A stretch of 64,000 nucleotides of DNA. It comes from Rubrivivax sp. (GTDB taxonomy: Bacteria; Pseudomonadota; Gammaproteobacteria; Burkholderiales; Burkholderiaceae_C). Location: NCBI GenBank assembly GCA_027484825.1, contig JAIXSE010000028.1, forward strand, positions 68,925 through 132,924. The letters are read 5' to 3'. The position numbers and the translations under genes were made by a program. Positions 1 to 64,000 of this stretch are shown here, one piece after another (the stretch's first letter is position 1; every line of letters starts with the position of its first letter). The notes beneath the pieces were generated by a model, which was not told the origin of the DNA, made no database searches, and saw only the letters and a program-made list of their open reading frames with translations.

Positions 1-599
1 GCACGCAGATCGTGATGGCGGTGTCGCTGGTGGGCGTGTCGCTGCCCACCTTCCTGATCGGGGTGTTGCTCATCCTGGTGTTTGCTGTGCAGTTGCAATG
101 GCTGCCCAGCAACGGGCGCGGCGATGTGGTCACCCTGGGCGGATGGACCACCGGCCTGCTCACGGTGGACGGTCTGCGCCATGTGTTGCTGCCCGCCATC
201 ACCCTGGCCATCTATCAGCTCACGCTGATCATGCGTCTGGTGCGCTCGGAGATGCTGGAAGTGCTGCGCGCGGACTACATCAAGTTCGCCAGGGCGCGCG
301 GCTTGAGCAATCGCGTCATCTACTTTGGCCATGCCCTGAAGAACACGCTGGTGCCGGTCATCACCGTGACCGGTCTGCAGGTGGGATCGCTGATTGCCTT
401 TTCCATCATCACCGAAACCGTCTTCAACTGGCCGGGTATGGGGCTGCTCTTCATCCAGGCCGTCCAGTTTCCTGACATCCCGGTCATGGCCGCTTATCTG
501 TGCCTGATCTCCTTCATCTTTGTGGTGATCAACCTGGTGGTGGACCTGCTGTATTTTGTTGTCGACCCCCGCCTGCGGGTGGGCGGCGGCACCCACTGA
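1..599 (+). CDS. Dipeptide/oligopeptide ABC transporter permease (DppB/OppB-like), 5'-truncated by window edge
   Basis: Hydrophobic ORF 12..599 with EAA-like loop 'EVLRADYIKFARARGL' and typical C-terminus 'YFVVDPRLR'. Confidence 0.9.
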   Translation, partial: TQIVMAVSLVGVSLPTFLIGVLLILVFAVQLQWLPSNGRGDVVTLGGWTTGLLTVDGLRHVLLPAITLAIYQLTLIMRLVRSEMLEVLRADYIKFARARGLSNRVIYFGHALKNTLVPVITVTGLQVGSLIAFSIITETVFNWPGMGLLFIQAVQFPDIPVMAAYLCLISFIFVVINLVVDLLYFVVDPRLRVGGGTH

Positions 600-600
600 C

Positions 601-1848
601 ATGACCGCCGTCACCAGCGCCGCCTCCGGCACCTACCAGCGACTCCTGGAGGGACGCGGAGAACTCGTCGCCCTGCGGCGCGAACTGCATGCGATGCCGG
701 AACTCGGCTTCGAGGAGCGCCGCACCGGTGCCCGCCTGGTGCAGGCTCTGCGCGCCTGCGGTGTGGATGAGATCCATGAAGGCATTGGCCGCACCGGGCT
801 GGTCGCAGTCATCCATGGTCAGCCCGGGACCTCGCCTGGCAGCAGCGCCCGACTGCTCGGCCTGCGGGCCGACATGGACGCCCTGCCGCTGCGCGAGCAG
901 AACGATTTCGCCTGGAAATCCGCGACGCCCGGCCTGATGCATGCCTGCGGCCACGACGGGCACTGCGCCATGCTGGTGGGCGCCGCGCGTTACCTGGCGC
1001 AGACCCGCCGTTTCACCGGCAGTGCCGTGCTGGTGTTCCAGCCCGGCGAGGAGGGCTACGGCGGCGCCCGCGAGATGATCGCCGACGGACTGTTCGACCG
1101 CTTTCCGGTCGAAGCCATCTACGCCATGCACAACTGGCCGCATCTGCCGCCGGGCAAGATCGGCCTGAATCGCGGCGCCATGATGGCCGCTGCTGATCGC
1201 GTGCAGATCAACATCCAGGGGCGGGGCGGGCATGGCGCCCATCCGCATCTCAGCGTGGACCCGGTCCTGATTGCCGGCCACATCATCACGGCGGTGCAGA
1301 GCCTGGTCTCGCGCAACATCGCGCCGGTGGACCAGGCGGTCGTCAGCCTGTGTGCCATGCAGGCGGGGGATGCAGGCGCCTTCAGTGTCATTCCCGAACT
1401 GGCCCAGCTCACCGGCACGGTCCGCAGCTTCAAGCCCGAAGTTCAGCAATTGCTGGAAGAGCGCATGACGCGGATGGTGGAATCCGTGGCGCTGGGCTTT
1501 GGCGCCAGCGCCAAGGTCGACTATCAGCGCCTGTATCCGGCCACCATCAACAGCGCCCGCGAGGCCGACTTTGCCGTGCGTGTGGCCCGCTGGCTGGTGG
1601 GCCCGGAGCATGTGGACGACGAACTGCCGCCGAGCATGGGCTCCGAGGATTTCGCCTTCATGCTGCAGGCCCGTCCGGGCGCCTATCTGCGCCTGGGGCA
1701 GGGCGGCCCCTGCGGCTTGCACCAGCCGCGCTACGACTTCAATGACGAGATCCTGCCGCTGGGCGCTGCCTTGTTTGCCACGCTGGTGGAGCAGGGTCTG
1801 CCGCTGGAGCACCCGTCGTCACATTCCTGCGAAACACCCGCTCCATGA
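601..1848 (+). CDS. M20D family amidohydrolase (hippuricase/aminoacylase-like)
   Basis: Motifs HAMPELGFEE, RADMDALP, MHACGHDGH, FQPGEEG, AMHNWP, SEDF, LHQP. ATG 601 preferred, 1 nt after the permease stop (ORF track opens at 556). Confidence 0.9.
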   Translation: MTAVTSAASGTYQRLLEGRGELVALRRELHAMPELGFEERRTGARLVQALRACGVDEIHEGIGRTGLVAVIHGQPGTSPGSSARLLGLRADMDALPLREQNDFAWKSATPGLMHACGHDGHCAMLVGAARYLAQTRRFTGSAVLVFQPGEEGYGGAREMIADGLFDRFPVEAIYAMHNWPHLPPGKIGLNRGAMMAAADRVQINIQGRGGHGAHPHLSVDPVLIAGHIITAVQSLVSRNIAPVDQAVVSLCAMQAGDAGAFSVIPELAQLTGTVRSFKPEVQQLLEERMTRMVESVALGFGASAKVDYQRLYPATINSAREADFAVRVARWLVGPEHVDDELPPSMGSEDFAFMLQARPGAYLRLGQGGPCGLHQPRYDFNDEILPLGAALFATLVEQGLPLEHPSSHSCETPAP

Positions 1849-2858
1849 GCCTGTCCTCTCCGCCGCCGATGCCGCCTGTCTCACCGCCCCCTGGATCATC
1901 ACCCCAAGCATCATCGCCCCCTGTGCAGCCGGCACCGGTCGCCGCCACGCCCGGCGCGTTGCGCCGTTTCTTCGCCGGCGACGTCTGGCATTCCTTCACC
2001 CGTTCCCCGGTGGCCATGCTGGCCGCGCTGGTGGCGCTCATCTGCCTGGTCTGCGCGGTGTTTGCGCCCTGGGTGGCGCCGCATGATCCCTTCGACCTGA
2101 CGGCGGTGGACCTGATGGACGCCCGTCTACCGCCGGCCTGGGTGGAGGGCGGCAGCACCAAATACCTGCTGGGCACCGACGACCAGGGCCGCGACCTGCT
2201 CTCCGCCCTCATGTATGGGGCCCGCATTTCGCTGGTGGTGGGGGTGGCTTCGGTGCTGCTGTCGATGGTGATCGGTGTGGGTCTGGGGCTGCTGGCCGGT
2301 TTTGTCGGCGGCCGGGTGGACGGTCTCATCATGCGCATCTGCGATGTGATGCTGTCCTTCCCCGCCATCCTGGTGGCGCTGCTGGTGGACGGCATAGGCC
2401 GGGTGGTCTTGCCGGACACCCATGGCACGCTGGCCTTCCTGGTGCTGGTGCTGGCCATCTCGCTCACCGGCTGGGTGCAGTACGCCCGCACCGTGCGCGG
2501 CTCCACCCTGGTGGAACGCAACAAGGAATATGTGCAGGCGGCCCGTGTCATCGGCGTTAAACCGATGGCCATCATGTGGCGCCATGTGCTGCCCAATGTC
2601 ACCGGCCCGGTGCTGGTGCTGCTCACGCTGCAGGTGGCCTCGGCCATCCTGATCGAGGCGACCCTGTCCTTCCTGGGGGTCGGTGTGCCGCCGACCACGC
2701 CGTCGCTGGGCACGCTGATCCGCATCGGCAGCGACTTCCTGTATTCCGGCGAATGGTGGATCACCATCTGGCCCAGCGTCATGCTGGTGATGATCGCGCT
2801 GTCGATCAACCTGCTGGGGGATTGGCTGCGAGACGCCCTCAACCCCCGCCTGCGCTGA
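1845..2858 (+). CDS. ABC transporter permease (DppC/OppC-like)
   Basis: 'LLGTDDQGRD', 'EYVQAARVIG', 'DALNPRLR'; ATGA overlap with upstream stop. Confidence 0.92.
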   Translation: MSLSSPPPMPPVSPPPGSSPQASSPPVQPAPVAATPGALRRFFAGDVWHSFTRSPVAMLAALVALICLVCAVFAPWVAPHDPFDLTAVDLMDARLPPAWVEGGSTKYLLGTDDQGRDLLSALMYGARISLVVGVASVLLSMVIGVGLGLLAGFVGGRVDGLIMRICDVMLSFPAILVALLVDGIGRVVLPDTHGTLAFLVLVLAISLTGWVQYARTVRGSTLVERNKEYVQAARVIGVKPMAIMWRHVLPNVTGPVLVLLTLQVASAILIEATLSFLGVGVPPTTPSLGTLIRIGSDFLYSGEWWITIWPSVMLVMIALSINLLGDWLRDALNPRLR

Positions 2859-2872
2859 GGCCCGGAGCCCAC

Positions 2873-3874
2873 ATGACTGCCTTGCTTGAAGTCCGCCACC
2901 TGCGGGTGGAATTCCCCACCCGTCATGGAACGCTGGTGGCCCTGGATGATGTGTCCTTCGACATCGCGCCCGGCGAGGTGCTGGGCGTGGTGGGGGAATC
3001 CGGAGCCGGCAAATCGCTGACCGGCGCCGCCATCATCGGTCTGCTGGAGCCGCCCGGGCGCATTGCCGGCGGCGAGATCCTGCTGGAGGGACGCCGCATC
3101 GACCAGCTCAGCCAGGATCAGATGCGTCAGGTGCGGGGGCGCCAGATCGGCGCCATCTTCCAGGACCCGCTGACCTCGTTGAATCCGCTCTACACCGTGG
3201 GGCGACAGTTGGTGGAGACCATCACCACCCACCTCAAGCTGAGTCAGAAGCAGGCCCGCGCGCGAGCGGTGGAGTTGCTCGCGGCCACCGGCATTCCGGC
3301 CCCGGAGGCGCGGGTGGATCAGTATCCCCACCAGTTCTCCGGCGGCATGCGACAGCGGGTGGTGATTGCGCTCGCCCTGGCGGCGAATCCCAAGCTGATC
3401 GTGGCTGATGAACCGACCACCGCGCTCGATGTGTCCATCCAGGCGCAGATCATTGCCTTGCTCAAGCGGGTCTGCCGGGAGCAGGGCGCGGCGGTGATGC
3501 TGGTGACCCACGACATGGGCGTCATCGCCGAGACCTGCGACCGCGTGGCCGTGATGTATGCGGGCCGCATTGCCGAGATCGGGCCGGTGCAGGACGTGAT
3601 CCACCGTCCCGGCCATCCGTATACCGTCGGCCTGATGGGGTCGATTCCCGCAATGGACGAGGACCGGGAGCGCTTGCTGCAGATCGACGGCGCCATGCCC
3701 CGCCTGCATGCGATTCCGTCCGGCTGCGCCTTCCATCCGCGCTGCCCCAAGGCCTTCGACCGCTGCCTTCAGCAGCGACCTGAACTGATGCCGGCCGCAG
3801 CCACCTCGGCCGCCTGCTGGCTGCATGACCACAAGGCCGGGACGGCCCCCGCCGACGTGGGGCAGGCGGCGTGA
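2873..3874 (+). CDS. ABC transporter ATP-binding protein (DppD/OppD-like)
   Basis: Walker A GESGAGKS, signature FSGGMRQR, Walker B IVADEPT, C-terminal C-x-F-x-x-R-C; start MTALLEV after GGAG. Confidence 0.93.
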
Positions 3875-4947
3875 CCCCGGCACAAGGACATCCCGACATG
3901 AGTGTTGTGACCGACCCTCCCACCGACATTGCGAGCCCGAAGGCGCCCCGTGCGGACACGCCGCTGGTGGAAGTCCGGGACCTGGCCAAGACCTTTGATG
4001 TCTCGGCGCCCTGGCTCAATCGGATGATTGAACGCCGACCACGCCAGTTCGTGCATGCGGTGGATGGTGTGAGTTTCCAGATCCCTCGCGGCACCACGCT
4101 TGCGCTGGTCGGCGAATCCGGCTGTGGCAAGAGTACGGTAGCGCGCTTGCTGGTGGGGCTGTATACGCCAACCAGCGGCCAGGTGCAGTTCGACGGTGCC
4201 GACATCGCCACCACCCTGGCGGGCCCTCAGGCGCAAACCCTGCGCCGGCGCATGCAGATGATCTTTCAGGATCCCTATGCCAGCCTGAATCCTCGCTGGA
4301 AGGTGCAGGACATCGTCGCCGAGCCGCTGCGCGAGCATGGCCTGGTCACCGACGCGCAGGCCCTGCGCAGCCGGGTGGGGGAGCTGCTGCAGTCGGTCGG
4401 CTTGTCACCGTCCGATGCCGGCAAGTTCCCGCACCAATTCTCCGGGGGCCAGCGGCAGCGCATCTCGATTGCACGCGCATTGGCCACCCAGCCCGAATTC
4501 CTGGTGTGTGATGAACCGACGTCCGCACTGGACGTCTCGGTGCAGGCCCAGGTGCTCAACATCATGAAGGACCTGCAGCGCGAGCGTGGGCTCACCTATC
4601 TGTTCATCTCGCACAACCTGGCGGTGGTGCGTCATGTGGCGGATCAGGTCGGTGTGATGTATCTGGGCCGCCTGGTGGAGCAGGCGGACAAGCGCGCCTT
4701 GTTTGCCGCGCCGCGCCACCCCTACACACGCATGCTGCTGGATGCCATCCCCGACATCCACATGACGGGACGTGCCCGCACGCCGGTGCGCGGCGAAGTG
4801 CCCAACCCGCTGAACCCACCCAGCGGCTGCAGCTTCCATCCGCGCTGCCCACATGCCAATGAACGCTGCCAGCAGGAGCGTCCGGCACTGCTGAGCCTGC
4901 ATGGCGTGCGCGTGGCCTGCCATGCGGTGGAAGAAGGGCGGATCTGA
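3871..4947 (+). CDS. ABC transporter ATP-binding protein (DppF/OppF-like)
   Basis: [31 protein letters not shown]; GTGA overlap with the previous stop. Confidence 0.93.
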
Positions 4948-4969
4948 CGGAGGGATTTGACGGACGGAT

Positions 4970-5236
4970 TCAGCGCTGCGGCATGATCGCGGCGCTGGCC
5001 GGGGCGGACGCCGGCTCGGCTTTGGTGGACGGGGCGGCGGACGGTGCCGCAGACGGTGCGGCCGCACCGGTGCCGGCGGTCTTGGCCGGTGACGGCAGTT
5101 GCAGCGGGCGCTTCTGTCCGCAGGCCGTCAAGCCCACCAGGGTCAAAGACAACATCAGGCCGATCAGGGCCTTGCCGCCCTTGGGCTGGGACCGGTGCGC
5201 ACGGGCGCCTACACTTCGGGTCTTCAACTGTTCCAT
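4970..5236 (-). CDS. lptM: Small lipoprotein, LptM/YifL-like (LPS translocon maturation)
   Basis: Lipobox LTAC followed by GQKRPLQLP (family pattern CGxKGPLYxP); divergent from cyaY as in many proteobacteria; start uncertain (5236 chosen). Confidence 0.7.
   Translation of the reverse strand: MEQLKTRSVGARAHRSQPKGGKALIGLMLSLTLVGLTACGQKRPLQLPSPAKTAGTGAAAPSAAPSAAPSTKAEPASAPASAAIMPQR
5027..5062. repeat. 3 x 12-bp imperfect tandem repeat encoding AAPS-AAPS-AAPS in the lipoprotein tail
   Basis: ggacggggcggc / ggacggtgccgc / agacggtgcggc. Confidence 0.8.
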
Positions 5237-5264
5237 GCACGCCAGTCTAGCGAGTTCGCGACCC

Positions 5265-5618
5265 ATGAGCCTCATTGCCACGCCCCTTTCCGATGTCGAC
5301 TACGACGCTCGCACCGCTGCCGTGCTGGCCAGCATCGAACGGCAGGCCGACGAGTGGTTGGAAGAGGACTGCATCGACATCGATCCGCAGCGCACCGGCG
5401 GTCTGTTGGAACTGCAGTTCCAGGACCGCAGCAAGATCGTGGTGAACACCCAGCCGCCGCTGCAGGAACTCTGGCTGGCCAGCCGCCGCGGTGGCTACCA
5501 CTTCAAGTTCGTGGACGGCCGCTGGCTGGACACCAAGGACGGGGTGGAATTCTTCGAGCGGCTGTCGCAGGAGATCAGCTTCCACGGCGGCAAGTCACTG
5601 CGGGTGACGGGAGACTGA
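5265..5618 (+). CDS. cyaY: Frataxin-like iron donor CyaY
   Basis: 'KIVVNTQPPLQELWLASRRGGYHF' frataxin signature. Confidence 0.95.
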   Translation: MSLIATPLSDVDYDARTAAVLASIERQADEWLEEDCIDIDPQRTGGLLELQFQDRSKIVVNTQPPLQELWLASRRGGYHFKFVDGRWLDTKDGVEFFERLSQEISFHGGKSLRVTGD

Positions 5619-5699
5619 CCGGCGACCGACGGGCGCCTGAACGGCGCCGCTGAGACCGTCGCGGCGCCGAGCCAGGGCGGTCAGCACCGCCCGACTGGA

Positions 5700-8123
5700 T
5701 CAGCGCTTGAACAGGTCGAGGATGCTCTTCTTCTCATCCTCGCTGCCGGACGCCGGCACATGTTCATCCCCGGTGAGTGCACGCACGCCCTGGTTTTCGG
5801 CGAACTCGTCGTAATACCACTCGCCATTCACATTGGTCACGCCCGTGGCCGGCGGCTGGATCTCGGCCACCGGCGTGTTGCGCAGTGCGTACTGCATGAA
5901 TTCAATCCAGACCGGCAGGGCCAGGCCGCCACCCGTTTCGCGGTCGCCCAGCTTGCGGGGCTGGTCATATCCGATCCACACCACCGACACCAGGTCAGGC
6001 TGGAAGCCGGCGAACCATGCATCCATCGAGTCGTTGGTCGTGCCGGTCTTGCCATACAGGTCCGGGCGCTTGAGCGTGGCCTGGGTGCGAGCCGCCGTGC
6101 CGCTGCGCGCCACCTCCTGCAGCAGGCTGTCCATCAGGAATGCATTGCGCGTGTCAATGGCCCGCTGGCTTTCGTCCAGGGTTTTGGGGACGGCCTGGTA
6201 CAGCTGCCGACCCTGATGGTCGGTGATGCGCTGCACCAGCGCCGGGCCGATCCGGTAGCCGCCGTTGGCAAAGACCGAATAGGCCTGGGCCATCTGCATA
6301 GGGGTGACCGAGCCGGCGCCCAGCGCCATGGTGAGGTAGGCGGGATGCTTCTCCGCGTCGAAGCCGAAGCGGGTTATCCAGTCCTGCGCATACTTCACGC
6401 CGATGGATTGCAGCACCCGGATGGACACCATGTTCTTGGACTTGGCCAGCGCACGCCGCAGCGGCATGGGCCCGTCGAAGGTGCCGTCGTAGTTCTTCGG
6501 CTCCCAGGGCTGGCTGCCGGTGGTGCTGGCGTCGAAGAACAGCGGCGCGTCGTTCACCACGGTGGCGCCGTTGAAGCCCTTTTCCAGCGCGGCTGAATAG
6601 ATGAAGGGCTTGAAGCTGGAGCCCGGCTGACGCCAGGCCTGGGTGACGTGGTTGAACTTGTTCTTGTTGTAGTCGAAGCCGCCCACCAGGGCACGCACGC
6701 TGCCATCCCGCGGATTCAAGGCCACCATCGCGCCTTCCACTTCCGGCAACTGGGTGATGGTCCAGTCGTCCTTGTTGTTGCGGGTGAGCTTGATCACCCG
6801 GATGACAGCGCCGCGCCGGATGCGGGTCTTGGGATTCCCCTTGTCCGACAGGCCGGAGGTGGCGGGCTTCAGGCCTTCCCCCGTGATGGTGATGCTCTCG
6901 CCGCTTTGCAGGGCTGCCACCACCTTCTTGGGATCGGCCTCCAGCACCACGGCCGCCAGCAGCTCGTCATTGGCGGGATGGTCGCTCAGGGCCTCGGCGA
7001 TCCGCGTGTCCAGCTCCTTCGGGTCGGCCGGCAGATCGACATAGGCCTCGGGGCCGCGATAGACCTGGCGACGTTCGAAATCCATGATGCCGCGGCGCAA
7101 GGCGCGGTAGGCCCGTTCCTGCTCGTCCGACTTCAGGGTCAGGTAGACATTCAGGCCCCGTGTGTAGGCTTCGTCGCCGTACTGGCTGAAGATCAGCTGC
7201 CGGGCGAGCTCGGCGACATATTCGGCGTGACTGACTGTGTCCTGGGGCGGGCGGATGCGCAGCTTCTCGGCCTTGGCCTGGGCATGCTGTTCAGGGCTGA
7301 TGAAGCCCATCTCCAGCATCCGGTCAATGATGTATTGCTGGCGCAACGTGGCGCGGCGGGGATTGTTGATCGGGTTGTAAGCAGATGGTGCTTTCGGCAA
7401 CCCGGCCAGCATGGCGGCCTCCGCGATCGACAGCTCCTTCATCGGCTTGCCGAAGTAGACCTCGCTGGCGGCGGCAAAGCCGTAGGCCCGATGACCCAGG
7501 AAGATCTGGTTCATGTAGATCTCGAGGATCTTCTCCTTGGGCAGGGCGCTTTCGATCTTCAGGGCCAGCAGGATCTCGTAGATCTTGCGGGTGAAGGTCT
7601 TTTCCGTGGAGAGATAGAAGTTGCGGGCCACCTGCATGGTGATGGTGGAGGCCCCCTGACTTTTGGACTCCCCCACATTGGCCAGACCCGCCCGGATCAC
7701 CCCGAGGTAGTCCACCCCGCCATGCTGATAAAAGCGCGCGTCCTCGATGGCCAGCACCGCGTCCTGCATCACTTTGGGGATGTCGCGGATGTTGGAGTAG
7801 GAGCGTCGTTCCTCGCCGTATTCCCCCAGCAATTGACCATCCGCCGACAGCACGCGCAGCGGCAGCTTGGGCTGGTAGTCGGTCAGGCCGCTGATGTCAG
7901 GCAGGCTTGGATAGGCCATGGCCAGGGCCATGCCTGCCAACAAAGCCACAGAAAGCACGCCTGCAAGTAACAGTCCGAAAAGCCATCCGATGGCGCGCAG
8001 CAGCCAATGACGCTGTGTTGTGCGTGGCTTCTTGCGCCCTTGTGATCCGCGATCCCGCGGGTCGGCGGAAAAGGAGGAGGAGGGGGAGTCGGGGGAGTCG
8101 TCGGAGGTTTTCTTCGCGGGCAT
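5700..8123 (-). CDS. mrcA: Penicillin-binding protein 1A (transglycosylase/transpeptidase)
   Basis: TG motifs EDARFYQH, GASTITMQ, RKIYE; TP motifs SSFK, SKN, KTGT; start 8123 or 8138. Confidence 0.95.
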   Translation of the reverse strand: MPAKKTSDDSPDSPSSSFSADPRDRGSQGRKKPRTTQRHWLLRAIGWLFGLLLAGVLSVALLAGMALAMAYPSLPDISGLTDYQPKLPLRVLSADGQLLGEYGEERRSYSNIRDIPKVMQDAVLAIEDARFYQHGGVDYLGVIRAGLANVGESKSQGASTITMQVARNFYLSTEKTFTRKIYEILLALKIESALPKEKILEIYMNQIFLGHRAYGFAAASEVYFGKPMKELSIAEAAMLAGLPKAPSAYNPINNPRRATLRQQYIIDRMLEMGFISPEQHAQAKAEKLRIRPPQDTVSHAEYVAELARQLIFSQYGDEAYTRGLNVYLTLKSDEQERAYRALRRGIMDFERRQVYRGPEAYVDLPADPKELDTRIAEALSDHPANDELLAAVVLEADPKKVVAALQSGESITITGEGLKPATSGLSDKGNPKTRIRRGAVIRVIKLTRNNKDDWTITQLPEVEGAMVALNPRDGSVRALVGGFDYNKNKFNHVTQAWRQPGSSFKPFIYSAALEKGFNGATVVNDAPLFFDASTTGSQPWEPKNYDGTFDGPMPLRRALAKSKNMVSIRVLQSIGVKYAQDWITRFGFDAEKHPAYLTMALGAGSVTPMQMAQAYSVFANGGYRIGPALVQRITDHQGRQLYQAVPKTLDESQRAIDTRNAFLMDSLLQEVARSGTAARTQATLKRPDLYGKTGTTNDSMDAWFAGFQPDLVSVVWIGYDQPRKLGDRETGGGLALPVWIEFMQYALRNTPVAEIQPPATGVTNVNGEWYYDEFAENQGVRALTGDEHVPASGSEDEKKSILDLFKR

Positions 8124-8201
8124 GACCAAAGTGTGCATTTTTGCGTGCCCACCCGCTCCCCATCAGGGGCTGTACGGGTGCGAATCCGGCCGCTTGCGGC
8201 G

Positions 8202-8207
8202 ATTATA
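8202..8207 (-). promoter_or_regulatory. Consensus sigma70 -10 box (TATAAT) upstream of mrcA
   Basis: attata on + strand, ~80 bp upstream of the mrcA start; no clear -35. Confidence 0.5.
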
Positions 8208-8442
8208 GGAAGCCGCGTCGGTCGCTGAATGGCTGACCGACGCGAACAGCGACCCTGCGCTCACGCGCACGCTTTCTGGGCGCATTTCCGGCTTTTGGCA
8301 CCCTTTCGTGGCGTGTAGGTTACGCAACGCGGTGTTACGTGCTGTGACTGCTTTGCCTTGGGGCATCAAAGGCTTTGCTGCTAGCATTCAAGTAACTTAT
8401 TAACAAACCGGCGCAGTGTGCGGCGCGTTGGGGGAACGCATC

Positions 8443-9522
8443 ATGGGGTTGTTGGACGTACTACTGGGACGCACCCATCCGCCCATGATTGGCCTGGACA
8501 TATCATCGTCCAGCGTCAAGCTTGTGGAGTTGAGTCAAAACGCGAATGGGGAATACGTTCTTGAACGTTTCGCCACGGAGCCTTTTGAAAAGGGATGGAT
8601 TACCGACGGCCAGATCGAGAAATTCGACGAGGTCGCCGAGGCTGTGCGCCGGGTGGTGACGCGCAGCGGCAGCAAGACGCGGCATGCCGCGCTGGCCATG
8701 CCGCAGTCCGCAGTCATCACCAAGAAGATCATGCTGCCTGCGGGTCTGCGTGACGAAGAGCTGGAGCTCCAGGTTGAAGCCGAGGCCAATCAATACATTC
8801 CGTTCTCGCTCGATGAGGTGAGTCTGGACTTCTGCGTGATCGGGCCCAGCCCGACGTCGGTGGGCGACGTGGAAGTGCTGATTGCCGCGTCGCGCAAGGA
8901 CCGTGTGCAGGACCGCCAGGCCCTGGCCGAAGCGGCCGGTCTGCGACCCATGGTGCTGGACATCGAGTCCCATGCCTCGCGCATGGCGATGGGGCGCCTG
9001 GTCGAGACCCTGCCCAATGAAGGCAAGGACGCCCTGGTGGCACTGTTCGAAATTGGCGCCGACACGACCAGCCTCAAGGTGCTGCGTGACGATGAAATGC
9101 TGTATGACCGGGATCAAGCCTTTGGCGGTTCCCAGCTCACCATGCTGATTTCTCGCCAATACGGTTTCTCATTCGAGGAAGCCGAGCAAAAGAAACTCAG
9201 CGGCGAATTGCCGGAGGACTATGAGACCCAAGTGCTCAATCCTTTTGTCGACAGTTTGTCGCAGGAAATCGGTCGCGCTTTGCAGTATTTCTTCACCAGC
9301 ACGCCTCACCACAAGGTGCACTACGTGATGCTGGCTGGCGGAACTGCCACGCTTCCGGGCCTGAAGGAACGCGTGACCGAATTGACCGGATTCGCCTGCA
9401 TGGTGGTGAATCCTTTTGAAAACATGGTGCTCGGCTCCGCAGTGCGTGAAAACAAGCTGCGCCGCGAAGCACCGGCCTACCTGACAGCCTGCGGGCTGGC
9501 GATGCGGAGGTTTTTTCAGTGA
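8443..9522 (+). CDS. pilM: Type IV pilus assembly ATPase-like PilM
   Basis: 'IGLDISSSSVKLVEL', actin-like fold motifs, 'CGLAMR' C-terminus; first gene of the operon. Confidence 0.95.
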   Translation: MGLLDVLLGRTHPPMIGLDISSSSVKLVELSQNANGEYVLERFATEPFEKGWITDGQIEKFDEVAEAVRRVVTRSGSKTRHAALAMPQSAVITKKIMLPAGLRDEELELQVEAEANQYIPFSLDEVSLDFCVIGPSPTSVGDVEVLIAASRKDRVQDRQALAEAAGLRPMVLDIESHASRMAMGRLVETLPNEGKDALVALFEIGADTTSLKVLRDDEMLYDRDQAFGGSQLTMLISRQYGFSFEEAEQKKLSGELPEDYETQVLNPFVDSLSQEIGRALQYFFTSTPHHKVHYVMLAGGTATLPGLKERVTELTGFACMVVNPFENMVLGSAVRENKLRREAPAYLTACGLAMRRFFQ

Positions 9523-10139
9523 TTCTGATCAACCTGCTCCCGCACCGCGAGGAGAAACGCAAGCGCCGCGAGACCGCGTTCTACGTGGGTCTTGGCATGT
9601 CGCTGGTCGCTGGCGCGCTGATCGCCGGGGTGATTTATCTGCTGCTTGAGCAGATGACGTCCGCCCAGATCGAGCGCAACAACTTCCTGAAGTCCGAGAT
9701 CACCAAGCTCGATGAGCAGATCAAGGACATCGCCACGCTGCGCGCCGAAATCGACGCCCTGCGGGCCCGCCAGCGTGCGGTGGAAGACCTGCAAAGTGAC
9801 CGCAACACGCCGGTGCATCTGCTCAACGATCTGGCCAAGCTCACGCCGGAAGGCATCTACCTGCAAGGCATCCGGCAGACCGGCAAGGCGGTGATCCTGA
9901 ACGGCCAGGCCGCGACCAACGAGCGCGTGTCCGAGATGCTGCGCAATCTGGGTCATGCTGAATGGCTGGAAAACCCGGACCTGGTGGAAATCAAGTTGGC
10001 GACCCCGAATCCTCGCGATCCGCGCCGCCTGTTCGATTTCTCGATGCGGGTGACCATCAAGAACACCGTGCCCGACGCCGCTGCAGGCGCCGCCAGCACC
10101 CCGGGCGGTGCCAACCCGCCCCGGGCCAACAACAGCTGA
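9519..10139 (+). CDS. pilN: Type IV pilus inner-membrane protein PilN
   Basis: N-terminal 'INLLPHRE' PilM-binding motif, one TM, coiled coil. Confidence 0.95.
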   Translation: MILINLLPHREEKRKRRETAFYVGLGMSLVAGALIAGVIYLLLEQMTSAQIERNNFLKSEITKLDEQIKDIATLRAEIDALRARQRAVEDLQSDRNTPVHLLNDLAKLTPEGIYLQGIRQTGKAVILNGQAATNERVSEMLRNLGHAEWLENPDLVEIKLATPNPRDPRRLFDFSMRVTIKNTVPDAAAGAASTPGGANPPRANNS

Positions 10140-10146
10140 GGACTGC

Positions 10147-10836
10147 ATGGCTGACCTCAAGAACCTGGATCTGAATGCCTGGTTTGCTGACCTCTCAGGT
10201 CAGTTCCAGAACCTCGATCCCAAGAAGCCGGGCCAGTGGCCAACGGCCCCCAAGATCCTCACCTTCATTGTTGTGGCCGTTGCAGCCGTGGCGGCCGCGT
10301 GGTTCGTCCTGCTGTCCGATGCCAATGACGCCCTCGAGGCTGAAAAGGCCCGCGAGCCGGCGCTCAAGGAGGACTACCGCGGCAAGCTGGCCCAGGCGGT
10401 GAACCTGCCGGAGCTGCGCAAGCAAAAGCGTCAGGTTGAGGAATATGTCCTGCAACTGGAAAAGCAGTTGCCGGGCAAGGCTGAAATGGACGCGCTGCTG
10501 TCCGATATCAACCAGGCAGGCCTGGGTCGTGGTCTCCAGTTCGAGCTGTTCCGTCCGGGCCAGATCGTGATGAAGGACTATTACGCGGAGCAGCCGATCT
10601 CGTTGAAGGTCTCGGGCCAATATCACGATATCGGTTCGTTCACTGCTGACGTTTCCAACCTGTCGCGGATCGTGACGCTGCATGATCTGAACATCGTAGT
10701 GCCGCAGTCCGGCAACAGCGCGCGCACCGACGGACATCTGACCATGGATGCCACGGCTCGCACCTACCGTTACCTCGACCCCGCCGAAGTGGAAGAGCAA
10801 AAGCGCGTGGCCCAACAAGCAGGGAAGAAGAAATGA
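10147..10836 (+). CDS. pilO: Type IV pilus inner-membrane protein PilO
   Basis: 'LLSDINQAGLGRGLQFELFRP', 'LSRIVTLHD'; operon position. Confidence 0.95.
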   Translation: MADLKNLDLNAWFADLSGQFQNLDPKKPGQWPTAPKILTFIVVAVAAVAAAWFVLLSDANDALEAEKAREPALKEDYRGKLAQAVNLPELRKQKRQVEEYVLQLEKQLPGKAEMDALLSDINQAGLGRGLQFELFRPGQIVMKDYYAEQPISLKVSGQYHDIGSFTADVSNLSRIVTLHDLNIVVPQSGNSARTDGHLTMDATARTYRYLDPAEVEEQKRVAQQAGKKK

Positions 10837-11387
10837 TGCGTGTCACGCTCACTCGCTCCCTGCTGGGCAGGACGCTGGCTCTGGGTCTGTGCGGCATGGC
10901 GCTTGCGGCCTGCACCTCCTCGACGGACGAACTGCAGCAGTGGATGGAAGAGCAGCGTCAGCAGACCAAACCCTCGGTCAAGCCGCTGCAACCTCCGAAG
11001 AAATTCCTGCCGCAGCCGTATGAAGCCATGAATGTGGTGGACCCGTTCAGCGTGCAGAAGCTGACGGTGGCCTTCAAGCAGGAGGCGGCTCAACCGAGTT
11101 CTCTGCTGGCGTCTGAAATGAAGCGCCGCAAGGAACCGCTGGAAGCCTTCCCGCTGGACAGCATGGTCATGGTCGGCAGTGTGGTCCGCAACGGCCGGCA
11201 GTTCGCGCTGCTGAAGGTTGAGAACCTGCTGTATTACGTCAAGACCGGTGATTACCTGGGCCAGAACTTTGGCCGCATCACCAAGATCAGCGAAACCGAA
11301 ATCACGTTGCGAGAAGTCGTCCAGGACGCTGCGGGCGAATGGATTGAACGCACCAGTACTCTCCAGCTACAGGAGCAGGGACGATGA
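10833..11387 (+). CDS. pilP: Type IV pilus lipoprotein PilP
   Basis: Lipobox LAAC, 'KEPLEAFPLDSMVMVG', 'GQNFGRI'. Confidence 0.95.
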   Translation: MMRVTLTRSLLGRTLALGLCGMALAACTSSTDELQQWMEEQRQQTKPSVKPLQPPKKFLPQPYEAMNVVDPFSVQKLTVAFKQEAAQPSSLLASEMKRRKEPLEAFPLDSMVMVGSVVRNGRQFALLKVENLLYYVKTGDYLGQNFGRITKISETEITLREVVQDAAGEWIERTSTLQLQEQGR

Positions 11388-13621
11388 AGACTTTTGTGGA
11401 GAACGCTTCCATGAGCGCCCGAACCAGCGACCCGTCGACGAACGGAGCCCGTCAGTCCAAGACCCGTCCTGCCAGCTGGCGGGTGCTGGCATGCGCCCTG
11501 GGCCTGGCGGCCCTGATGCCGGTGCAGGCCTTCGCACAGAACCTCATCCGTTCCATCACCTCGACGCAGCAGTCTGGCAATGATGTCGTGCGCATCGAGC
11601 TGTCCAAGCCGCTGCAGGAGCTGCCCAAGGGCTTCGCCGTGCAAGTGCCGCCGCGTATCGCGCTGGATCTTCCCGGCGTGAGCAATGGCATGGGCCGCAA
11701 CCTGGTGGACATCAACACCGGCAACATGCGCACGGCCAACGTTGCCCAGGCCGGTGACAGGACCCGTGTGGTGCTGAACCTGCGTCAGGCCAGCACCTAT
11801 CGCGCCCAGTTGCAGGACAGCGCACTGCTGATCTTCCTGGATGCCAACCCGGCCCCGCAGCCGTCGGCTAATGCGGAAGCGGGCAACGGTGTCACGACCG
11901 AGCCGCTGCACTTTGCCCCGAGCCAGAACAGCGGCGTGCAAGCGCTGCAGGACATCGACTTCCGCCGCGGTGCCGATGGCGCCGGCCGTGTGATCGTCAA
12001 CCTGCCCAGCAGCCAGATCGGCGTGGACATCCAGCAGCAGGGCAAGAGCCTGGTGGTGGAGTTCCCGCGCAGCTCGCTGCCGGAGCGTCTGCGCCGTCGC
12101 ATGGACGTGACCGATTTCGGCACGCCGGTGGACAGCGTGGTGGCCACTCAGCAGGGCGAACGTGTCCGTCTGGTCGTCACCCCGCGTGGCAACTGGGAAC
12201 ACAGCGCCTACCAGAGCGACAACCAGTTCGTGTTGGAAGTGCGTCCGCAAAAGGTCGACCCCAACAAGCTGACGCAAGGACCTGGTTATGCCGGTGACAA
12301 GCTCAGCCTGAACTTCCAGAACATCGAAGTTCGTGCTCTGTTGCAGGTGATTGCCGACTTCACCAACTTCAACGTGGTGACCAGCGATGCCGTGACCGGC
12401 AACGTGACCCTGCGCCTGAAGGACGTGCCCTGGGACCAGGCGCTGGACATCATCCTGCAAGCCAAGGGCCTGGGCCTGCGCAAGAGCGGCAACGTGCTGT
12501 GGATTGCGCCCAAGGAAGAACTGGCGCTGAAGGAAAAGGCTGAACTGGAAGCCAAGGCACAGGTCACGCAGCTGGAACCGCTGCGCACCCAGTCCTTCCA
12601 GCTCAACTACACCAAGGCTGAGGAAATCGCCAAGGGTCTGACCGGGCAAAACAATGCTGGATCGTCGGGTGGCAGCACCAATACCAGCCGCATCCTGTCC
12701 CCGCGTGGCAGCCTGATTTTCGAGACCCGCACCAACCAGCTCTTCGTCAGCGACATTCCCTCCAAGCTGGAAGAAATCGCCGCGATGATCGCCAAGATCG
12801 ACATCCCGGTTCGCCAGGTGCTGATTGAGGCCCGTATCGTGGAAGCGGCGGATACCTTCGGTCGGGCGCTGGGCGTGAAGCTCGGCACCACCACCGGCAT
12901 GAACGGCGCCTACAGCGTGGGCGGCACCAAGGCTGTGGTGGGCGGTACCTACAATAATGTGGGCTACATGACGGGCCAGGTGGAAAGCCAGCCGGACTTC
13001 ACCACCAGCCAGTTCGTGAACTTCGGTGCCAACACCACGTCTGACGTGTTCGCCGGTGCCAATGCTGCGAACTTCGCCATCTCCCTGTTCGGCTCGAGCG
13101 CCAGCCGCTTCCTGAACCTGGAACTGTCGGCCCTGGAATCGGACGGCAAGGGCAAGATCGTGTCCAGCCCGCGTGTGGTGACGGCCGATCAGACCAAGGC
13201 GCTGATCGAGCAGGGTGAAGAAATCCCGTATCAGCAGGCCACCTCGAGCGGCGCCACCTCGGTGACCTTCAAGAAGGCTGTGCTGAAGCTGGAAGTCACC
13301 CCGCAGATCACGCCCGAAGGCAATGTGATCCTGACCGTGGACGTCAACAAGGACAGCCGCGGCACCCTGACCACCATGGGTTATGCCATCAACAACAAGC
13401 ATGTGCAGACCCTGGTGTTGGTGGAAAACGGCGGCACGGTAGTGATCGGTGGTATCTACACGCAGGATGAGCAGGAATCCGAGAACAAGGTGCCTTACCT
13501 GGGCGACATTCCGGTGCTGGGCAACCTGTTCAAGAACCGCTCGCGTACCTCCAACAAGACCGAACTGCTGATCTTCATCACGCCCAAGGTGGTGAGTGAC
13601 CGGGTGTCGGCGGCTCGCTGA
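11384..13621 (+). CDS. pilQ: Type IV pilus secretin PilQ
   Basis: AMIN-like N-terminal domains, 'LSLNFQNIEVRALLQVIADF', secretin C-terminus 'KVPYLGDIPVLGNLFK'. Confidence 0.96.
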   Translation: MKTFVENASMSARTSDPSTNGARQSKTRPASWRVLACALGLAALMPVQAFAQNLIRSITSTQQSGNDVVRIELSKPLQELPKGFAVQVPPRIALDLPGVSNGMGRNLVDINTGNMRTANVAQAGDRTRVVLNLRQASTYRAQLQDSALLIFLDANPAPQPSANAEAGNGVTTEPLHFAPSQNSGVQALQDIDFRRGADGAGRVIVNLPSSQIGVDIQQQGKSLVVEFPRSSLPERLRRRMDVTDFGTPVDSVVATQQGERVRLVVTPRGNWEHSAYQSDNQFVLEVRPQKVDPNKLTQGPGYAGDKLSLNFQNIEVRALLQVIADFTNFNVVTSDAVTGNVTLRLKDVPWDQALDIILQAKGLGLRKSGNVLWIAPKEELALKEKAELEAKAQVTQLEPLRTQSFQLNYTKAEEIAKGLTGQNNAGSSGGSTNTSRILSPRGSLIFETRTNQLFVSDIPSKLEEIAAMIAKIDIPVRQVLIEARIVEAADTFGRALGVKLGTTTGMNGAYSVGGTKAVVGGTYNNVGYMTGQVESQPDFTTSQFVNFGANTTSDVFAGANAANFAISLFGSSASRFLNLELSALESDGKGKIVSSPRVVTADQTKALIEQGEEIPYQQATSSGATSVTFKKAVLKLEVTPQITPEGNVILTVDVNKDSRGTLTTMGYAINNKHVQTLVLVENGGTVVIGGIYTQDEQESENKVPYLGDIPVLGNLFKNRSRTSNKTELLIFITPKVVSDRVSAAR

Positions 13622-13630
13622 TCCGGCTGG

Positions 13631-14257
13631 ATGAAACTGTCTCTGGTCGGCATGCCCGGCGGTGGGAAATCCACCGTCGGCCGTCTGCTGGCCCGACAGC
13701 TCAACGCCCCCTTCGTCGATTCGGACGCCGAGATTGAAAAACAGCTCGGCGGCGAGACGATCAAGGACTACTTCGCCCGCAAGGGCGAATTGTCGTTTCG
13801 GGACCTGGAAAGTCGTGTCATCGGCGAGCTGCTGAAGCTGCCCGGCGAGATGGTTCTGGCCACGGGCGGCGGGGCGGTGTTGCGGGACATCAACCGTGAC
13901 CGGCTGCACCAGCATTCGACGGTCGTCTACCTTCGCTCCTCGCCGGACGAACTCTTCCGCCGACTGCGGCACGACACCACCCGTCCGTTGCTGCAAGGCG
14001 GCAACCCGCTGGCCAAGCTGCGTGAGCTCTACGCCCAGCGCGACCCGCTCTACCGCCGCTGCGCCCACTTCGTGCTGGAGACCAGCCGGCCGTCCGTCAA
14101 CGGCCTGGTCAACATGATCCTGATGCAGCTGGAACTGGCCGGCTTGATCGATCCGGCCCGTGTGGCCGCAACGGTGGGGGCCCATCCCCCGGCTGCCCCT
14201 CGCGTGGGGGAGGCTTCGGAGTCCGGCGGCGATGCCCCGTACACTCCGGGGACATGA
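13631..14257 (+). CDS. aroK: Shikimate kinase
   Basis: P-loop [11 protein letters not shown], 'ATGGG', 'RPLL'. Confidence 0.95.
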
Positions 14258-15426
14258 GCCCTTCCGTTCCGGTTTCCTCCCCTTCCTCCTCTGCTTCAAG
14301 TGCTGCCGCTGCGACGGCGGATTACGCCTGCGTGCCCATCGATCTGGGCGACCGCAGCTATGACATCCGCATCGCCCCGGGCCTGCTCGGCCAGGCGCAG
14401 ACCTGGGCCGGACTGCCTCGTGCCTCCACGGCGCTGATCGTCACCAACGATGTCGTGGCGCCGCTTTACTTGGCGCGTTTGCGTGCGCAGCTGTCTGGCG
14501 TGTATGCCCGGGTGGAGAGCCTCGTGCTGCCGGACGGAGAAGCGCAGAAGAGCTGGGACAGTCTGGACCGCATCATCGACCACCTGCTGGCGGCCACGGC
14601 CGACCGCAAGACGGTGCTGTTTGCGCTGGGCGGCGGTGTCATCGGCGACCTGACCGGCTTTGCGGCGGCCATCTACATGCGGGGCGTGCCGTTTGTGCAG
14701 GTGCCCACCACCTTGCTCGCCCAGGTGGACTCCTCCGTGGGCGGCAAGACAGCCATCAACCATCCGCGTGGCAAGAACATGGTGGGGGCGTTCTACCAGC
14801 CGGTCAGGGTCGTGGCCGACCTGGACACGCTGGACACCCTGCCGGACCGCGAGCTGTCGGCGGGCTTGGCCGAAGTCATCAAATACGGCCCCATTGCCGA
14901 TGCTGCGTTCCTGGACTGGATCGAGCAGAACCTGCCCGCCCTGCTGGCGCGCGACAAGACCGCCCTGGCCTATGCCGTGCAGCGCAGCTGCGAAATCAAG
15001 GCCTGGGTGGTGGGGCAGGACGAGCGAGAGTCCGGCCTGCGCGCCATCCTCAACTTCGGCCACACCTTCGGCCATGCGATTGAGACCGGCATGGGCTATG
15101 GCAACTGGCTGCACGGGGAAGCGGTGGGCTGCGGCATGGTCCTCGCGTCAGACCTTTCGGCCCGGCTGGGCCTGGTGCCGACGGACTTCGTGGATCGCAT
15201 GAAGCGCCTTGTGCGGGCAGCCGGCTTGCCAGTCGTGGCACCCGCCCTCGGCCTGGACCGATACCTCGAGCTGATGCAGATCGACAAGAAGAACGAGGGG
15301 GGCGACATCCGCTTTGTGGTGATTGAAGGACTGGGACAAGCGGGCGTCAGAAGTGCCCCGACCGAACTGGTGGCCGAGGTTCTCGCCACCCATTGCGACC
15401 CTGTTGCTGGCGCTCCGGCGCCATGA
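14254..15426 (+). CDS. aroB: 3-dehydroquinate synthase
   Basis: '[12 protein letters not shown]', '[17 protein letters not shown]', '[12 protein letters not shown]'. Confidence 0.97.
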
Positions 15427-15483
15427 CCCGCCGGGACCGGAACCGGCGCCGATTCTTCCCCTGAGACGCCTGACCTTCCTGCC

Positions 15484-16623
15484 ATGACCGACACGCCGCG
15501 TGCTTCCTATGCCTCCCATCCTGCACAGAGCCGCGGCCGGCGATTTCCCGAGCGCCCGGCGCCCACGCGCAGCGACTACCAACGGGACCGGGACCGCATC
15601 GTTCACAGCAGCGCGTTCCGGCGCCTGGTCTACAAGACGCAGGTCTTTCTCAACCATGAAGGCGACCTCTTCCGGACCCGCCTGACGCACTCTCTTGAAG
15701 TCGCGCAACTGGGCCGCTCCATCGGCCGCAGCCTGGGTCTGGACGAAGACCTCATCGAAACCGTGGCCCTGGCCCACGACCTGGGCCACACCCCGTTCGG
15801 CCATGCGGGGCAGGACGTGCTCAACGACTGCATGCAAGCGCACGGGGGCTTTGAGCACAACCTCCAGTCCTTGCGGGTGGTGGACCAGCTCGAGCAGCGT
15901 TACCCCCAGTTCGACGGCCTCAACCTCAGCTTCGAAAGCCGTGAAGGCATCCTCAAGCACTGCAGCAAGCGAGACGCGCTTCGTCTGGATGCAGCGGAGC
16001 CCGGCGGCGTTGCTGCCCGCTTCCTGACGGGCGGGCAACCCAGCCTCGAAGCCCAGCTCTGCAACCTGGCCGACGAAGTTGCCTACAACGCCCATGACGT
16101 GGACGATGGCGTGCGCTCGGGCCTCATCACCTTGGAGCAGCTCGAGCAAGTGCCCCTGGTCAAGCGTTTCCTCGACGACACTCTTCGAGAGTTCCCGCGG
16201 CTCACCGGCAAGCGGCTCCTGGCGGACACCATTCGGCGCATGCTCTCCGAGCAGGTCTACGACATCATCGCCGCCACCCGAAGCGCCATCCAGCAAGCCG
16301 GCATCACCACCGCCGACGACGCCCGCGCGTCCGGCCCCCTGGTGCGTTTCAGCCCGGACATGCGGCAGGCCAGCACCGAACTCAAGCGCTTTCTCTTCGC
16401 CAACCTCTACCGCCATGCGGCGGTCCAGGACAAACGTGCGAGTGCCGAAGAAGTCCTTCGCGACCTCTTCCAGATCTACCTGAGCGACCCGTCCAAGCTC
16501 CCGCCCGACTGCGCCAATCCGGACGACCACCCCAGGGCCTGCGCCGACTACATCGCGGGCATGACCGACCGGTATGCGCTGCGAGAGCATGAGCGCCTGA
16601 CGGGGAAACGACTCTTTGGCTGA
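15484..16623 (+). CDS. dgt: dGTP triphosphohydrolase (HD superfamily)
   Basis: 'RTRLTHSLEV', 'LAHDLGHTPFGH', 'DYIAGMTDRYA'. Confidence 0.95.
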   Translation: MTDTPRASYASHPAQSRGRRFPERPAPTRSDYQRDRDRIVHSSAFRRLVYKTQVFLNHEGDLFRTRLTHSLEVAQLGRSIGRSLGLDEDLIETVALAHDLGHTPFGHAGQDVLNDCMQAHGGFEHNLQSLRVVDQLEQRYPQFDGLNLSFESREGILKHCSKRDALRLDAAEPGGVAARFLTGGQPSLEAQLCNLADEVAYNAHDVDDGVRSGLITLEQLEQVPLVKRFLDDTLREFPRLTGKRLLADTIRRMLSEQVYDIIAATRSAIQQAGITTADDARASGPLVRFSPDMRQASTELKRFLFANLYRHAAVQDKRASAEEVLRDLFQIYLSDPSKLPPDCANPDDHPRACADYIAGMTDRYALREHERLTGKRLFG

Positions 16624-16785
16624 TTCCTTGCGCGGTGCCACCGGAATGGGATTGGAGCGCCTGGCCAGGGGGAGGGCGTTTCGTCAGGTTGCCAGGTCTT
16701 GATGGGGGTGAGGGGCTACGACCCGTGCTTTGACGGCACTGCTGCACTGTCCCGATGCCGGGTCTCGTGAAAGTCCTCGGTTCGA

Positions 16786-16888
16786 AAAAGCTGCTGCCCG
16801 GGGCCCTTTTACGGAAGTCAAGAAGGGAATGGCCGGCGAAGCCGGACAGGAATGACATGAAGTAAAAGGGCCCCGGGCAGCAGCTTTT
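16786..16888. repeat. Perfect 27-bp inverted repeat pair with 49-bp spacer (REP-doublet/REPIN- or MITE-like)
   Basis: aaaagctgctgcccggggcccttttac (16786-16812) is the exact reverse complement of gtaaaagggccccgggcagcagctttt (16862-16888); the spacer holds the mini-hairpin ccggc-gaa-gccgg (16833-16845). Confidence 0.93.
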
Positions 16889-16914
16889 GAGCACCCGCCC
16901 CAAGCATCCGCCAC

Positions 16915-16929
16915 AATTGGGGACAGACT
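16915..16929 (+). repeat. Left ~15-bp inverted repeat flanking the RAYT-like gene
   Basis: aattggggacagact matches the reverse complement of 17639-17653 (aaatggggacagact) at 14/15. Confidence 0.85.
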
Positions 16930-16953
16930 CACTCCCACGTCCCGCAAAAGCAG

Positions 16954-17655
16954 ATGGCCCGCCTCCCCCGCCTCGCCTTGGCGAACCACCTCCACCACGT
17001 CATCCACCGCGGCCACAACCTGCAGCCGATTGCCCAGGACGACGACGACCGTCGTGCCCTGATGGCGGCTTTGCAGGACTGCGCCGCCACTTACAAGGTG
17101 GCCATCCACGCCTACGTGGTCATGCCCAACCACCTTCATCTCCTGGCCACCCCCACCACCAACGAGGGTCTGTCCAGAATGATGCAGGCCCTGGGCCGCC
17201 GCTACGTCGCTGCTTTCAACCAGCGTCACCAGCGCGTGGGAACGCTCTGGGAAGGGCGGTTCCGAGCAGCGCCCGTCGAAGCCGCCACCTTCCTGCTCCC
17301 GCTGATGCGCAGCATCGAACTCAACCCCCTGCGCGCCGGCCTGGCCACCGAACCCGCCGACTACCCCTGGTCGTCCGCCGCCCACCACCTTGGCCGCCGC
17401 CGCGACCCGCTCATCAGCGATCCGCCGGACTTCTGGGCCTTGGGCAACACCCCCTTCGAGCGGGAGCTCACCTGGCGCCGCTGGCTCGATGAAGGTGAGC
17501 TGGAGACTGAGCGCCAACGCCTGGTGGACGCCGCCATCAAGGGCTGGCCATTGGGATCGCCCGCATTTCTGGCCGCTCTTGCCGAACTCAGCCCCCGCCC
17601 CACCGCCCCCCGCCCCCGCGGTCGCCCCCGCAAACAGCAGTCTGTCCCCATTTAA
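16954..17655 (+). mobile_element. RAYT-like (Y1 HUH) protein with catalytic Tyr replaced by Ser and a C-terminal AT-hook
   Basis: 'MARLPRL', 'HHVIHRGHN', HUH motif 'AYVVMPNHLHLL' (H60/H62), 'GTLWEGRF', 'RSIELNPLRAG' (family YIxLNPxRAG), 'DYPWSS', 'PRGRPRK'. Confidence 0.9.
17639..17653 (-). repeat. Right inverted repeat, forming the last codons of the RAYT-like ORF
   Basis: agtctgtccccattt; encodes ...SVPI and runs into the TAA stop. Confidence 0.85.
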
Positions 17656-17682
17656 ACGACAAGCCTCCATCCGTCGCCCGCT

Positions 17683-17703
17683 AATTCGACACTGACCCCA
17701 TTT
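17683..17703 (-). repeat. Third related repeat copy upstream of the gltB promoter
   Basis: aattcgacactgaccccattt; reverse complement begins aaatggggtcagt, sharing AAATGGGG(A/T)CAG with the other copies. Confidence 0.7.
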
Positions 17704-17711
17704 AGTTCTGC

Positions 17712-17740
17712 TTGTGTGCGCCCCCCGGCGTTGCTAACCT
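17712..17740 (+). promoter_or_regulatory. Putative sigma70 promoter of gltBD
   Basis: TTGTGT-N17-TAACCT, with TGn extended -10. Confidence 0.5.
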
Positions 17741-17776
17741 GCGCGGGTTTCCCAAGAACTCCCCTGGAGGCCACCG

Positions 17777-22585
<4,809 letters not shown>

Positions 22586-22626
22586 TGGGCCGCTGACGAC
22601 AGACACAGGATCAGGAGAAGACCGAC

Positions 22627-24102
22627 ATGGGAAAAGTCACCGGCTTCATGGAGTACGAACGGCTGGAGGAGGGCTACGCGCCCGTGGCCGTCCGTCTGAA
22701 GAATTACAAGGAATTTGTCATCGGCCTGAATGCCGAGCAGGCCAAGCAGCAGGGCGCTCGATGCATGGACTGCGGCACGCCCTTCTGCAACAGCGGCTGC
22801 CCGGTCAACAACATCATTCCCGATTTCAATGACCTCGTTTACCGCAACAGCGAGGCCGATTGGAAGCAGGCCATCGCGGTGCTGCATTCGACCAATAACT
22901 TCCCGGAATTCACCGGCCGCATCTGCCCCGCGCCCTGCGAGGCGGCCTGCACGCTGAACGTGAATGACGATGCGGTGGGCATCAAGTCGATCGAGCACGC
23001 CATCATCGACCGGGCCTGGGCCGAAGGCTGGGTCACGCCGCGTCCGCCCAAGGTGAAGACCGGCAAGACGGTGGCAGTGGTCGGCTCCGGGCCGGCAGGT
23101 CTGGCGGCGGCACAGCAACTGGCGCGTGCCGGTCACAGCGTGACCGTGTTCGAGAAGAACGACCGCGTCGGCGGGCTGCTGCGCTACGGCATTCCCGACT
23201 TCAAGATGGAGAAGAGCCACATCGACCGCCGCGTGGCGCAGATGGAGGCCGAAGGCGTGGTGTTCCGCACCGGTGTGATGGTGGCCCATCTGCCGGAGGG
23301 ATCGAAGGTCACCAACTGGGCCAAGGATGTGGTCTCGGCCGGTGAGCTGATGCAGCAGTTCGATGCGGTGCTGCTGGCCGGCGGCGCTGAGCAGTCCCGC
23401 GACTTGCCGGTGCCGGGCCGTGATCTGGCCGGCGTGCACTTCGCCATGGAGTTCCTGCCGCAGCAGAACAAGATCAATGCCGGCGACAAGCTGAAGAACC
23501 AGCTGCGCGCCGACGACAAGCATGTGATCGTGATTGGCGGCGGCGACACCGGCAGTGACTGCGTGGGCACCAGCAACCGGCACGGCGCCAAGAGCGTGAC
23601 CCAGTTCGAACTGCTGCCCCAGCCGCCGGAAGTGGAGGATCGTCCGCTGACCTGGCCCTACTGGCCGATCAAGCTGCGCACCTCGTCCAGCCATGAGGAG
23701 GGCTGTGACCGGGAATTTGCCATCGCCACCAAGGAGTTCATCGGCGAGAAGGGCAAGGTCACCGGTGTGAAGACGGTGCGGGTGCAGTGGGTAGGCGGCA
23801 AGATGGTCGAGGTGGAAGGCTCCGAGCAGGTGCTCAAGGCCGACCTGGTGCTGCTGGCCATGGGCTTTGTGTCGCCGGTCGGGTCGATCGTGGAGGCCTT
23901 TGGCGTCACCAAGGATGCCCGGGGCAATGCCAAGGCCACGACGGATTTCAACGGCGGTTACCGGACCAATGTCGGCAAGGTCTTTACCGCAGGGGATATG
24001 CGGCGGGGCCAGTCGCTGGTGGTCTGGGCCATCCGGGAAGGCCGTCAGGCGGCGAGGGCGGTGGATGAGTTCCTGATGGGGGACAGCGAGCTGCCGCGCT
24101 GA
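22627..24102 (+). CDS. gltD: Glutamate synthase small subunit
   Basis: '[10 protein letters not shown]', '[10 protein letters not shown]', '[10 protein letters not shown]', '[13 protein letters not shown]'. Confidence 0.98.
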
Positions 24103-24194
24103 GAATCGGCGCTTGGGGCCGCAGGGTGCTGCGGACCCTGCTGTGCCAGGGAAGAAGCCAGCGCCAGGCAATGGCAAGTGGCAGCCCCAAAAAC

Positions 24195-24226
24195 AAAGGC
24201 CTTCGTCGTGAGACGAAGGCCTTTTT
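24195..24226. terminator. Bidirectional intrinsic terminator between gltD and pilY1
   Basis: aaaggccttcgtc-gtga-gacgaaggccttt stem with A and T tracts on either side. Confidence 0.88.
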
Positions 24227-24286
24227 GCTGGGCAGACCCCGGTGGTCCGAGGTCTGCGGTGCCCGCGGGCAGCGGGCTTCGTGCAA

Positions 24287-27200
24287 TCAGTTGCGCAGTG
24301 GGATTTCGCGCCAGTTGATCACGCGAGTGGTGGTCGTCGTCGGGTTGGGTGGCTTGACGAATCCGGTGTCGCTCTTCGAGTCCGGCAGGGAGCCGCTCGC
24401 CGTCAGGACTGGGTCTCCAACGGGATCGCCAATCTCGCCGCCGCCGCCGCTGCCGCCGGAAACGTAACGGAGATCGGTCACGAACCAGTTTTGCACCGCG
24501 TACTTCGTGAAGCTGCCCGACCCCAGATCGAATTCGATCGGAATCGTCTGCGAGGTCCCATCGCAGCCGCCGCTGCTGCTGCTGCGGGGAAGGGCGGCGG
24601 CAAAGGCGGCCTTGTAGGTGCCATTGGCGGTCGCCGGGTCCACCACCACACGATAGCCGGTGGCATTCAGGGCCGTTGTCAGGTCCATGAAGAAGCCCAT
24701 CTTGCTGCTCGCCAGGGGTTGACCCAGCGTGATGTCCTGCAAGTCATGGCGCGTCGTGTTGCTCTCAACGATGGGCCAGGAGACGCCCGTGGGCAGCTGG
24801 GTGGCCGTCAGATAACCGTTGTTGTTGCCATCGAGGATCGCGTAGAGACGGTTTTTCGAGGTGTCGGCAATATCGTTCGAACTGAGGAGTCGGCCGGTGC
24901 CAACGATCACCCAGCGGCGGTTGCTGCCGTCCACCATGGGTATGGCCCGGGTGGTCACCGCCAGTTCCTTGTTGTCTGCATCCGTCAGCTTGGCAATCTT
25001 GACGGGCGACGAATAGCTGCCCGTGGCGTTGCTCACATCCAGACGCCAGAGGTTGCCATGCAGGTCCCCGGCGTACAGGCTCTCGGCCGTCATGTCGCGG
25101 CGGTCGGTGTACCACGGCTCGATGAAGGACAGTCCAGTCGGGGCCGTGGTGGTGCCGTCATCCTTGTTGGTGCCGGAGCTCGCCAGCGCCACCCGTTCCA
25201 GGAGGGCACCGGTACGGGCATTCAGGATGAAGAACGCACCCGTGCCATCCGCCGTGTTCATGCCGGAACCCACCACCACCACCCAGCCGTACTTGGCCAG
25301 CTTGGTGATGACCGGCTTGCCGAAGGTCAGACCCAACCGGCTGTCGGTGAACTCCCACATCACCCGCGAAGCGGCCTGGGTTTCGTTTGTCACGCTCAGA
25401 GCCGAGGTCAGATCCAGCGCATAAACACTGCGACCGCCCTTGCCCAGCGTGCCCACGGCGATGCTGTGCCACTCATTGCTGGTCAGCGACGAACCGTTGG
25501 TTCGCTTGAAGTCGACTTCGCCGACGGCGATCTCGCCATTGACCAGATAGCGGTGGTCGTACTTCGGATTGCCCACGGCCGCCAAGCCGCTGACGCTCGG
25601 CGTGTTGTCCGGGCCGGCGAACGCCGCGTTGGGGATGAAGGCAAACAACTCAGTGCCGCCGCCATCATTAGGCGACAGCGCGCCGTTGATCACATGCACC
25701 ATGCCGTTGTTGGCGCCCACCAGCAGGATGTTGGTGCGGTTTTTGTAGGTCTGCGCGTGCTCGGCATACCCAGGGTTGGCCGCATTGGACAGCCCGTAGT
25801 CGCCGCCCAGGGGGGGGCCCAGCACCACGACGCCCGTCTGGCCGATATCCGCCACCAACCGGTTGCTCTGACGCACCCGGAAGGCGCGGGTGCTGGCGCT
25901 GTCCACGGCGTTCTGTTCCTGGCTTTGGTCGCCACGCAGCCAGTTCAGGGTGAGTCGCCCGTCATCCACCGTGGTCCATGTGGGCTTGAGGTTGCCTTGC
26001 TGGGTCGCGGAAAGAGAGTCGAACTGGAAGCTCACCCCTGCCCGGGTGTCCGGGCGGTAGGTGACGATGCGGCGCTTGCTGGTGTCGCCGCCCATCTGGT
26101 CTGCCAGCCGGTCCTGGAAGTTCCAGCTGACGCTGTCGTAGACGATCGGTTGGTCCACCTTGCTCACCGCGTTGGCCCAGACGTTGCCGGTCCAGTTCTT
26201 GGGTTCGTAGCTGCTGCCGTAGGCAATGGTGCCCTGACTGACCAACGGACTGGCTGTCTGGAACGAGGACGATGCCACCGCTAGATCGCTGGCGATCGAG
26301 GCAAAGGCCGTTGTCAGGCCCGCCACCATGGCGTCAGCCTTGGCCGCGGTGTAGTAGGTGTCCGGACGGAGTTGATCACCCACCTTGTCGGTATCCGGGC
26401 CAGTGTGCCACCAGTTGGTGTTGTTGGCGAAATCCGCGGCCTTGGCCGTGGTCACGTCATAGCCGGTGGGCACGGCGAAGCCGCCGTACTTCGTGGCCAG
26501 ATAGAACTGGTTGTTGCTCTTGTAGGCCTGGTATTCCAGCACGTCCAGCCAGTAGGTCTTGACGGTCTGTTTGCCGTCAATGTCGGCGCGGATGTCCTGG
26601 GTGTTGGCGTAGTACGCCATGCCCGCCATCAAGGCGCCGTTGTTGCTGCAGCAGCCGTTGTAGCCTTGGATCGTGCCCAGGTTGGCAATGCCTTGCAGGT
26701 CACCCACCCGGTTGGTCCAGGTCAGCGCGTTCATCGTTGTGTCCGCAGCCACCTTCGGGGGTTGGGTCGCGGGTTCGGAATTGCCTGTCGCGCCGGGCAA
26801 GTCCCGGTCCGCGTGGGTGTTGACGTCACCGATCCCCAGAATGAAGTTCTTCTGGCAGGAGTAGATGATCGGGTCGTCCCAGGTGGTGATCACCGGGAAT
26901 CCATCCGCATAGGTGGTGAGCGTGTCCCCCGTGGCAGTACCGGGCGATGTGTACTCCGGCACATTGCCCAGGTTGCGGTAGTAGCGCAAGGCTGCGTAGT
27001 ACAGCTCGCCCACCGGGTCATTGCTCTTGTAGGAGTTGCCGATGATCTGGCCAAACTTGTTGACGTAGTTCATCACTCCGCTGTTGGTGACGGTGATGCC
27101 GTAATAGGTGGCCAGGGCCGCCGCGTCTGCAGAGTCCGGATTGGTCACCATCACACCGGTGGTGGCGTCCCATTCCGCAGCCGGGTTGGCCACCGCCGCC

Positions 27201-28096
27201 ATGCCAGGCTCAGCCTTGGTCGGGCCCACATACTTCATGCGGGCGCGCATGACACCGCCATCGCGACCGTTACCGCCATCGTTCAGGTAGCCGAAAGCGC
27301 TGAAGCGGATCTTGTCGGAGTAGCGTTGAATCAGCCCTTCGGGCTTGTAGCCCTGGCTGTATTTGACGCAGTTCGATTCCAGGGTACCGGCAGAGGTGCT
27401 GGAGTCGCACACCTTCACCCGCACGTTGACTTCATAGACCTTCCTGCCATCAATGTCGGTGGTGGATCCCCACGGGATGCCGTCCGTCACATTGTTGTTA
27501 TTGCCGGTGTTGGTGAAGAACAACCGGTTGCCCAGGCCCTGGATGCGCAGTTTCATCTGGCCCCAGTTCAGCGGCGTTGCGCTGCTGATGGAGGCAGTGA
27601 TGGTGCGGTCCGGGAAGTTGCTGTTGCCGCCTTGGCCCGTCGCCTTGGCCTTCTCAATGATGGTTTCCGTGGGCGTGTCCTTGACACGGTAGCCCCCGGT
27701 CAGGGCCCAGCGGAACGGGTCGATGGTCTGCATCGACGCCCAGTTCATGAAGTTGCCGCTCCACTTGCCATTGCAGGCGTGGTTGGTGGCGGCGCCTGCA
27801 GGTTGGAAGTAGCGGTCGGCGGCCGTTACCGCATAGACATAGTTGTAGCACTTGTCCGGATCGAAGTAGCCGATGTAGGTGGTCGCCTGCACATAGGTCT
27901 TGTCCAGGTGGGTGTTGCTCACCGCAGTCGGGAATTCCACCGACAAAGTCAGCGCCAGATTGCCTGGCACCACGGTGGCGGTGAGGGGAGACACGTCCCC
28001 CAGTTTGGTCTGCGCCGACGCGGGTCCCGGCAGAGCCAGGCAGGCCGCCATCGCCGCGCTGCCAAGACAGCGCATCAAGGTTGATAGCTTGTTCAT
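24287..28096 (-). CDS. pilY1: Type IV pilus tip adhesin PilY1 (PilC beta-propeller C-terminus)
   Basis: Signal peptide, 'GANNGMVHVI', 'GTLGKGGRSVYALD', 'YAGDLHGNLWRLD', C-terminal 'RVINWREI'; start MNKLS at 28096. Confidence 0.92.
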   Translation of the reverse strand: MNKLSTLMRCLGSAAMAACLALPGPASAQTKLGDVSPLTATVVPGNLALTLSVEFPTAVSNTHLDKTYVQATTYIGYFDPDKCYNYVYAVTAADRYFQPAGAATNHACNGKWSGNFMNWASMQTIDPFRWALTGGYRVKDTPTETIIEKAKATGQGGNSNFPDRTITASISSATPLNWGQMKLRIQGLGNRLFFTNTGNNNNVTDGIPWGSTTDIDGRKVYEVNVRVKVCDSSTSAGTLESNCVKYSQGYKPEGLIQRYSDKIRFSAFGYLNDGGNGRDGGVMRARMKYVGPTKAEPGMAAVANPAAEWDATTGVMVTNPDSADAAALATYYGITVTNSGVMNYVNKFGQIIGNSYKSNDPVGELYYAALRYYRNLGNVPEYTSPGTATGDTLTTYADGFPVITTWDDPIIYSCQKNFILGIGDVNTHADRDLPGATGNSEPATQPPKVAADTTMNALTWTNRVGDLQGIANLGTIQGYNGCCSNNGALMAGMAYYANTQDIRADIDGKQTVKTYWLDVLEYQAYKSNNQFYLATKYGGFAVPTGYDVTTAKAADFANNTNWWHTGPDTDKVGDQLRPDTYYTAAKADAMVAGLTTAFASIASDLAVASSSFQTASPLVSQGTIAYGSSYEPKNWTGNVWANAVSKVDQPIVYDSVSWNFQDRLADQMGGDTSKRRIVTYRPDTRAGVSFQFDSLSATQQGNLKPTWTTVDDGRLTLNWLRGDQSQEQNAVDSASTRAFRVRQSNRLVADIGQTGVVVLGPPLGGDYGLSNAANPGYAEHAQTYKNRTNILLVGANNGMVHVINGALSPNDGGGTELFAFIPNAAFAGPDNTPSVSGLAAVGNPKYDHRYLVNGEIAVGEVDFKRTNGSSLTSNEWHSIAVGTLGKGGRSVYALDLTSALSVTNETQAASRVMWEFTDSRLGLTFGKPVITKLAKYGWVVVVGSGMNTADGTGAFFILNARTGALLERVALASSGTNKDDGTTTAPTGLSFIEPWYTDRRDMTAESLYAGDLHGNLWRLDVSNATGSYSSPVKIAKLTDADNKELAVTTRAIPMVDGSNRRWVIVGTGRLLSSNDIADTSKNRLYAILDGNNNGYLTATQLPTGVSWPIVESNTTRHDLQDITLGQPLASSKMGFFMDLTTALNATGYRVVVDPATANGTYKAAFAAALPRSSSSGGCDGTSQTIPIEFDLGSGSFTKYAVQNWFVTDLRYVSGGSGGGGEIGDPVGDPVLTASGSLPDSKSDTGFVKPPNPTTTTTRVINWREIPLRN

Positions 28097-28104
28097 GTGA
28101 GACC

Positions 28105-28749
28105 TTAGTTGCTCATCGTCGCTTGATAGAACGACTGGGCGCCGCGCGGGCCGTCCACCCGAACGGTCACCCGATACAGCGGCTTGACGCCGGTCGGAAG
28201 GTTGATGTTGGAGTTGCCGCCCTGCGCCACTACGGTGGGCGTGAGGCATGTGGAAGTGGCGAATGCGCCTGCGGCCTGGCACAGCCGATCAATGACGTAG
28301 TACATCGTCACGTTGGGCGCGGTGTAGGAGCCGAGGGCTGACGCTGTGGTCAGGTTCACCACATTGGTGGCCACACCCTTGCCGTCGAGTGTGGAGGGGC
28401 TCGTGCCCACCAGGACAGTGGGAATGCCCTCCGGAGTCACCGGCAGGATCGCGGCGCTGTAATTGCGCGAGGTGTCGTCGGTCTCCGGGTTGGTGAGGCC
28501 GTTCAAGCCGGTCATGGCTGTTCGCATGGCCACTTCGGCCTGGTTGGCCATATCGCGCTTGATCCCGACGTTGCCGGCGTTGGCCAGCGATGCATTCATG
28601 GAGCGCAGGGCAGCCACTGCGCCAATCATCATGATGGCCAGCGTGATCAGCGCAATGACCATGATGATGCCGGACTGGCGGTGTCGATGGGAACGGGACG
28701 AGCTCATGGTGTCCGCAAGATTGAAGCGTCGATGGGAGAGGTGCGACAT
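28105..28749 (-). CDS. pilX: Minor pilin PilX-like
   Basis: 'QSG|IIMVIALITL' prepilin leader lacking E5, typical of PilX; start may be 28707. Confidence 0.8.
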   Translation of the reverse strand: MSHLSHRRFNLADTMSSSRSHRHRQSGIIMVIALITLAIMMIGAVAALRSMNASLANAGNVGIKRDMANQAEVAMRTAMTGLNGLTNPETDDTSRNYSAAILPVTPEGIPTVLVGTSPSTLDGKGVATNVVNLTTASALGSYTAPNVTMYYVIDRLCQAAGAFATSTCLTPTVVAQGGNSNINLPTGVKPLYRVTVRVDGPRGAQSFYQATMSN

Positions 28750-29993
28750 CAGTTGGGCACTCCCGAGCGAAGGGTGGTGATCACGTTGCGCAGCGGGACG
28801 GTGAACTCCACCACCACATGCCGACGCTGGCGATCCGCCACCGTGTAGGTGGATTGAAGGGTGGTGGCCATGCTGGGGAACATGGTCAGCGTGGCCGGCG
28901 CCACGTTGTAGGTGGACCGGGTGGTGGAGGTGCTACCCAGGGCAGCGCTGGGCGCTGTCGAGGGGACCAAGTCTTCCACCTGCTGCGACCGCAGCACCAG
29001 CGACACCTTGGCGGCAATGATCCGGCGAGCGACCGCCTGGTTGGCGGAAACGGTGGCGGCGTCGTAACCCGTGGTGCGGGGGCCGACCCACGAGTCGATC
29101 AGGCCGTCGCCCGTGGTATCCACCCCGTAGAGCACCCGCATGTCCATCACGCCATCGGCCAGCGGCACTGCGACGGTGCTGCTGGAGCTGGAATTGGTGA
29201 AGCGCAGCAGGTCGTAACGCACCAGTTGCTGCGAACTGTTGATGCCCAGCAGGAAGAAGCGCGGCGGGTTGCCGTTCGTGGCGTTGCCCAGCACGAAGGT
29301 TTGTGTGGTGGCGGCACCCACGGAGCGGTCATTGAGCGCCTGGCCGTTGATGACCGAGGCGTAGTAGTCGCCGCCCAGGTTGACCTGGTCGTCGTTGATC
29401 GAGGACACCTGCTCGATCATGCAGGGCATGCCGCTTTCAGCCAGCAGCAGCAGGTCGTCACCCTGAATGCCCAGAGTGGAGGTGAGACGGAACAGGTTGG
29501 TGGCCATGCTCTTGCTGCGGGCCGGATTGGGCACCTCACCGAGACCGCCTGTGCCGGTCATGATCTGCAGCACGTCCGGCGTGGTCGTCGCAGTGCCGGC
29601 ATAGGCGACCAGGGGTGCCATGCGAACCGTCTGCGGGACGCTGGCAAACGGCGCCGGGAAAGCTGCGGGCGCAGGCAGGATCTGGGTGTTCTGACGGGAT
29701 GCGGTCAGGGTGCAGCCGTAGCTATCCCCCCAACTGGTGCTGAACCCCGAGCCGGCGCTGCGGATCTGGCGGTCCAGGTCGTAACTGAGGTAGGCCGCCG
29801 TCGAGGACAGGTCGGACGATGCCGAGCGCTCCCGCTTGCCCGTCTCGAACTTGCTGTTGAGCAGCCCCATGGCGACGATCAGGCCCATGCCGATCACCAG
29901 GGCCACCATCAGTTCGATGAGGGAGAAGCCGCGGGTCGTCCGGGACTGACGCAGCGGCAGTCGGGCCGGCGTGTGGATGCGATGCTGGGTCAT
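28749..29993 (-). CDS. pilW: Minor pilin PilW-like
   Basis: 'RG|FSLIELMVAL', 'LYGVDTTGDGLIDSW', C-terminal 'VPLRN'. Confidence 0.88.
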   Translation of the reverse strand: MTQHRIHTPARLPLRQSRTTRGFSLIELMVALVIGMGLIVAMGLLNSKFETGKRERSASSDLSSTAAYLSYDLDRQIRSAGSGFSTSWGDSYGCTLTASRQNTQILPAPAAFPAPFASVPQTVRMAPLVAYAGTATTTPDVLQIMTGTGGLGEVPNPARSKSMATNLFRLTSTLGIQGDDLLLLAESGMPCMIEQVSSINDDQVNLGGDYYASVINGQALNDRSVGAATTQTFVLGNATNGNPPRFFLLGINSSQQLVRYDLLRFTNSSSSSTVAVPLADGVMDMRVLYGVDTTGDGLIDSWVGPRTTGYDAATVSANQAVARRIIAAKVSLVLRSQQVEDLVPSTAPSAALGSTSTTRSTYNVAPATLTMFPSMATTLQSTYTVADRQRRHVVVEFTVPLRNVITTLRSGVPN

Positions 29994-29995
29994 GA

Positions 29996-30430
29996 TCAGT
30001 TGTTCAACCGCACGTCGGTGAAGTACTGGCGCGTGGTCGACAGGCCCGGCGAGGTGCCCGGAGGCGTCCAGGTGACGGTGATGCGCGCGAAGTTGATGGT
30101 GGAGTTCGGTTGCTGGACGGAGCCGGAGCCGCCGGGCAGGCCGTCGACCGTGGCATTGGCCAGTCGGGTTTGCCACGCGGTCACGACGGCGGTTGGCAGA
30201 TTCACCGTGCCTCGGAGCCACATTTCGGTGGCCAACTCGTTGGCCAGCGCGGCGGCCCGCTGCTGGTCATCGGTGGCGACGGTGGCCTGGGTGGCCTTGG
30301 CCATCACGGACACCAGACCCACCACCCCCAGCGTCATCACCAGGATGGCGCAGAGGATTTCGATCAGGGTCATGCCGCGAGCACGTCGGCGTGCAATCTT
30401 GGGCTGTAGAGAGGACTTGATCATGATCAT
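29996..30430 (-). CDS. pilV: Minor pilin PilV-like
   Basis: 'RG|MTLIEILCAILVMTLGVVGL'. Confidence 0.85.
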   Translation of the reverse strand: MIMIKSSLQPKIARRRARGMTLIEILCAILVMTLGVVGLVSVMAKATQATVATDDQQRAAALANELATEMWLRGTVNLPTAVVTAWQTRLANATVDGLPGGSGSVQQPNSTINFARITVTWTPPGTSPGLSTTRQYFTDVRLNN

Positions 30431-31068
30431 GGTGTGGCGGTCACACCCGTGGGGGTTTGATTGGTCGCAGGGCAGCCATCGGCGGCGGCAGAAGCCAGAC
30501 GTTGCGAGTCACAGGTGCGCACGCCGCCGCCCAGCGTTACCCACACCTGGAGCTTCTTCAAGTTGGCCGTGGTGGCGGTGGTGTCCACCCCATAAATGAT
30601 CTGGTCGGTGGCGGGCAGGGTGCAGGCAGTGCCCACGCCCGTGGCGCTCGACGGAAGCGCCGTCGGCCGGCCGCTGCTGCCAAAGCACAGAACCGCAGGT
30701 CCGGAGACGGTGACCTGTGGCGACGCTTCGGTGAGGCTGCCGCACTTGACCACCGACGCACTGCCCGTGGAGACCAGCGGCAGCGTCACGATCACCCAAC
30801 GATTGCCAGTGGCCGATGCGGTTGCAGTGGCGGTGCAGTTGGTCGCGGCGGTGCGATAGAACAGGACTTGGCGGAAGGTCCGGGACGCTTCCGTCTGGGC
30901 TTCCTTCAGCACCACCTGCAGATTGGTCGCCGAGTTGCGGACCTGCGTATTGGCCGAGAAGGCGCGCAGGCCCGGCACCGCATAGGCGCTGACCATGGCG
31001 ATGATGGCGATCACCACCATCAGCTCCAGCAAGGTCAGGCCCCGCTGACGGAGAGAGCTCAGCTGCAT
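30427..31068 (-). CDS. fimT: Minor pilin FimT/FimU-like
   Basis: 'RG|[13 protein letters not shown]', GspH/FimT-like 'FGSSGRP'. Confidence 0.82.
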
Positions 31069-31553
31069 GAGTCACCCTTCTTGGTGATCCACTTCGTGCC
31101 GGTGCAGTCGCTCGCCAAACGCCAGCCCGTGGGGGCGGGCGAGCCGATGCTGGTGGTCTTGCCGTCGGACTGGTCCACCTTGTAGACGAACCCGGCCACC
31201 GTGCCGCTGCCGGTCGCCGTCAGCGTATAGCCCGTGGCACTCACTGTGGCCGTGGTGCAGGCGATGGTGAACTTGCCAACGGTCTGGCTGGTCAGGCAGG
31301 GCGGGTTGGTGGTGCCCACCGCCTGGTACGTGCGGTAATCCTGGAAGTAGCGTTCCATGTCGGTGCGGCTGTTGGTCAAGCCGGTCACCGCATCGGTCAC
31401 AGCACCGCGGATCACGTAATCCCGATACGACGGCAACGCCACCGCCACCAGCACACCGACGATCGCCACCACAATCATCAGCTCGATGAGGGTGAAGCCC
31501 CGCTGACCTGTCTTTGTCAGTCGGCCAATCTTGCTTTGTAGAGTCCCAGCCAT
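31059..31553 (-). CDS. pilE: Minor pilin PilE-like
   Basis: 'RG|[28 protein letters not shown]', 'MERYFQD', 'YTLTATG'. Confidence 0.88.
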
Positions 31554-31810
31554 TTAACACTCCTGTTTGCAGAAATTATCGACAGCGACATGATGAAGGC
31601 GAGGCCGCTCATCGCGCCTCGGGTTCCGCCCGTCTTGCGGGGGTCTTGAACTGTGAACTTCGTCACAACTGCGCCAGGGGTGGCGGCGTCAAGGGGTTGG
31701 GCGCAACTGTCGCAATTCCTCTGCGCCTCAGATGAGCTCCGGCATCAATCCGGGCTTTACCCTATGATCCCGGCTCCCGGTCGGACGCTCGCCCGCCGAA
31801 CTCACTGACA

Positions 31811-32656
31811 ATGGCATTCACCGATCCCCATCCCACCATTCCAGCTGGTCCTCTGATTGAAGTTAGGGATGTGACCTGCGGCTATGCAGATCGCATCATC
31901 CTGAGCAACGTCAATCTGAGCCTTGCCCGCGGCAAGGTGTTGGCGCTGATCGGCTCGTCCGGCGGCGGCAAGACCACTTTGCTGCGGCTGCTGACGCGTC
32001 AGCTCAAGCCGATCTCCGGTCAGGTGCTCTTTGACGGGCAGGACCTGGCACCGATGAAACAGGACCAGCTCTATGCCCAGCGGCGACGCATGGGCATGCT
32101 GTTCCAGTTCGGTGCACTGTTCAGCGACCTCAGCGTGTTCGAGAACGTGGCGTTTCCGCTGCGGGAGCACACCCGGCTGTCGGAGGCCATGATTCGTGAC
32201 CTGGTGCTGATGAAGCTCAATGCCGTCGGTCTGCGCGGCGCCCGCGATCTCATGCCGAACGAAATCTCCGGCGGCATGGCGCGACGTGTGGCCCTGGCCC
32301 GCGCCATCGCCCTGGACCCGGACCTGGTGCTGTACGACGAGCCTTTCGCCGGACTGGATCCGATCTCGCTGGGCGTGACCGCCCGCCTGATCCGCGATCT
32401 CAACGACGCCCTGGGCCTGACCAGCGTGATCGTCACCCACGACCTGCACGAGACCTTCGCCATCGCCGACCATGTGGTGATGGTGGCTAATGGCGGTGTG
32501 GTGGCGCAGGGCACGCCCGCCGAGCTCAAGGCGAGCGAAGACCCCCTGGTGCGCCAGTTCGTGAATGCGCAGCCGGACGGGCCGGTGCGTTTCCATCAGC
32601 CGGCACCCACGATGCAGAACGATTTCGGGCTGCCTGAACCTGAGGAAGCGGCATGA
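31811..32656 (+). CDS. mlaF: Mla ABC ATP-binding subunit
   Basis: GSSGGGKT, 'MLFQFGALF', '[13 protein letters not shown]', 'DEPFAGLDP'. Confidence 0.95.
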
Positions 32657-33441
32657 ATGCGGTGACCAATATGGCATCCGCCATCGGACGCGGGCTGCGT
32701 CTGAAGCTGGTGGACTGGGGCGCTTCCACCCGTCTGCTGGGCCTGCTGCTGCTGGGTCTGGGCGGCTGCCTGCGCCGCTTCGTGCTGGTGCGGGAACAGG
32801 TCTTTTATCTGGGTAACCGGTCGCTGTCGATCATCGGCGTGTCCGGGCTGTTCGTCGGCTTTGTGCTGGCGCTGCAGGGCTACTACACCTTGCAGCGGTA
32901 TGGCTCCGCCGAGGCTGTGGGGCTGCTGGTGGCGCTGAGCCTGGTGCGGGAACTGGGCCCGGTGGTGGCGGCACTGCTGTTCGCGGGCCGCGCGGGGACC
33001 TCACTGACCGCGGAAATCGGCCTGATGAAGTCCGATGAAGTGCTCACCGCGATGGAAATGATGGCGGTGGACCCCATCCAGCGGGTGCTGGCCCCCCGTT
33101 TCTGGGGCGGTTTCATTGCCATGCCCCTGCTGGCGGCGGTTTTCTCGGCCGTGGGTATCGTCGGCGGATGGCTGGTGGCCGTGCCGCTGATCGGCGTGGA
33201 TGCCGGCTCGTTCTGGTCCCAGATGCAGGGCGGTGTGGATGTCTTCGCCGATGTGGGCAATGGCGTCATCAAGAGCGTGGTGTTCGGCATCACCGTCAGC
33301 TTCGTGGCGCTGCTCCAGGGTTACACCTGCAAGCCCACCCCCGAAGGAGTGGCGGCTGCGACCACGCGCACGGTGGTCATCTCGTCCCTGGCAGTGCTGG
33401 CCCTGGACTTCATGCTGACCGCCATGATGTTCTCGATCTGA
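32653..33441 (+). CDS. mlaE: Mla permease
   Basis: '[25 protein letters not shown]', '[11 protein letters not shown]'. Confidence 0.95.
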
Positions 33442-33507
33442 GTGGCCGGCTGTCCGCTCCGTTCGCTGTTTGAGTTCGTTTGATTTCGATTTGATCCGGA
33501 GTTGCAG

Positions 33508-33984
33508 ATGCAATCCTCACGTTATGACGCCTGGGTCGGTTTCTTTGTGCTGATCGGCGCCGCAGCCTTGCTGTTCCTGGCACTGAAGGCCGGCAACCTG
33601 CTCAGCCTGAATCTGGAAGACACCTACACCGTCACCGCCAAGTTCGACAACATCGGCGGCCTCAAGCCCCGTGCGGCCGTCAAGAGCGCCGGCGTGGTGG
33701 TGGGCCGCGTGGATTCGATCAGCTTTGATGACAAGAGCTTCCAGGCCCGCGTGGTCCTGAAGCTGAACCAGGGCGTGGCCTTCCCCAAGGACAGCTCGGC
33801 CAAGATCCTGACCTCCGGCCTGCTGGGGGAGCAGTACATCGGCCTGGAGCCCGGCGCGGATGAGAAGAACCTGGCGTCCGGCGACATGATCAAGCAGACC
33901 CAGTCCGCGGTCGTTCTGGAAAACCTCATTGGCCAATTCCTCTACAACAAGGCGGCCGATGCTTCTTCGGGAGAGAACAAATGA
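33508..33984 (+). CDS. mlaD: MCE-domain protein MlaD
   Basis: 'FDNIGGLKPRAAVKSAGVVVGRV', 'TSGLLGEQYI'. Confidence 0.95.
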   Translation: MQSSRYDAWVGFFVLIGAAALLFLALKAGNLLSLNLEDTYTVTAKFDNIGGLKPRAAVKSAGVVVGRVDSISFDDKSFQARVVLKLNQGVAFPKDSSAKILTSGLLGEQYIGLEPGADEKNLASGDMIKQTQSAVVLENLIGQFLYNKAADASSGENK

Positions 33985-35063
33985 CTTCGATCGCCACCAC
34001 CGGCCTGCGTGCCGGACTGCTGAGCGCTGCACTGCTGGCTTCGCTGGCCGGACAGACGGCGCAGGCGGCTGTTGATCAGGACCAGGACCTGACGACGGCT
34101 GCTGCGGCGGATCAGTCCATCGCCGCGGCAGCGCCTGCGGCGGCTTCCTCCGCCGCCTCGGCCGCCGATGCTGCCGAAGCAGCTGCAGGCCCGGCCGCAG
34201 AGTCCGGTGCTGCTCCCGCCACCGCCGATGCCGCCAGTGCCCCCGTGGCGGCGGCTCCCGACGAAGCGGCCAGCGCTGCAACTGCCGCAGCTGCCGAAGC
34301 TTCTGGCGAGACGCAGGTCCCGGCCGCCGCCGGTCAGGCTGGCCAGGCGGCACAAGCCGCCGAGGCCCCGGACCCCACCCAGCCCAATCCGCGGGTGCGC
34401 AATCGCCAGGACCCCTGGGAGCGCTGGAACCGCAAGGTCTTCAACTTCAACGAGAAGCTGGACGAAAACATCCTGCGACCCGTGGCCACGGCCTACAGCA
34501 ACCTGGTGCCGTCCCCGGCTCGCCAAGCCGTTGACAACTTCTTCGGCAACTTCTCCGATGCCTGGTCGGCCGTCAACCTGTTCCTGCAAGGCCGTCTCAA
34601 GACCGGAGCCCAGCAGACCATGCGGGTGGCGGTCAACAGCGTGCTGGGTCTGGGCGGCCTGATCGACATCGCAACGCCTGCCGGCCTGGAAAAGACCTCG
34701 GAAGACCTCGGCCGCACCCTCGGCTACTGGGGTGTCAAGACCGGACCGTACATCGTCTGGCCGCTGCTGGGCCCATCGTCGCTGCGCGACTCGGTGGCCT
34801 TGCCCGCCAACATCTACTACTCCCCGGCCTACCTGTTTGACAACGGTGAGTACAAGGTGGCGATCAGCGCGCTGCAGATCATCAACACCCGCGCCGGGCT
34901 GTTGAAGGTCACCGACATGCTCGACGGCATTGCCCTGGACAAATACACCTTCGTGCGGGATGCCTATCTGCAGCGCCGCAACATCAAGGCGCACAGCAGC
35001 ACCGATGATGAGGAAGACGACTACGAAGTCATCACGCCGGAAGCCAAGCCCGCCACGCCTTGA
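33981..35063 (+). CDS. mlaA: MlaA/VacJ with ~100-aa Ala-rich linker and no cysteine
   Basis: 'DPWERWNRKVFNFNE', 'EDLGRTLGYWG', 'PLLGPSSLRD', 'DKYTFVRDAYLQRR'; ATGA overlap supports the start. Confidence 0.93.
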   Translation: MTSIATTGLRAGLLSAALLASLAGQTAQAAVDQDQDLTTAAAADQSIAAAAPAAASSAASAADAAEAAAGPAAESGAAPATADAASAPVAAAPDEAASAATAAAAEASGETQVPAAAGQAGQAAQAAEAPDPTQPNPRVRNRQDPWERWNRKVFNFNEKLDENILRPVATAYSNLVPSPARQAVDNFFGNFSDAWSAVNLFLQGRLKTGAQQTMRVAVNSVLGLGGLIDIATPAGLEKTSEDLGRTLGYWGVKTGPYIVWPLLGPSSLRDSVALPANIYYSPAYLFDNGEYKVAISALQIINTRAGLLKVTDMLDGIALDKYTFVRDAYLQRRNIKAHSSTDDEEDDYEVITPEAKPATP

Positions 35064-35141
35064 GCGGACACAGTCTCCGGTACACCCATGAGGGACCTGG
35101 CGCGTTGTAGCCCTGTCCCAGCCCAAAGAGAAAGGACAAGC

Positions 35142-35783
35142 ATGATTTCCACCAAACGACTGCTGCTGAAGCTGGCCCTGTCCGTGGCGGCGGTGAGCCC
35201 GCTGGCCGCGTTCGCGGCCGATGCCAGCGCGCCGGACCAGTTGATCCGCCAGCTCTCCGTCGAGACGCTGGATGCGGTCAAGAGCGACAAGGCCATCCAG
35301 GGTGGCGACGTCAGCAAGATCATGCAGCTCGTCGACACCAAGGTCATGCCGCATGTGGACTTCCAGCGCATCACCGCGTCGGCGGTCGGCCGCTTCTGGC
35401 GCCAGGCCTCGCCCGAGCAGAAGCAGCGTCTGCAGGACGAGTTCAAGACCCTGCTGGTGCGCACCTATGCCGGCGCCCTGACCCAGGTGCGGGACCAGAC
35501 CATTGCCCTGAAGCCGCTGCGCGCAGCCCCGGAAGACACCGAAGTGGTGGTCAAGACCGAGATCCGCGGCCGTGGCGATCCGATCCAGCTGGACTACCGT
35601 CTGGAGAAGACCGACGCCGGCTGGAAGATCTATGACGTGAACGTGCTGGGCATCTGGCTGGCCGACCAATACCGCAACAGCTTCGCCCAGGAAATCAATG
35701 CCAATGGCATCGACGGCCTGATCAAGGCGCTGGCTGAGCGCAACGCCGCCAAGCCGGCCGCTTCGGCGCCGAAGAAGGGCTGA
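35142..35783 (+). CDS. mlaC: Periplasmic phospholipid shuttle MlaC
   Basis: Ttg2D-like 'LLVRTYAGAL', 'WKIYDVNVLG', 'GIDGLI'. Confidence 0.95.
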   Translation: MISTKRLLLKLALSVAAVSPLAAFAADASAPDQLIRQLSVETLDAVKSDKAIQGGDVSKIMQLVDTKVMPHVDFQRITASAVGRFWRQASPEQKQRLQDEFKTLLVRTYAGALTQVRDQTIALKPLRAAPEDTEVVVKTEIRGRGDPIQLDYRLEKTDAGWKIYDVNVLGIWLADQYRNSFAQEINANGIDGLIKALAERNAAKPAASAPKKG

Positions 35784-35787
35784 TGCC

Positions 35788-36114
35788 ATGCTGAAGCTGC
35801 CTGCCAGCCTGCGCATGGACAACGTGCCGCAGGTGTGGGCTCAGCTCGAAGATGCGCTGCGGGCCGAGATGGTGCAGGTGGGCAATGCCGCCGGCCGCTC
35901 GGTCAGCCTGGATGCCAGCGGCCTGAACGACTTCGATTCGGCCGCTCTGAGCCTGTTGCTCAGCGCCCTGCGCATGTGCGGGCAGAACGGCTGGCAACTG
36001 GACCTGCTCCAGCCGCCGGCCCAGCTTCGGGAACTGGCCCGTGTCTATGGGCTGGAGTCGCTGTTCTGGGCCGATGCTGCGCCATCGCCAGCCGCCGCAG
36101 ACCTGGCCGCCTGA
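35788..36114 (+). CDS. mlaB: STAS-domain MlaB
   Basis: 'DFDSAALSLLL', 'LARVYGL'. Confidence 0.9.
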   Translation: MLKLPASLRMDNVPQVWAQLEDALRAEMVQVGNAAGRSVSLDASGLNDFDSAALSLLLSALRMCGQNGWQLDLLQPPAQLRELARVYGLESLFWADAAPSPAAADLAA

Positions 36115-36140
36115 CCGTCGGTCGGCACAGCACCCATGAA

Positions 36141-36164
36141 AAAACCGGGCCTCGGCCCGGTTTT
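36141..36164. terminator. Bidirectional intrinsic terminator between mlaB and hexR
   Basis: aaaaccgggc-ctcg-gcccggtttt. Confidence 0.88.
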
Positions 36165-36228
36165 GTTTTTGGTGCGGCGGTGCGGTGGTGCAGCAGCCTC
36201 CGCAGCTCGCGGCCTCCCGGCCTTCGGG

Positions 36229-37095
36229 CTACTGCGCGTAGCGCTTGCTCCGCAGATTCTTCTTGATCTCCTGCAGCATCGGCCGCAGGTTCTCGCCCAG
36301 GCGCAGCGCCACACCGGTGGTCAGCACGTCCACCACCACCAGGTGCAGCAGTCGCGACACCATCGGGCTGTAGCGGTCGTAGTCCTCCGGATGGTCCACC
36401 GCCAGCAGCACCTGACCCGGCAACTGCCCCATCTGCGCCAGCGGTGAGCCGCTGGCCGTGATGATGATGGTGGTCGCCCCCTTCTTGCGGGCAATCTCCG
36501 CCGCATCCATCAGGTCGCGGCTGCGGCCGGAGTTGGAGATGATCACCGCGCAGTCGCCCGGGCCCAGCATGGTGGCGCTCATCAGTTGGATGTGGCCATC
36601 GCTGCAGGCGAAGGTGTTGACGCCCAGTCGGAAGAACTTGTGCTGCGCATCCATGGCCACGATGCCGGAGTTGCCGACGCCGTAGAACTCGATGCGCTTG
36701 TGCTCCCGTCCGGCCTCGGTCAGCGCCAGGATGGCGCGTTCGAAGGCATGGCTGGCGGCGTCATTGCGGTAGTGCAGCAGGGCCGCCACCGCGTTGTCCA
36801 CCACCTTGACGATCAGGTCGCCGGGCTTGTCGTCCTCATCCACCGCGCGGTGCACGAAGGGCACGCCCTCGTTGACGCTGCCAGCCAGCTTCAGCTTGAA
36901 GTCGGCCAGCCCGTCATAGCCCACACTGCGGCAAAAGCGCACCACGGTGGGCTTGCTGACATGGGAGCGGTCGGCCAGCTCGCTGACCGGCAGGTTGGCA
37001 AAGGCACGGGGATCGGTCAGCAAGAGCTTGGCCACCCGCTGCTCGGCCGGCGGCAGGGCGGGCAGGGCCGCCTTGATGCGTTCGAGCATGCTCAT
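36229..37095 (-). CDS. hexR: RpiR-family regulator HexR (HTH + SIS)
   Basis: 'VSKPTVVRFCRSVGY', 'YGVGNSGIVA', 'ISNSGRS'; immediately downstream of zwf. Confidence 0.88.
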   Translation of the reverse strand: MSMLERIKAALPALPPAEQRVAKLLLTDPRAFANLPVSELADRSHVSKPTVVRFCRSVGYDGLADFKLKLAGSVNEGVPFVHRAVDEDDKPGDLIVKVVDNAVAALLHYRNDAASHAFERAILALTEAGREHKRIEFYGVGNSGIVAMDAQHKFFRLGVNTFACSDGHIQLMSATMLGPGDCAVIISNSGRSRDLMDAAEIARKKGATTIIITASGSPLAQMGQLPGQVLLAVDHPEDYDRYSPMVSRLLHLVVVDVLTTGVALRLGENLRPMLQEIKKNLRSKRYAQ

Positions 37096-37120
37096 GGACG
37101 GGACTCGCGCGGCAGCGGGC

Positions 37121-38566
37121 TCAGCACTCTTCGATCCAGGAATGACCGTCGCGCGCCACCAGGGCGCTGGCGGCTGGAGGGCCCCAGGTGCCGGCCACAT
37201 AGCTGCGGGGGCCGGTGCCGTCGTTCTTCCAGTAGTTCAGGATGGGCTCCACCCACTTCCAGGCCTGCTCCTGCTCGTCGCTGCGGACAAACAGGTTGAG
37301 TCGGCCGGCAATCGCATCCAGCAGCAGACGCTCATAGGCGCCCACGCGGTCGGCGGCGAAGGCCTTGTCGAAGTCCAGGTCCAGCGACACCGGGCTCAGC
37401 GCCTCGGTGCTGGAGCCGCCCTTGGCCGCCATCAATTGCAGTTCCAGACCGTCCTCCGGCTGCAGCTTGATGATCAGCCGGTTGGGGCAGCTGCCGCCGG
37501 GGAAGATCGGATGCGGGACCGGGCGGAAATTGATGACGATCTGCGCATCTCGGGCTGCCAGCCGCTTGCCGGTGCGCAGGTAGAAGGGCACACCGGCCCA
37601 GCGCCAGTTCTGCACTTCGGTGCGCAGGGCCACGAAGGTCTCGGTGTGGCTGCCGGGCGGCACCTTGCCTTCTTCCAGATACCCCGGGACGGACTTGCCG
37701 CCGGCAGTGCCGGCGCGGTACTGGCCGCGGACCACGTCCCGCGAGACGGTCTCCGGCGTGAACGGCTTGAGCGCGCGCAGCACCTTGAGTTTCTCGTCGC
37801 GGATGGCGTCGGCATCATTGCTGGACGGCGCCTCCATGGCGATCATGGTGAGCAGCTGCAGCGCATGGTTCTGGATCATGTCGCGCAGCGCACCGGTGCC
37901 GTCGTAGAACGGACCGCGCGTGCCCACGCCCAGCGATTCCGCCAGGGTGATCTGGATGTTGGAGATGCTCTCGCGGCGCCACAGCGGCTCGAACAGCGCA
38001 TTGCCAAAGCGCAGCGCCATCAGGTTCTGCACCGAGGGCTTGCCCAGGTAGTGGTCGATGCGGAAGGCCTGCGTTTCGTCGAAGACGCTGCGCACCACCC
38101 GGTTGATCTGCTGGGCGCTGGCCAGGTCGTGGCCCAGCGGTTTTTCCAGCACCACACGCACCTTCGGGCCATTCAGGCCGGCAGCGCCCAGTTGCTCGCA
38201 GATCTGGGTGAACAGGTGCGGGCTGGTGGCCAGGTAGAGCACGACGGTGTCGGCATTGCGCTCGCCCAGCCATTCCTTCAGTCGGGAGTAATGGTCGGGC
38301 TGGGACAGGTCCATGCGCCGGTAATGCACCAGCGAGGCAAAGCGTTCGAATTCTTCGTCGGAGGGGCGCTTGCCTTCCTCGACTTCGCGGAAGCGCTCCT
38401 TGAGCCATTCGCGATAACGCTCATCCGGCATCTCGTCACGGGCGACGGCCAGAATGCGGCCGTTCTCGGGCAGCTTGCCGTGCCGGAAGGCCTGGAAGAG
38501 GGCGGGCATGAGCTTGCGCCAGGTCAGGTCGCCGGTGCCACCAAAAAAGACAAGATCAAAGGACAT
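37121..38566 (-). CDS. zwf: Glucose-6-phosphate 1-dehydrogenase
   Basis: 'GGTGDL', 'RIDHYLGK', 'RWAGVPFYLRTGKRL'. Confidence 0.98.
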   Translation of the reverse strand: MSFDLVFFGGTGDLTWRKLMPALFQAFRHGKLPENGRILAVARDEMPDERYREWLKERFREVEEGKRPSDEEFERFASLVHYRRMDLSQPDHYSRLKEWLGERNADTVVLYLATSPHLFTQICEQLGAAGLNGPKVRVVLEKPLGHDLASAQQINRVVRSVFDETQAFRIDHYLGKPSVQNLMALRFGNALFEPLWRRESISNIQITLAESLGVGTRGPFYDGTGALRDMIQNHALQLLTMIAMEAPSSNDADAIRDEKLKVLRALKPFTPETVSRDVVRGQYRAGTAGGKSVPGYLEEGKVPPGSHTETFVALRTEVQNWRWAGVPFYLRTGKRLAARDAQIVINFRPVPHPIFPGGSCPNRLIIKLQPEDGLELQLMAAKGGSSTEALSPVSLDLDFDKAFAADRVGAYERLLLDAIAGRLNLFVRSDEQEQAWKWVEPILNYWKNDGTGPRSYVAGTWGPPAASALVARDGHSWIEEC

Positions 38567-38614
38567 GTGCGCGGCGCTCCCGCGAAGGAGCGCGATAGTT
38601 GGCTGACGTCTTGA

Positions 38615-38629
38615 TGTAACGAAGTTACC
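38615..38629. promoter_or_regulatory. Palindromic putative HexR operator
   Basis: TGTAAC-GAA-GTTACC between divergent zwf and tal, overlapping a TTGATG-N18-TATGAT promoter (38611-38640). Confidence 0.7.
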
Positions 38630-38771
38630 GGAATTATGATGCCGCAGTTTCTTTGGACGGTCAATCCGCTGGCGGCAGAGGTTCTAATACGGGGCACTGG
38701 GGCAAGGCTCATGCCGCGCTCCGCCTCCAGATTCAACCCTCCGATTGTGACCGCCCCCAAGGCGCCCCCCT

Positions 38772-39722
38772 ATGAACCAGCTCGAACAACTGAAGGCCTT
38801 CACCACTGTGGTGGCCGACACCGGCAACTTCAAGCAACTGGCGCAGTTCACGCCGCGTGATGCCACGACCAATCCGTCGCTCATCCTCAAGGCCGTGCAA
38901 TCGCCGGACTATGTGCACCTGCTGGAAAACACCGTGTCCGCCTTCAAGACGGACGCCCTGGACCTGATCGTGGACCAGGTGCTGGTGGCCTTCGGTCTGG
39001 AGATCCTGAAGGTGGTGCCGGGCCGCGTCTCCACCGAAGTGGACGCCCGCCTGAGCTTCGACACCGTCGGCACCCTGGCCCGCGCCCGCCGCATCATGGC
39101 CCTGTATGAAGCGGCCGGCATCCCGCGCGACCGGGTGCTGATCAAGATCGCCGCCACCTGGGAAGGCATCCAAGCCGCCCGGGAACTGGAGCGGGAAGGC
39201 ATCCACTGCAACCTGACCCTGCTGTTCTCCTTCTGCCAGGCGGTGGCCTGCGGCGAGTCCGGCATCCAGCTGATCTCCCCCTTCGTGGGCCGCATCTACG
39301 ACTGGTACAAGAAGTCCGCCGGCAGCCAGTGGGACGAAGCCGCCAACGCCGGCGTGAACGACCCCGGCGTCAAGTCGGTGGCGGCGATCTTCAACTACTT
39401 CAAGAAGCAGGGCATCAACACCGAGGTGATGGGCGCCAGCTTCCGCAACATCGGGCAGATCCAGGCGCTGGCCGGCTGCGACCTGCTCACCATCAGCCCC
39501 GACCTGCTGGCCCAGCTCCAGGCCACCGAGGCCCCGCTGGCCAAGGCCCTGGACGCCGACGCTGCCAAGGCCCTGGATTTGCCCAAGGTCTCGTTCAACG
39601 AAGCGGCCTTCCGCTTTGCCCTCAACCAGGATGCCATGGCCACCGAGAAGCTGGCGGAAGGCATCCGCCTGTTTGCCGCCGATGCCGGCAAGCTGGACCA
39701 GATGATCGAAAGCCTGCGATGA
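38772..39722 (+). CDS. tal: Transaldolase
   Basis: 'VVADTG', '[12 protein letters not shown]', '[11 protein letters not shown]', 'VMGASFRN'. Confidence 0.98.
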
Positions 39723-41347
39723 GCCTGTTCCCGCGTTGCGACAGCAGCCCCCACTGGGCCGCCCTCCACCAGCATTTCCAGCACACCGGTGCTGCCTTCG
39801 ACATCCGGCAGGCCTTTGCGGCGGAGCCGGAGCGCTTCCAGCGCTGGTCCCTGCAGGCGCCCGAGGTGTTTGCCGACCTGTCCAAGAACCGCATCGATGC
39901 CAAGACCCTCGAGCTGCTCCTGGGCCTGGCGGCGGACGTGCGGCTGGAGGCGCAACGCGAGGCGCTTTTCAACGGCGACCCGATCAACCACACCGAAGGC
40001 CGCGCCGTGCTGCACACCGCGCTGCGCGCGCCGGCCGGCCTGGCGCCCTTCAGCGATGAGGTGCAGGCCTCGCTGGACCGCATGCTGTCCTTTGCCGACA
40101 GCGTGCGGGACCAGGCCATCAGCGGCATCACCGACGTGGTGCACATCGGCATCGGCGGGTCCGACCTCGGTCCCGCCATGGTGGTGCAGGCGCTGCAGGC
40201 CTATGTGCCGGCCACGCTGAAACTGCACTTCGTCTCCAATGTGGACGGCCACGACCTGGCGCCGGTGCTGCGGGGCCTGAACCCGGCCACCACCCAGTTC
40301 GTCATCGCCTCCAAGACCTTCACCACCCAGGAAACCCTGGCCAATGCCCAGGCCGCCAAGGCGTGGTTCCTGCAGCAGGGCGGCACCGACATCGCCCGCC
40401 ACTTTGCCGCCACCACCAGCAATGCCAAGGCGGCCGCCGACTTCGGCATCACCACCACCTTCGGGTTCTGGGACTGGGTGGGCGGGCGTTATTCGCTCTG
40501 GTCGGTGATCGGGCTGCCGATCGCCATCGCGGTGGGCTCAGCCCAGTTCAAGGCGCTGCTGGCCGGGGCGCATGCCATGGACCAGCATTTCCGCACCGCG
40601 CCGCTGGCCACCAATCTGCCGGTGCTGCTGGGCCTGCTGGACGTCTGGTACCGCAACTTCCACGGCTTCACCAGCCGCTCGGTCGCCCCCTATCACCAGG
40701 GGCTGCGCCGCCTGCCGGCCTACCTCCAGCAACTGGAGATGGAGAGCAACGGCAAGGGCGTGGACCGGGACGGACAGGCGCTGGGCTACGGCACCAGCCC
40801 GGTCGTCTGGGGCGAAGCGGGCACCAACGGTCAGCATGCCTACTTCCAGATGCTGCACCAGGGCACGGATGTCATTCCGGTCGAGTTCATCGCCGTCAAA
40901 ACCCCGCAGTTCGGCGAGCATGTCACCGGCGAGCTGCTGACCCGCCTGCAGGACCAGCACACCAAACTGCTGGCGAATTGCCTGGCGCAGTCGCAGGCCC
41001 TGATGCAGGGCAAGACGGCTGAGGCGGCGCGGGCGGAATCGGCCCCGACGGCGTCCAAGGACCTGTCGCCCGACGTGCTGGCCCGCCACCGCAGCTTCCC
41101 TGGCAACCGCCCCAGCACGACGCTGGTGCTGGAGGCGCTGACGCCCGCATCACTCGGCGCCCTGATTGCGCTGTATGAGCACCGGGTCTTTGTCAGCGGG
41201 GCGGTCTGGAACATCAACAGCTTCGATCAGTGGGGGGTTGAGCTGGGCAAGGCGCTGTGCAACAGCCTGCTGCCGCGCCTGAGCAGCGGCGACCTGACCG
41301 GCCTGGATGCGTCCACTGCCGGCCTGCTGACCCGCCTCAAGGCATGA
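39719..41347 (+). CDS. pgi: Glucose-6-phosphate isomerase
   Basis: '[10 protein letters not shown]', 'SKTFTTQET', '[11 protein letters not shown]', '[10 protein letters not shown]'; ATGA overlap with tal. Confidence 0.98.
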
Positions 41348-41358
41348 GGGGCCGCGGC

Positions 41359-41979
41359 ATGAAGATCGTGTTCGATTTCGGCGGCGTGCTGTTCCGCTGG
41401 CATCCGCCCAGTTTCCTGGCCCGCGTCTGGCCGCACCGCGTGCCGGATGAGGCGGTCGGGGCCGAGGTGGCCCGGACCTTCTTCCAGAACTACACCGGGG
41501 ACTGGGGCGCTTTTGACCAGGGCCTGGCGGATGCCGCCACCACCGCCGACCGCATCACGGCCCGCACCGGCTGGCCACGGCAGGAGATCGTGACGGTGAT
41601 GGAAGCGGTTCCGCAGGAACTGCAGCTGATTGAAGGCACCGCTGCGCTGATCCAGGACCTGAAGGCCGCAGGGCATACGCTGCATTTCCTGTCCAACATG
41701 CCCGAGCCCTATGCGGACCATCTGGAGACGCACCATCCGCTGGGCGATTGGTTCGAATCCGGCATCTTCTCAGGCCGTGTCAAGCAGGCCAAGCCGCATG
41801 CGCCGATCTTTGAGATGGCGGTCGAGCAGTTCGACGCCCAGCCGCAGGACCTGGTCTTCCTGGACGATCACCCCGCCAACATCGAGGCCGCCACGGCCCT
41901 GGGTTGGCAGGCGGTGCTGTTCACCACGCCAGAGGCAGCACGGGAGGCGCTGGAGGCGCGGGGACTGTTGACGGCCTGA
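41359..41979 (+). CDS. HAD-IA family phosphatase (YihX-like)
   Basis: 'IVFDFGGVL', 'LSN', 'KP', 'FLDD'. Confidence 0.88.
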   Translation: MKIVFDFGGVLFRWHPPSFLARVWPHRVPDEAVGAEVARTFFQNYTGDWGAFDQGLADAATTADRITARTGWPRQEIVTVMEAVPQELQLIEGTAALIQDLKAAGHTLHFLSNMPEPYADHLETHHPLGDWFESGIFSGRVKQAKPHAPIFEMAVEQFDAQPQDLVFLDDHPANIEAATALGWQAVLFTTPEAAREALEARGLLTA

Positions 41980-42075
41980 TCAGCCCGCCGAGCGGGTCGC
42001 CTGGCATCGGACGGCGGGCTCTGTCCAACAAGGGCATCGCGGCCCAGCCGCAGCGCTCCCACCGTCGCCATGCGT

Positions 42076-42402
42076 TCACTTCTCGGCGTCGTTCTCGTCT
42101 TCTGTGGTGGGCGGTGCCGCCACCCGGAACGACTCATCCGCCCAGTGGCCGAGATCAATCTGCCGGCAGCGCTCGCCGCAGAACGGCCGCCACGGGTTGC
42201 TGGGGGCGAAGATGCTGTCCCCGCCGCAGGTCGGGCAGGGCACGATGCGCGGGCGGGCGGCGGCTTGCGCTGCCGGAGCGCCCTGCGATGCCTGCAGCCC
42301 AGACCCGGTGGAGGCGCTGGAAGCGCTGAGCGTGCTGGACGCACCGGATGAGGCCGGCACGGCGGACGGCGTGGAAACGCTGGAAGACGGCTTGGAAGTC
42401 AT
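42076..42402 (-). CDS. yacG: DNA gyrase inhibitor YacG with Ser-rich N-terminal extension
   Basis: 'CPTC...[17 protein letters not shown]' zinc finger; follows zapD. Confidence 0.9.
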
Positions 42403-42459
42403 GGCAGAAACTGCGTGGCGCTGCACGGGACAGCAGGGAGCGGCGTTCGCCGGCGCCCC

Positions 42460-43215
42460 TCAGGCGCACAGCGTCAATTCAAAAGTGGCGTCGACAGGGG
42501 CAGGTTTCAAGCGGCCCTCGTCATCCTGACGCATCAGGCGGATGGACACCATCAGGCGGTGTCCGCTGATTTCCGGCACCAGGCCCAAACTGGGGTCGAT
42601 GCGCATGCGCAGCAGCTGAAAACTGCGGCCTTGCGGCAGGCTCTGCTGGTACTGGCCGGCATGGGCCGCCACTTTGTGCGGTGACCCACTGTCGCGCAGC
42701 AGACCCAGCAGCACATTCAGCGCCTCGGCCAGCGGCATCAGGGTCTGAGCCCACTGCATCAGGTCATTGCGGCGTCGGGCCGGCAGGTACTGCTGCCAGG
42801 TGTAATAACCGGGCAGATCAAATTCGCAGGTGCCCCCAGGAATCGAGATGCGGCTGCGGATGCTCATCAACCACTCATTGGTGGTCAGCGCCTGACCGGC
42901 CTTGCCGGGCAGCTGGTTCAGCTTGTCGAAGGCGTGATCAATGCGGCCCACCACCTCGTCCAGCACGGACTCGGCAATGGCCGGGTTGCCCCGATAGCCG
43001 TTGAGCTGGGTGCGATGGCGCTCCAGCTCCTTGAGCAGGTCGGCTTTGAGGTCGGCGCGCGAGGCCACATCCATCACTTCGAAGATGGTGGCGAGCGCAT
43101 AGTGGTGGTCCAGCGGCGTGTCGCGCGCCACCAACTGGCCCAATCGATCGAACAGATGCTCCAGCCTGAGCATCGTGCGGATGCTCTCGTTGAAGGGGTA
43201 TTCGTAGAGGATCAA
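42460..43215 (-). CDS. zapD: Cell division protein ZapD
   Basis: 'ILYEYPFNESIRTMLRLE', 'GGTCEFDLP'; TTG start inferred. Confidence 0.93.
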   Translation of the reverse strand: MILYEYPFNESIRTMLRLEHLFDRLGQLVARDTPLDHHYALATIFEVMDVASRADLKADLLKELERHRTQLNGYRGNPAIAESVLDEVVGRIDHAFDKLNQLPGKAGQALTTNEWLMSIRSRISIPGGTCEFDLPGYYTWQQYLPARRRNDLMQWAQTLMPLAEALNVLLGLLRDSGSPHKVAAHAGQYQQSLPQGRSFQLLRMRIDPSLGLVPEISGHRLMVSIRLMRQDDEGRLKPAPVDATFELTLCA

Positions 43216-43292
43216 GTCGGCCCATCCTGTCACGGCAAGGGGCCATTGTTCCACAGGCCAGCCGTGACCCACCCGCGTGCGGGGTCGTGTGG

Positions 43293-43886
43293 TCAGAACA
43301 GGGGGCTTGTCAACAGCGCCGCAACTCCCTGATGCAATTGATCCAGACTCAGACCGTCGTTGTAGAGGACGGCGTCTGCAGCGGCCCGCCGCTGGGCGCG
43401 GGTGGCCTGCTGGGCCATGATGGCGCGCACCTGGGCCTCCTCGAGGCCGGAGCGCTGCATGACCCGCTGCAACTGGGTGGTTTCCTCGCAGTCCACCACC
43501 AGCACCCGGTGCAGTTTGTGGCGCCAGCGGCCGGACTCCACCAGCAGGGGGACATCGAAGACCACGTGCTGTCCAGGCGCTGCCAGCAGGGCAAGGCGTT
43601 CAGTCTCTTCGCCGATGAGGGGATGCAGAATGGCTTCGAGGGCGTGCCGGGCCGACGGATCCTCGAAGGCCAGCGTGCGCATGGCCGGTCGGTTCAATGC
43701 GCCGTCTGCCGTCACGAATCCGGCGCCAAAGCGCTGGGCAATGAGGGGCATGGCAGCGCCACCTGGCTGGGTGAGGGCGCGGGAAATCGCGTCGGTATCC
43801 ACCAGTTGCCAGCCGCCCAGCTGCACCAGCGCCTGGGCCACGGTGCTCTTGCCGCTGCCGATGCCGCCTGTGAGCCCGATGCGCAT
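43293..43886 (-). CDS. coaE: Dephospho-CoA kinase
   Basis: 'IGLTGGIGSGKSTV', 'DVPLLVE'. Confidence 0.96.
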   Translation of the reverse strand: MRIGLTGGIGSGKSTVAQALVQLGGWQLVDTDAISRALTQPGGAAMPLIAQRFGAGFVTADGALNRPAMRTLAFEDPSARHALEAILHPLIGEETERLALLAAPGQHVVFDVPLLVESGRWRHKLHRVLVVDCEETTQLQRVMQRSGLEEAQVRAIMAQQATRAQRRAAADAVLYNDGLSLDQLHQGVAALLTSPLF

Positions 43887-43915
43887 GACGCGTGGCCTGG
43901 GTGAGGGGTAAGGGG

Positions 43916-44860
43916 TCAGACCGGTGGCAGGCCCAACCAGCCCATCACCGTGCGGGGGCCGATCAGCAGCACCGTCAGGCCGCCGCCCGCCAGGAAGGGA
44001 CCGAAGGGCACATACCGACCTTCGCGCAAGCCACCCGACAGCTTCAGATACAGCCCGACCAGAGCCCCGATGACCGAGGCCAGCAGGGCGATCGGCACGA
44101 TCATCTGCCAGCCCAGCCAGGCGCCAAGCCCGGCCAGCAGCTTGAAATCGCCGTAGCCCATGCCTTCCTTGCCGGTCAGCAGCTTGAACACCCAGTAGAT
44201 GGACCACAGCGAGAGGTAGCCCACCACCGCGCCGATCAGCGAGGACGTCAGCGTCACCGGCAGCATGCCGGCGCCGGCGGCCACCAGCCCTGCCCAGAGC
44301 AGCGGCTGTGTGATGCTGTCCGGCAGGTAGGTGGTGTCCCAGTCGATGCCGGCCAGGGCCACCAGGGCAGCCGCAAAACCGCAATACAGCAGGGCTGCCA
44401 GTTGCGGCCCGACTTGCCAGCCGATGCCCAGGAAGAGCAGCCCGGTCAGCAGTTCGACGAAGGGATAGCGGAAGGAGATCGGGGCTTTGCAGGACGCGCA
44501 TTTGCCGCCCAGGCGAAGCCAGCCGAGCAGCGGCAGGTTCTCATGCCAGCGCAGTTGATGGCCGCAATGCGGGCAGCGTGAGCGTGGGGTGACGAGGCCG
44601 AGCGGCGGCAGCGCGTCCAGCGCGCGCCGAACTGGCTGCACCCCATCGGCGACGGCCTGCGCCTGTGCCGCAGACAACTTCAGCAGGTCCTGCAGCTCTT
44701 CGGTGGCGGCCAATTGCTGCTCGCAGTCGTCCAGCCACCCTCGGCGCATCATCACCGGCAGCCGGTAGATGACGACGTTCAGGAAGCTGCCGACACACAG
44801 TCCCAGCAGCCCGAGGTACCAGGGAGAAAGCAGCAGGTCGAGTGTTTCCCGGTCCAGCAA
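43916..44860 (-). CDS. pilD: Prepilin peptidase/N-methyltransferase
   Basis: 'GSFLNVVIYRLP', CPHC/CASC zinc motif, 'GMGYGDFKL', 'PFGPFL'. Confidence 0.96.
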   Translation of the reverse strand: MLDRETLDLLLSPWYLGLLGLCVGSFLNVVIYRLPVMMRRGWLDDCEQQLAATEELQDLLKLSAAQAQAVADGVQPVRRALDALPPLGLVTPRSRCPHCGHQLRWHENLPLLGWLRLGGKCASCKAPISFRYPFVELLTGLLFLGIGWQVGPQLAALLYCGFAAALVALAGIDWDTTYLPDSITQPLLWAGLVAAGAGMLPVTLTSSLIGAVVGYLSLWSIYWVFKLLTGKEGMGYGDFKLLAGLGAWLGWQMIVPIALLASVIGALVGLYLKLSGGLREGRYVPFGPFLAGGGLTVLLIGPRTVMGWLGLPPV

Positions 44861-44861
44861 A

Positions 44862-46094
44862 TCAGACCACCGCGCCGAGCTTGAAGATGGGCAGGTACAT
44901 GGCCACCACGATGCCGCCGATCAGAGTGCCGAGGAAGACGATGATGATCGGCTCCATCAGGCTGGACAGCGACTTGACCGCATCGTCCACTTCTTCTTCG
45001 TAGAAGTCGGCCGCCTTGCCCAGCATGTGGTCCAGCGAGCCGGATTCTTCACCGATGGAGGACATCTGCAGCACCATGACCGGGAACAGGCCGGTGCTCT
45101 GCATGGAGTTGGTCAGCGAGGCGCCGGTGGACACATCCCGCTGGATGCGCTCCGTGCCTTCGACGAACACCGCATTGCCGGAAGCACCGCCCACCGAGTC
45201 CAGGGCTTCGACCAGTGGGACGCCGGCGGCGAACATGGTGGCCAGGGTGCGGGTCCAGCGGGCGATGACCGACTTGTAGATCAGGTCGCCGAACACTGGC
45301 ACCTTCAGCAGCAGGCGGTCCATGACCTTCTGCATGCGCACCGAGCGCTTCCAGCTCTGGAAGAAGAAGTAGAGACCGAGGCCAATGCTGGAGAAGATCA
45401 GCCACCAGTAGCTGACGAAGATCTCGGACAGCCAGATGACGAACAGCGTGGGCGCGGGCAGGTCGGCGCCGAAGCTCTTGAACACGTCGCGGAAGGTCGG
45501 CACCACGAAGATCATGATGATGGCCGTGACCACGAATGCGGCCACCAGCACCGCGATCGGGTAGGTCAGGGCCGACTTGATCTTCTGCTTCAGGGCCACC
45601 GTCTTTTCCTGGTAGATAGCCAGGCGGTCCAGCAGCGCTTCCAAAATACCGCCGGACTCACCGGCTTCCACCAGGTTGCAATACAGCGCGTCGAAGTGGA
45701 GCGGGTGCTTGCGGAAGGCCACCGAGAGGCTGGTGCCGGTCTCGACGTCCTGACGGATCTCGTTGAGCAGCTTGGTCAGGCGCGGATTGGTGCTGCCGCG
45801 GGCCACGATGTCGAAGGCCTGCAGCAGGGGCACGCCGGCCCGCATCATGGTCGCCAGTTGGCGGGTGAAGATCGAGATGTCCTTCTGCTTGATCGAGCGG
45901 CCGCCACCGGAGCGACGCTTCTTGACCTTGCTGACCAGGATGCCCTGGCGACGCAGCGAGGCGCTGACCACGGCTTCGCCACCGGCGCGCATTTCACCGC
46001 GCACCAGCTTGCCGTTGCGGTCCTTGCCTTCCCACTCAAAGATGTATTCCTTGATGCCTTGCTTTGCGCGGGAACCCGCAGTGGTCGTCGCCAT
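44862..46094 (-). CDS. pilC: Type IV pilus platform protein PilC
   Basis: 'FTRQLATMMRAGVPL', 'GEESGSLDHML', 'AMYLPIF'. Confidence 0.96.
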   Translation of the reverse strand: MATTTAGSRAKQGIKEYIFEWEGKDRNGKLVRGEMRAGGEAVVSASLRRQGILVSKVKKRRSGGGRSIKQKDISIFTRQLATMMRAGVPLLQAFDIVARGSTNPRLTKLLNEIRQDVETGTSLSVAFRKHPLHFDALYCNLVEAGESGGILEALLDRLAIYQEKTVALKQKIKSALTYPIAVLVAAFVVTAIIMIFVVPTFRDVFKSFGADLPAPTLFVIWLSEIFVSYWWLIFSSIGLGLYFFFQSWKRSVRMQKVMDRLLLKVPVFGDLIYKSVIARWTRTLATMFAAGVPLVEALDSVGGASGNAVFVEGTERIQRDVSTGASLTNSMQSTGLFPVMVLQMSSIGEESGSLDHMLGKAADFYEEEVDDAVKSLSSLMEPIIIVFLGTLIGGIVVAMYLPIFKLGAVV

Positions 46095-46193
46095 ATCACC
46101 TCCAGCCGTTGCGCCAAGCGAACGGCGCTCCCAATCAGTTGTTTAATTTCCGGTGCGGTTCATGCGCCAGCATGGAAACCGGGCCGCCCTCAA

Positions 46194-47918
46194 TTATTCG
46201 TTGGTGGCTGCCAACACCTCTTCCAGCGTGGTCACCCCTGACTTGACCTTGATCAACCCGGACTGCCGCAGGTCGCGCACGCCATCCTTCTGTGCTTGCT
46301 CTGCAATGTCCATGGCGGTGCCCTGGGTCAGGATGATCCGCTGAATTGCTTCACTAATGGGCATCACTTGGTAAAGGCCGACCCGGCCCCGATAACCATT
46401 GTTGCAATTGGAGCAGCCCACTGCGCGGTAGGGTTTCCACGAGCCGTCCAGGTCGTTTTCCGCGAAACCGGCGCGTAGCAGGGCGTCGCGCGGGTATTCG
46501 GCGGGCGCCTTGCAGGTTTCGCATAGCCGCCGCGTCAGACGCTGGGCGGTGATCAGGAGCACGCTGGAGGCGATGTTGAACGGGGCCACGCCCATGTTCA
46601 GCAGACGGGTCAGGGTGGTGGGCGCGTCGTTGGTGTGCAGGGTGGACATCACCATGTGGCCGGTCTGGGCAGCCTTGATGGCGATGTCGGCCGTTTCCAG
46701 GTCCCGGATTTCGCCGACCATGATGATGTCGGGATCCTGACGCAGGAAGGACTTGAGCGCGGCCGCGAAGGTCAGGCCCGCCTTGTCGTTCACGTTGACC
46801 TGGTTGATGCCCGGCAAGTTGATTTCCGCCGGGTCTTCCACGGTGGAGATGTTGGTGCCGGGCTGGTTCAGGATGTTCAGACAGGTGTAGAGCGACACCG
46901 TCTTGCCGGAACCGGTCGGGCCGGTGACCAGGATCATCCCGTAGGGGCGATGGATGGCCAGGAGCAGCCGCTCCTTTTCGATCTTCTCGTAGCCCAGCGC
47001 CTCAATGCCCAGCTTGGCGGAGGACGGATCCAGAATACGGATCACGATCTTCTCGCCGAACAGGGTGGGCAGGGTGGAGACCCGGAAGTCGATGGCCTTG
47101 GAGCCGAACTTGAGCTTCATCCGCCCGTCCTGCGGCACCCGGCGCTCGGCAATGTCCATGCGCGAGATGACCTTGATGCGGGAGGCGAGCTTTTCCTTGA
47201 TGGCGATAGGCGGCTGGGTGATCTCACGCAGCTCGCCGTCCACCCGGAAGCGGACGCGGTAGTGGTATTCGTAGGGTTCGAAATGCAGGTCGGACGCCCG
47301 CATGTTGATGGCGTCCACCAGCATCTTCTGCAGGAAGCGCACCACTGGGGCGTCTTCGACGTCGCCCATTTCCTGGGCTTCTTCCTGCGGGGCGTTTTCT
47401 TCTTCAGCGATGTCGAAGTCGAAGTCTTCGCCGGCGATGGCTTCGAGCTGCTCGGCCGTGCTGCCGGTGGCGGCCGACCCGAGCAGCTTCACCAGCTTGT
47501 CATGCTCGACGATGATCCACTCAGGCGTGAGCTGCGTGGCGAACTTGATGCGTTCGACCACTTCCTGGTCGGTCGGGTCCGCGCCGCCGATGAACAGCCG
47601 ATTGCCGCGCCGGGCCAGGACGACCACCTGATGCTGGGTCGCCAGCTTGGCATCGATGATGTTTTGCGGGAGCTTGTGCGGATCGACCGCATTCAAGTCC
47701 ATCAGCGGCATGGCCAGGGCATGGGCCAGCGTATGGGCCAGGTCGGGCGAGGTGACCGTGCCGGACGCCATGACGGCGTTGACGAAACTGGTCTTTTTCT
47801 CCCGCGCGAGGCGAACGAGGTCCTCAGCGGCTTTGGGCTGAAGTTTTCCGGCGTGCACAAGCACGCGCGCAACGCCCGACAGGGCGGACTGAGGTGGTTC
47901 GGCCAGTGTGGTGTCCAT
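46194..47918 (-). CDS. pilB: Type IV pilus extension ATPase PilB
   Basis: GPTGSGKT, 'LRQDPDIIMVGEIRD', 'STLHTND', CETC/CSNC zinc site. Confidence 0.97.
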   Translation of the reverse strand: MDTTLAEPPQSALSGVARVLVHAGKLQPKAAEDLVRLAREKKTSFVNAVMASGTVTSPDLAHTLAHALAMPLMDLNAVDPHKLPQNIIDAKLATQHQVVVLARRGNRLFIGGADPTDQEVVERIKFATQLTPEWIIVEHDKLVKLLGSAATGSTAEQLEAIAGEDFDFDIAEEENAPQEEAQEMGDVEDAPVVRFLQKMLVDAINMRASDLHFEPYEYHYRVRFRVDGELREITQPPIAIKEKLASRIKVISRMDIAERRVPQDGRMKLKFGSKAIDFRVSTLPTLFGEKIVIRILDPSSAKLGIEALGYEKIEKERLLLAIHRPYGMILVTGPTGSGKTVSLYTCLNILNQPGTNISTVEDPAEINLPGINQVNVNDKAGLTFAAALKSFLRQDPDIIMVGEIRDLETADIAIKAAQTGHMVMSTLHTNDAPTTLTRLLNMGVAPFNIASSVLLITAQRLTRRLCETCKAPAEYPRDALLRAGFAENDLDGSWKPYRAVGCSNCNNGYRGRVGLYQVMPISEAIQRIILTQGTAMDIAEQAQKDGVRDLRQSGLIKVKSGVTTLEEVLAATNE

Positions 47919-48138
47919 CGCCTCTCACTTTACCGTCTTGTACCCTGGCGTGAACGGCCTGGGCACAGGGTGTTTCACGGAAGTGGGGAGCTTCGTGCAA
48001 TTTGGTCCTTTCCAGTTGCAATCGGCCCCCCCGGCCCCCCACGATCAGTGAACAAATACCTCCTTGCGGGCTCCGGGGTCAAGGTAACGATCTGTGAGGA
48101 CCGTGGCTTGCCCGCATCGCCGCCGGGCAGGCCAGCGC

Positions 48139-49632
48139 TCAAACCGTCCAGCCCCCACCCCCCAGGACCTTGAACAGCGTGACCCGGTTGGTCTGGTCCA
48201 GCAGCCGAAGGGTCACCAGGGTCTGCCGGGCCGAGTACAAGGACCGCTGGGCATCCAGCACGGCCAGGAAGCTGTCGGCGCCGGAGCGAAAGCGTGCCTC
48301 GGACAGCTCGCTCGCCTGCTGATAGGCGTCCACCAGCGCTTCCTGCGACGCCAACCGCTCGGCCAGCGTGCTGCGCACGGCCAGCGCGTCGGCGACTTCG
48401 CTGAACGCCGTCTGCACCGTCTTTTCATAGGTGGCCCACTGGATCTGGTCGGCGGCCTCCGCCGACGCCAGGCTGGCCCGACTGCTGCCGCCATCAAAGA
48501 TCGGCAGCGACACCGACGGGATGAAGCTCCAGGCCCCGCCCTTGAAGAGATCCGACAGCGCCGTGCTGGCCGTTCCGGCCGTGGCCGTGAGGCTGATCGT
48601 CGGGAAGAGGGCCGCGCGTGCGGCGCCGATGTTGGCGTGGGAGGCGATCAGCAGATGCTCGGCCGCCAGGACGTCCGGCCGACGCTGCAACACCTCGGAC
48701 GGCAGTCCCGGGGGCGGCATGGTCAATTTCGCGGCCGCCTCCGTGGTCATGGCGGCGGGCAGCAGGGCCTCGGGCACGGTGCTCCCCACCAGCAGGGTCA
48801 GGGCATTGCGGTCCTGCTTCACCTGCGCGGCGTACGTGGCCACACTGTTGCGGGCGCTCTCGACCGTGGTGCGGGCCTGGGCCACCGTCAGGGCGGACGC
48901 TCCCCCCAGGGCCTGGCTCTGCCGGGTGCGTTCGTAAGTCTGCTGTTGGGATTGCAAGGTCTGCTGGGCCAGTGCCCACTGGGCCTGGTCCGCGGACAGG
49001 GTCAGCCAGGCGCTGGCCACCTCCGCGATCAGGCTCAAGCGTGTGCTGCGCTGGGCTTCCTCGGTGTTGAGATACGCCTGCAGCGCCGCCTCCTTGAGGT
49101 TGCGCACCCGCCCGAAGAGATCGAGCTCGAAGGCCGTCAACCCAACCTCCGCGCTGTATTGGCGCGAAGTGACGGACTGGCCGCCATTGGCCTGGGCGGG
49201 GGTGTGCTGGGCAGTGGCCGAGGCCCCGGCCGTCAAGGTCGGCATCTGGGCGGCGGCCTGGATCCGGTAGGTGGCCCGGGCCTGCTCGATGTTCAGGGCG
49301 GCAATCCGGAGGTCGCGGTTGTGCGTCAGCGAGAGGCGGATCACCGCTTGCAGGGACGGGTCGGTGAAGACCGTGGTCCAGGCATCGGCATCGGCATTGG
49401 CATCGTCGGGCGCCTGGCGGCCCACAGCGGCGGACGCGCTGACCGAGGCGGCGGGCGCTGCTGCGGCCCTATCGTCCGGCCACGCGGCCGGAACCGGGGC
49501 CGCGGGGCGCACATAGGCCGGGGCCAATTGGGCGCAGGCGGTCAGGGCGAGCGCGGTGGCCGCCGCAGTGGCCAGCGCACAACGCCGGGCCCAGGCCGCC
49601 AGGGGCGGGGAACGGAAGGACAGAGCGGTCAT
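48139..49632 (-). CDS. NodT/OprM-type outer-membrane efflux lipoprotein
   Basis: Lipobox ALTAC, 'FELDLFGRVR', 'RRPDVLAAE', 'KVLGGGGW'. Confidence 0.93.
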   Translation of the reverse strand: MTALSFRSPPLAAWARRCALATAAATALALTACAQLAPAYVRPAAPVPAAWPDDRAAAAPAASVSASAAVGRQAPDDANADADAWTTVFTDPSLQAVIRLSLTHNRDLRIAALNIEQARATYRIQAAAQMPTLTAGASATAQHTPAQANGGQSVTSRQYSAEVGLTAFELDLFGRVRNLKEAALQAYLNTEEAQRSTRLSLIAEVASAWLTLSADQAQWALAQQTLQSQQQTYERTRQSQALGGASALTVAQARTTVESARNSVATYAAQVKQDRNALTLLVGSTVPEALLPAAMTTEAAAKLTMPPPGLPSEVLQRRPDVLAAEHLLIASHANIGAARAALFPTISLTATAGTASTALSDLFKGGAWSFIPSVSLPIFDGGSSRASLASAEAADQIQWATYEKTVQTAFSEVADALAVRSTLAERLASQEALVDAYQQASELSEARFRSGADSFLAVLDAQRSLYSARQTLVTLRLLDQTNRVTLFKVLGGGGWTV

Positions 49633-52600
49633 GGTTGGATCTCCGGCTGGCGGGGGGCGTCCGGCTGGGACGCTGGAGGAATGTGCGGCGGTGACGGCGG
49701 TGACGGCGGGGCCGGTGTCTGCGGTGCCGGTGTCGCGTCGGCCTGACCCAGCAGGCGACGGACCGTCACATAGAACACCGGCACCATCAGCACGCCCAGG
49801 ACGGTGGCACTGAGCATGCCCCCCAGCACGCCGGTGCCGATGGCCCGGCGGCTGCCCGCCCCCGCGCCGGAAGCAAGCGCCAGCGGCAGCACGCCCAGCA
49901 TGAAGGCCAGGGAAGTCATCAGGATGGGGCGCAGGCGCAGGCGAACGGCCTGCAGGGCGGCTTGCATCGCAGAAGCCCCTTGGGCCTGCAACTGCATCGC
50001 GAATTCCACGATGAGGATGGCGTTCTTCGCGGCCAATCCGACCGTGGTGAGCAGGCCCACCTGGAAGTACACATCGTTCTCCAGGCCCAGCAGCCCGGTC
50101 AGGCCGACCGCGCCGATCACACCGAGCGGCACCACCAGCATCACGGCCACCGGCACCGACCAGCTTTCATACAGCGCCGCCAGGCACAGGAAGACGAACA
50201 GCACGGACACCGCATAAAGCATCGGCGCCTGGGCGCCGGAGAGGCGCTCCTGGTAGGACTGGCCCGCCCATTCGATGCCCACGCCGGCGGGCAGTTGCTT
50301 GACCAGGGCTTCCACCGCCGCCATCGCGGTGCCGGAGCTGACACCGGCCGCGGCTTCGCCGACGATCTCGTACGAGGAAAAGCCGTTGTATCGCTCCAGC
50401 TTTGGCGCGCCAAAGGTCCACTGCAGGGAGGTGAAGGCGGAGAACGGCACCATCTGGCCGTCGCCATTGCGAACGAACCAGCGCTGGATGCTGTCCGGCG
50501 CCATGCGATAGGGCGCATCCGCCTGCACATAGACCTTCTTCACCCGCCCCTGGTCGAGGAAGTCATTCACATAGCTGCCGCCCAGCGCGGTGCTCAATGT
50601 TGTATTGATGTCTGCGGTGGCCACCCCCAGGGCGCCCGCCTTGGCGTCATCGATGCTGATGGCCAGTTGCGGCGCATCCGCCACTCCGCTGATCCGCACC
50701 TGCGACAGGGCCGGGTCCTTGGCGGCGAGCTGAAGGAACCGGTCGCGAGCCGCCACCAGGCCGTCATGACCCAGTCCGCCGCGGTCCTGCAGCTCGAAGG
50801 TGAAGCCGGCGCTGGAGCCCAGGCCGCGCACCGGCGGCGGTTGCATCAGGAATACCTGTGCATCCCGCAGACTGGCCATTTCGCGGTTGCCGCGGCGGGC
50901 GATTTCTGCAGCGCTCTGGCCAGCGCCCTTGCGCTCGTCCCAGGGCTTGAGCTTGATGAACAGGCGTCCGCTGGCCTGGTCCCCGCCGATGCCGGTGATG
51001 ACGGTGTAGCCGTCGATGTCCGGTTGCTGGGCCATCCATTGCTCGGCGGCTTTCAGCGAGGCCATCAGCCGCTCGTCGGTGGAGCCGGACGGCAGGCGCA
51101 CCTCACCCATCAGCACGCCCTGGTCCTCCGCAGGCAGGAAGGACGTGGGCAGGCGCAGGTACAGCACCACCATGGCCGCACTCAGGGCCAGGTAGACCAG
51201 CATCACGCGGCCGCTGCGGCGCAGCAATCGGCCCACCAGCGACTGGGTCGCGTCGCTGCTGCGATCAAAGCCGCGATTGAAACCGCCGGTGAAGCCACGG
51301 ATGAAGCGGGCCGTGCCGCCAGCCCCACCGTCGCTCGCTCCACCGGGCTGACCATGCCCCGGGCGCAGCAGCGTCGCACACAGCGCCGGTGTCAGGCTCA
51401 TGGCCACCGCCACGGACAGCAGCATGGCCGACACCACCGCAATCGAGAACTGCCGGTAGATCACGCCGGTCGACCCGCCGAAGAAGGCCATCGGCACAAA
51501 CACGGCGGACAGCACCAGGGCAATGCCGATCAAGGCGCCGGTGATCTCGCCCATGGACTGCCGGGTGGCTTCCTTGGCGGAGAGGCCCTGCTCATGCATC
51601 ACCCGCTCCACGTTCTCCACCACCACGATGGCATCGTCCACCAGCAAGCCGATGGCCAGCACCATGCCGAACATCGTCAGGCTGTTGATCGAATAGCCGA
51701 ACAGCGCCAGCACGCCGAAGCTGCCCAGCAGCACGACCGGCACCGCCAGGGCGGGGATGAGCGTGGCGCGCCAGCTCTGCAGGAACAGCAGCATCACGGC
51801 CACCACCAGGGCCATGGCTTCGACCAGGGTGATGACCACTTCTTCGATGGACACCTTCACGAAGGGCGTGGTGTCGTAGGCCTGCACCACCTGCAGGTGG
51901 TAGGGGAAGCTGGGCTGCAGTTCCGCCAGCTTGGCCTTGACCAGTTGCGCCACGCCGATCGCATTGGCGCCGGTGGCCAGCTTGATGCCCATGGCCGCCG
52001 CCGGCTTACCCTCATAGCGCGAGGCGATGGTGTAGCTCTCACCGCCCAGTTCCACCCGGGCGACGTCGGACAGCTTCACGCGGCTGCCGTCGGTCGCCGT
52101 CTTCAGCAGGATGTTCTGGAACTGCTCCACCGTCTGCAGCTTGCTGCGTGCGGTGATGGTGACATTGAGCTGCTGGCCGGTGACGGCCGGCAGGCCAGCC
52201 ACCTGACCGGCCGACACCTGGGCATTCTGGGCGGTGATGGCCGTGGTCACATCCGACGGCATCAGCGCATGGCTGGCCAGCTTGGCCGGGTCCATCCAGA
52301 TGCGCATGGCGTGGCCGGTGCCCAGCGTCTGCACGTCGCCAACGCCGTCCAGCCGGCTGATCACATCCACCAGCTTGGCGCTGATGTAGTCGCCGATGTC
52401 GATGGCGCTGGCGGATCCGTCCGCCGAATACAGCGCCACCACCATCAGGAAATCGGTGCCGGTCTTGGTGACCGTCACCCCCTGGGTCTGAACCGCCTGC
52501 GGCAGTTGCGATTCCGCCTGCTGCAGCTTGTTCTGCACCTGCATCTGGGCCACGTCGGCATTGGTGCCGGCATTGAAATTGAGCGTGATGCTGGCGGAGC

Positions 52601-52856
52601 CAGACGAGGCGCTGGTGGACTGCATGGACTGAAGACCGTCCAGCCCCTTCATCTGCTGCTCGATGACCTGGGTGACGGAGTCTTCAATCGTCTTGGCGGA
52701 GGCGCCCGGATAGGTGGCGTTGATCGTCACCTTCGGCGGTTCAATGTCCGGATATTGCTCCAGGGGCAGGGTGGTGATCGCCAGCGCACCGGCCAGCATC
52801 ACCACAATGGCCAGGACCCAGGCAAAGACCGGTCGGTCGATGAAAAAGCGTGCCAT
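49629..52856 (-). CDS. HAE1 RND efflux transporter (AcrB/SmeB-like)
   Basis: 'MARFFIDRPVFAWV'; proton-relay residues 'DDAIVVVENV', 'KNAILIVEF', 'ILMTSLAF'. Confidence 0.96.
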   Translation of the reverse strand: MARFFIDRPVFAWVLAIVVMLAGALAITTLPLEQYPDIEPPKVTINATYPGASAKTIEDSVTQVIEQQMKGLDGLQSMQSTSASSGSASITLNFNAGTNADVAQMQVQNKLQQAESQLPQAVQTQGVTVTKTGTDFLMVVALYSADGSASAIDIGDYISAKLVDVISRLDGVGDVQTLGTGHAMRIWMDPAKLASHALMPSDVTTAITAQNAQVSAGQVAGLPAVTGQQLNVTITARSKLQTVEQFQNILLKTATDGSRVKLSDVARVELGGESYTIASRYEGKPAAAMGIKLATGANAIGVAQLVKAKLAELQPSFPYHLQVVQAYDTTPFVKVSIEEVVITLVEAMALVVAVMLLFLQSWRATLIPALAVPVVLLGSFGVLALFGYSINSLTMFGMVLAIGLLVDDAIVVVENVERVMHEQGLSAKEATRQSMGEITGALIGIALVLSAVFVPMAFFGGSTGVIYRQFSIAVVSAMLLSVAVAMSLTPALCATLLRPGHGQPGGASDGGAGGTARFIRGFTGGFNRGFDRSSDATQSLVGRLLRRSGRVMLVYLALSAAMVVLYLRLPTSFLPAEDQGVLMGEVRLPSGSTDERLMASLKAAEQWMAQQPDIDGYTVITGIGGDQASGRLFIKLKPWDERKGAGQSAAEIARRGNREMASLRDAQVFLMQPPPVRGLGSSAGFTFELQDRGGLGHDGLVAARDRFLQLAAKDPALSQVRISGVADAPQLAISIDDAKAGALGVATADINTTLSTALGGSYVNDFLDQGRVKKVYVQADAPYRMAPDSIQRWFVRNGDGQMVPFSAFTSLQWTFGAPKLERYNGFSSYEIVGEAAAGVSSGTAMAAVEALVKQLPAGVGIEWAGQSYQERLSGAQAPMLYAVSVLFVFLCLAALYESWSVPVAVMLVVPLGVIGAVGLTGLLGLENDVYFQVGLLTTVGLAAKNAILIVEFAMQLQAQGASAMQAALQAVRLRLRPILMTSLAFMLGVLPLALASGAGAGSRRAIGTGVLGGMLSATVLGVLMVPVFYVTVRRLLGQADATPAPQTPAPPSPPSPPHIPPASQPDAPRQPEIQP

Positions 52857-52866
52857 GCCGGTCTCC

Positions 52867-54147
52867 TTACTGCGGGGCCGAAGCGGCTGGAGCCACGGGC
52901 TGGCCCTGAGCGTCGGTGATCGACACCTGGACCGCATGGGCCTGGACCTGGTCGCCGTCGTGCACCTTCTGCCCGCCTTCCACGATGACCCGCTCCCCCG
53001 CCTGCAGACCGCTGCGGACCAGCCAGCGATTGCCCACCACCCGATCGAGCTGAACCGCTCGCTGGTGCACCTTCTGGCTGGCATCGACGGTCAGTACCGT
53101 GGTGCCATTGCGGGTGTCCCGGGTCACTGCCTGCTGCGGGATCAACAGGGCCTGCTCGAGACGCACCGTCTGCAGCAGCGCCCGCACATACATGCCGGGC
53201 AGCAGCAAGCCGTCCGGGTTGGGCACCACAGCCCGCAGGGTCACCGCGCCGGTGCCGGTGTTCACCGAGACACCGCGCACGCTGAGCTTGGCGGGAGAGG
53301 CGTAGGTGCTGCCGTCCTCCAGCAGCAGTTGCACCGTGGCACTGCTGTCGTCCGCCCGCTTGAAGCGGCCCGCCTCGAGCTCACGACGCAGCGCCAGCCA
53401 CTCGCTGCTGGACTGGCTGATGTCCACCTGGATCGGGTCGATCTGGCGGACGGTGGGCAAGGCAGTGGTTTGTTCGGCGGTGACCAGGGCACCAGTGGTG
53501 ACGGTGGACACATCTGCCAGGCCGCTGATGGGGGAGGTGACCGTGGTGCGCTGCAGATTGATGCGGGCTGTGTCCAGGGTGGCCTTGGCGGCGGCGAGGT
53601 CCGCTTCGGCCTGAGCCAGGGTGGACTGCGCATCCTGCTGGTCCTGCTCGCTCACCGCCTGGATCTTCAGCAGATCCGATTGCCGCCGGGCGGTGGTGCG
53701 TGCCGAGGCGGCGGTTGCTTCGGCCTTGGCGACGGCGGCCTTGGCGCTGTCATAGCTGGCTTGATAAGTGGCAGCGTCGATCTGGTAGAGCGCCTGCCCG
53801 GCCTTGACCACGCCGCCTTCGGTGAAGCGCCGGGCCTGGATGATGCCGCTGACCTGCGGCCGGATCTCCGCCACCGTGGGCGCGGTGGTGCGCCCGGGCA
53901 GCTCCGTGCTGAGCGACAGCACCTCGGTCTGCACGGTGTAGACGCCGACCGACACCGCCGGCCTCGCGCCAGCGGCACCAGCGGTACCAGCGGCACCAGC
54001 CGTACCAGCCGCCGGACCGGTGCTGGCCGTCGCAGTCGTGCCATCACAGCCGGACAGCGTGAACGACGTCACGGCCAGCGCGGACACGGCCAGGATCAGG
54101 GGGGAGAGCGCCGGGCGTCGGCGCGAACGGAGAAAGAGCACAGGCAT
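52867..54147 (-). CDS. RND membrane-fusion lipoprotein (AcrA/SmeA-like)
   Basis: Lipobox LSGC, 'AEIRPQVSGII', 'LLLPGMYVRA'. Confidence 0.94.
   Translation of the reverse strand: MPVLFLRSRRRPALSPLILAVSALAVTSFTLSGCDGTTATASTGPAAGTAGAAGTAGAAGARPAVSVGVYTVQTEVLSLSTELPGRTTAPTVAEIRPQVSGIIQARRFTEGGVVKAGQALYQIDAATYQASYDSAKAAVAKAEATAASARTTARRQSDLLKIQAVSEQDQQDAQSTLAQAEADLAAAKATLDTARINLQRTTVTSPISGLADVSTVTTGALVTAEQTTALPTVRQIDPIQVDISQSSSEWLALRRELEAGRFKRADDSSATVQLLLEDGSTYASPAKLSVRGVSVNTGTGAVTLRAVVPNPDGLLLPGMYVRALLQTVRLEQALLIPQQAVTRDTRNGTTVLTVDASQKVHQRAVQLDRVVGNRWLVRSGLQAGERVIVEGGQKVHDGDQVQAHAVQVSITDAQGQPVAPAASAPQ
53969..54013. repeat. 5 x 9-bp tandem repeat (AAG/TAG linker) in the membrane-fusion gene
   Basis: ccagcggca ccagcggta ccagcggca ccagccgta ccagccgcc. 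Confidence 0.85.
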
Positions 54148-54282
54148 GACGATCCATTCCAGAAAGCTGTTGACCGTCATGCTGCGCAGCAAATGTGCAG
54201 GAACTTTGGAGACCGTGGACCGGCCTTGTTTCTGGTCGGTGAAGCTCGCGGCCCTGCACGGTCCAGGGTAGGCTCCGCCTCC

Positions 54283-55704
54283 ATGACACGCATTGGCATC
54301 ACCACCCGGGTTTTCCTGTCGGTGCTGGCGACCACCGGCCTGGCGGTGCTGGCCATGGGGTGGGCCACCCACCTCAGCTTCTCGCGCGGCTTTTTCGGCT
54401 ACCTCAATGACCAGCAGATGGCTCGCATGCAGGCCGCCATGCCGCGACTGCAGCAGGGCTGGCGCGAGCATGGCAACTGGGACTTCGTGCGGGACCGCCC
54501 CGAGGTCTGGTTTCGGCTGCTGGGCGCGGAACAGACGCTGATTGAAATCGGCCTGCCGCCTCCGCTGACCGATGAAGCCCTGATCTCTTCCGACCTGCTC
54601 GGCGCGGGCCGTCGCATGATGCTGATGGATTCCCAGCGCTTGCGGGTGATCGGGTTTCCGTTCCTGCTCCCGGAGAGCCGTGAGCTGCCCATCCAGGTCG
54701 ATGACCAGACCGTGGGCTGGCTGGTGATTGCACCGGTGCAGGCCGCCACGGACGAAGCGGCCCTGCGTTTCCTGCGCGGCCAGTGGCAGGCCGTGACGGC
54801 GCTGGGGGTGGTCGCGCTGATCGTGGCCGGCCTAGCAGCCTGGTGGGTGACGCGGGCCCTGCTGGCGCCCGTGCGACGGGTGGCGGCGGCCACCCACCGA
54901 CTCGCGGCTGGTGACTTTGGCACGCGGGTGCCGGTGCATGGTCATGATGAGGTGGCGCAACTGGGCCAGGACTTCAACCAGCTGTCGCAGGCCCTGGCTC
55001 GCAATGAAGCGATGCGGCGGGACTTCATGGCTGACATCTCTCATGAGCTGCGCACGCCGCTGGCGGTGCTGCGCGGGGAGCTGGAAGCGGTGGAAGACGG
55101 CGTGCATCCGATGACGCCGGAGCTGCTGACGCTCTTGCAGGCCGAGGTGGCCACGCTCACCCAGCTGGTGCAGGACCTCCACGAACTGGCGCTGGCCGAT
55201 GTGGGCGCTTTGACCTACCGGAAGCAGGACATGGATTGGGCCGCTCTCGTGAGCCAGGCGGCCAGCGCCTTCCAGTCCGCCTGTGCGGATCGTCGCTTGC
55301 GACTGAGCCTGTCTCTGCCGGACCAGCCTCTGCAGATGTCCGGCGATGTGGATCGCCTGCATCAGCTGCTGCACAACCTGATGGACAACGCCATCCGCCA
55401 CACCCACGAGGGGGGTGAGTTGCGCCTGCGGCTGCGCAGGGACGGCGACGAGGCGGTGATGGATCTGGAAGACTCGCCACCCGGCGTGCCGGCGGAGCTG
55501 CTGCCGCGGCTGTTCGAGCGCTTCTTCCGGGTGGATGGCTCCCGCGGCCGGAGCAGTGGCGGCAGCGGTCTGGGTCTGGCCATCTGCCGCAGCATCGTCC
55601 TGGCCCATGACGGGTCGATTCAGGCGCGCCCCTCTGAACTGGGTGGCCTCTGGATCGAACTGCGTCTTCCGCTGACCCGGCATGCACAGGCGCTGCCGTC
55701 ATGA
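54283..55704 (+). CDS. BaeS/SmeS-like sensor histidine kinase
   Basis: Two TMs, HAMP, H-box 'ISHELRTPL', BaeS-type 'EDSPPG', 'GGSGLGLAI'. Confidence 0.92.
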   Translation: MTRIGITTRVFLSVLATTGLAVLAMGWATHLSFSRGFFGYLNDQQMARMQAAMPRLQQGWREHGNWDFVRDRPEVWFRLLGAEQTLIEIGLPPPLTDEALISSDLLGAGRRMMLMDSQRLRVIGFPFLLPESRELPIQVDDQTVGWLVIAPVQAATDEAALRFLRGQWQAVTALGVVALIVAGLAAWWVTRALLAPVRRVAAATHRLAAGDFGTRVPVHGHDEVAQLGQDFNQLSQALARNEAMRRDFMADISHELRTPLAVLRGELEAVEDGVHPMTPELLTLLQAEVATLTQLVQDLHELALADVGALTYRKQDMDWAALVSQAASAFQSACADRRLRLSLSLPDQPLQMSGDVDRLHQLLHNLMDNAIRHTHEGGELRLRLRRDGDEAVMDLEDSPPGVPAELLPRLFERFFRVDGSRGRSSGGSGLGLAICRSIVLAHDGSIQARPSELGGLWIELRLPLTRHAQALPS

Positions 55705-55777
55705 AGCGCGGCGCCGTCCCCCGGGGCCGGCACAGGCCGGTGCCTTGTGAATTCGTGCTGAAGGGAGTGTGTCCATC

Positions 55778-56575
55778 ATGTCCGACCTGAGCTCGACGGC
55801 GCCGGCATCACCGGCCCGGATTCTGGTGGTCGAAGATGAGCCCCGGCTGGCTCAACTGGTGCACGACTATCTGGTGCGGGACGGCCATGACTGCGTGCAG
55901 CTGCACGACGGCAGCGGCGTGGTGGACTGGGTGCGCGAACATGCGCCGGACCTGCTGGTGCTGGACCTGATGCTGCCGGGGCGGGACGGCCTGAGCATCT
56001 GCCAGGCGCTGCGCAGCTTCAGCGATGTGCCCATCGTGATGGTCACCGCCCGTGTCGAAGAAGTGGACCGACTGATCGGCCTGGAAGCGGGCGCGGACGA
56101 CTATGTCTGCAAGCCGTTCAGCCCGCGGGAGCTGGCGGCGCGGGTGAAGGCGATCCTGCGGCGTCGGGGGCGATGGGCAAGGGCCGCCGCCGCTGCCGAC
56201 CCCGGCGCTCCTGTCGCCCCTGCCGACCCCACCAAGGCGATCGGTTCCGACCCACCGTCCACCGGCTTGTGCCTGGACACTGACCGCCATGTCGCCACGG
56301 TCGCCGGCCGGCGGCTGGATCTGACCCCGGCCGAGTTCCGGCTGCTCAAGGCACTGTCCGATGCGCCGGGCCGTGTCTTTTCGCGGGACCAATTGCTGGA
56401 CCGACTGCATGACGACCAGCGGGCGCTGAGTGACCGCACCGTCGACAGCCATGTCAAGAACCTGCGGCGCAAGCTGGAGCAGGCCTGCCCGGGGCAGGAA
56501 CCGATCCGCTCGATCTATGGGGTGGGATACCGCTTCGACGGCGTGGAGGCGGCGGGCAGTCCGGGCGCTGCCTGA
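55778..56575 (+). CDS. BaeR/SmeR-like OmpR-family response regulator
   Basis: 'ILVVEDEP', 'LDLMLPG', 'DRTVDSHVKNLRRKL', 'YGVGYRF'; start 55769 or 55778. Confidence 0.93.
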   Translation: MSDLSSTAPASPARILVVEDEPRLAQLVHDYLVRDGHDCVQLHDGSGVVDWVREHAPDLLVLDLMLPGRDGLSICQALRSFSDVPIVMVTARVEEVDRLIGLEAGADDYVCKPFSPRELAARVKAILRRRGRWARAAAAADPGAPVAPADPTKAIGSDPPSTGLCLDTDRHVATVAGRRLDLTPAEFRLLKALSDAPGRVFSRDQLLDRLHDDQRALSDRTVDSHVKNLRRKLEQACPGQEPIRSIYGVGYRFDGVEAAGSPGAA

Positions 56576-56730
56576 TCCCCCTGGAGGGACGTCAGGCCTG
56601 CGTGGCTCGAATCGCCGGGCCTGCGGCCCTCGTGGTGGGCAGGCATGCATTCCGTTGTTGAGCTGGCTACACTGCCAGGACGACGAGCTTGGCAGATCGA
56701 CACCAAGCTGGAAGCAGGGAAGGACACAAC

Positions 56731-57105
56731 ATGAAGAATCTGGTGGGGGTGGTCATCGCCCTGGTGCTGGCCTCCGTGGCCTGGAAGCAATGGGAGCGGC
56801 ATGCGCCGCCGGCCGGCGTCAGCCGCAGCGAGATGCGCACGCTGGCGGCCAGTGTCCGGCCCGAAGAAGTGGTCATGTACACCACCACGGAATGCGGGTA
56901 TTGCCACCAGGCCAAGAACTGGCTGAACAGCAATGGCTTCGCCTTCACCGAATGCAACATGAGCGTGGATGCACGGTGCCAGACGGAATTCCAATCCTAC
57001 CGCGCGGACGGTACGCCCTTCCTGGTGATCAACCGCGGGAAGAAACAGCATCTGATGCGTGAAGGCTTCGATACCGAAGAGTTCGTGGCCGCCCTGCGCG
57101 GGTGA
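56731..57105 (+). CDS. Glutaredoxin-like protein with N-terminal signal/anchor
   Basis: Hydrophobic N-terminus, CGYC active site, 'GTP' cis-Pro loop; AAGGA RBS. Confidence 0.8.
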   Translation: MKNLVGVVIALVLASVAWKQWERHAPPAGVSRSEMRTLAASVRPEEVVMYTTTECGYCHQAKNWLNSNGFAFTECNMSVDARCQTEFQSYRADGTPFLVINRGKKQHLMREGFDTEEFVAALRG

Positions 57106-57216
57106 GCTGCTGCGGGGCGCTTTCCCCGCCACCTGCTCCGAGTCTGGTCAGAAGCAGGGCGCCGCGGTTCTTGCCTCGGCCGACTTGAGGGCGCTGCCCC
57201 GCGTCAGGGCCTCGCG

Positions 57217-58893
57217 TCAGAGCGGCGCTGGTGGCAGGCCCTGCACCGCGCGGTCCCACATGCGCTCATACAGCGATTCCAAATCGCGCGCGAACTGACG
57301 TGAATCGATCCAGGGACGGATCGCGCGGCGCGCGACGCCCCGTCCTTCGGAAGCCGTCGCCGCCCGTTCGGTCTGACGCGCCAGCTCACACACCCGCGCC
57401 ACATACGCCGCAGGCGATTCGCAGATCAGGTCTTCCAGCCCCGCAGCCGTCAGAAGACTGGCGGCCACCCGTCCCGCGAATCCCTCGCCCTGGATCGTGA
57501 TCACGGGCACCCCGGCGGCCAGCGCATCGCTGGTGGTGGTGTGTCCGTTGCAAGGCCAGGTGTCCAGCGCCAGGTCGGCGCTGGCCAGACGCTGCCAGTG
57601 CGTGGCCATGTCCACCGGCGGCATGAAGACAATCCGATCCGCGCTGATGCCCCGCTGGGCCGCCTCGGCCAGCAACTGCGCATCGGCCTGCTCACCACCG
57701 CTGAGCTGCCACAGCAGCGCCTGCGGCAGCCGGTGCAGAATGTCCATCCAGGTGTCCCAGACGGTCGGCGTGATCTTGTAGACCGGATTGGCCCCGACCA
57801 GCACGAGTCCATCCTCGGGCAGGCCCCAGGTCGAGCGCGGCAGCGCCGTGATGCGCCGACTGCCGTCACCCGGCTGGTAGCAGCGGGGCAACTGGGCAAT
57901 CGTCTCGCTGTAGTCCGCAGCGTGGCTCAAGGGCGTGACGATCGGGTCGCCGATGATGTAGTCGATGAAATCGGCTCCGCTGGTGCCCGGAAAACCCAGC
58001 CAGCTGACTTGCACCGGCGCCGGTCGGCAGGCCAGGGCGGTGAAGCGGCTGCCGGCGGTGTGGCCTTTGAGGTCCACGGCGATGTCCACGGCCTCTTCTC
58101 TCAACCGGCTGGCGGTGCCGGCGGTCGACAGCCCGGACACATCGATCCAGCGCGAGCCGGCCTGGCGGATGCGCTGCCCCAGCGGGCTGTCATCCTCCGC
58201 GCCGTGGGAGACCAGCAGGATCTCGAAGCGCTCGCGGTCATGCTGCTCCAGCGTCTCCACCAGTAGTGCGGCGGTGGCATGGGCATGGAAGTCCGAGGAC
58301 AGGTAGGCGATGCGCAGACGCTCACCCGGCGCCTTGGCCGCCGCCCTCACCGGGGTCAGCGGCTTTAATCCCCGGCTCAGGAAGCGAGTGCTCATCCGGG
58401 CCACCTTCAGCAGATCGGACGGCGCATGCGGCAGCCCCACCAGGGTGAAGGGCACACCGAATTCATCGTCCGCCTGATCGGGCTTGGTGCGGATGGTGGT
58501 ATGCAGCGCCGTGAGGTTGGCCTCGAAGTCGGCCCAGCGGGCGCATTGCTGGTCCCCATGGGCCAGATAGGCCTGGGCCATGATGCTGTCGGGTTGCAGC
58601 GTGGCGACGGTGCGGAAACACTCGGCGGCCTCGGCCTTCATCTGCAGCGTCTGCAGGGCGAAGGCCAACTGCAGATAGGCGTGCACGTCGTCCATCTTCA
58701 GCGCCAGCGCCTGCATCAGCGGCCCCACGGCCTCCTGCGGACGGCCGCTGCGGCGCAGCGCCTCTCCGTAGTAGCGCTGCAGCTCGTTGGACGGCACCTG
58801 GGCATGGGGCGCAAGCAGCGCCGCTGCCTCGGCATATCGCTGGTGCGCCATTTCGGACAAAGCGGCTTGCAGAAGATCCTGGAGTGCGGTCAT
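57217..58893 (-). CDS. TPR-containing GT41 (OGT/SPINDLY-like) O-glycosyltransferase
   Basis: TPR-like helices, 'RIAYLSSDFHAH', 'VDLKGHT', 'RPAPVQVSWLGFPGT', 'YKITP', 'LDTWPCNGHTTT'. Confidence 0.88.
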   Translation of the reverse strand: MTALQDLLQAALSEMAHQRYAEAAALLAPHAQVPSNELQRYYGEALRRSGRPQEAVGPLMQALALKMDDVHAYLQLAFALQTLQMKAEAAECFRTVATLQPDSIMAQAYLAHGDQQCARWADFEANLTALHTTIRTKPDQADDEFGVPFTLVGLPHAPSDLLKVARMSTRFLSRGLKPLTPVRAAAKAPGERLRIAYLSSDFHAHATAALLVETLEQHDRERFEILLVSHGAEDDSPLGQRIRQAGSRWIDVSGLSTAGTASRLREEAVDIAVDLKGHTAGSRFTALACRPAPVQVSWLGFPGTSGADFIDYIIGDPIVTPLSHAADYSETIAQLPRCYQPGDGSRRITALPRSTWGLPEDGLVLVGANPVYKITPTVWDTWMDILHRLPQALLWQLSGGEQADAQLLAEAAQRGISADRIVFMPPVDMATHWQRLASADLALDTWPCNGHTTTSDALAAGVPVITIQGEGFAGRVAASLLTAAGLEDLICESPAAYVARVCELARQTERAATASEGRGVARRAIRPWIDSRQFARDLESLYERMWDRAVQGLPPAPL

Positions 58894-59011
58894 GGAGCGA
58901 TGGGCCCGGCCGGGCCGGAGGGGGACTTCGGACAGTCCGGCCATCGTAGCCGCTCAGGTGCCTGCTGCGACGGTCGCCAACATGCCCGCTGCCTCGCCCG
59001 CTGCCTGGCGG

Positions 59012-59809
59012 TCAGCGGCGCCCACTGCCGGCCGACTCCGGCGAGCTTGGCCCCGCGCGGGACCGCAGCCCCCATTCCCACAAGCGCTCACTGGGCAGCG
59101 GCAGCACCATGAACCAGTGCTCCAGCAGCGCCAGGCTCAGCAGCATGGCCACGAAGCTGCACGCAGTCACCTCGAAGGCTTCAACGCTCAGCGCCACCGC
59201 GCCATGCCAGGCCGCCGCCGACAAGGCCGTCACCCCGATCACGCTGACCGGGAACCAGCGGTTGCCCGGCCGCTGCCGGAAGTAGCTGTGCAAATACCGC
59301 AGATGCTCCGGCAGGAACTGCTCATTGAGATTGCGCACGCCCAGGAAGACATTGAGCTTGGCCGACAGCCGCATCAGCCACAACACGCCGAAGGTCCAGG
59401 TGGCCACCTGATTCGGTCGGCCCCAGGTCAGCGCCAGCACCGCCAGCCCCAGCACGATCAGCGCCAGCTCGTGATAGAGAATCGCCATCACCGCATGGCC
59501 GGCGCGTCGCCAGCCCCGCGCGCCGGGCGGGCAGGCCGCGCGGCGCGGGCCGGTCACATAGCCCAGCAGGAAGCCGATCTCCTGCCAGCCCCACACCATC
59601 AAGGCGGCGGTGAAGGCGAGGTAGGCGCCGGAGACGCGGGTGTCCGCCGCCGTCACGCTCACGCCCACCAGCGCGATGCCCAGCAGCACCGTGGCCGCGG
59701 CCATGGTCCAGGGATGGGTCTGGCGGGGCAGTCCGTTCAGGTAGAGGATCACCCCGGTGCTGAACCACCATAGCAGCAGCGTGTAGAGGGCGGGCCAGCC
59801 GTGTTGCAT
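59012..59809 (-). CDS. puhE: Photosynthetic complex assembly protein PuhE
   Basis: 'WWFSTGVILYL', 'RLSAKLNVFLGV', 'LEHWFMVLP'; follows acsF. Confidence 0.9.
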   Translation of the reverse strand: MQHGWPALYTLLLWWFSTGVILYLNGLPRQTHPWTMAAATVLLGIALVGVSVTAADTRVSGAYLAFTAALMVWGWQEIGFLLGYVTGPRRAACPPGARGWRRAGHAVMAILYHELALIVLGLAVLALTWGRPNQVATWTFGVLWLMRLSAKLNVFLGVRNLNEQFLPEHLRYLHSYFRQRPGNRWFPVSVIGVTALSAAAWHGAVALSVEAFEVTACSFVAMLLSLALLEHWFMVLPLPSERLWEWGLRSRAGPSSPESAGSGRR

Positions 59810-59815
59810 GAGGTC

Positions 59816-60892
59816 CTACCAGCTCGGCGCCACACGCATCTCGCGCGGCAGCTCATGGGACTTCACCGGCAGCAGGTACAGCCGCGCGAAACAGGCGGTT
59901 GCCTGCACCGCGCACCAGCCCTGCTGCAACCGCCCCAGAACGCCGCCGCGCGCCTTGGCCCGGTCGTTGGCCTGCGCAATCCGGCACAGCCGCGTCATGC
60001 CGGCGCGGAAGGCCGGACGGTCGGTGTCCAGGCTCAGCGGGAAGACCTGCCGGGAGATCTCGGTGGTGATGTCGAAGACCTTGTAGTCGTACTCGGTCGG
60101 GTCCATGCCCAGGGCCTGGCTCAGCCAGGGGCGGGTATGGTCGCGCACATACATCGTGGCGTAGACCGCCAGCAGGAAGAAGCGGATCCACAGCTTGTTG
60201 CCGCCGCGCAGCAGATGCGGCTGGGCCCGCATCATCAGGGCGAAGGACTCGCCGTGGCGGAACTCGTCATTGCACCAGCGCTCGAACCAGCGAAAGATCG
60301 GATGGAAGCGCTTGTCCGGATGCCGCTCCAGCTGGCGATAGATGCTGATGTAGCGCGCATAACCGATCTTCTCCGACAGGTAGGTGGCGTAGAAGATGTA
60401 CTTGGGCTTGAAGTAGGTGTAGGCCTTGGTGCGCTTGAGGCCCACCAGGTCCACCTGCAGTCCGAAGTCCTTCAGGGACTGGTTGATGAAGTTGGCATGG
60501 CGGGACTCGTCCCGGGTGAGATAGCGCATCAGCTGGCGGATGTCGGGGTTGCTGACGTTCTTGGCGATCTCGTTGTAGAGCACGCAACCAGAGTATTCGC
60601 TGGTCAGCGAGCTGACGAGGAAGTCCTGGAAGTCCCGTCGCAGCTGCGGGGACCAGGTGGCCGAGAGCGCCGCCACCTCCGCGGCGAACTCGGGCGTGCG
60701 CAGGAAGTGGTCGTGGTTGTTGTCGCCCTCGTATTCGGCCAGCATCGCGTCCCACTCGGCACGGATGGGGCTCATGTCCAGCCGGTCCATTGCCGCATAG
60801 TCGGTCTTGTAGAAACGCGGCGTGAGCATCGTCTCGGCCTTGGCCAGACGGGCGGCATCTTCCGGGGTCTGCAGTTCAGCGCTGGGCGACAT
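59816..60892 (-). CDS. acsF: O2-dependent Mg-protoporphyrin IX monomethyl ester cyclase
   Basis: 'LTPRFY', two DExRH di-iron motifs (DESRH, DEFRH), '[14 protein letters not shown]'. Confidence 0.97.
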
Positions 60893-61349
60893 GGTCAGCT
60901 CCTGGTGAGGTGGGGGGCAGCAGGCGGACGAACACCGCCGCATTGGTGGCCCCGAAGGATTCAAGATCGATGCGTCGGTGGGTGCCCGGGTCCATCAAGG
61001 TGAGCCGGCCGTCGGCCCGGCCGAGCAGCTCGAACGGTTGCTCCGGACCCAGGCCCTGGCGCTTGCGCTCGCGGGCAAGGCCCCGCATGGCGCTGCGCAG
61101 GAAGCCGTTGGTGCCGGGGGCGACGGTGTCCAGCAGGTCTCCGCTGCGAGCATCCCGGATGGCGATGCTGCCGTCAGCCCCGTCCTCGAAACGCAGCAGT
61201 CGCAGCTGCTGCGTCGGCGCATCGGGCAACTGCTGCGGGCTGACGCCGACCACCCGGACCGCCGCCACGCCCAGCACGCTGGTCAGCACCAGCGCCCCGA
61301 GGGCGGCCAAAGGCAGGGTGGGCAGCTTGCGGTTCAATGGCGTGTCCAT
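60876..61349 (-). CDS. puhC: Photosynthetic complex assembly protein PuhC
   Basis: '[15 protein letters not shown]', '[15 protein letters not shown]'. Confidence 0.92.
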
Positions 61350-61439
61350 GGATCGGGCCGGTTGAGGGAGGCAGTGGAAGTGGGCAGTGACGGTAGGCGG
61401 TGACGGTATGCAGGTCGGGTGAGCGTGCGGGCCGCTGGT

Positions 61440-62147
61440 TCAAGCCGGCTGCGGCAGATGCGGATGCGCGGGTTCCGCCATGGGCCGGGTCGGGTCCAGC
61501 ACCACGGCGCGTTCAGGCAAGGTCTGCCGCGCGTCCTCGGCGGCCTTCAAGGCCTGCGCCAGCAAGGCAGCGACCTCCGGGGCGTCGGTCAGCGCCCGCA
61601 GCATCGGCTGGGTGCGCTTCAGATGCCAGGGCCGGGCATGCGGCCACAGATGCAGATAGGCGATGCGATCGGAGCCTCCCAGGCTCAGCACGATGTCGCC
61701 GCCCCGACCGCGCGGGCGCCAACTGGCCGCCAGCAACTGGGCAAACGGCAGGTTGAAGGTGATGCTCAGCACGATGCCCACCCGCATCACCACCCGCCGA
61801 TTGGTGATCGTGTAGACGGTGGTGCGCGCAATCAGCCAGGCCATGCCGGCCAGCAGGCCCACCGCCAGCACCATCAGTGGCAGCATGCCGGCCAGTGCGC
61901 CGAGGGTCTGGCCCAGGCTCAGGCCGTCGGCCCAGGCGGCACCGGCCCGCCACAGCAGCAGCAGACCGAAATACCCCGCCACCAGATCCAGATGCAGCGC
62001 CTGCCGCAGCAGCAAGCGGGCATCGGGCGCGCCTTGCCACAACAGACGCTCGTTATCTGGCAGGGCCTCGGGCAGCCCCGGTGTGGCTTCGAACTCGTGT
62101 TCGTGCGCCGGGGCCAGCACGTTCACGAGGTTGCTCACCGCCCTCAC
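61440..62147 (-). CDS. puhB: Photosynthetic complex assembly protein PuhB
   Basis: 'PGLPEALPDNERLLWQGAP', 'YTITNRRVVMRVG', 'LWPHARPW'; GTGA overlap with puhA. Confidence 0.92.
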   Translation of the reverse strand: MRAVSNLVNVLAPAHEHEFEATPGLPEALPDNERLLWQGAPDARLLLRQALHLDLVAGYFGLLLLWRAGAAWADGLSLGQTLGALAGMLPLMVLAVGLLAGMAWLIARTTVYTITNRRVVMRVGIVLSITFNLPFAQLLAASWRPRGRGGDIVLSLGGSDRIAYLHLWPHARPWHLKRTQPMLRALTDAPEVAALLAQALKAAEDARQTLPERAVVLDPTRPMAEPAHPHLPQPA

Positions 62148-62899
62148 AGCAGCGGCTCCTGACGCTGCGGCGTCGCGTAGAGCGTGCCGGCGCCGTAATA
62201 GGCCATGATCTTCTCTTCTTCGAGCAACGTTACCTGCTCGGCATGCCGGGTGGCCGGCACGCCGGCGATCTGGTGGCCCAGCAGGGACCGCACCCGGATG
62301 TGGTGGTCATGCACCTTGGCGAAGTTCATCGGCAGCAGCACGCGGCCGGTACCGGGCACGTCCAGTTCCAGATAACGGAACAGCATTTCCGAGCGGTCCA
62401 CCCACAGGTCCACCACCCGGCCACCTTCCACGCCGTCCACGCCCAGCACCGGCAGGCCGCGCGGGTCCACATCCTGGGGCGCCACGCCGAAGCCGGCGGC
62501 CACCCGCAGCGGCACGATCTTGATCGCGCCTTCATAGGTCAGATCGGCCACATCCGCCCGGTCGGCCCAGGCGCCGGGCCCCACACCGGCCCGCAGCGGA
62601 TTGCCGTCCGGCTGCAGCGGTGCGCCGCGATAAGCGCCCTCATGCAGCGGCGGCTGGTTGTCGCGCCGGGCATTGGGGGCCTCGACCGTCTGACCGTTGG
62701 CCAACCGGAAGACCTTGGGTTTGGGCACCGACGGCCAGCCCTGCACCTTGATGGCATGCGAGCGGTCGGATTCCAGCGGGTAGCCCTCACGCTTGTTCTC
62801 GCGATGCAGGTAATAGATGAGCCCGGCAAAGAAGATCCAGAACGCGTAGAGCACGAGCTGGGCCACGTCGATGTAGCCCGTGATGGCACCGGTTTGCAT
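62144..62899 (-). CDS. puhA: Photosynthetic reaction centre H subunit
   Basis: 'GAITGYIDVAQLVLYAFW', 'REGYPLE', 'GVGPGAWADR', 'TLLEEEKIMAYYGAG'. Confidence 0.97.
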   Translation of the reverse strand: MQTGAITGYIDVAQLVLYAFWIFFAGLIYYLHRENKREGYPLESDRSHAIKVQGWPSVPKPKVFRLANGQTVEAPNARRDNQPPLHEGAYRGAPLQPDGNPLRAGVGPGAWADRADVADLTYEGAIKIVPLRVAAGFGVAPQDVDPRGLPVLGVDGVEGGRVVDLWVDRSEMLFRYLELDVPGTGRVLLPMNFAKVHDHHIRVRSLLGHQIAGVPATRHAEQVTLLEEEKIMAYYGAGTLYATPQRQEPLL

Positions 62900-62909
62900 G
62901 GAAGGCCTC

Positions 62910-64000
62910 CTAGCCTGGAAATTCCGCCAGCCCGATGCGCGGGCGGGACGGTGGGGACGATGGGGAAGCTGCAGACGCTGCAGACACTGGAGAGGCGCCC
63001 CTGCGGCGCACCAGCGGACCGATGGCGATCAGCGTGCCGAACAGCAGCGCGATCTCCAGGTGATACACCACGCTGTAGGCCACCTGCGGCTCGGACATGG
63101 CCGCGCCGAACCAGCCGTGGGCGGCGAGCGCCTCGAAGGCGTCGCGCAGCGTGCCGCCGAGCGCAACGGCCAAGCCGCCCGCCGTGGCCTGCATGGCGCC
63201 CCAGGCGCCCAGGGCCAGACCGGCGCCGCTGCTGCTCTCCAGGCCCATGGCCACCACCAGGGTGCTGACGGCAAAGAGTCCGCCGCCCAGGCCGATGAGC
63301 AGATTGCCCAGCCGGAACAACCAGCCGGAGGCCAGCGGCGCCGCGAAGATCACCGCTGAAAACGCCGCGATGCCGATCAGCAGCCCCAGGGCTGCCAGCC
63401 GGTAGGCATCCACGCCGCGGGCCAGCCAGCGCGCGGCCAGGGCAAAGGCGATGACCGAGCCCAGGGCCATGCCGGCCGTCAGCAGACTGGTGGCGGCCAC
63501 CGGCAGCTTGAGAATCGCGCCGCCGTAGGGCTCCAGCACGATGTCCTGCATGTTGAAGGCGGCCGTGCCCAGCGCCACCGCGACCAGGAAGCGGCGGGTG
63601 CTGGGCTGCGCGGCAAATCGACGCCACACGTCGCGGAAGGCAGGGGGCGCTTCGCCGTCCTGCGTCGGTGCGGCCGCACGGCGGATCGTTCCCCGCGCCT
63701 CCTGCTTCCACAAGGCGATGGTGTTGAGCACCACGGTGGTCAGCGCAGCCCCCTGCACCACGGCCACCAGCCGTGTCGGCGAGAAGCTCTCCAGCAGCAG
63801 GCTGAAGCAGCCGCTGGCCGCCACCATGCCCAGCAGCAGCATCACATACATCATGGCGACGACGCGGGGCCGGGTGTCCGGGCGGGCCTGGTCGGTCGCC
63901 AATGCCAGGCCGGCGGTCTGCGTCGTCTGCATGCCGGCGCCGACCAGCACAAAGGCCAGCGCCGCTGCCAGCCGGCCCACCATCACGCCGCCGGGCTGGG
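62910..64000 (-). CDS. lhaA: LhaA/PucC family MFS-like LH1 assembly protein (5' part beyond the window)
   Basis: 'TTQTAGLALATD', 'QDIVLEPYGG', 'GAWGAMQATA'; reading frame is open to the window edge. Confidence 0.92.
   Translation of the reverse strand, partial: QPGGVMVGRLAAALAFVLVGAGMQTTQTAGLALATDQARPDTRPRVVAMMYVMLLLGMVAASGCFSLLLESFSPTRLVAVVQGAALTTVVLNTIALWKQEARGTIRRAAAPTQDGEAPPAFRDVWRRFAAQPSTRRFLVAVALGTAAFNMQDIVLEPYGGAILKLPVAATSLLTAGMALGSVIAFALAARWLARGVDAYRLAALGLLIGIAAFSAVIFAAPLASGWLFRLGNLLIGLGGGLFAVSTLVVAMGLESSSGAGLALGAWGAMQATAGGLAVALGGTLRDAFEALAAHGWFGAAMSEPQVAYSVVYHLEIALLFGTLIAIGPLVRRRGASPVSAASAASPSSPPSRPRIGLAEFPG

Follow-up and report, generated by a model that had tools for sequence, protein, structure and literature searches.

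TIRtrons are genes for TIR-associated tyrosine transposases (TIRYTs) flanked by inverted repeats with the consensus GGGGWSAS (Di Nocera, De Gregorio & Rocco 2013, PMC3733652; also PMC6006769). TIRYTs correspond to TnpA-Y1 subclass 2.1 (Quentin et al. 2018, PMC6006769), and almost all Group 1 RAYT sequences (Bertels et al. 2017, PMC5581495) fall into that subclass. The HUH motif and the catalytic tyrosine (Y---NP) are reported to be conserved in all described TIRYTs, and the described examples are reported to carry a C-terminal extension with a helix-turn-helix of the Bac_DnaA_C, HTH_23 or HTH_28 type (PMC3733652, PMC6006769).

The locus described here shares much with these TIRtrons. It encodes a RAYT-like Y1/HUH protein that is longer than E. 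coli TnpA-REP and has a conserved C-terminal extension, and the gene lies between nonpalindromic inverted repeats with GGGGWSAS, one of which overlaps the 3' end of the ORF. As with TIRtrons, the gene is single-copy and vertically inherited, and many genomes have few or no dispersed copies of the repeat. However, published TIRYTs keep both the tyrosine and the HUH motif, whereas here the tyrosine is replaced by serine, and repeated losses of these residues are seen among relatives. Across an order, the cassette is also locked to one host promoter, that of gltB; its right end is doubled, with a spacing of 48-50 bp and an offset of 8-9 bp to the -35 element; and the tail of the protein has no detected helix-turn-helix and instead has an AT-hook-like RGRP motif.

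The best structural match to the protein comes from REPtrons (E. coli TnpA-REP/RAYT/YafM, PDB 4ER8, with REP/BIME; Pseudomonas RAYT-REPIN). In these, too, a domesticated HUH gene is present once and has inverted copies of its cognate repeat on either side, and some genomes that are sisters to the one analysed here have the repeat as inverted doublets reminiscent of REPINs. In contrast to REPtrons, the repeats are not GTAG-tagged palindromes, the genome contains no repeat population, the catalytic tyrosine is absent, and the protein is about 70 residues longer. A conceptual parallel is found in TldR proteins, which are reported to be TnpB-derived nuclease-dead repressors that are RNA-guided and for which repression was shown experimentally (PMC13622181). 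In their case, a nuclease from an element of the IS200/IS605 type was retained after the loss of catalysis and became a transcription factor directed to specific sequences. The parallel has limits, because TldR proteins derive from the RNA-guided TnpB and not from a Y1 TnpA and are targeted by guide RNAs, whereas for the present locus everything beyond conservation is inferred.

RAYT and TIRYT genes are single-copy, vertically inherited and slowly evolving, and we know of no cellular role shown for them since they were first described. Their host role is a long-standing question, and the Roseateles lineage offers an unusually clean test case: an enzyme that appears to be naturally dead, three putative cognate sites in the genome, and two of these at a fixed place in the promoter of an operon central to nitrogen assimilation. 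Natural controls are available in sister genomes, where the enzyme is intact and the repeats are dispersed, the gene carries a frameshift, or gltB has no cassette. In the literature searched, nothing relevant linked RAYT, TIRYT or IS200 with gltB. No paper found describes the gltB synteny, the spacing of the right-hand pair, its offset to the -35 element, its tie to the gene or the repeated catalytic loss, nor were a tyrosine-to-serine change in TIRYTs, a doubled right end or an AT-hook-like tail found there.

Three repeats around a transposase-like gene

The window is a 64,000-nucleotide stretch of a 5.66-Mb genome of the Roseateles lineage (Table 1). CTG(A/T)CCCCA(A/T)TT cores occur in it three times, at 16915-16926 (+), 17642-17653 (-) and 17692-17703 (-), and these sites are designated L, R1 and R2. 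The form GGGGACAG is found in L, where an AT-rich flank lies 5' of the core, and, on the opposite strand, in R1, while R2 has the form GGGGTCAG. The earlier note described three repeats and an inverted pair bracketing the gene, and its coordinates and sequences are all confirmed: positions 16915-16929 (AATTGGGGACAGACT) and the reverse complement of 17639-17653 (AAATGGGGACAGACT) are identical at 14 of 15 positions.

Table 1. Positions of the cassette and the adjoining gltB features in the window
Feature	Position	Strand	Description
Left site L	16912..16929	+	CACAATTGGGGACAGACT; terminal inverted repeat at the left end of the cassette
TIRYT/RAYT-like Y1 (HUH) transposase homologue	16954..17655	+	233 aa; between L and R1/R2
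Distal right site R1	17639..17656	-	AGTCTGTCCCCATTTAAA on the + strand; overlaps the stop codon and the four codons before it
Proximal right site R2	17683..17708	-	TAATTCGACACTGACCCCATTTAGTT on the + strand; core 17692-17703; 50 bp after R1
Inferred gltB core promoter	17712..17740	+	TTGTGT (17712-17717), 17-nt spacer, TAACCT (17735-17740)
gltB, glutamate synthase large subunit	17777..22585	+	Pfam GATase_2 1.7e-156; downstream gene

With up to one mismatch, the 12-mer has three matches in the window versus 0.35 expected from shuffles, and none of 100 shuffles reaches three. A weight matrix built from 69 orthologous sites gives the local sites scores of 30.2, 29.6 and 22.8 bits, which are the top three matches of the 5.66-Mb genome (next best, 17.2 bits). 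The core GGGG(A/T)CAG fits GGGGWSAS, so the basic layout is already known, and the three repeats are, by their sequence, the inverted ends of a TIRtron transposase cassette. The suggestion that they are former transposon ends or cognate sites is thus upheld by the fit to the TIRYT consensus, and also by the dispersal of the core in genomes with intact homologues and by the tie of the right-hand pair to the gene (see below). R1 and R2 have no self-complementary arm and are not hairpins. An Rfam search with the 103-bp inverted repeat returned miRNA-hairpin matches only, which were judged spurious.

The encoded protein matches Pfam Y1_Tnp (1.8e-10) and falls just under the cut-off of the NCBIfam model REP_Tyr_transpos (NF047646; 79.5 bits versus 80). 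Its AlphaFold model has a pLDDT of 92.4, and the top Foldseek match of the model is TnpA-REP (4er8_A; E 6.4e-9; target TM-score 0.76). The HUH motif is kept as H60-L-H62. In the alignment, Ser120 lies opposite Y115 of 4er8, the catalytic tyrosine of E. coli TnpA-REP. Distant homologues read R-Y-I-E-L-N-P at this point, whereas the Roseateles orthologues read R-S/A-I-E-L-N-P, with serine or alanine in all 22 intact copies (L001-L022), in agreement with the nuclease-dead protein of the earlier note. Because the tyrosine nucleophile has become Ser120, HUH-type cutting and joining of DNA should no longer be possible. Judged from these alignments, the Roseateles-lineage protein has lost the nucleophilic tyrosine and is a descendant of the TIRYT family, not a catalytically competent member.

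Perhaps the protein is nonetheless an active nuclease that processes single-stranded DNA at these sites, with Ser120 or another residue as nucleophile. Its fold as a whole is intact, and so are the metal-binding HUH pair and the surrounding IELNP helix. However, from established knowledge of the family, we know of no HUH enzyme that uses serine as its nucleophile. The tyrosine position is occupied in sister lineages by Cys, Ala, Phe, Leu or Met, or else the HUH motif itself is lost, so the lineages share no substitute nucleophile. Also, the genome has no dispersed copies, and the locus shows no sign of rearrangement in 23 genomes. Residual nuclease activity is therefore highly improbable.

The gene is under purifying selection (dN/dS 0.05-0.20, at dS 0.5-1.7, where synonymous sites are near saturation). 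Residues 142-212 form a helical extension that is confidently modelled. The C-terminal tail, PRGRPRK, resembles an AT-hook; the AT_hook profile match at 219-229 is below threshold, and G223 and R224 are invariant. In the C-terminal domain, Pfam detects no helix-turn-helix family in 72 members at E values up to 1, and neither does Foldseek with the whole model. The tail of a paralogue on contig C4 looks like a helix-turn-helix. The ORF at 16954-17655 ends in tct gtc ccc att TAA (SVPI*), so the right copy does encode SVPI, as the earlier note read it. However, this coding overlap has no special meaning. It is lineage-specific: R1 overlaps the stop codon in only about 6 of 23 genus orthologues and otherwise lies 12-37 bp or more past it.

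Conservation and distribution across the Burkholderiales

L, R1 and R2 are all present in 23 of 23 genus orthologues, and conservation at orthologous loci, on which the earlier note had made its reading depend, is thereby established. In the genus loci, repeat columns are 90-100% identical versus 30-60% for the spacer. One of these orthologues (L023, from genome G014) is a natural, apparently frameshifted copy of the gene in which all three sites are still present. Two members of the genus without an orthologue (G013 and G016) were considered as natural knock-outs and set aside, because the gltB match is absent as well and sequence is probably missing.

Of 80 named loci across the Burkholderiales, 74 have gltB as the gene that immediately follows the TIRYT homologue. 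The R1-R2 pair occurs once per genome, and 13 of its 14 matches are directly downstream of a TIRYT homologue. It is absent from all eight gltB loci that have no transposase-like gene and from all 71 sampled genomes without a homologue, so that the pair co-occurs exclusively with the gene. The cassette probably became fixed immediately upstream of the gltB core promoter in some Burkholderiales ancestor, with vertical inheritance from then on.

HUH and tyrosine are kept in 61 of 81 gltB-linked family members. The R1-R2 pair is still found with 17 of the 20 genes that have lost catalytic residues. Parsimony requires at least eight losses, and well-supported branches force at least three. By this reconstruction, catalytic residues were lost at least three times, and probably eight, while the gene and the R1-R2 pair persisted.

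The core is dispersed in some genomes with intact homologues. GGGGWCAGAC occurs 43, 102 and 16 times in three such genomes, compared with 0, 5 and 2 occurrences of the control, and an WTDGGGWCRGAST variant occurs 20-45 times versus 0-4, often as inverted doublets. Six genomes with a gltB-linked homologue that keeps HUH and tyrosine carry dispersed copies. Ideonella azotifigens and Collimonas have an intact orthologue together with dispersed doublets. In the Roseateles genome, GGGGWCAGAC occurs 13 times, as does the control, and there is no dispersal.

These data bear on the possibility that the locus is an ordinary TIRtron or transposon relic, in which the copies do no more than terminate a selfish or decaying cassette whose right end has two binding sites, no host function is served, and nearness to the gltB promoter is an accident of the landing site. 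The layout matches described TIRtrons, homologues away from gltB (L027 and L030) have one upstream copy and several downstream copies, and most gltB-linked members retain HUH and tyrosine, with dispersed copies in the six genomes above. However, the Roseateles clade has neither the nucleophile nor dispersed copies, yet the three sites and the 50-bp spacing persist at dS values of up to 1.7, and the 8-9 bp offset to the -35 element is held order-wide (81 of 92 loci). Also, L is missing from about half of pair-bearing loci across the order. A right-hand pair that outlives the left end is the opposite of what is expected for transposition ends, and it implies that the pair is kept for something besides two-ended transposition. 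A relic without host function is thus unlikely.

The right-hand pair and the gltB promoter

The 11-mer of R2 ends 8 bp before the -35-like hexamer, and the placement of the third copy 8 bp before a TTGTGT-N17-TAACCT promoter, proposed earlier, is correct. The hexamers agree with the sigma-70 consensus at 6 of 12 positions, which is weak, and the promoter proposed for the transposase-like gene is a weak consensus match as well; a sigma-70 consensus scan of 16500-17900 calls no promoter. A scan of the same interval predicts no terminator between the transposase-like gene and gltB. A sigma-54/NtrC-type reading of the region upstream of gltB was dropped, because the GG and GC elements are, by eye, not 12 nt apart.

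Relative to the inferred gltB transcription start, R2 is located at about -44 to -54 and R1 at about -94 to -104. The phasing of these sites is conserved. In 81 of 92 loci across the Burkholderiales, R2 is followed by a TTGnnn-N17/18-TAnnnT element that begins at a distance of 8 bp in 43 loci and 9 bp in 38, and in a cassette-free genome (L113) a similar element, TTGTGA-N17-TACACT, precedes gltB. R1 and R2 are 50 bp apart in 22 of the 23 loci of the genus, and among the 69 named Burkholderiales loci 68 have a separation of 48-50 bp, whereas other intergenic distances at these loci vary widely. Order-wide, R1 is of the T type (CTGTCCC) in 58 of 69 loci, and R2 is of the A type (CTGACCC) in 68 of 69. 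A distance of 49 bp corresponds to about 4.7 helical turns, and R1 and R2 are therefore not on one face of the helix.

Alternately, R1 and R2 might be parts of the gltB promoter that are read by the alpha-CTD of RNA polymerase as an UP-like element, by a host regulator or by a nucleoid protein, with the TIRYT gene kept for other reasons. The AT-rich flank of R2, ATTTAGTT, lies at an inferred position of about -40 to -47, where the proximal subsites of UP elements are found. Moreover, phasing constrains the DNA and not the protein, and the frameshifted orthologue keeps all three sites. However, the pair is never seen without the adjoining gene in the eight gene-less gltB loci or the 71 homologue-free genomes, and its core is a family-specific repeat consensus that is also the dispersed repeat of intact homologues. 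An UP element would explain neither R1 at about -100 nor L. This explanation is accordingly given a low probability.

The left site and a possible regulatory role

L is found in all genus orthologues as (C)ATAATTGGGG(A/T)CAGA(C/T)T, 26-47 nt before the ATG. It was earlier described as overlapping a possible -10 element of the transposase-like gene. It does overlap CACAAT at 16912-16917, but this hexamer is unconvincing as a -10, and in relatives the conserved CATAAT takes in part of its bases from the stop codon of dgt, the gene upstream.

In several relatives, L and a downstream CCCC arm form a strong hairpin (-12 to -20 kcal/mol; z -3 to -4.7), and compensatory variants of it occur (GGGGACAG/CTGTCCCC and GGGGTCAG/CTGACCCC). 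It is conceivable, as in IS200, that L acts as a hairpin in the 5' UTR that throttles translation of the transposase-like gene, with R1 and R2 located either in the 3' UTR of that gene or in a gltB leader produced by read-through. The ATG has no evident Shine-Dalgarno sequence upstream, and the lack of a predicted terminator before gltB would also fit. However, the hairpin in the window does not stand out from shuffled sequence (z -0.86), neither R1 nor R2 has a pairing partner, and the fixed distance of both from the -35/-10-like hexamers is a feature of DNA rather than RNA. Action through RNA is therefore scarcely probable.

The explanation we prefer, and consider reasonably likely from comparative sequence data, is that a TIRtron became fixed at gltB, and that its catalytically dead protein still recognizes L, R1 and R2 and acts as a DNA-binding factor on gltBD. 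Because the repeats are kept at a fixed distance from the gltB promoter, they are probably binding sites of the protein, and an operator role is consistent with their conservation and phasing. The HUH-fold core would recognize the three sites, perhaps helped by the C-terminal AT-hook sitting in the adjacent AATT/ATTTA tract. R2, at -44 to -54, is in the region of alpha-CTD/UP-element contacts, so binding at R1 and R2 would set the activity of the gltBD promoter. At L, the protein may affect its own expression; since L is absent from about half of the loci, such autoregulation, if real, would not extend to the family as a whole. That the protein binds the sites, that this affects transcription, and in which direction, are steps that we infer.

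Several observations speak against a DNA-binding factor. The promoter hexamers are weak, a helix-turn-helix is undetected, the AT-hook match is sub-threshold, and R1 and R2 are neither hairpins nor placed on one face of the helix. The R1-R2 spacing may be inherited transposon-end architecture, which could persist because catalysis still looks intact in most of the family (61 of 81 members), and the gltB synteny could be a frozen accident. HUH/Y1 enzymes known so far bind single-stranded hairpins, and to our knowledge recognition by TIRYTs of their own repeats has never been studied.

A broader idea, which we hold only tentatively, is that a vertically inherited Y1 transposase lineage came to serve throughout the Burkholderiales as a regulator dedicated to gltBD, acting at its former ends. 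Catalysis would be dispensable for such a regulator, which would account for its repeated loss. If true, this would be the first host function assigned to a TIRYT or Group 1 RAYT, and a Y1-TnpA counterpart of the TnpB-derived TldR repressors. Should the protein bind the sites and tune gltBD, a transposase will have been turned into a transcription factor by way of its own ends; should it not, one would still have to explain why the spacing is so deeply conserved.

The earlier note had also called for a test of motif enrichment in promoters. The motif is not enriched in promoters genome-wide and is specific to this locus; its absence from other promoters of the genome means that no wider regulon backs a role as a transcription factor. 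Exact, one-mismatch and weight-matrix scans of the 5.66-Mb genome reveal no further credible site. Sequences of the form AAAAGGGGTCAG...CTGACCCCTTTT on contigs C6 and C22 were rejected: they are hairpins beside tRNA genes, resemble terminators on visual inspection, and match the core by chance. Exact 12-mers number four genome-wide, compared with about 0.7 expected from a base-composition estimate, and the two further exact copies were judged to be no more than chance predicts. One of them is on contig C2, between a thiolase gene and its upstream neighbour, and the other precedes a signalling gene on contig C21.

Repeats flanking the TIRYT-like gene

The repeats around the TIRYT-like gene, which encodes a homologue of Y1/HUH transposases, lie exactly where the earlier note had placed them. 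The left copy and the reverse complement of R1 are identical at 14 of 15 positions. With at most one mismatch, AAATGGGGWCAG is found three times in the window compared with 0.35 expected from shuffles, and three matches were reached in 0 of 100 shuffles of the window. The genome (5.66 Mb, 66% G+C; the window is C18:68925-132924) was scanned with a weight matrix derived from 69 orthologous sites. Only the three local sites stand out (30.2, 29.6, and 22.8 bits; next-best site, 17.2 bits), and the idea of a motif enriched in promoters genome-wide is therefore not borne out.

Coordinates of the features (window positions unless a contig is named)
Feature	Position	Strand	Remarks
Left repeat (L)	16912-16929	+	15-mer AATTGGGGACAGACT at 16915-16929
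TIRYT-like gene	16954-17655	+	233 aa; 3' end tct-gtc-ccc-att-TAA (SVPI*)
Distal right repeat (R1)	17639-17656	-	15-mer AAATGGGGACAGACT at 17639-17653
Proximal right repeat (R2)	17683-17708	-	core 17692-17703
-35-like TTGTGT	17712-17717		8 bp past R2 core; followed by 17-nt spacer
-10-like TAACCT	17735-17740		
gltB	17777-22585	+	
Inverted-repeat doublet	16786-16888		103 bp; perfect 27-bp repeats
Spacer of putative gltB promoter	17718-17734		in one Roseateles subclade, conserved palindrome GTGCC-N5-GGCAC
TIRYT-like paralogue, same genome	C4:20985-21659	-	outside the window
Interrupted orthologue (L023)	G014:C1:2354134-2354819		
Doublet in Ideonella azotifigens (G052)	C4:460830-460909		example

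The core GGGG(A/T)CAG matches GGGGWSAS, the consensus of the terminal inverted repeats around genes for RAYT-like tyrosine transposases (TIRYTs); gene and repeats together are named TIRtron (Di Nocera et al. 2013, PMC3733652). TIRYTs constitute TnpA-Y1 subclass 2.1, for which the same consensus is quoted and which takes in almost every RAYT that Bertels et al. (2017) put in Group 1 (Quentin et al. 2018, PMC6006769). Because the core fits this consensus, inverted GGGGWCAG repeats that bracket the gene, one overlapping the 3' end of the ORF, represent a layout known since 2013 and not a new one.

Site counts were made with simple patterns, which miss divergent copies. GGGGWCAGAC is clustered and dispersed in three Burkholderiales genomes with homologues that have kept the tyrosine (43, 102, and 16 copies versus 0, 5, and 2 for a reversed control); four Roseateles genomes show background numbers (for example, 13 versus 13). 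The variant WTDGGGWCRGAST occurs 20 to 45 times (control, 0 to 4), often in inverted doublets 40 to 70 bp apart, in six genomes with gltB-linked orthologues, and the HUH and Tyr residues are intact in all six. This dispersal is absent from ten other genomes, among them all three with broken catalytic residues. Dispersal in genomes with intact homologues confirms that the motif is cognate to the TIRYT-like family, and so upholds the proposal that the repeats are former transposon ends or cognate sites. The genome of Ideonella azotifigens carries approximately 15 scattered inverted doublets of ATGGGGTCAGAGT at a constant spacing of about 67 bp, a REPIN-like population of a gltB-linked, catalytically intact TIRYT (locus L036).

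Between dgt and the left site, the window also contains a doublet from a dispersed repeat family unrelated to the GGGGWCAG repeats. About 20 further copies of its central 50 to 80 nt are scattered over the genome (82 to 98% identity), and two family members lie about 700 bp from a stray motif copy on contig C21. Many Roseateles loci could not accommodate such a doublet, since dgt extends into the left site there. Rfam matches to it were to miRNA hairpins only and are spurious.

Conservation in Roseateles

Close protein homologues bear names that assign the window's genome to Roseateles. All three repeats are present in the same orientation at 23 of 23 orthologous loci from other Roseateles genomes, where the proteins are 62 to 94% identical to that of the window. 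When aligned from R1 to the gltB start codon, these loci show conserved islands alternating with variable stretches. The former comprise R1 (TCTGTCCCCAWTTAA; 90 to 100% column identity), R2 with its 5' flank (TAATTCGA..CTGACCCCATTTAGTT), GCTTGTG, TTAACCTGCGCGGGTTT, and the Shine-Dalgarno region, and the latter are the 30-nt R1-R2 spacer (30 to 60% identity) and the 17-nt spacer after GCTTGTG. R1 and R2 are 50 bp apart in 22 loci and 49 bp apart in one. The distance from stop codon to R1 ranges from -3 to more than +100; judged from this variation, the SVPI overlap to which the earlier note had drawn attention arose by accident in a few lineages.

Within the genus, the left site invariably reads (C)ATAATTGGGG(A/T)CAGA(C/T)T. 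In many species, the upstream dgt-like gene terminates at the TAA of this site, which makes CACAAT less plausible as a -10 element. At L013, L008, L011, and other Roseateles loci, the dgt-like HD-domain gene stops inside the CATAATT flank of the left site, only about 30 nt from the TIRYT gene, so the latter is probably co-transcribed with aroB-dgt. That the repeats are an RNA element was weighed separately. A hairpin at the left site reaches z scores of -3 to -4.7 in some species, where the site may additionally act as RNA; in the window the score is -0.86, which is not convincing.

The orthologue at L023 is interrupted by an in-frame TGA at codon 153, and its remainder is encoded in a different frame; the locus retains its three sites and the 50-bp spacing. 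It represents a natural knock-out of recent origin or else a mistake in the assembly. Neither a gltB-linked TIRYT gene nor gltB was found in two other Roseateles assemblies (G013 and G016, 96% complete). The region may be missing from them, so they are unusable as natural controls.

A Y1 protein without its tyrosine

The product matches Pfam Y1_Tnp (1.8e-10) and falls just under the cut-off of the NCBI REP-associated tyrosine transposase model (79.5 bits versus 80). From 72 homologues, AlphaFold produced a confident model (mean pLDDT 92.4), and its closest structure is E. coli TnpA-REP with a REP hairpin (4er8_A, E 6.4e-9). The sequence alignment sets LMRSIELNP opposite HVDYIYINP, so that Ser120 occupies the position of catalytic Tyr115 (chain count), as expected of the nuclease-dead protein suggested earlier. 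The HUH pair is intact (H60-L-H62). The Tyr position is Ser throughout the full-length Roseateles orthologues, apart from one Ala, and more distant homologues have Tyr (R-Y-I-E-L-N-P). A serine-dependent nuclease is a rival that was scored on its own. Pairwise dN/dS within the genus is 0.05 to 0.20 at dS 0.5 to 1.7, and by this measure the gene is not a pseudogene. The C-terminal 20 residues, modeled with low confidence, contain PRGRPRK, with G223 and R224 invariant and P225 nearly so among 72 family members; residues 219-229 give a sub-threshold match to Pfam AT_hook.

Among 81 gltB-linked proteins, 61 keep HUH and Tyr. In the other 20, all full-length, Tyr is replaced by Ser, Cys, Phe, Leu, or Met, HUH is broken (QH, RH, RQ, ER, QQ, or HA), or both changes are present. 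Parsimony on a maximum-likelihood tree gives at least eight changes to the broken state, of which at least three are forced by well-supported branches; the window protein belongs to a supported clade of five, all without Tyr. Very probably, a TIRtron was domesticated at gltB and the three repeats are its cognate sites, derived from its ends; it is equally probable that HUH chemistry is beyond the Roseateles protein.

Every Roseateles genome also has a second TIRYT-like gene, about 35% identical, with HYE in place of HUH, Tyr kept, NP lost, and a longer tail whose end resembles a helix-turn-helix (LARELGLSVSRVSRLIAG). Possibly this is another conserved Y1 gene with compromised catalysis.

The right-hand pair and the putative gltB promoter

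A scan of named genomes yielded 80 loci from Roseateles, Ideonella, Leptothrix, Sphaerotilus, Acidovorax, Polaromonas, Rhodoferax, Undibacterium, Massilia, Herbaspirillum, Collimonas, Janthinobacterium, Noviherbaspirillum, and others. Sampling of genomes was not corrected for phylogeny, except in the parsimony count. gltB is directly downstream of the TIRYT homologue in 74 loci, and the upstream neighbor varies. The same-orientation pair CTGTCCCYWWT then CTGACCCYWWT precedes gltB in 69, spaced by 48 bp (33 loci), 49 bp (26), 50 bp (9), or 56 bp (1). When these pair loci and the Roseateles loci are pooled, TTGnnn-N17/18-TAnnnT follows R2 at a distance of 8 bp (43 loci) or 9 bp (38) in 81 of 92. 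The phasing is kept though the -35-like (TTGTGC, TTGAAC, TTGCCA) and -10-like (TAACCT, TATCCT, TATTCT) hexamers differ. The hexamers are weak by consensus, and a consensus scan called no promoter in the window.

The phased pair remains at 17 of 20 broken genes, and the left site is recognizable in only about half of pair-bearing loci, whether catalytic residues are intact or broken. A two-ended transposon needs both ends. That the pair outlasts the left end and is phased to a host promoter argues that it is kept for a role there. An inert relic was weighed as a separate explanation.

A search for the phased pair also covered 151 evenly sampled genomes of the order. It occurs once in each of 14 genomes; in 13 of these, a TIRYT homologue on the same strand lies immediately upstream of it, and the remaining match looks like an unrelated hairpin. 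Binding by some other factor was a further rival, scored separately. The pair occurs in 0 of the 71 sampled genomes without a TIRYT homologue. It is likewise absent from eight gltB loci without a TIRYT gene, five of which have dgt directly upstream. At least one such locus (L113) has a comparable element, TTGTGA-N17-TACACT, so the promoter seems to be gltB's own, and the cassette lies immediately against it.

On this putative promoter, R2 would lie at about -44 to -54 and R1 at about -94 to -104. UP-element/alpha-CTD contacts would then fall on the AT-rich flank of R2, and an AT-hook would occupy the same minor groove. We lean toward a protein that still binds L, R1, and R2, with R1 and R2 influencing gltBD transcription. 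The explanation as a whole, a domesticated TIRtron whose putative binding sites act on gltBD, is favored with moderate confidence.

Literature on RAYT, TIRYT, or IS200 with gltB yielded no report of the order-wide linkage, of a right end doubled at constant spacing and at a fixed promoter offset, or of repeated catalytic loss with gene and sites retained. The pattern may have been overlooked because the tree of Quentin et al. left out sequences without HUH or Tyr as presumed pseudogenes (PMC6006769).

In one Roseateles subclade, a conserved palindrome lies between the -35 and -10 elements of gltB (window 17718-17734 and loci L007-L020). TGC(A/G)nTGCA-like words occur in this spacer across the order, including in genomes without the cassette, and such sequences may mark where a separate regulator of gltB binds.

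Follow-up and report, generated by a model that had tools for sequence, protein, structure and literature searches.

The locus examined here raises the question of why a gene of the Y1 HUH transposase type that lacks its catalytic tyrosine is kept directly upstream of gltB. This gene, named gene X hereafter, is located at positions 16954..17655 on the forward strand of the 64-kb stretch of DNA that was analysed as a whole (the window), where it begins with an ATG and encodes 233 aa in an intact frame. Its product carries the HUH motif H60-L61-H62 (codons at 17131..17139, + strand), GTLWEGRF at residues 96–103, DYPWSS at 136–141 and PRGRPRK at 221–227, and the intact ORF and every motif given in the first-pass annotation of this DNA were thereby recovered. 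Pfam matched gene X to Y1_Tnp (PF01797; E 1.8e-10, 41.4 bits vs. a cutoff of 23), while its 79.5 bits fall marginally under the equivalog cutoff of 80 bits for NCBIfam REP_Tyr_transpos (NF047646). In the HMMER alignment with E. coli TnpA-REP (4er8), SIELNP of gene X stands opposite YIYINP. The metal-ligand asparagine of TnpA-REP, N119, follows the catalytic Tyr by four residues (PMC6006769), and its counterpart in gene X is N124 (17323..17325, + strand). Since S120 (AGC, 17311..17313, + strand), contained in LMRSIELNPLRAG, precedes N124 by four residues and aligns to the Tyr of 4er8, it marks the position of the catalytic Tyr in the YxxxNP motif, confirming the Tyr-to-Ser replacement that had been noticed earlier. 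Gene X has the core sequence and fold similarity and the HUH motif of the Y1_Tnp superfamily but lacks the catalytic Tyr, and this absence predicts a protein without ssDNA cleavage or strand transfer via a 5′-phosphotyrosine. In databases, gene X bears the plain label ‘transposase’.

The Ser codon proved genuine. Two independent freshwater metagenome runs yielded contigs that match the window without a difference over 16833–17900, and AGC occupies the same codon in six orthologous genomes (L001–L006, Mitsuaria/Roseateles noduli). All seven species-level members of the clade carry Ser, always as AGC, despite mutual dS values of 0.5–2.5. The identical independent assemblies and the six genomes rule out a sequencing or assembly error, as the first-pass annotation had expected, and the Tyr loss is not confined to one strain but fixed in the clade.

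The overall fold was assayed by structure prediction. The AF2 model of the gene X protein reached a pLDDT of 90.5 and a pTM of 0.85, and its top Foldseek match was TnpA-REP (4er8_A; E 1.7e-8, target-normalised TM 0.76, 159 columns), with 2xma and 2vjv also matched (E 1.7e-8 to 1e-5 for the three). Another Tyr in the active site was argued against from the alignment, in which Y54 and Y84 of gene X stand opposite Trp and Phe of TnpA-REP, respectively. Positions 54 and 84 vary to W, F or H across the wider family, and at position 113, which lies on the same helix, the window has F where other members have Y, H, W or F. Neither Y54 nor Y84 looks like a stand-in for the catalytic Tyr, so the alignment does not indicate the substitute active-site Tyr that had been named earlier as a finding that would count against exaptation.

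To quantify selection on gene X, NG86 dN/dS was calculated. The median was 0.104 in the Ser clade (21 pairs) vs. 0.100 in Tyr-bearing pairs of similar divergence (dN below 0.2; 48 pairs), showing that the Tyr-less gene is under purifying selection, without relaxation compared with the Tyr-bearing pairs. Tyr-bearing pairs picked by a dS of 0.4–1.3 (dN/dS 0.375) were dropped as comparator, because their proteins are far more divergent and dS is saturated. All 80 orthologues inspected are open frames of 227–260 aa, and metatranscriptome contigs span the gene X ORF; neither a dN/dS near 1, nor broken orthologues, nor a lack of expression was seen. The absent catalytic residue and the ‘transposase’ label would suit a decaying transposase pseudogene, or a Ser that is an artefact, but the identical assemblies, AGC in six genomes, dN/dS of ~0.1, 80 intact frames, confident model and ORF-spanning transcripts refute this explanation and leave it almost no probability.

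The relatives compared included 200 orthologues for a tree, the 120 closest homologues, 80 orthologous loci, and 150 representatives at 50% identity. Position 120 is Y in 123, S in 35, F in 22, C in 11, L in 4, A in 4 and D in 1 of the 200 orthologues, and Y in 56, S in 29, F in 19, C in 10, A in 4 and L in 2 of the 120 closest homologues, so the Tyr-less state proposed for one gene is broader than a single strain. The surrounding R119, I121, E122, N124, P125 and R127 are 96–100% conserved among the 120 closest homologues, and in the 45 closest relatives the motif is MRSIELNP, MRAIELNP or MRCIELNP. On the tree of the 200 orthologues, position 120 underwent at least 19 parsimony changes, compared with 3–5 for H62, E122, P125 and R127. 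In the lineage of the window, Tyr plausibly became Ser via TAC → TGC → AGC. As far as sequence comparison can tell, the Tyr is dispensable for the selected function of gene X.

Catalytic decay goes beyond the Tyr. H60, H62 and N124 are kept in 97, 98 and 96% of the 120 closest homologues, respectively, while H60/H62 are gone from about half of the 150 representatives, and farther gltB-linked orthologues lack the HUH histidines too. All degenerate members whose context was inspected (P0131, P0132, P0133, P0144, L060 and L072) lie directly upstream of gltB. G164-N-T-P-F168 (17443..17457, + strand), the C-terminal domain signature of the subgroup that has most often lost its catalytic triad, is invariant among the 120 closest homologues. 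At 50% identity, H, H and Y are all kept in 15/88 of the GNTPF-bearing vs. 54/63 of the GNTPF-less representatives, and the GNTPF residues are retained in 91–100% of the catalytically degenerate vs. 25–43% of the intact ones, except for G164 (86%). Residues R102, S141, N89, G96, R170 and G223 are each ≥96% conserved despite catalytic loss in other lineages. The H-H-Y triad is intact in 68 of 81 species-level orthologues, and in these catalysis may still matter.

Whether gene X could still be an enzyme, using Ser120 (Cys in sister lineages) as nucleophile or nicking its flanking GGGGWCAG sites by an HUH–metal–water reaction that bypasses a phosphotyrosine intermediate, was weighed against these data. 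Ser and Cys are potential nucleophiles, the Ser codon is invariant in seven species-level members separated by dS 0.5–2.5, and HUH and N124 are still 96–98% conserved in the Tyr-less clade, so that a metal-dependent activity could persist. However, relatives of 81% identity (P0004, P0005, P0023 and P0029) carry Ala at this position, other lineages carry Phe, Leu or Asp, and the farther gltB-linked orthologues that have lost both His still possess gene X together with its sites. An enzyme is also disfavoured by Y1 HUH transposases and relaxases in which Phe replaces the Tyr, as such mutants bind DNA without cleaving it. An enzymatic gene X is thus quite improbable, and the unusual Ser chemistry that the first-pass annotation had offered as an alternative is disfavoured by the swapping of Ser, Ala and Cys among the closest relatives.

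The locus itself is conserved. The gene order aroK, aroB, dgt, gene X, gltB was confirmed; dgt (15484..16623, + strand), identified by its ORF and synteny, encodes a dGTPase-like HD protein, with Pfam HD and HD_assoc matches on the orthologue in L081, and gltB (17777..22585, + strand) encodes the large subunit of glutamate synthase. Of 80 Burkholderiales genomes from Sphaerotilaceae, Comamonadaceae-like and Oxalobacteraceae lineages, 77 have gene X immediately before gltB, and at these 77 loci the N-terminal region of the downstream gltB is 72–95% identical. While gltB is the conserved downstream neighbour, the upstream one varies by family, being dgt in Sphaerotilaceae-type genomes and other genes in Oxalobacteraceae. 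Gene X may owe its place next to gltB to history, since an element that can no longer move stays put after landing.

Gene X is flanked by GGGGWCAG inverted repeats that fit GGGGWSAS, the published TIR consensus of TIRYTs, found at unrelated loci and in other phyla (PMC3733652). The left TIR, site U (AATTGGGGACAGACT, 16915..16929, + strand), lies 38 nt before the ATG and forms an inverted repeat, 93% complementary, with the right TIR, site D1 (AAATGGGGACAGACT, 17639..17653, − strand); GGGGACAG at 16919–16926 has its complement at 17642–17649. D1 overlaps the last ORF codons and encodes the C-terminal SVPI tail of gene X, and a second copy, site D2 (TAAATGGGGTCAGTG, 17689..17704, − strand), is a direct repeat of D1 at a spacing of 50 bp and lies 8–9 nt ahead of the putative gltB −35. 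No TIR motif copies besides U, D1 and D2 were found in the 64-kb window, and about 12 other matches with ≤1 mismatch occur in ~560 kb of flanks. A hairpin at 16779–16895 was also considered as a cognate REP and dropped, since it is absent from the six orthologous loci L001–L006; Rfam returned only spurious sub-threshold miRNA matches on it.

Conservation of the U, D1 and D2 motifs extends order-wide and includes Tyr-less and HUH-less lineages. Site U is present in 56 of 81 loci, 24–75 nt upstream of the ATG. The D1–D2 spacing is 50, 49 and 48 bp in 31, 22 and 22 loci, respectively, that is, 48–50 bp in 75 of the 76 two-site loci. D2 ends 6–9 nt before a putative gltB −35 element. In the window, the putative core promoter (17712..17740, + strand) consists of −35 TTGTGT (17712–17717), a 17-nt spacer and −10 TAACCT (17735–17740); it was derived from a D2-anchored comparison of 78 loci, which revealed a conserved (C/G)TTGAnn, ~17 nt and TAnnCT, and a consensus promoter and terminator scan of 16600–17800 found nothing. 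The distance from D2 to the gltB ATG has a median of 78 (sd 22), while that from the gene X stop to D1 ranges from −43 to +744, and the D1–D2 pair remains with gltB when insertions part the two genes (L053 and L074).

These arrangements bear on two further explanations. Gene X might be non-catalytic and selected for a job unrelated to gltBD, on ssDNA, at the replication fork or in the nucleoid, with its adjacency and sites a frozen relic. Such a job would suit the action of Y1 transposases on replication-fork ssDNA and the proposed fork-targeting by the conserved SS motif (PMC6006769), and a relic would suit both an element that stays at its landing place and an upstream neighbour that is not constant between families. 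However, relic sites should decay over order-level divergence, while the motif, the D1–D2 phasing and the distance from D2 to the promoter are conserved, the pair goes with gltB rather than with gene X, and no extra copies occur in the window, so that this explanation appears unlikely, although it keeps some weight. Alternatively, the sites might mainly be gltB promoter elements for another factor or for RNA polymerase (UP-like, AT-rich), with gene X kept for other reasons or as a passenger, in line with the A/T-rich D2 arm immediately upstream of the −35 and the segregation of the pair with gltB. But the same motif stands inverted upstream of gene X in those 56 of 81 loci, it is the signature that flanks TIRYTs elsewhere, and a dN/dS of 0.1 is unexpected of a passenger gene, which makes this explanation very improbable.

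The C-terminal part of gene X was also searched for a DNA-binding domain. Its disordered tail (AF2 pLDDT ~60) carries the AT-hook-like basic motif R222-G-R-P225 (17617..17628, + strand), in which G223-R224-P225 is invariant among the 120 closest relatives, while Pfam AT_hook (PF02178) scored 13–15 bits on PRGRPRK vs. a cutoff of 17.4 (E 0.02–0.1). The C-terminal AT-hook of the first-pass annotation therefore stands as a conserved motif, but with weak, below-cutoff Pfam support. On residues 146–233, Pfam at E up to 10 gave only the sub-threshold AT_hook and a spurious NDUF_B12 match, and a separate AF2 model of residues 136–233 (pLDDT 76.6) had no PDB fold match by Foldseek at E below 9. Given the lack of a Pfam or PDB fold match, the HTH similarity (Bac_DnaA_C, HTH_23 and HTH_28) reported for subgroup 2.1.2 (PMC6006769) was not reproduced in the gene X C-terminus.

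On these features gene X is classed as a member of the TIRYT/TIRtron type, not as a REP-flanked RAYT. TIRYT/TIRtron (Di Nocera et al., 2013; PMC3733652) equals TnpA-Y1 subclass 2.1 (Quentin et al., 2018; PMC6006769), which equals RAYT Group 1 (Bertels et al., 2017; PMC5581495). Subclass 2.1 is characterised by NHxH, W[EQ], xIELNP and an SS motif, a median of ~238 aa and a C-terminal extension (Table 1 of PMC6006769), and gene X carries NHLH, LWE, SIELNP and WSS in 233 aa. Like TIRYTs, it is of ~235 aa with a C-terminal extension and low copy, without REPs, and has GGGGWSAS TIRs on both sides, a pattern kept in the orthologues. Multi-copy REP/REPIN flanks, the mark of RAYT REPtrons, were not found in the 64-kb window, where TIRs take the place of hairpins. 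Of the earlier call of a RAYT-like HUH protein, the Y1 HUH part holds, with the correction that gene X is of the TIRYT type and that a GGGGWCAG TIR rather than a REP hairpin would be its cognate DNA.

In contrast, published TIRYT/subclass 2.1 members all retain the catalytic Tyr and HUH (PMC3733652 and PMC6006769), and proteins without them were left out by Quentin et al. as presumably not functional (PMC6006769), while gene X lineages without Tyr and/or HUH are under purifying selection. As gene X keeps HUH and has Ser for Tyr, it was filed as a catalytically degenerate TIRYT variant rather than a standard member. The TIRYT papers do not mention a fixed site upstream of gltB, a second phased downstream site or a link to the gltB promoter, and the literature search returned nothing relevant on Tyr-less TIRYT/RAYT proteins, a gene X–gltB link or cofitness data. 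E. coli TnpA-REP (RayT/YafM, 4ER8) shares with gene X the HUH, the W-x-F/S-S motif and the metal-ligand Asn four residues past the nucleophile position. It differs in having Tyr115, in cleaving and rejoining the REP ssDNA hairpins that flank it, and in its 165 aa without the ~90-aa C-terminal domain, at 16% identity. IS200/IS605 TnpA proteins (IS608 and ISDra2) have the HUH/Y1 fold in common with gene X (Foldseek E 5e-6 to 1e-4) but are mobile, multi-copy proteins of ~130–150 aa with a YxxxQ motif that recognise subterminal hairpins, while gene X occurs once in the window, is syntenic and TIR-flanked, and lacks the Tyr.

Based on the loss of Tyr from a gene whose own sequence, genomic site and flanking DNA are conserved at gltB, gene X is probably a DNA-binding regulator and not a transposase. 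With a probability of about 0.6, we consider that it has been exapted as a DNA-binding protein without cleavage activity and that it probably regulates gltBD and its own gene, with the binding and regulation inferred from the conservation pattern. The dN/dS values, the 80 intact frames and the synteny in 77 of 80 genomes support the first-pass proposal that a HUH protein was exapted and retained in a core locus, and speak against an error or decay. Gene X would then be a vertically inherited, domesticated TIRYT that became fixed just upstream of gltBD in an ancestor of many Burkholderiales, with a selected function that would no longer require a Tyr nucleophile. Having no covalent 5′-phosphotyrosine intermediate, the protein would neither cut nor transpose, and it would retain sequence-specific recognition of the ~20-bp sites TTAAATGGGGWCAGAGTCAATT, formerly terminal inverted repeats. 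Among these, U overlaps an ATAAT-like element just ahead of the gene X start codon, and the 48–50 bp gap between D1 and D2 would correspond to about five helical turns. Binding is proposed to involve the conserved C-terminal helical domain and the RGRP tail, with the HUH fold serving as a scaffold or oligomerisation module, and site-bound gene X would control the transcription of gltBD as well as its own, whether positively or negatively. A wider proposal, tentative and given somewhat less than even odds, is that a TIRYT transposase gave rise to a Burkholderiales-wide transcription factor whose TIRs now serve as operators, with one in the promoter of the factor itself and a phased pair at approximately −50/−100 of the gltBD promoter. 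Under this proposal, Tyr and later the HUH histidines would have been lost many times independently because only DNA recognition was needed.

TldR proteins are nuclease-dead, TnpB-derived repressors, in which a transposon nuclease, no longer catalytic, has been co-opted to regulate host genes in a site-specific way. The same concept is proposed, by analogy, for gene X, although TldRs belong to the RuvC/TnpB family and are RNA-guided, while gene X has no indicated guide RNA and its regulation is putative. RAYT/TIRYT proteins occur widely as single-copy, ‘domesticated’ transposases without an assigned cellular function, and surveys of them presume an intact catalytic centre. In the gene X subgroup, catalysis appears dispensable, whereas selection has preserved the protein, its genomic position and its cognate DNA sites throughout the order. 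Since the sites lie in the putative gltB promoter and glutamate synthase is central to nitrogen assimilation, the hypothesis is testable by ordinary genetics and biochemistry. If true, a domesticated protein of the RAYT/TIRYT type would for the first time be assigned a cellular function, the nuclease-dead TnpB-derived regulators would have a TnpA counterpart, and thousands of genes now labelled ‘transposase’ would have their annotation corrected.

The ORF of X, the Y1 HUH protein gene at 16954–17655 (+) of the window, is intact and encodes 233 aa, and all the motifs quoted in the first-pass annotation were found in it, namely the HUH motif H60-L-H62, GTLWEGRF, DYPWSS and PRGRPRK. Pfam Y1_Tnp matched X above cutoff (E 1.8e-10), while the NCBIfam equivalog REP_Tyr_transpos (NF047646) was missed by 0.5 bit (79.5 bits, cutoff 80). 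Residue 120, in the segment LMRSIELNPLRAG, is Ser encoded by AGC at 17311–17313, and in the HMMER alignment SIELNP of X pairs with the YIYINP segment of TnpA-REP from E. coli (PDB 4er8), placing S120 opposite the Tyr. In TnpA-REP the third ligand of the metal is N119 (PMC6006769), and the nucleophilic Tyr precedes it by four residues; S120 precedes N124 by the same distance and therefore occupies the nucleophile position, as had been claimed. The confident AF2 model of X, with 60 homologues as input (pLDDT 90.5, pTM 0.85), had TnpA-REP as top PDB match (E 1.7e-8, TM 0.76 on target), followed by ISDra2 TnpA and IS608 TnpA.

The Ser is genuine. Window positions 16833–17900 were identical in contigs from two independent freshwater metagenome runs, and the X orthologues in six Mitsuaria/Roseateles noduli-group genomes (loci L001–L006), 77–80% identical to that of the window, were all intact (233–236 aa) and all carried AGC at this codon. 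Sequencing error, already regarded as unlikely in the first-pass annotation, is thus excluded. We infer a codon path from TAC via TGC to AGC, which is fitted by the TGC Cys codon at position 120 of locus L007.

Among the 120 closest cluster representatives (57–89% identity; Roseateles, Paucibacter, Pelomonas and Ideonella), position 120 was Y in 56, S in 29, F in 19, C in 10, A in 4 and L in 2, so that the Tyr loss extends beyond one strain; R119, I121, E122, N124, P125 and R127 were 96–100% and H60 and H62 97–98% conserved. Position 120 requires at least 19 changes on a neighbour-joining tree built from 200 non-identical orthologues, about the protein-wide median of 21.5; H62 (3), E122 (4), P125 (3) and R127 (5) require fewer, and 29 maximal clades are uniformly non-Tyr. 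The nucleophile position can thus vary freely in an otherwise conserved protein. Residual enzymatic activity of X might be proposed from the HUH motif and N124, which are still conserved in its clade; none of the 45 sequences nearest the window has Tyr, and Ser interchanges there with Cys and with Ala, which is unable to act as a nucleophile (MRSIELNP, MRCIELNP, MRAIELNP), so the unusual Ser chemistry suggested earlier is unlikely.

The Nei-Gojobori (NG86) dN/dS, a simple estimator with dS > 1 in several pairs, was 0.06–0.16 in the Ser clade (seven genes, 21 pairs; median 0.104), and all the divergence used here is later than the Tyr loss. Tyr-bearing pairs of comparable protein divergence (dN < 0.2; 48 pairs) had a median of 0.100, and the two domains of the Ser-clade proteins, taken separately, gave 0.078 (N-terminal, HUH) and 0.102 (C-terminal); there is therefore no sign of relaxed selection. 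X is 79% identical between L001 and the window, much like the neighbouring dgt (81%) and aroB (74%) of L001. With a median far from 1 in the absence of Tyr and with intact orthologues, these results indicate purifying selection and exclude simple decay of X. The whole X ORF was also covered by leaf-litter metatranscriptome contigs at a depth comparable to flanking dgt and gltB, contig depth being a poor measure and DNA carry-over possible.

At E up to 1e-30, a profile search covering 1.84 billion representatives gave 3036 proteins. Of the best 150, which represent 50%-identity clusters and are almost all full length, only 75 have His at position 60 and 92 at position 62, and 88 have Tyr at position 120; R102 was found in 151/151, and S141, N89, G96, R170 and G223 were also at least 96% conserved. 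In the same set, H, H and Y were all kept in 15 of the 88 representatives bearing GNTPF (G164-N-T-P-F168), a C-terminal signature present in the window's X, and in 54 of the 63 without it. Four degenerate representatives on long contigs were checked (P0131, P0132, P0133 and P0144). Each is followed directly by gltB, as are the genome-derived L060 and L072, and for none of the four is a Pfam hit recorded. Active-site loss has therefore gone further in many other lineages, and the Ser of the window is one early step on this path.

In its motifs, its length and its C-terminal extension, X fits TnpA-Y1 subclass 2.1 (NHxH, W[EQ], YIELNP and SS; median length of 238 aa; without REP; Table 1 of Quentin et al., 2018, PMC6006769), which equals RAYT Group 1 (Bertels et al., 2017, PMC5581495). 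The TIRYT/TIRtron elements, in which GGGGWSAS-bearing TIRs flank the gene, also correspond to this subclass (Di Nocera et al., 2013, PMC3733652). X is flanked by such a pair, the left TIR AATTGGGGACAGACT at 16915–16929 and its complement at 17639–17653. Hence, of the earlier designation as a RAYT-like HUH protein, the HUH Y1 assignment holds, while X resembles the TIRYTs and not the REP-associated proteins. Di Nocera et al. (2013) and Quentin et al. (2018) describe Tyr and HUH as conserved throughout the members they studied, and the latter authors dropped sequences without them as probably non-functional. In contrast, X, a HUH protein of the TIRYT type, lacks its nucleophile and is under purifying selection. 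RAYT domestication was proposed before (Bertels et al., 2017); the literature searched held no report of Tyr-less or HUH-less members under selection, of linkage to gltB, or of phased sites at the gltB promoter. In automated annotation the members of this single orthologous group appear under three names ('transposase', 'REP-associated tyrosine transposase' and 'hypothetical protein'), owing to the 0.5-bit shortfall of X and to more degenerate orthologues without any Pfam hit on record.

Selection might act on a function of X unrelated to gltBD. In 77 of 80 species-level genomes, X is the next gene upstream of gltB and shares its strand; genomes of the Sphaerotilaceae type have the order aroB, dgt, X, gltB, and in Oxalobacteraceae the X–gltB adjacency is kept with a different upstream neighbour. 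The position upstream of gltBD is thus fixed across an order-level span, the pattern of a resident gene passed on vertically and not of a mobile element.

A hairpin between dgt and X (16779–16895; 34-nt arms at 16779–16812 and 16862–16895, 91% complementarity, 49-nt loop) was rejected as the partner of X, as it is missing from orthologous loci. Its central ~50 nt (core ~16812–16866) are multi-copy in the source community, with contig word depths of 250–340 vs. 7–8 in the flanks in DNA runs and 1260–1700 vs. 30–55 in metatranscriptomes; further copies sit on different, also palindromic, arms. No Rfam family matched the hairpin; a MITE/REP-like dispersed element is one possibility, and a structured RNA whose loop is conserved and whose stem varies is another.

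The orthologous loci share three recurrent sites that follow the consensus TTAAATGGGGWCAGAGTCAATT. U, in forward orientation and often with ATAAT or TATAAT as A/T arm, lies 24–75 nt before the X ATG in 56 of 81 loci; the inverted D1 (usually GGGGACAG) lies at or near the X stop codon (17639–17653 in the window), and the inverted D2 (GGGGTCAG) follows at a D1–D2 spacing of 50, 49 and 48 bp in 31, 22 and 22 loci. Only ~12 matches at ≤1 mismatch occur elsewhere in ~560 kb of flanks, with no other copy in the 64-kb window. The last codons of X (17639–17655, TCT GTC CCC ATT TAA, SVPI and stop) are D1 itself, and the frequent endings SVPI, SVPN, TVPN and DPN among orthologues have the same cause; it is therefore the DNA site, not the function of the protein, that sets the extreme C-terminus. 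The window's clade has a single U-type site upstream of X; two or three in tandem were observed 70–150 nt upstream in five Oxalobacteraceae loci (L044, L047, L049, L066 and L070) and 46–97 nt upstream in Roseateles/Paucibacter L016 and L019. Among L053, L055 and L074 (Glaciimonas, Janthinobacterium MAGs), an extra 620–740 bp separates the X stop from D1 in L053 and L074, where the D1–D2 pair stays beside gltB; in the locus of L055, a Glaciimonas closely related to L053, no gltB match was obtained.

Alignment anchored on D2 revealed a conserved (C/G)TTGAnn 6–9 nt downstream and TAnnCT ~17 nt further, plausibly a sigma-70 promoter for gltB (putative −35 TTGTGT at 17712–17717 and −10 TAACCT at 17735–17740 in the window). 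The distance from D2 to the ATG of gltB varies little (median 78, sd 22), while that from X stop to D1 ranges from −43 to +744. The former TIRs are thus conserved, and two of them are phased and tied to the putative gltB promoter. As the sites are kept in Tyr-less and in HUH-less lineages, they are not maintained merely as cleavage substrates; they might serve another factor than X. In the metagenomic orthologue L086, U and D2 (216–267 and 1009–1027) are near-perfect palindromes (AATTAGGGTCAGACTCCAATT), with U duplicated as a long inverted repeat, which suggests dyad symmetry of the full site about the central W, consistent with the binding of dsDNA by a dimer as well as with ssDNA hairpin formation.

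From the conserved sequence and arrangement of U, D1 and D2, we infer that X binds these sites, probably through its invariant C-terminal helical domain and RGRP tail, for which the A/T-rich arm would suit minor-groove contacts, and that X would regulate itself via U and gltBD via D1 and D2.
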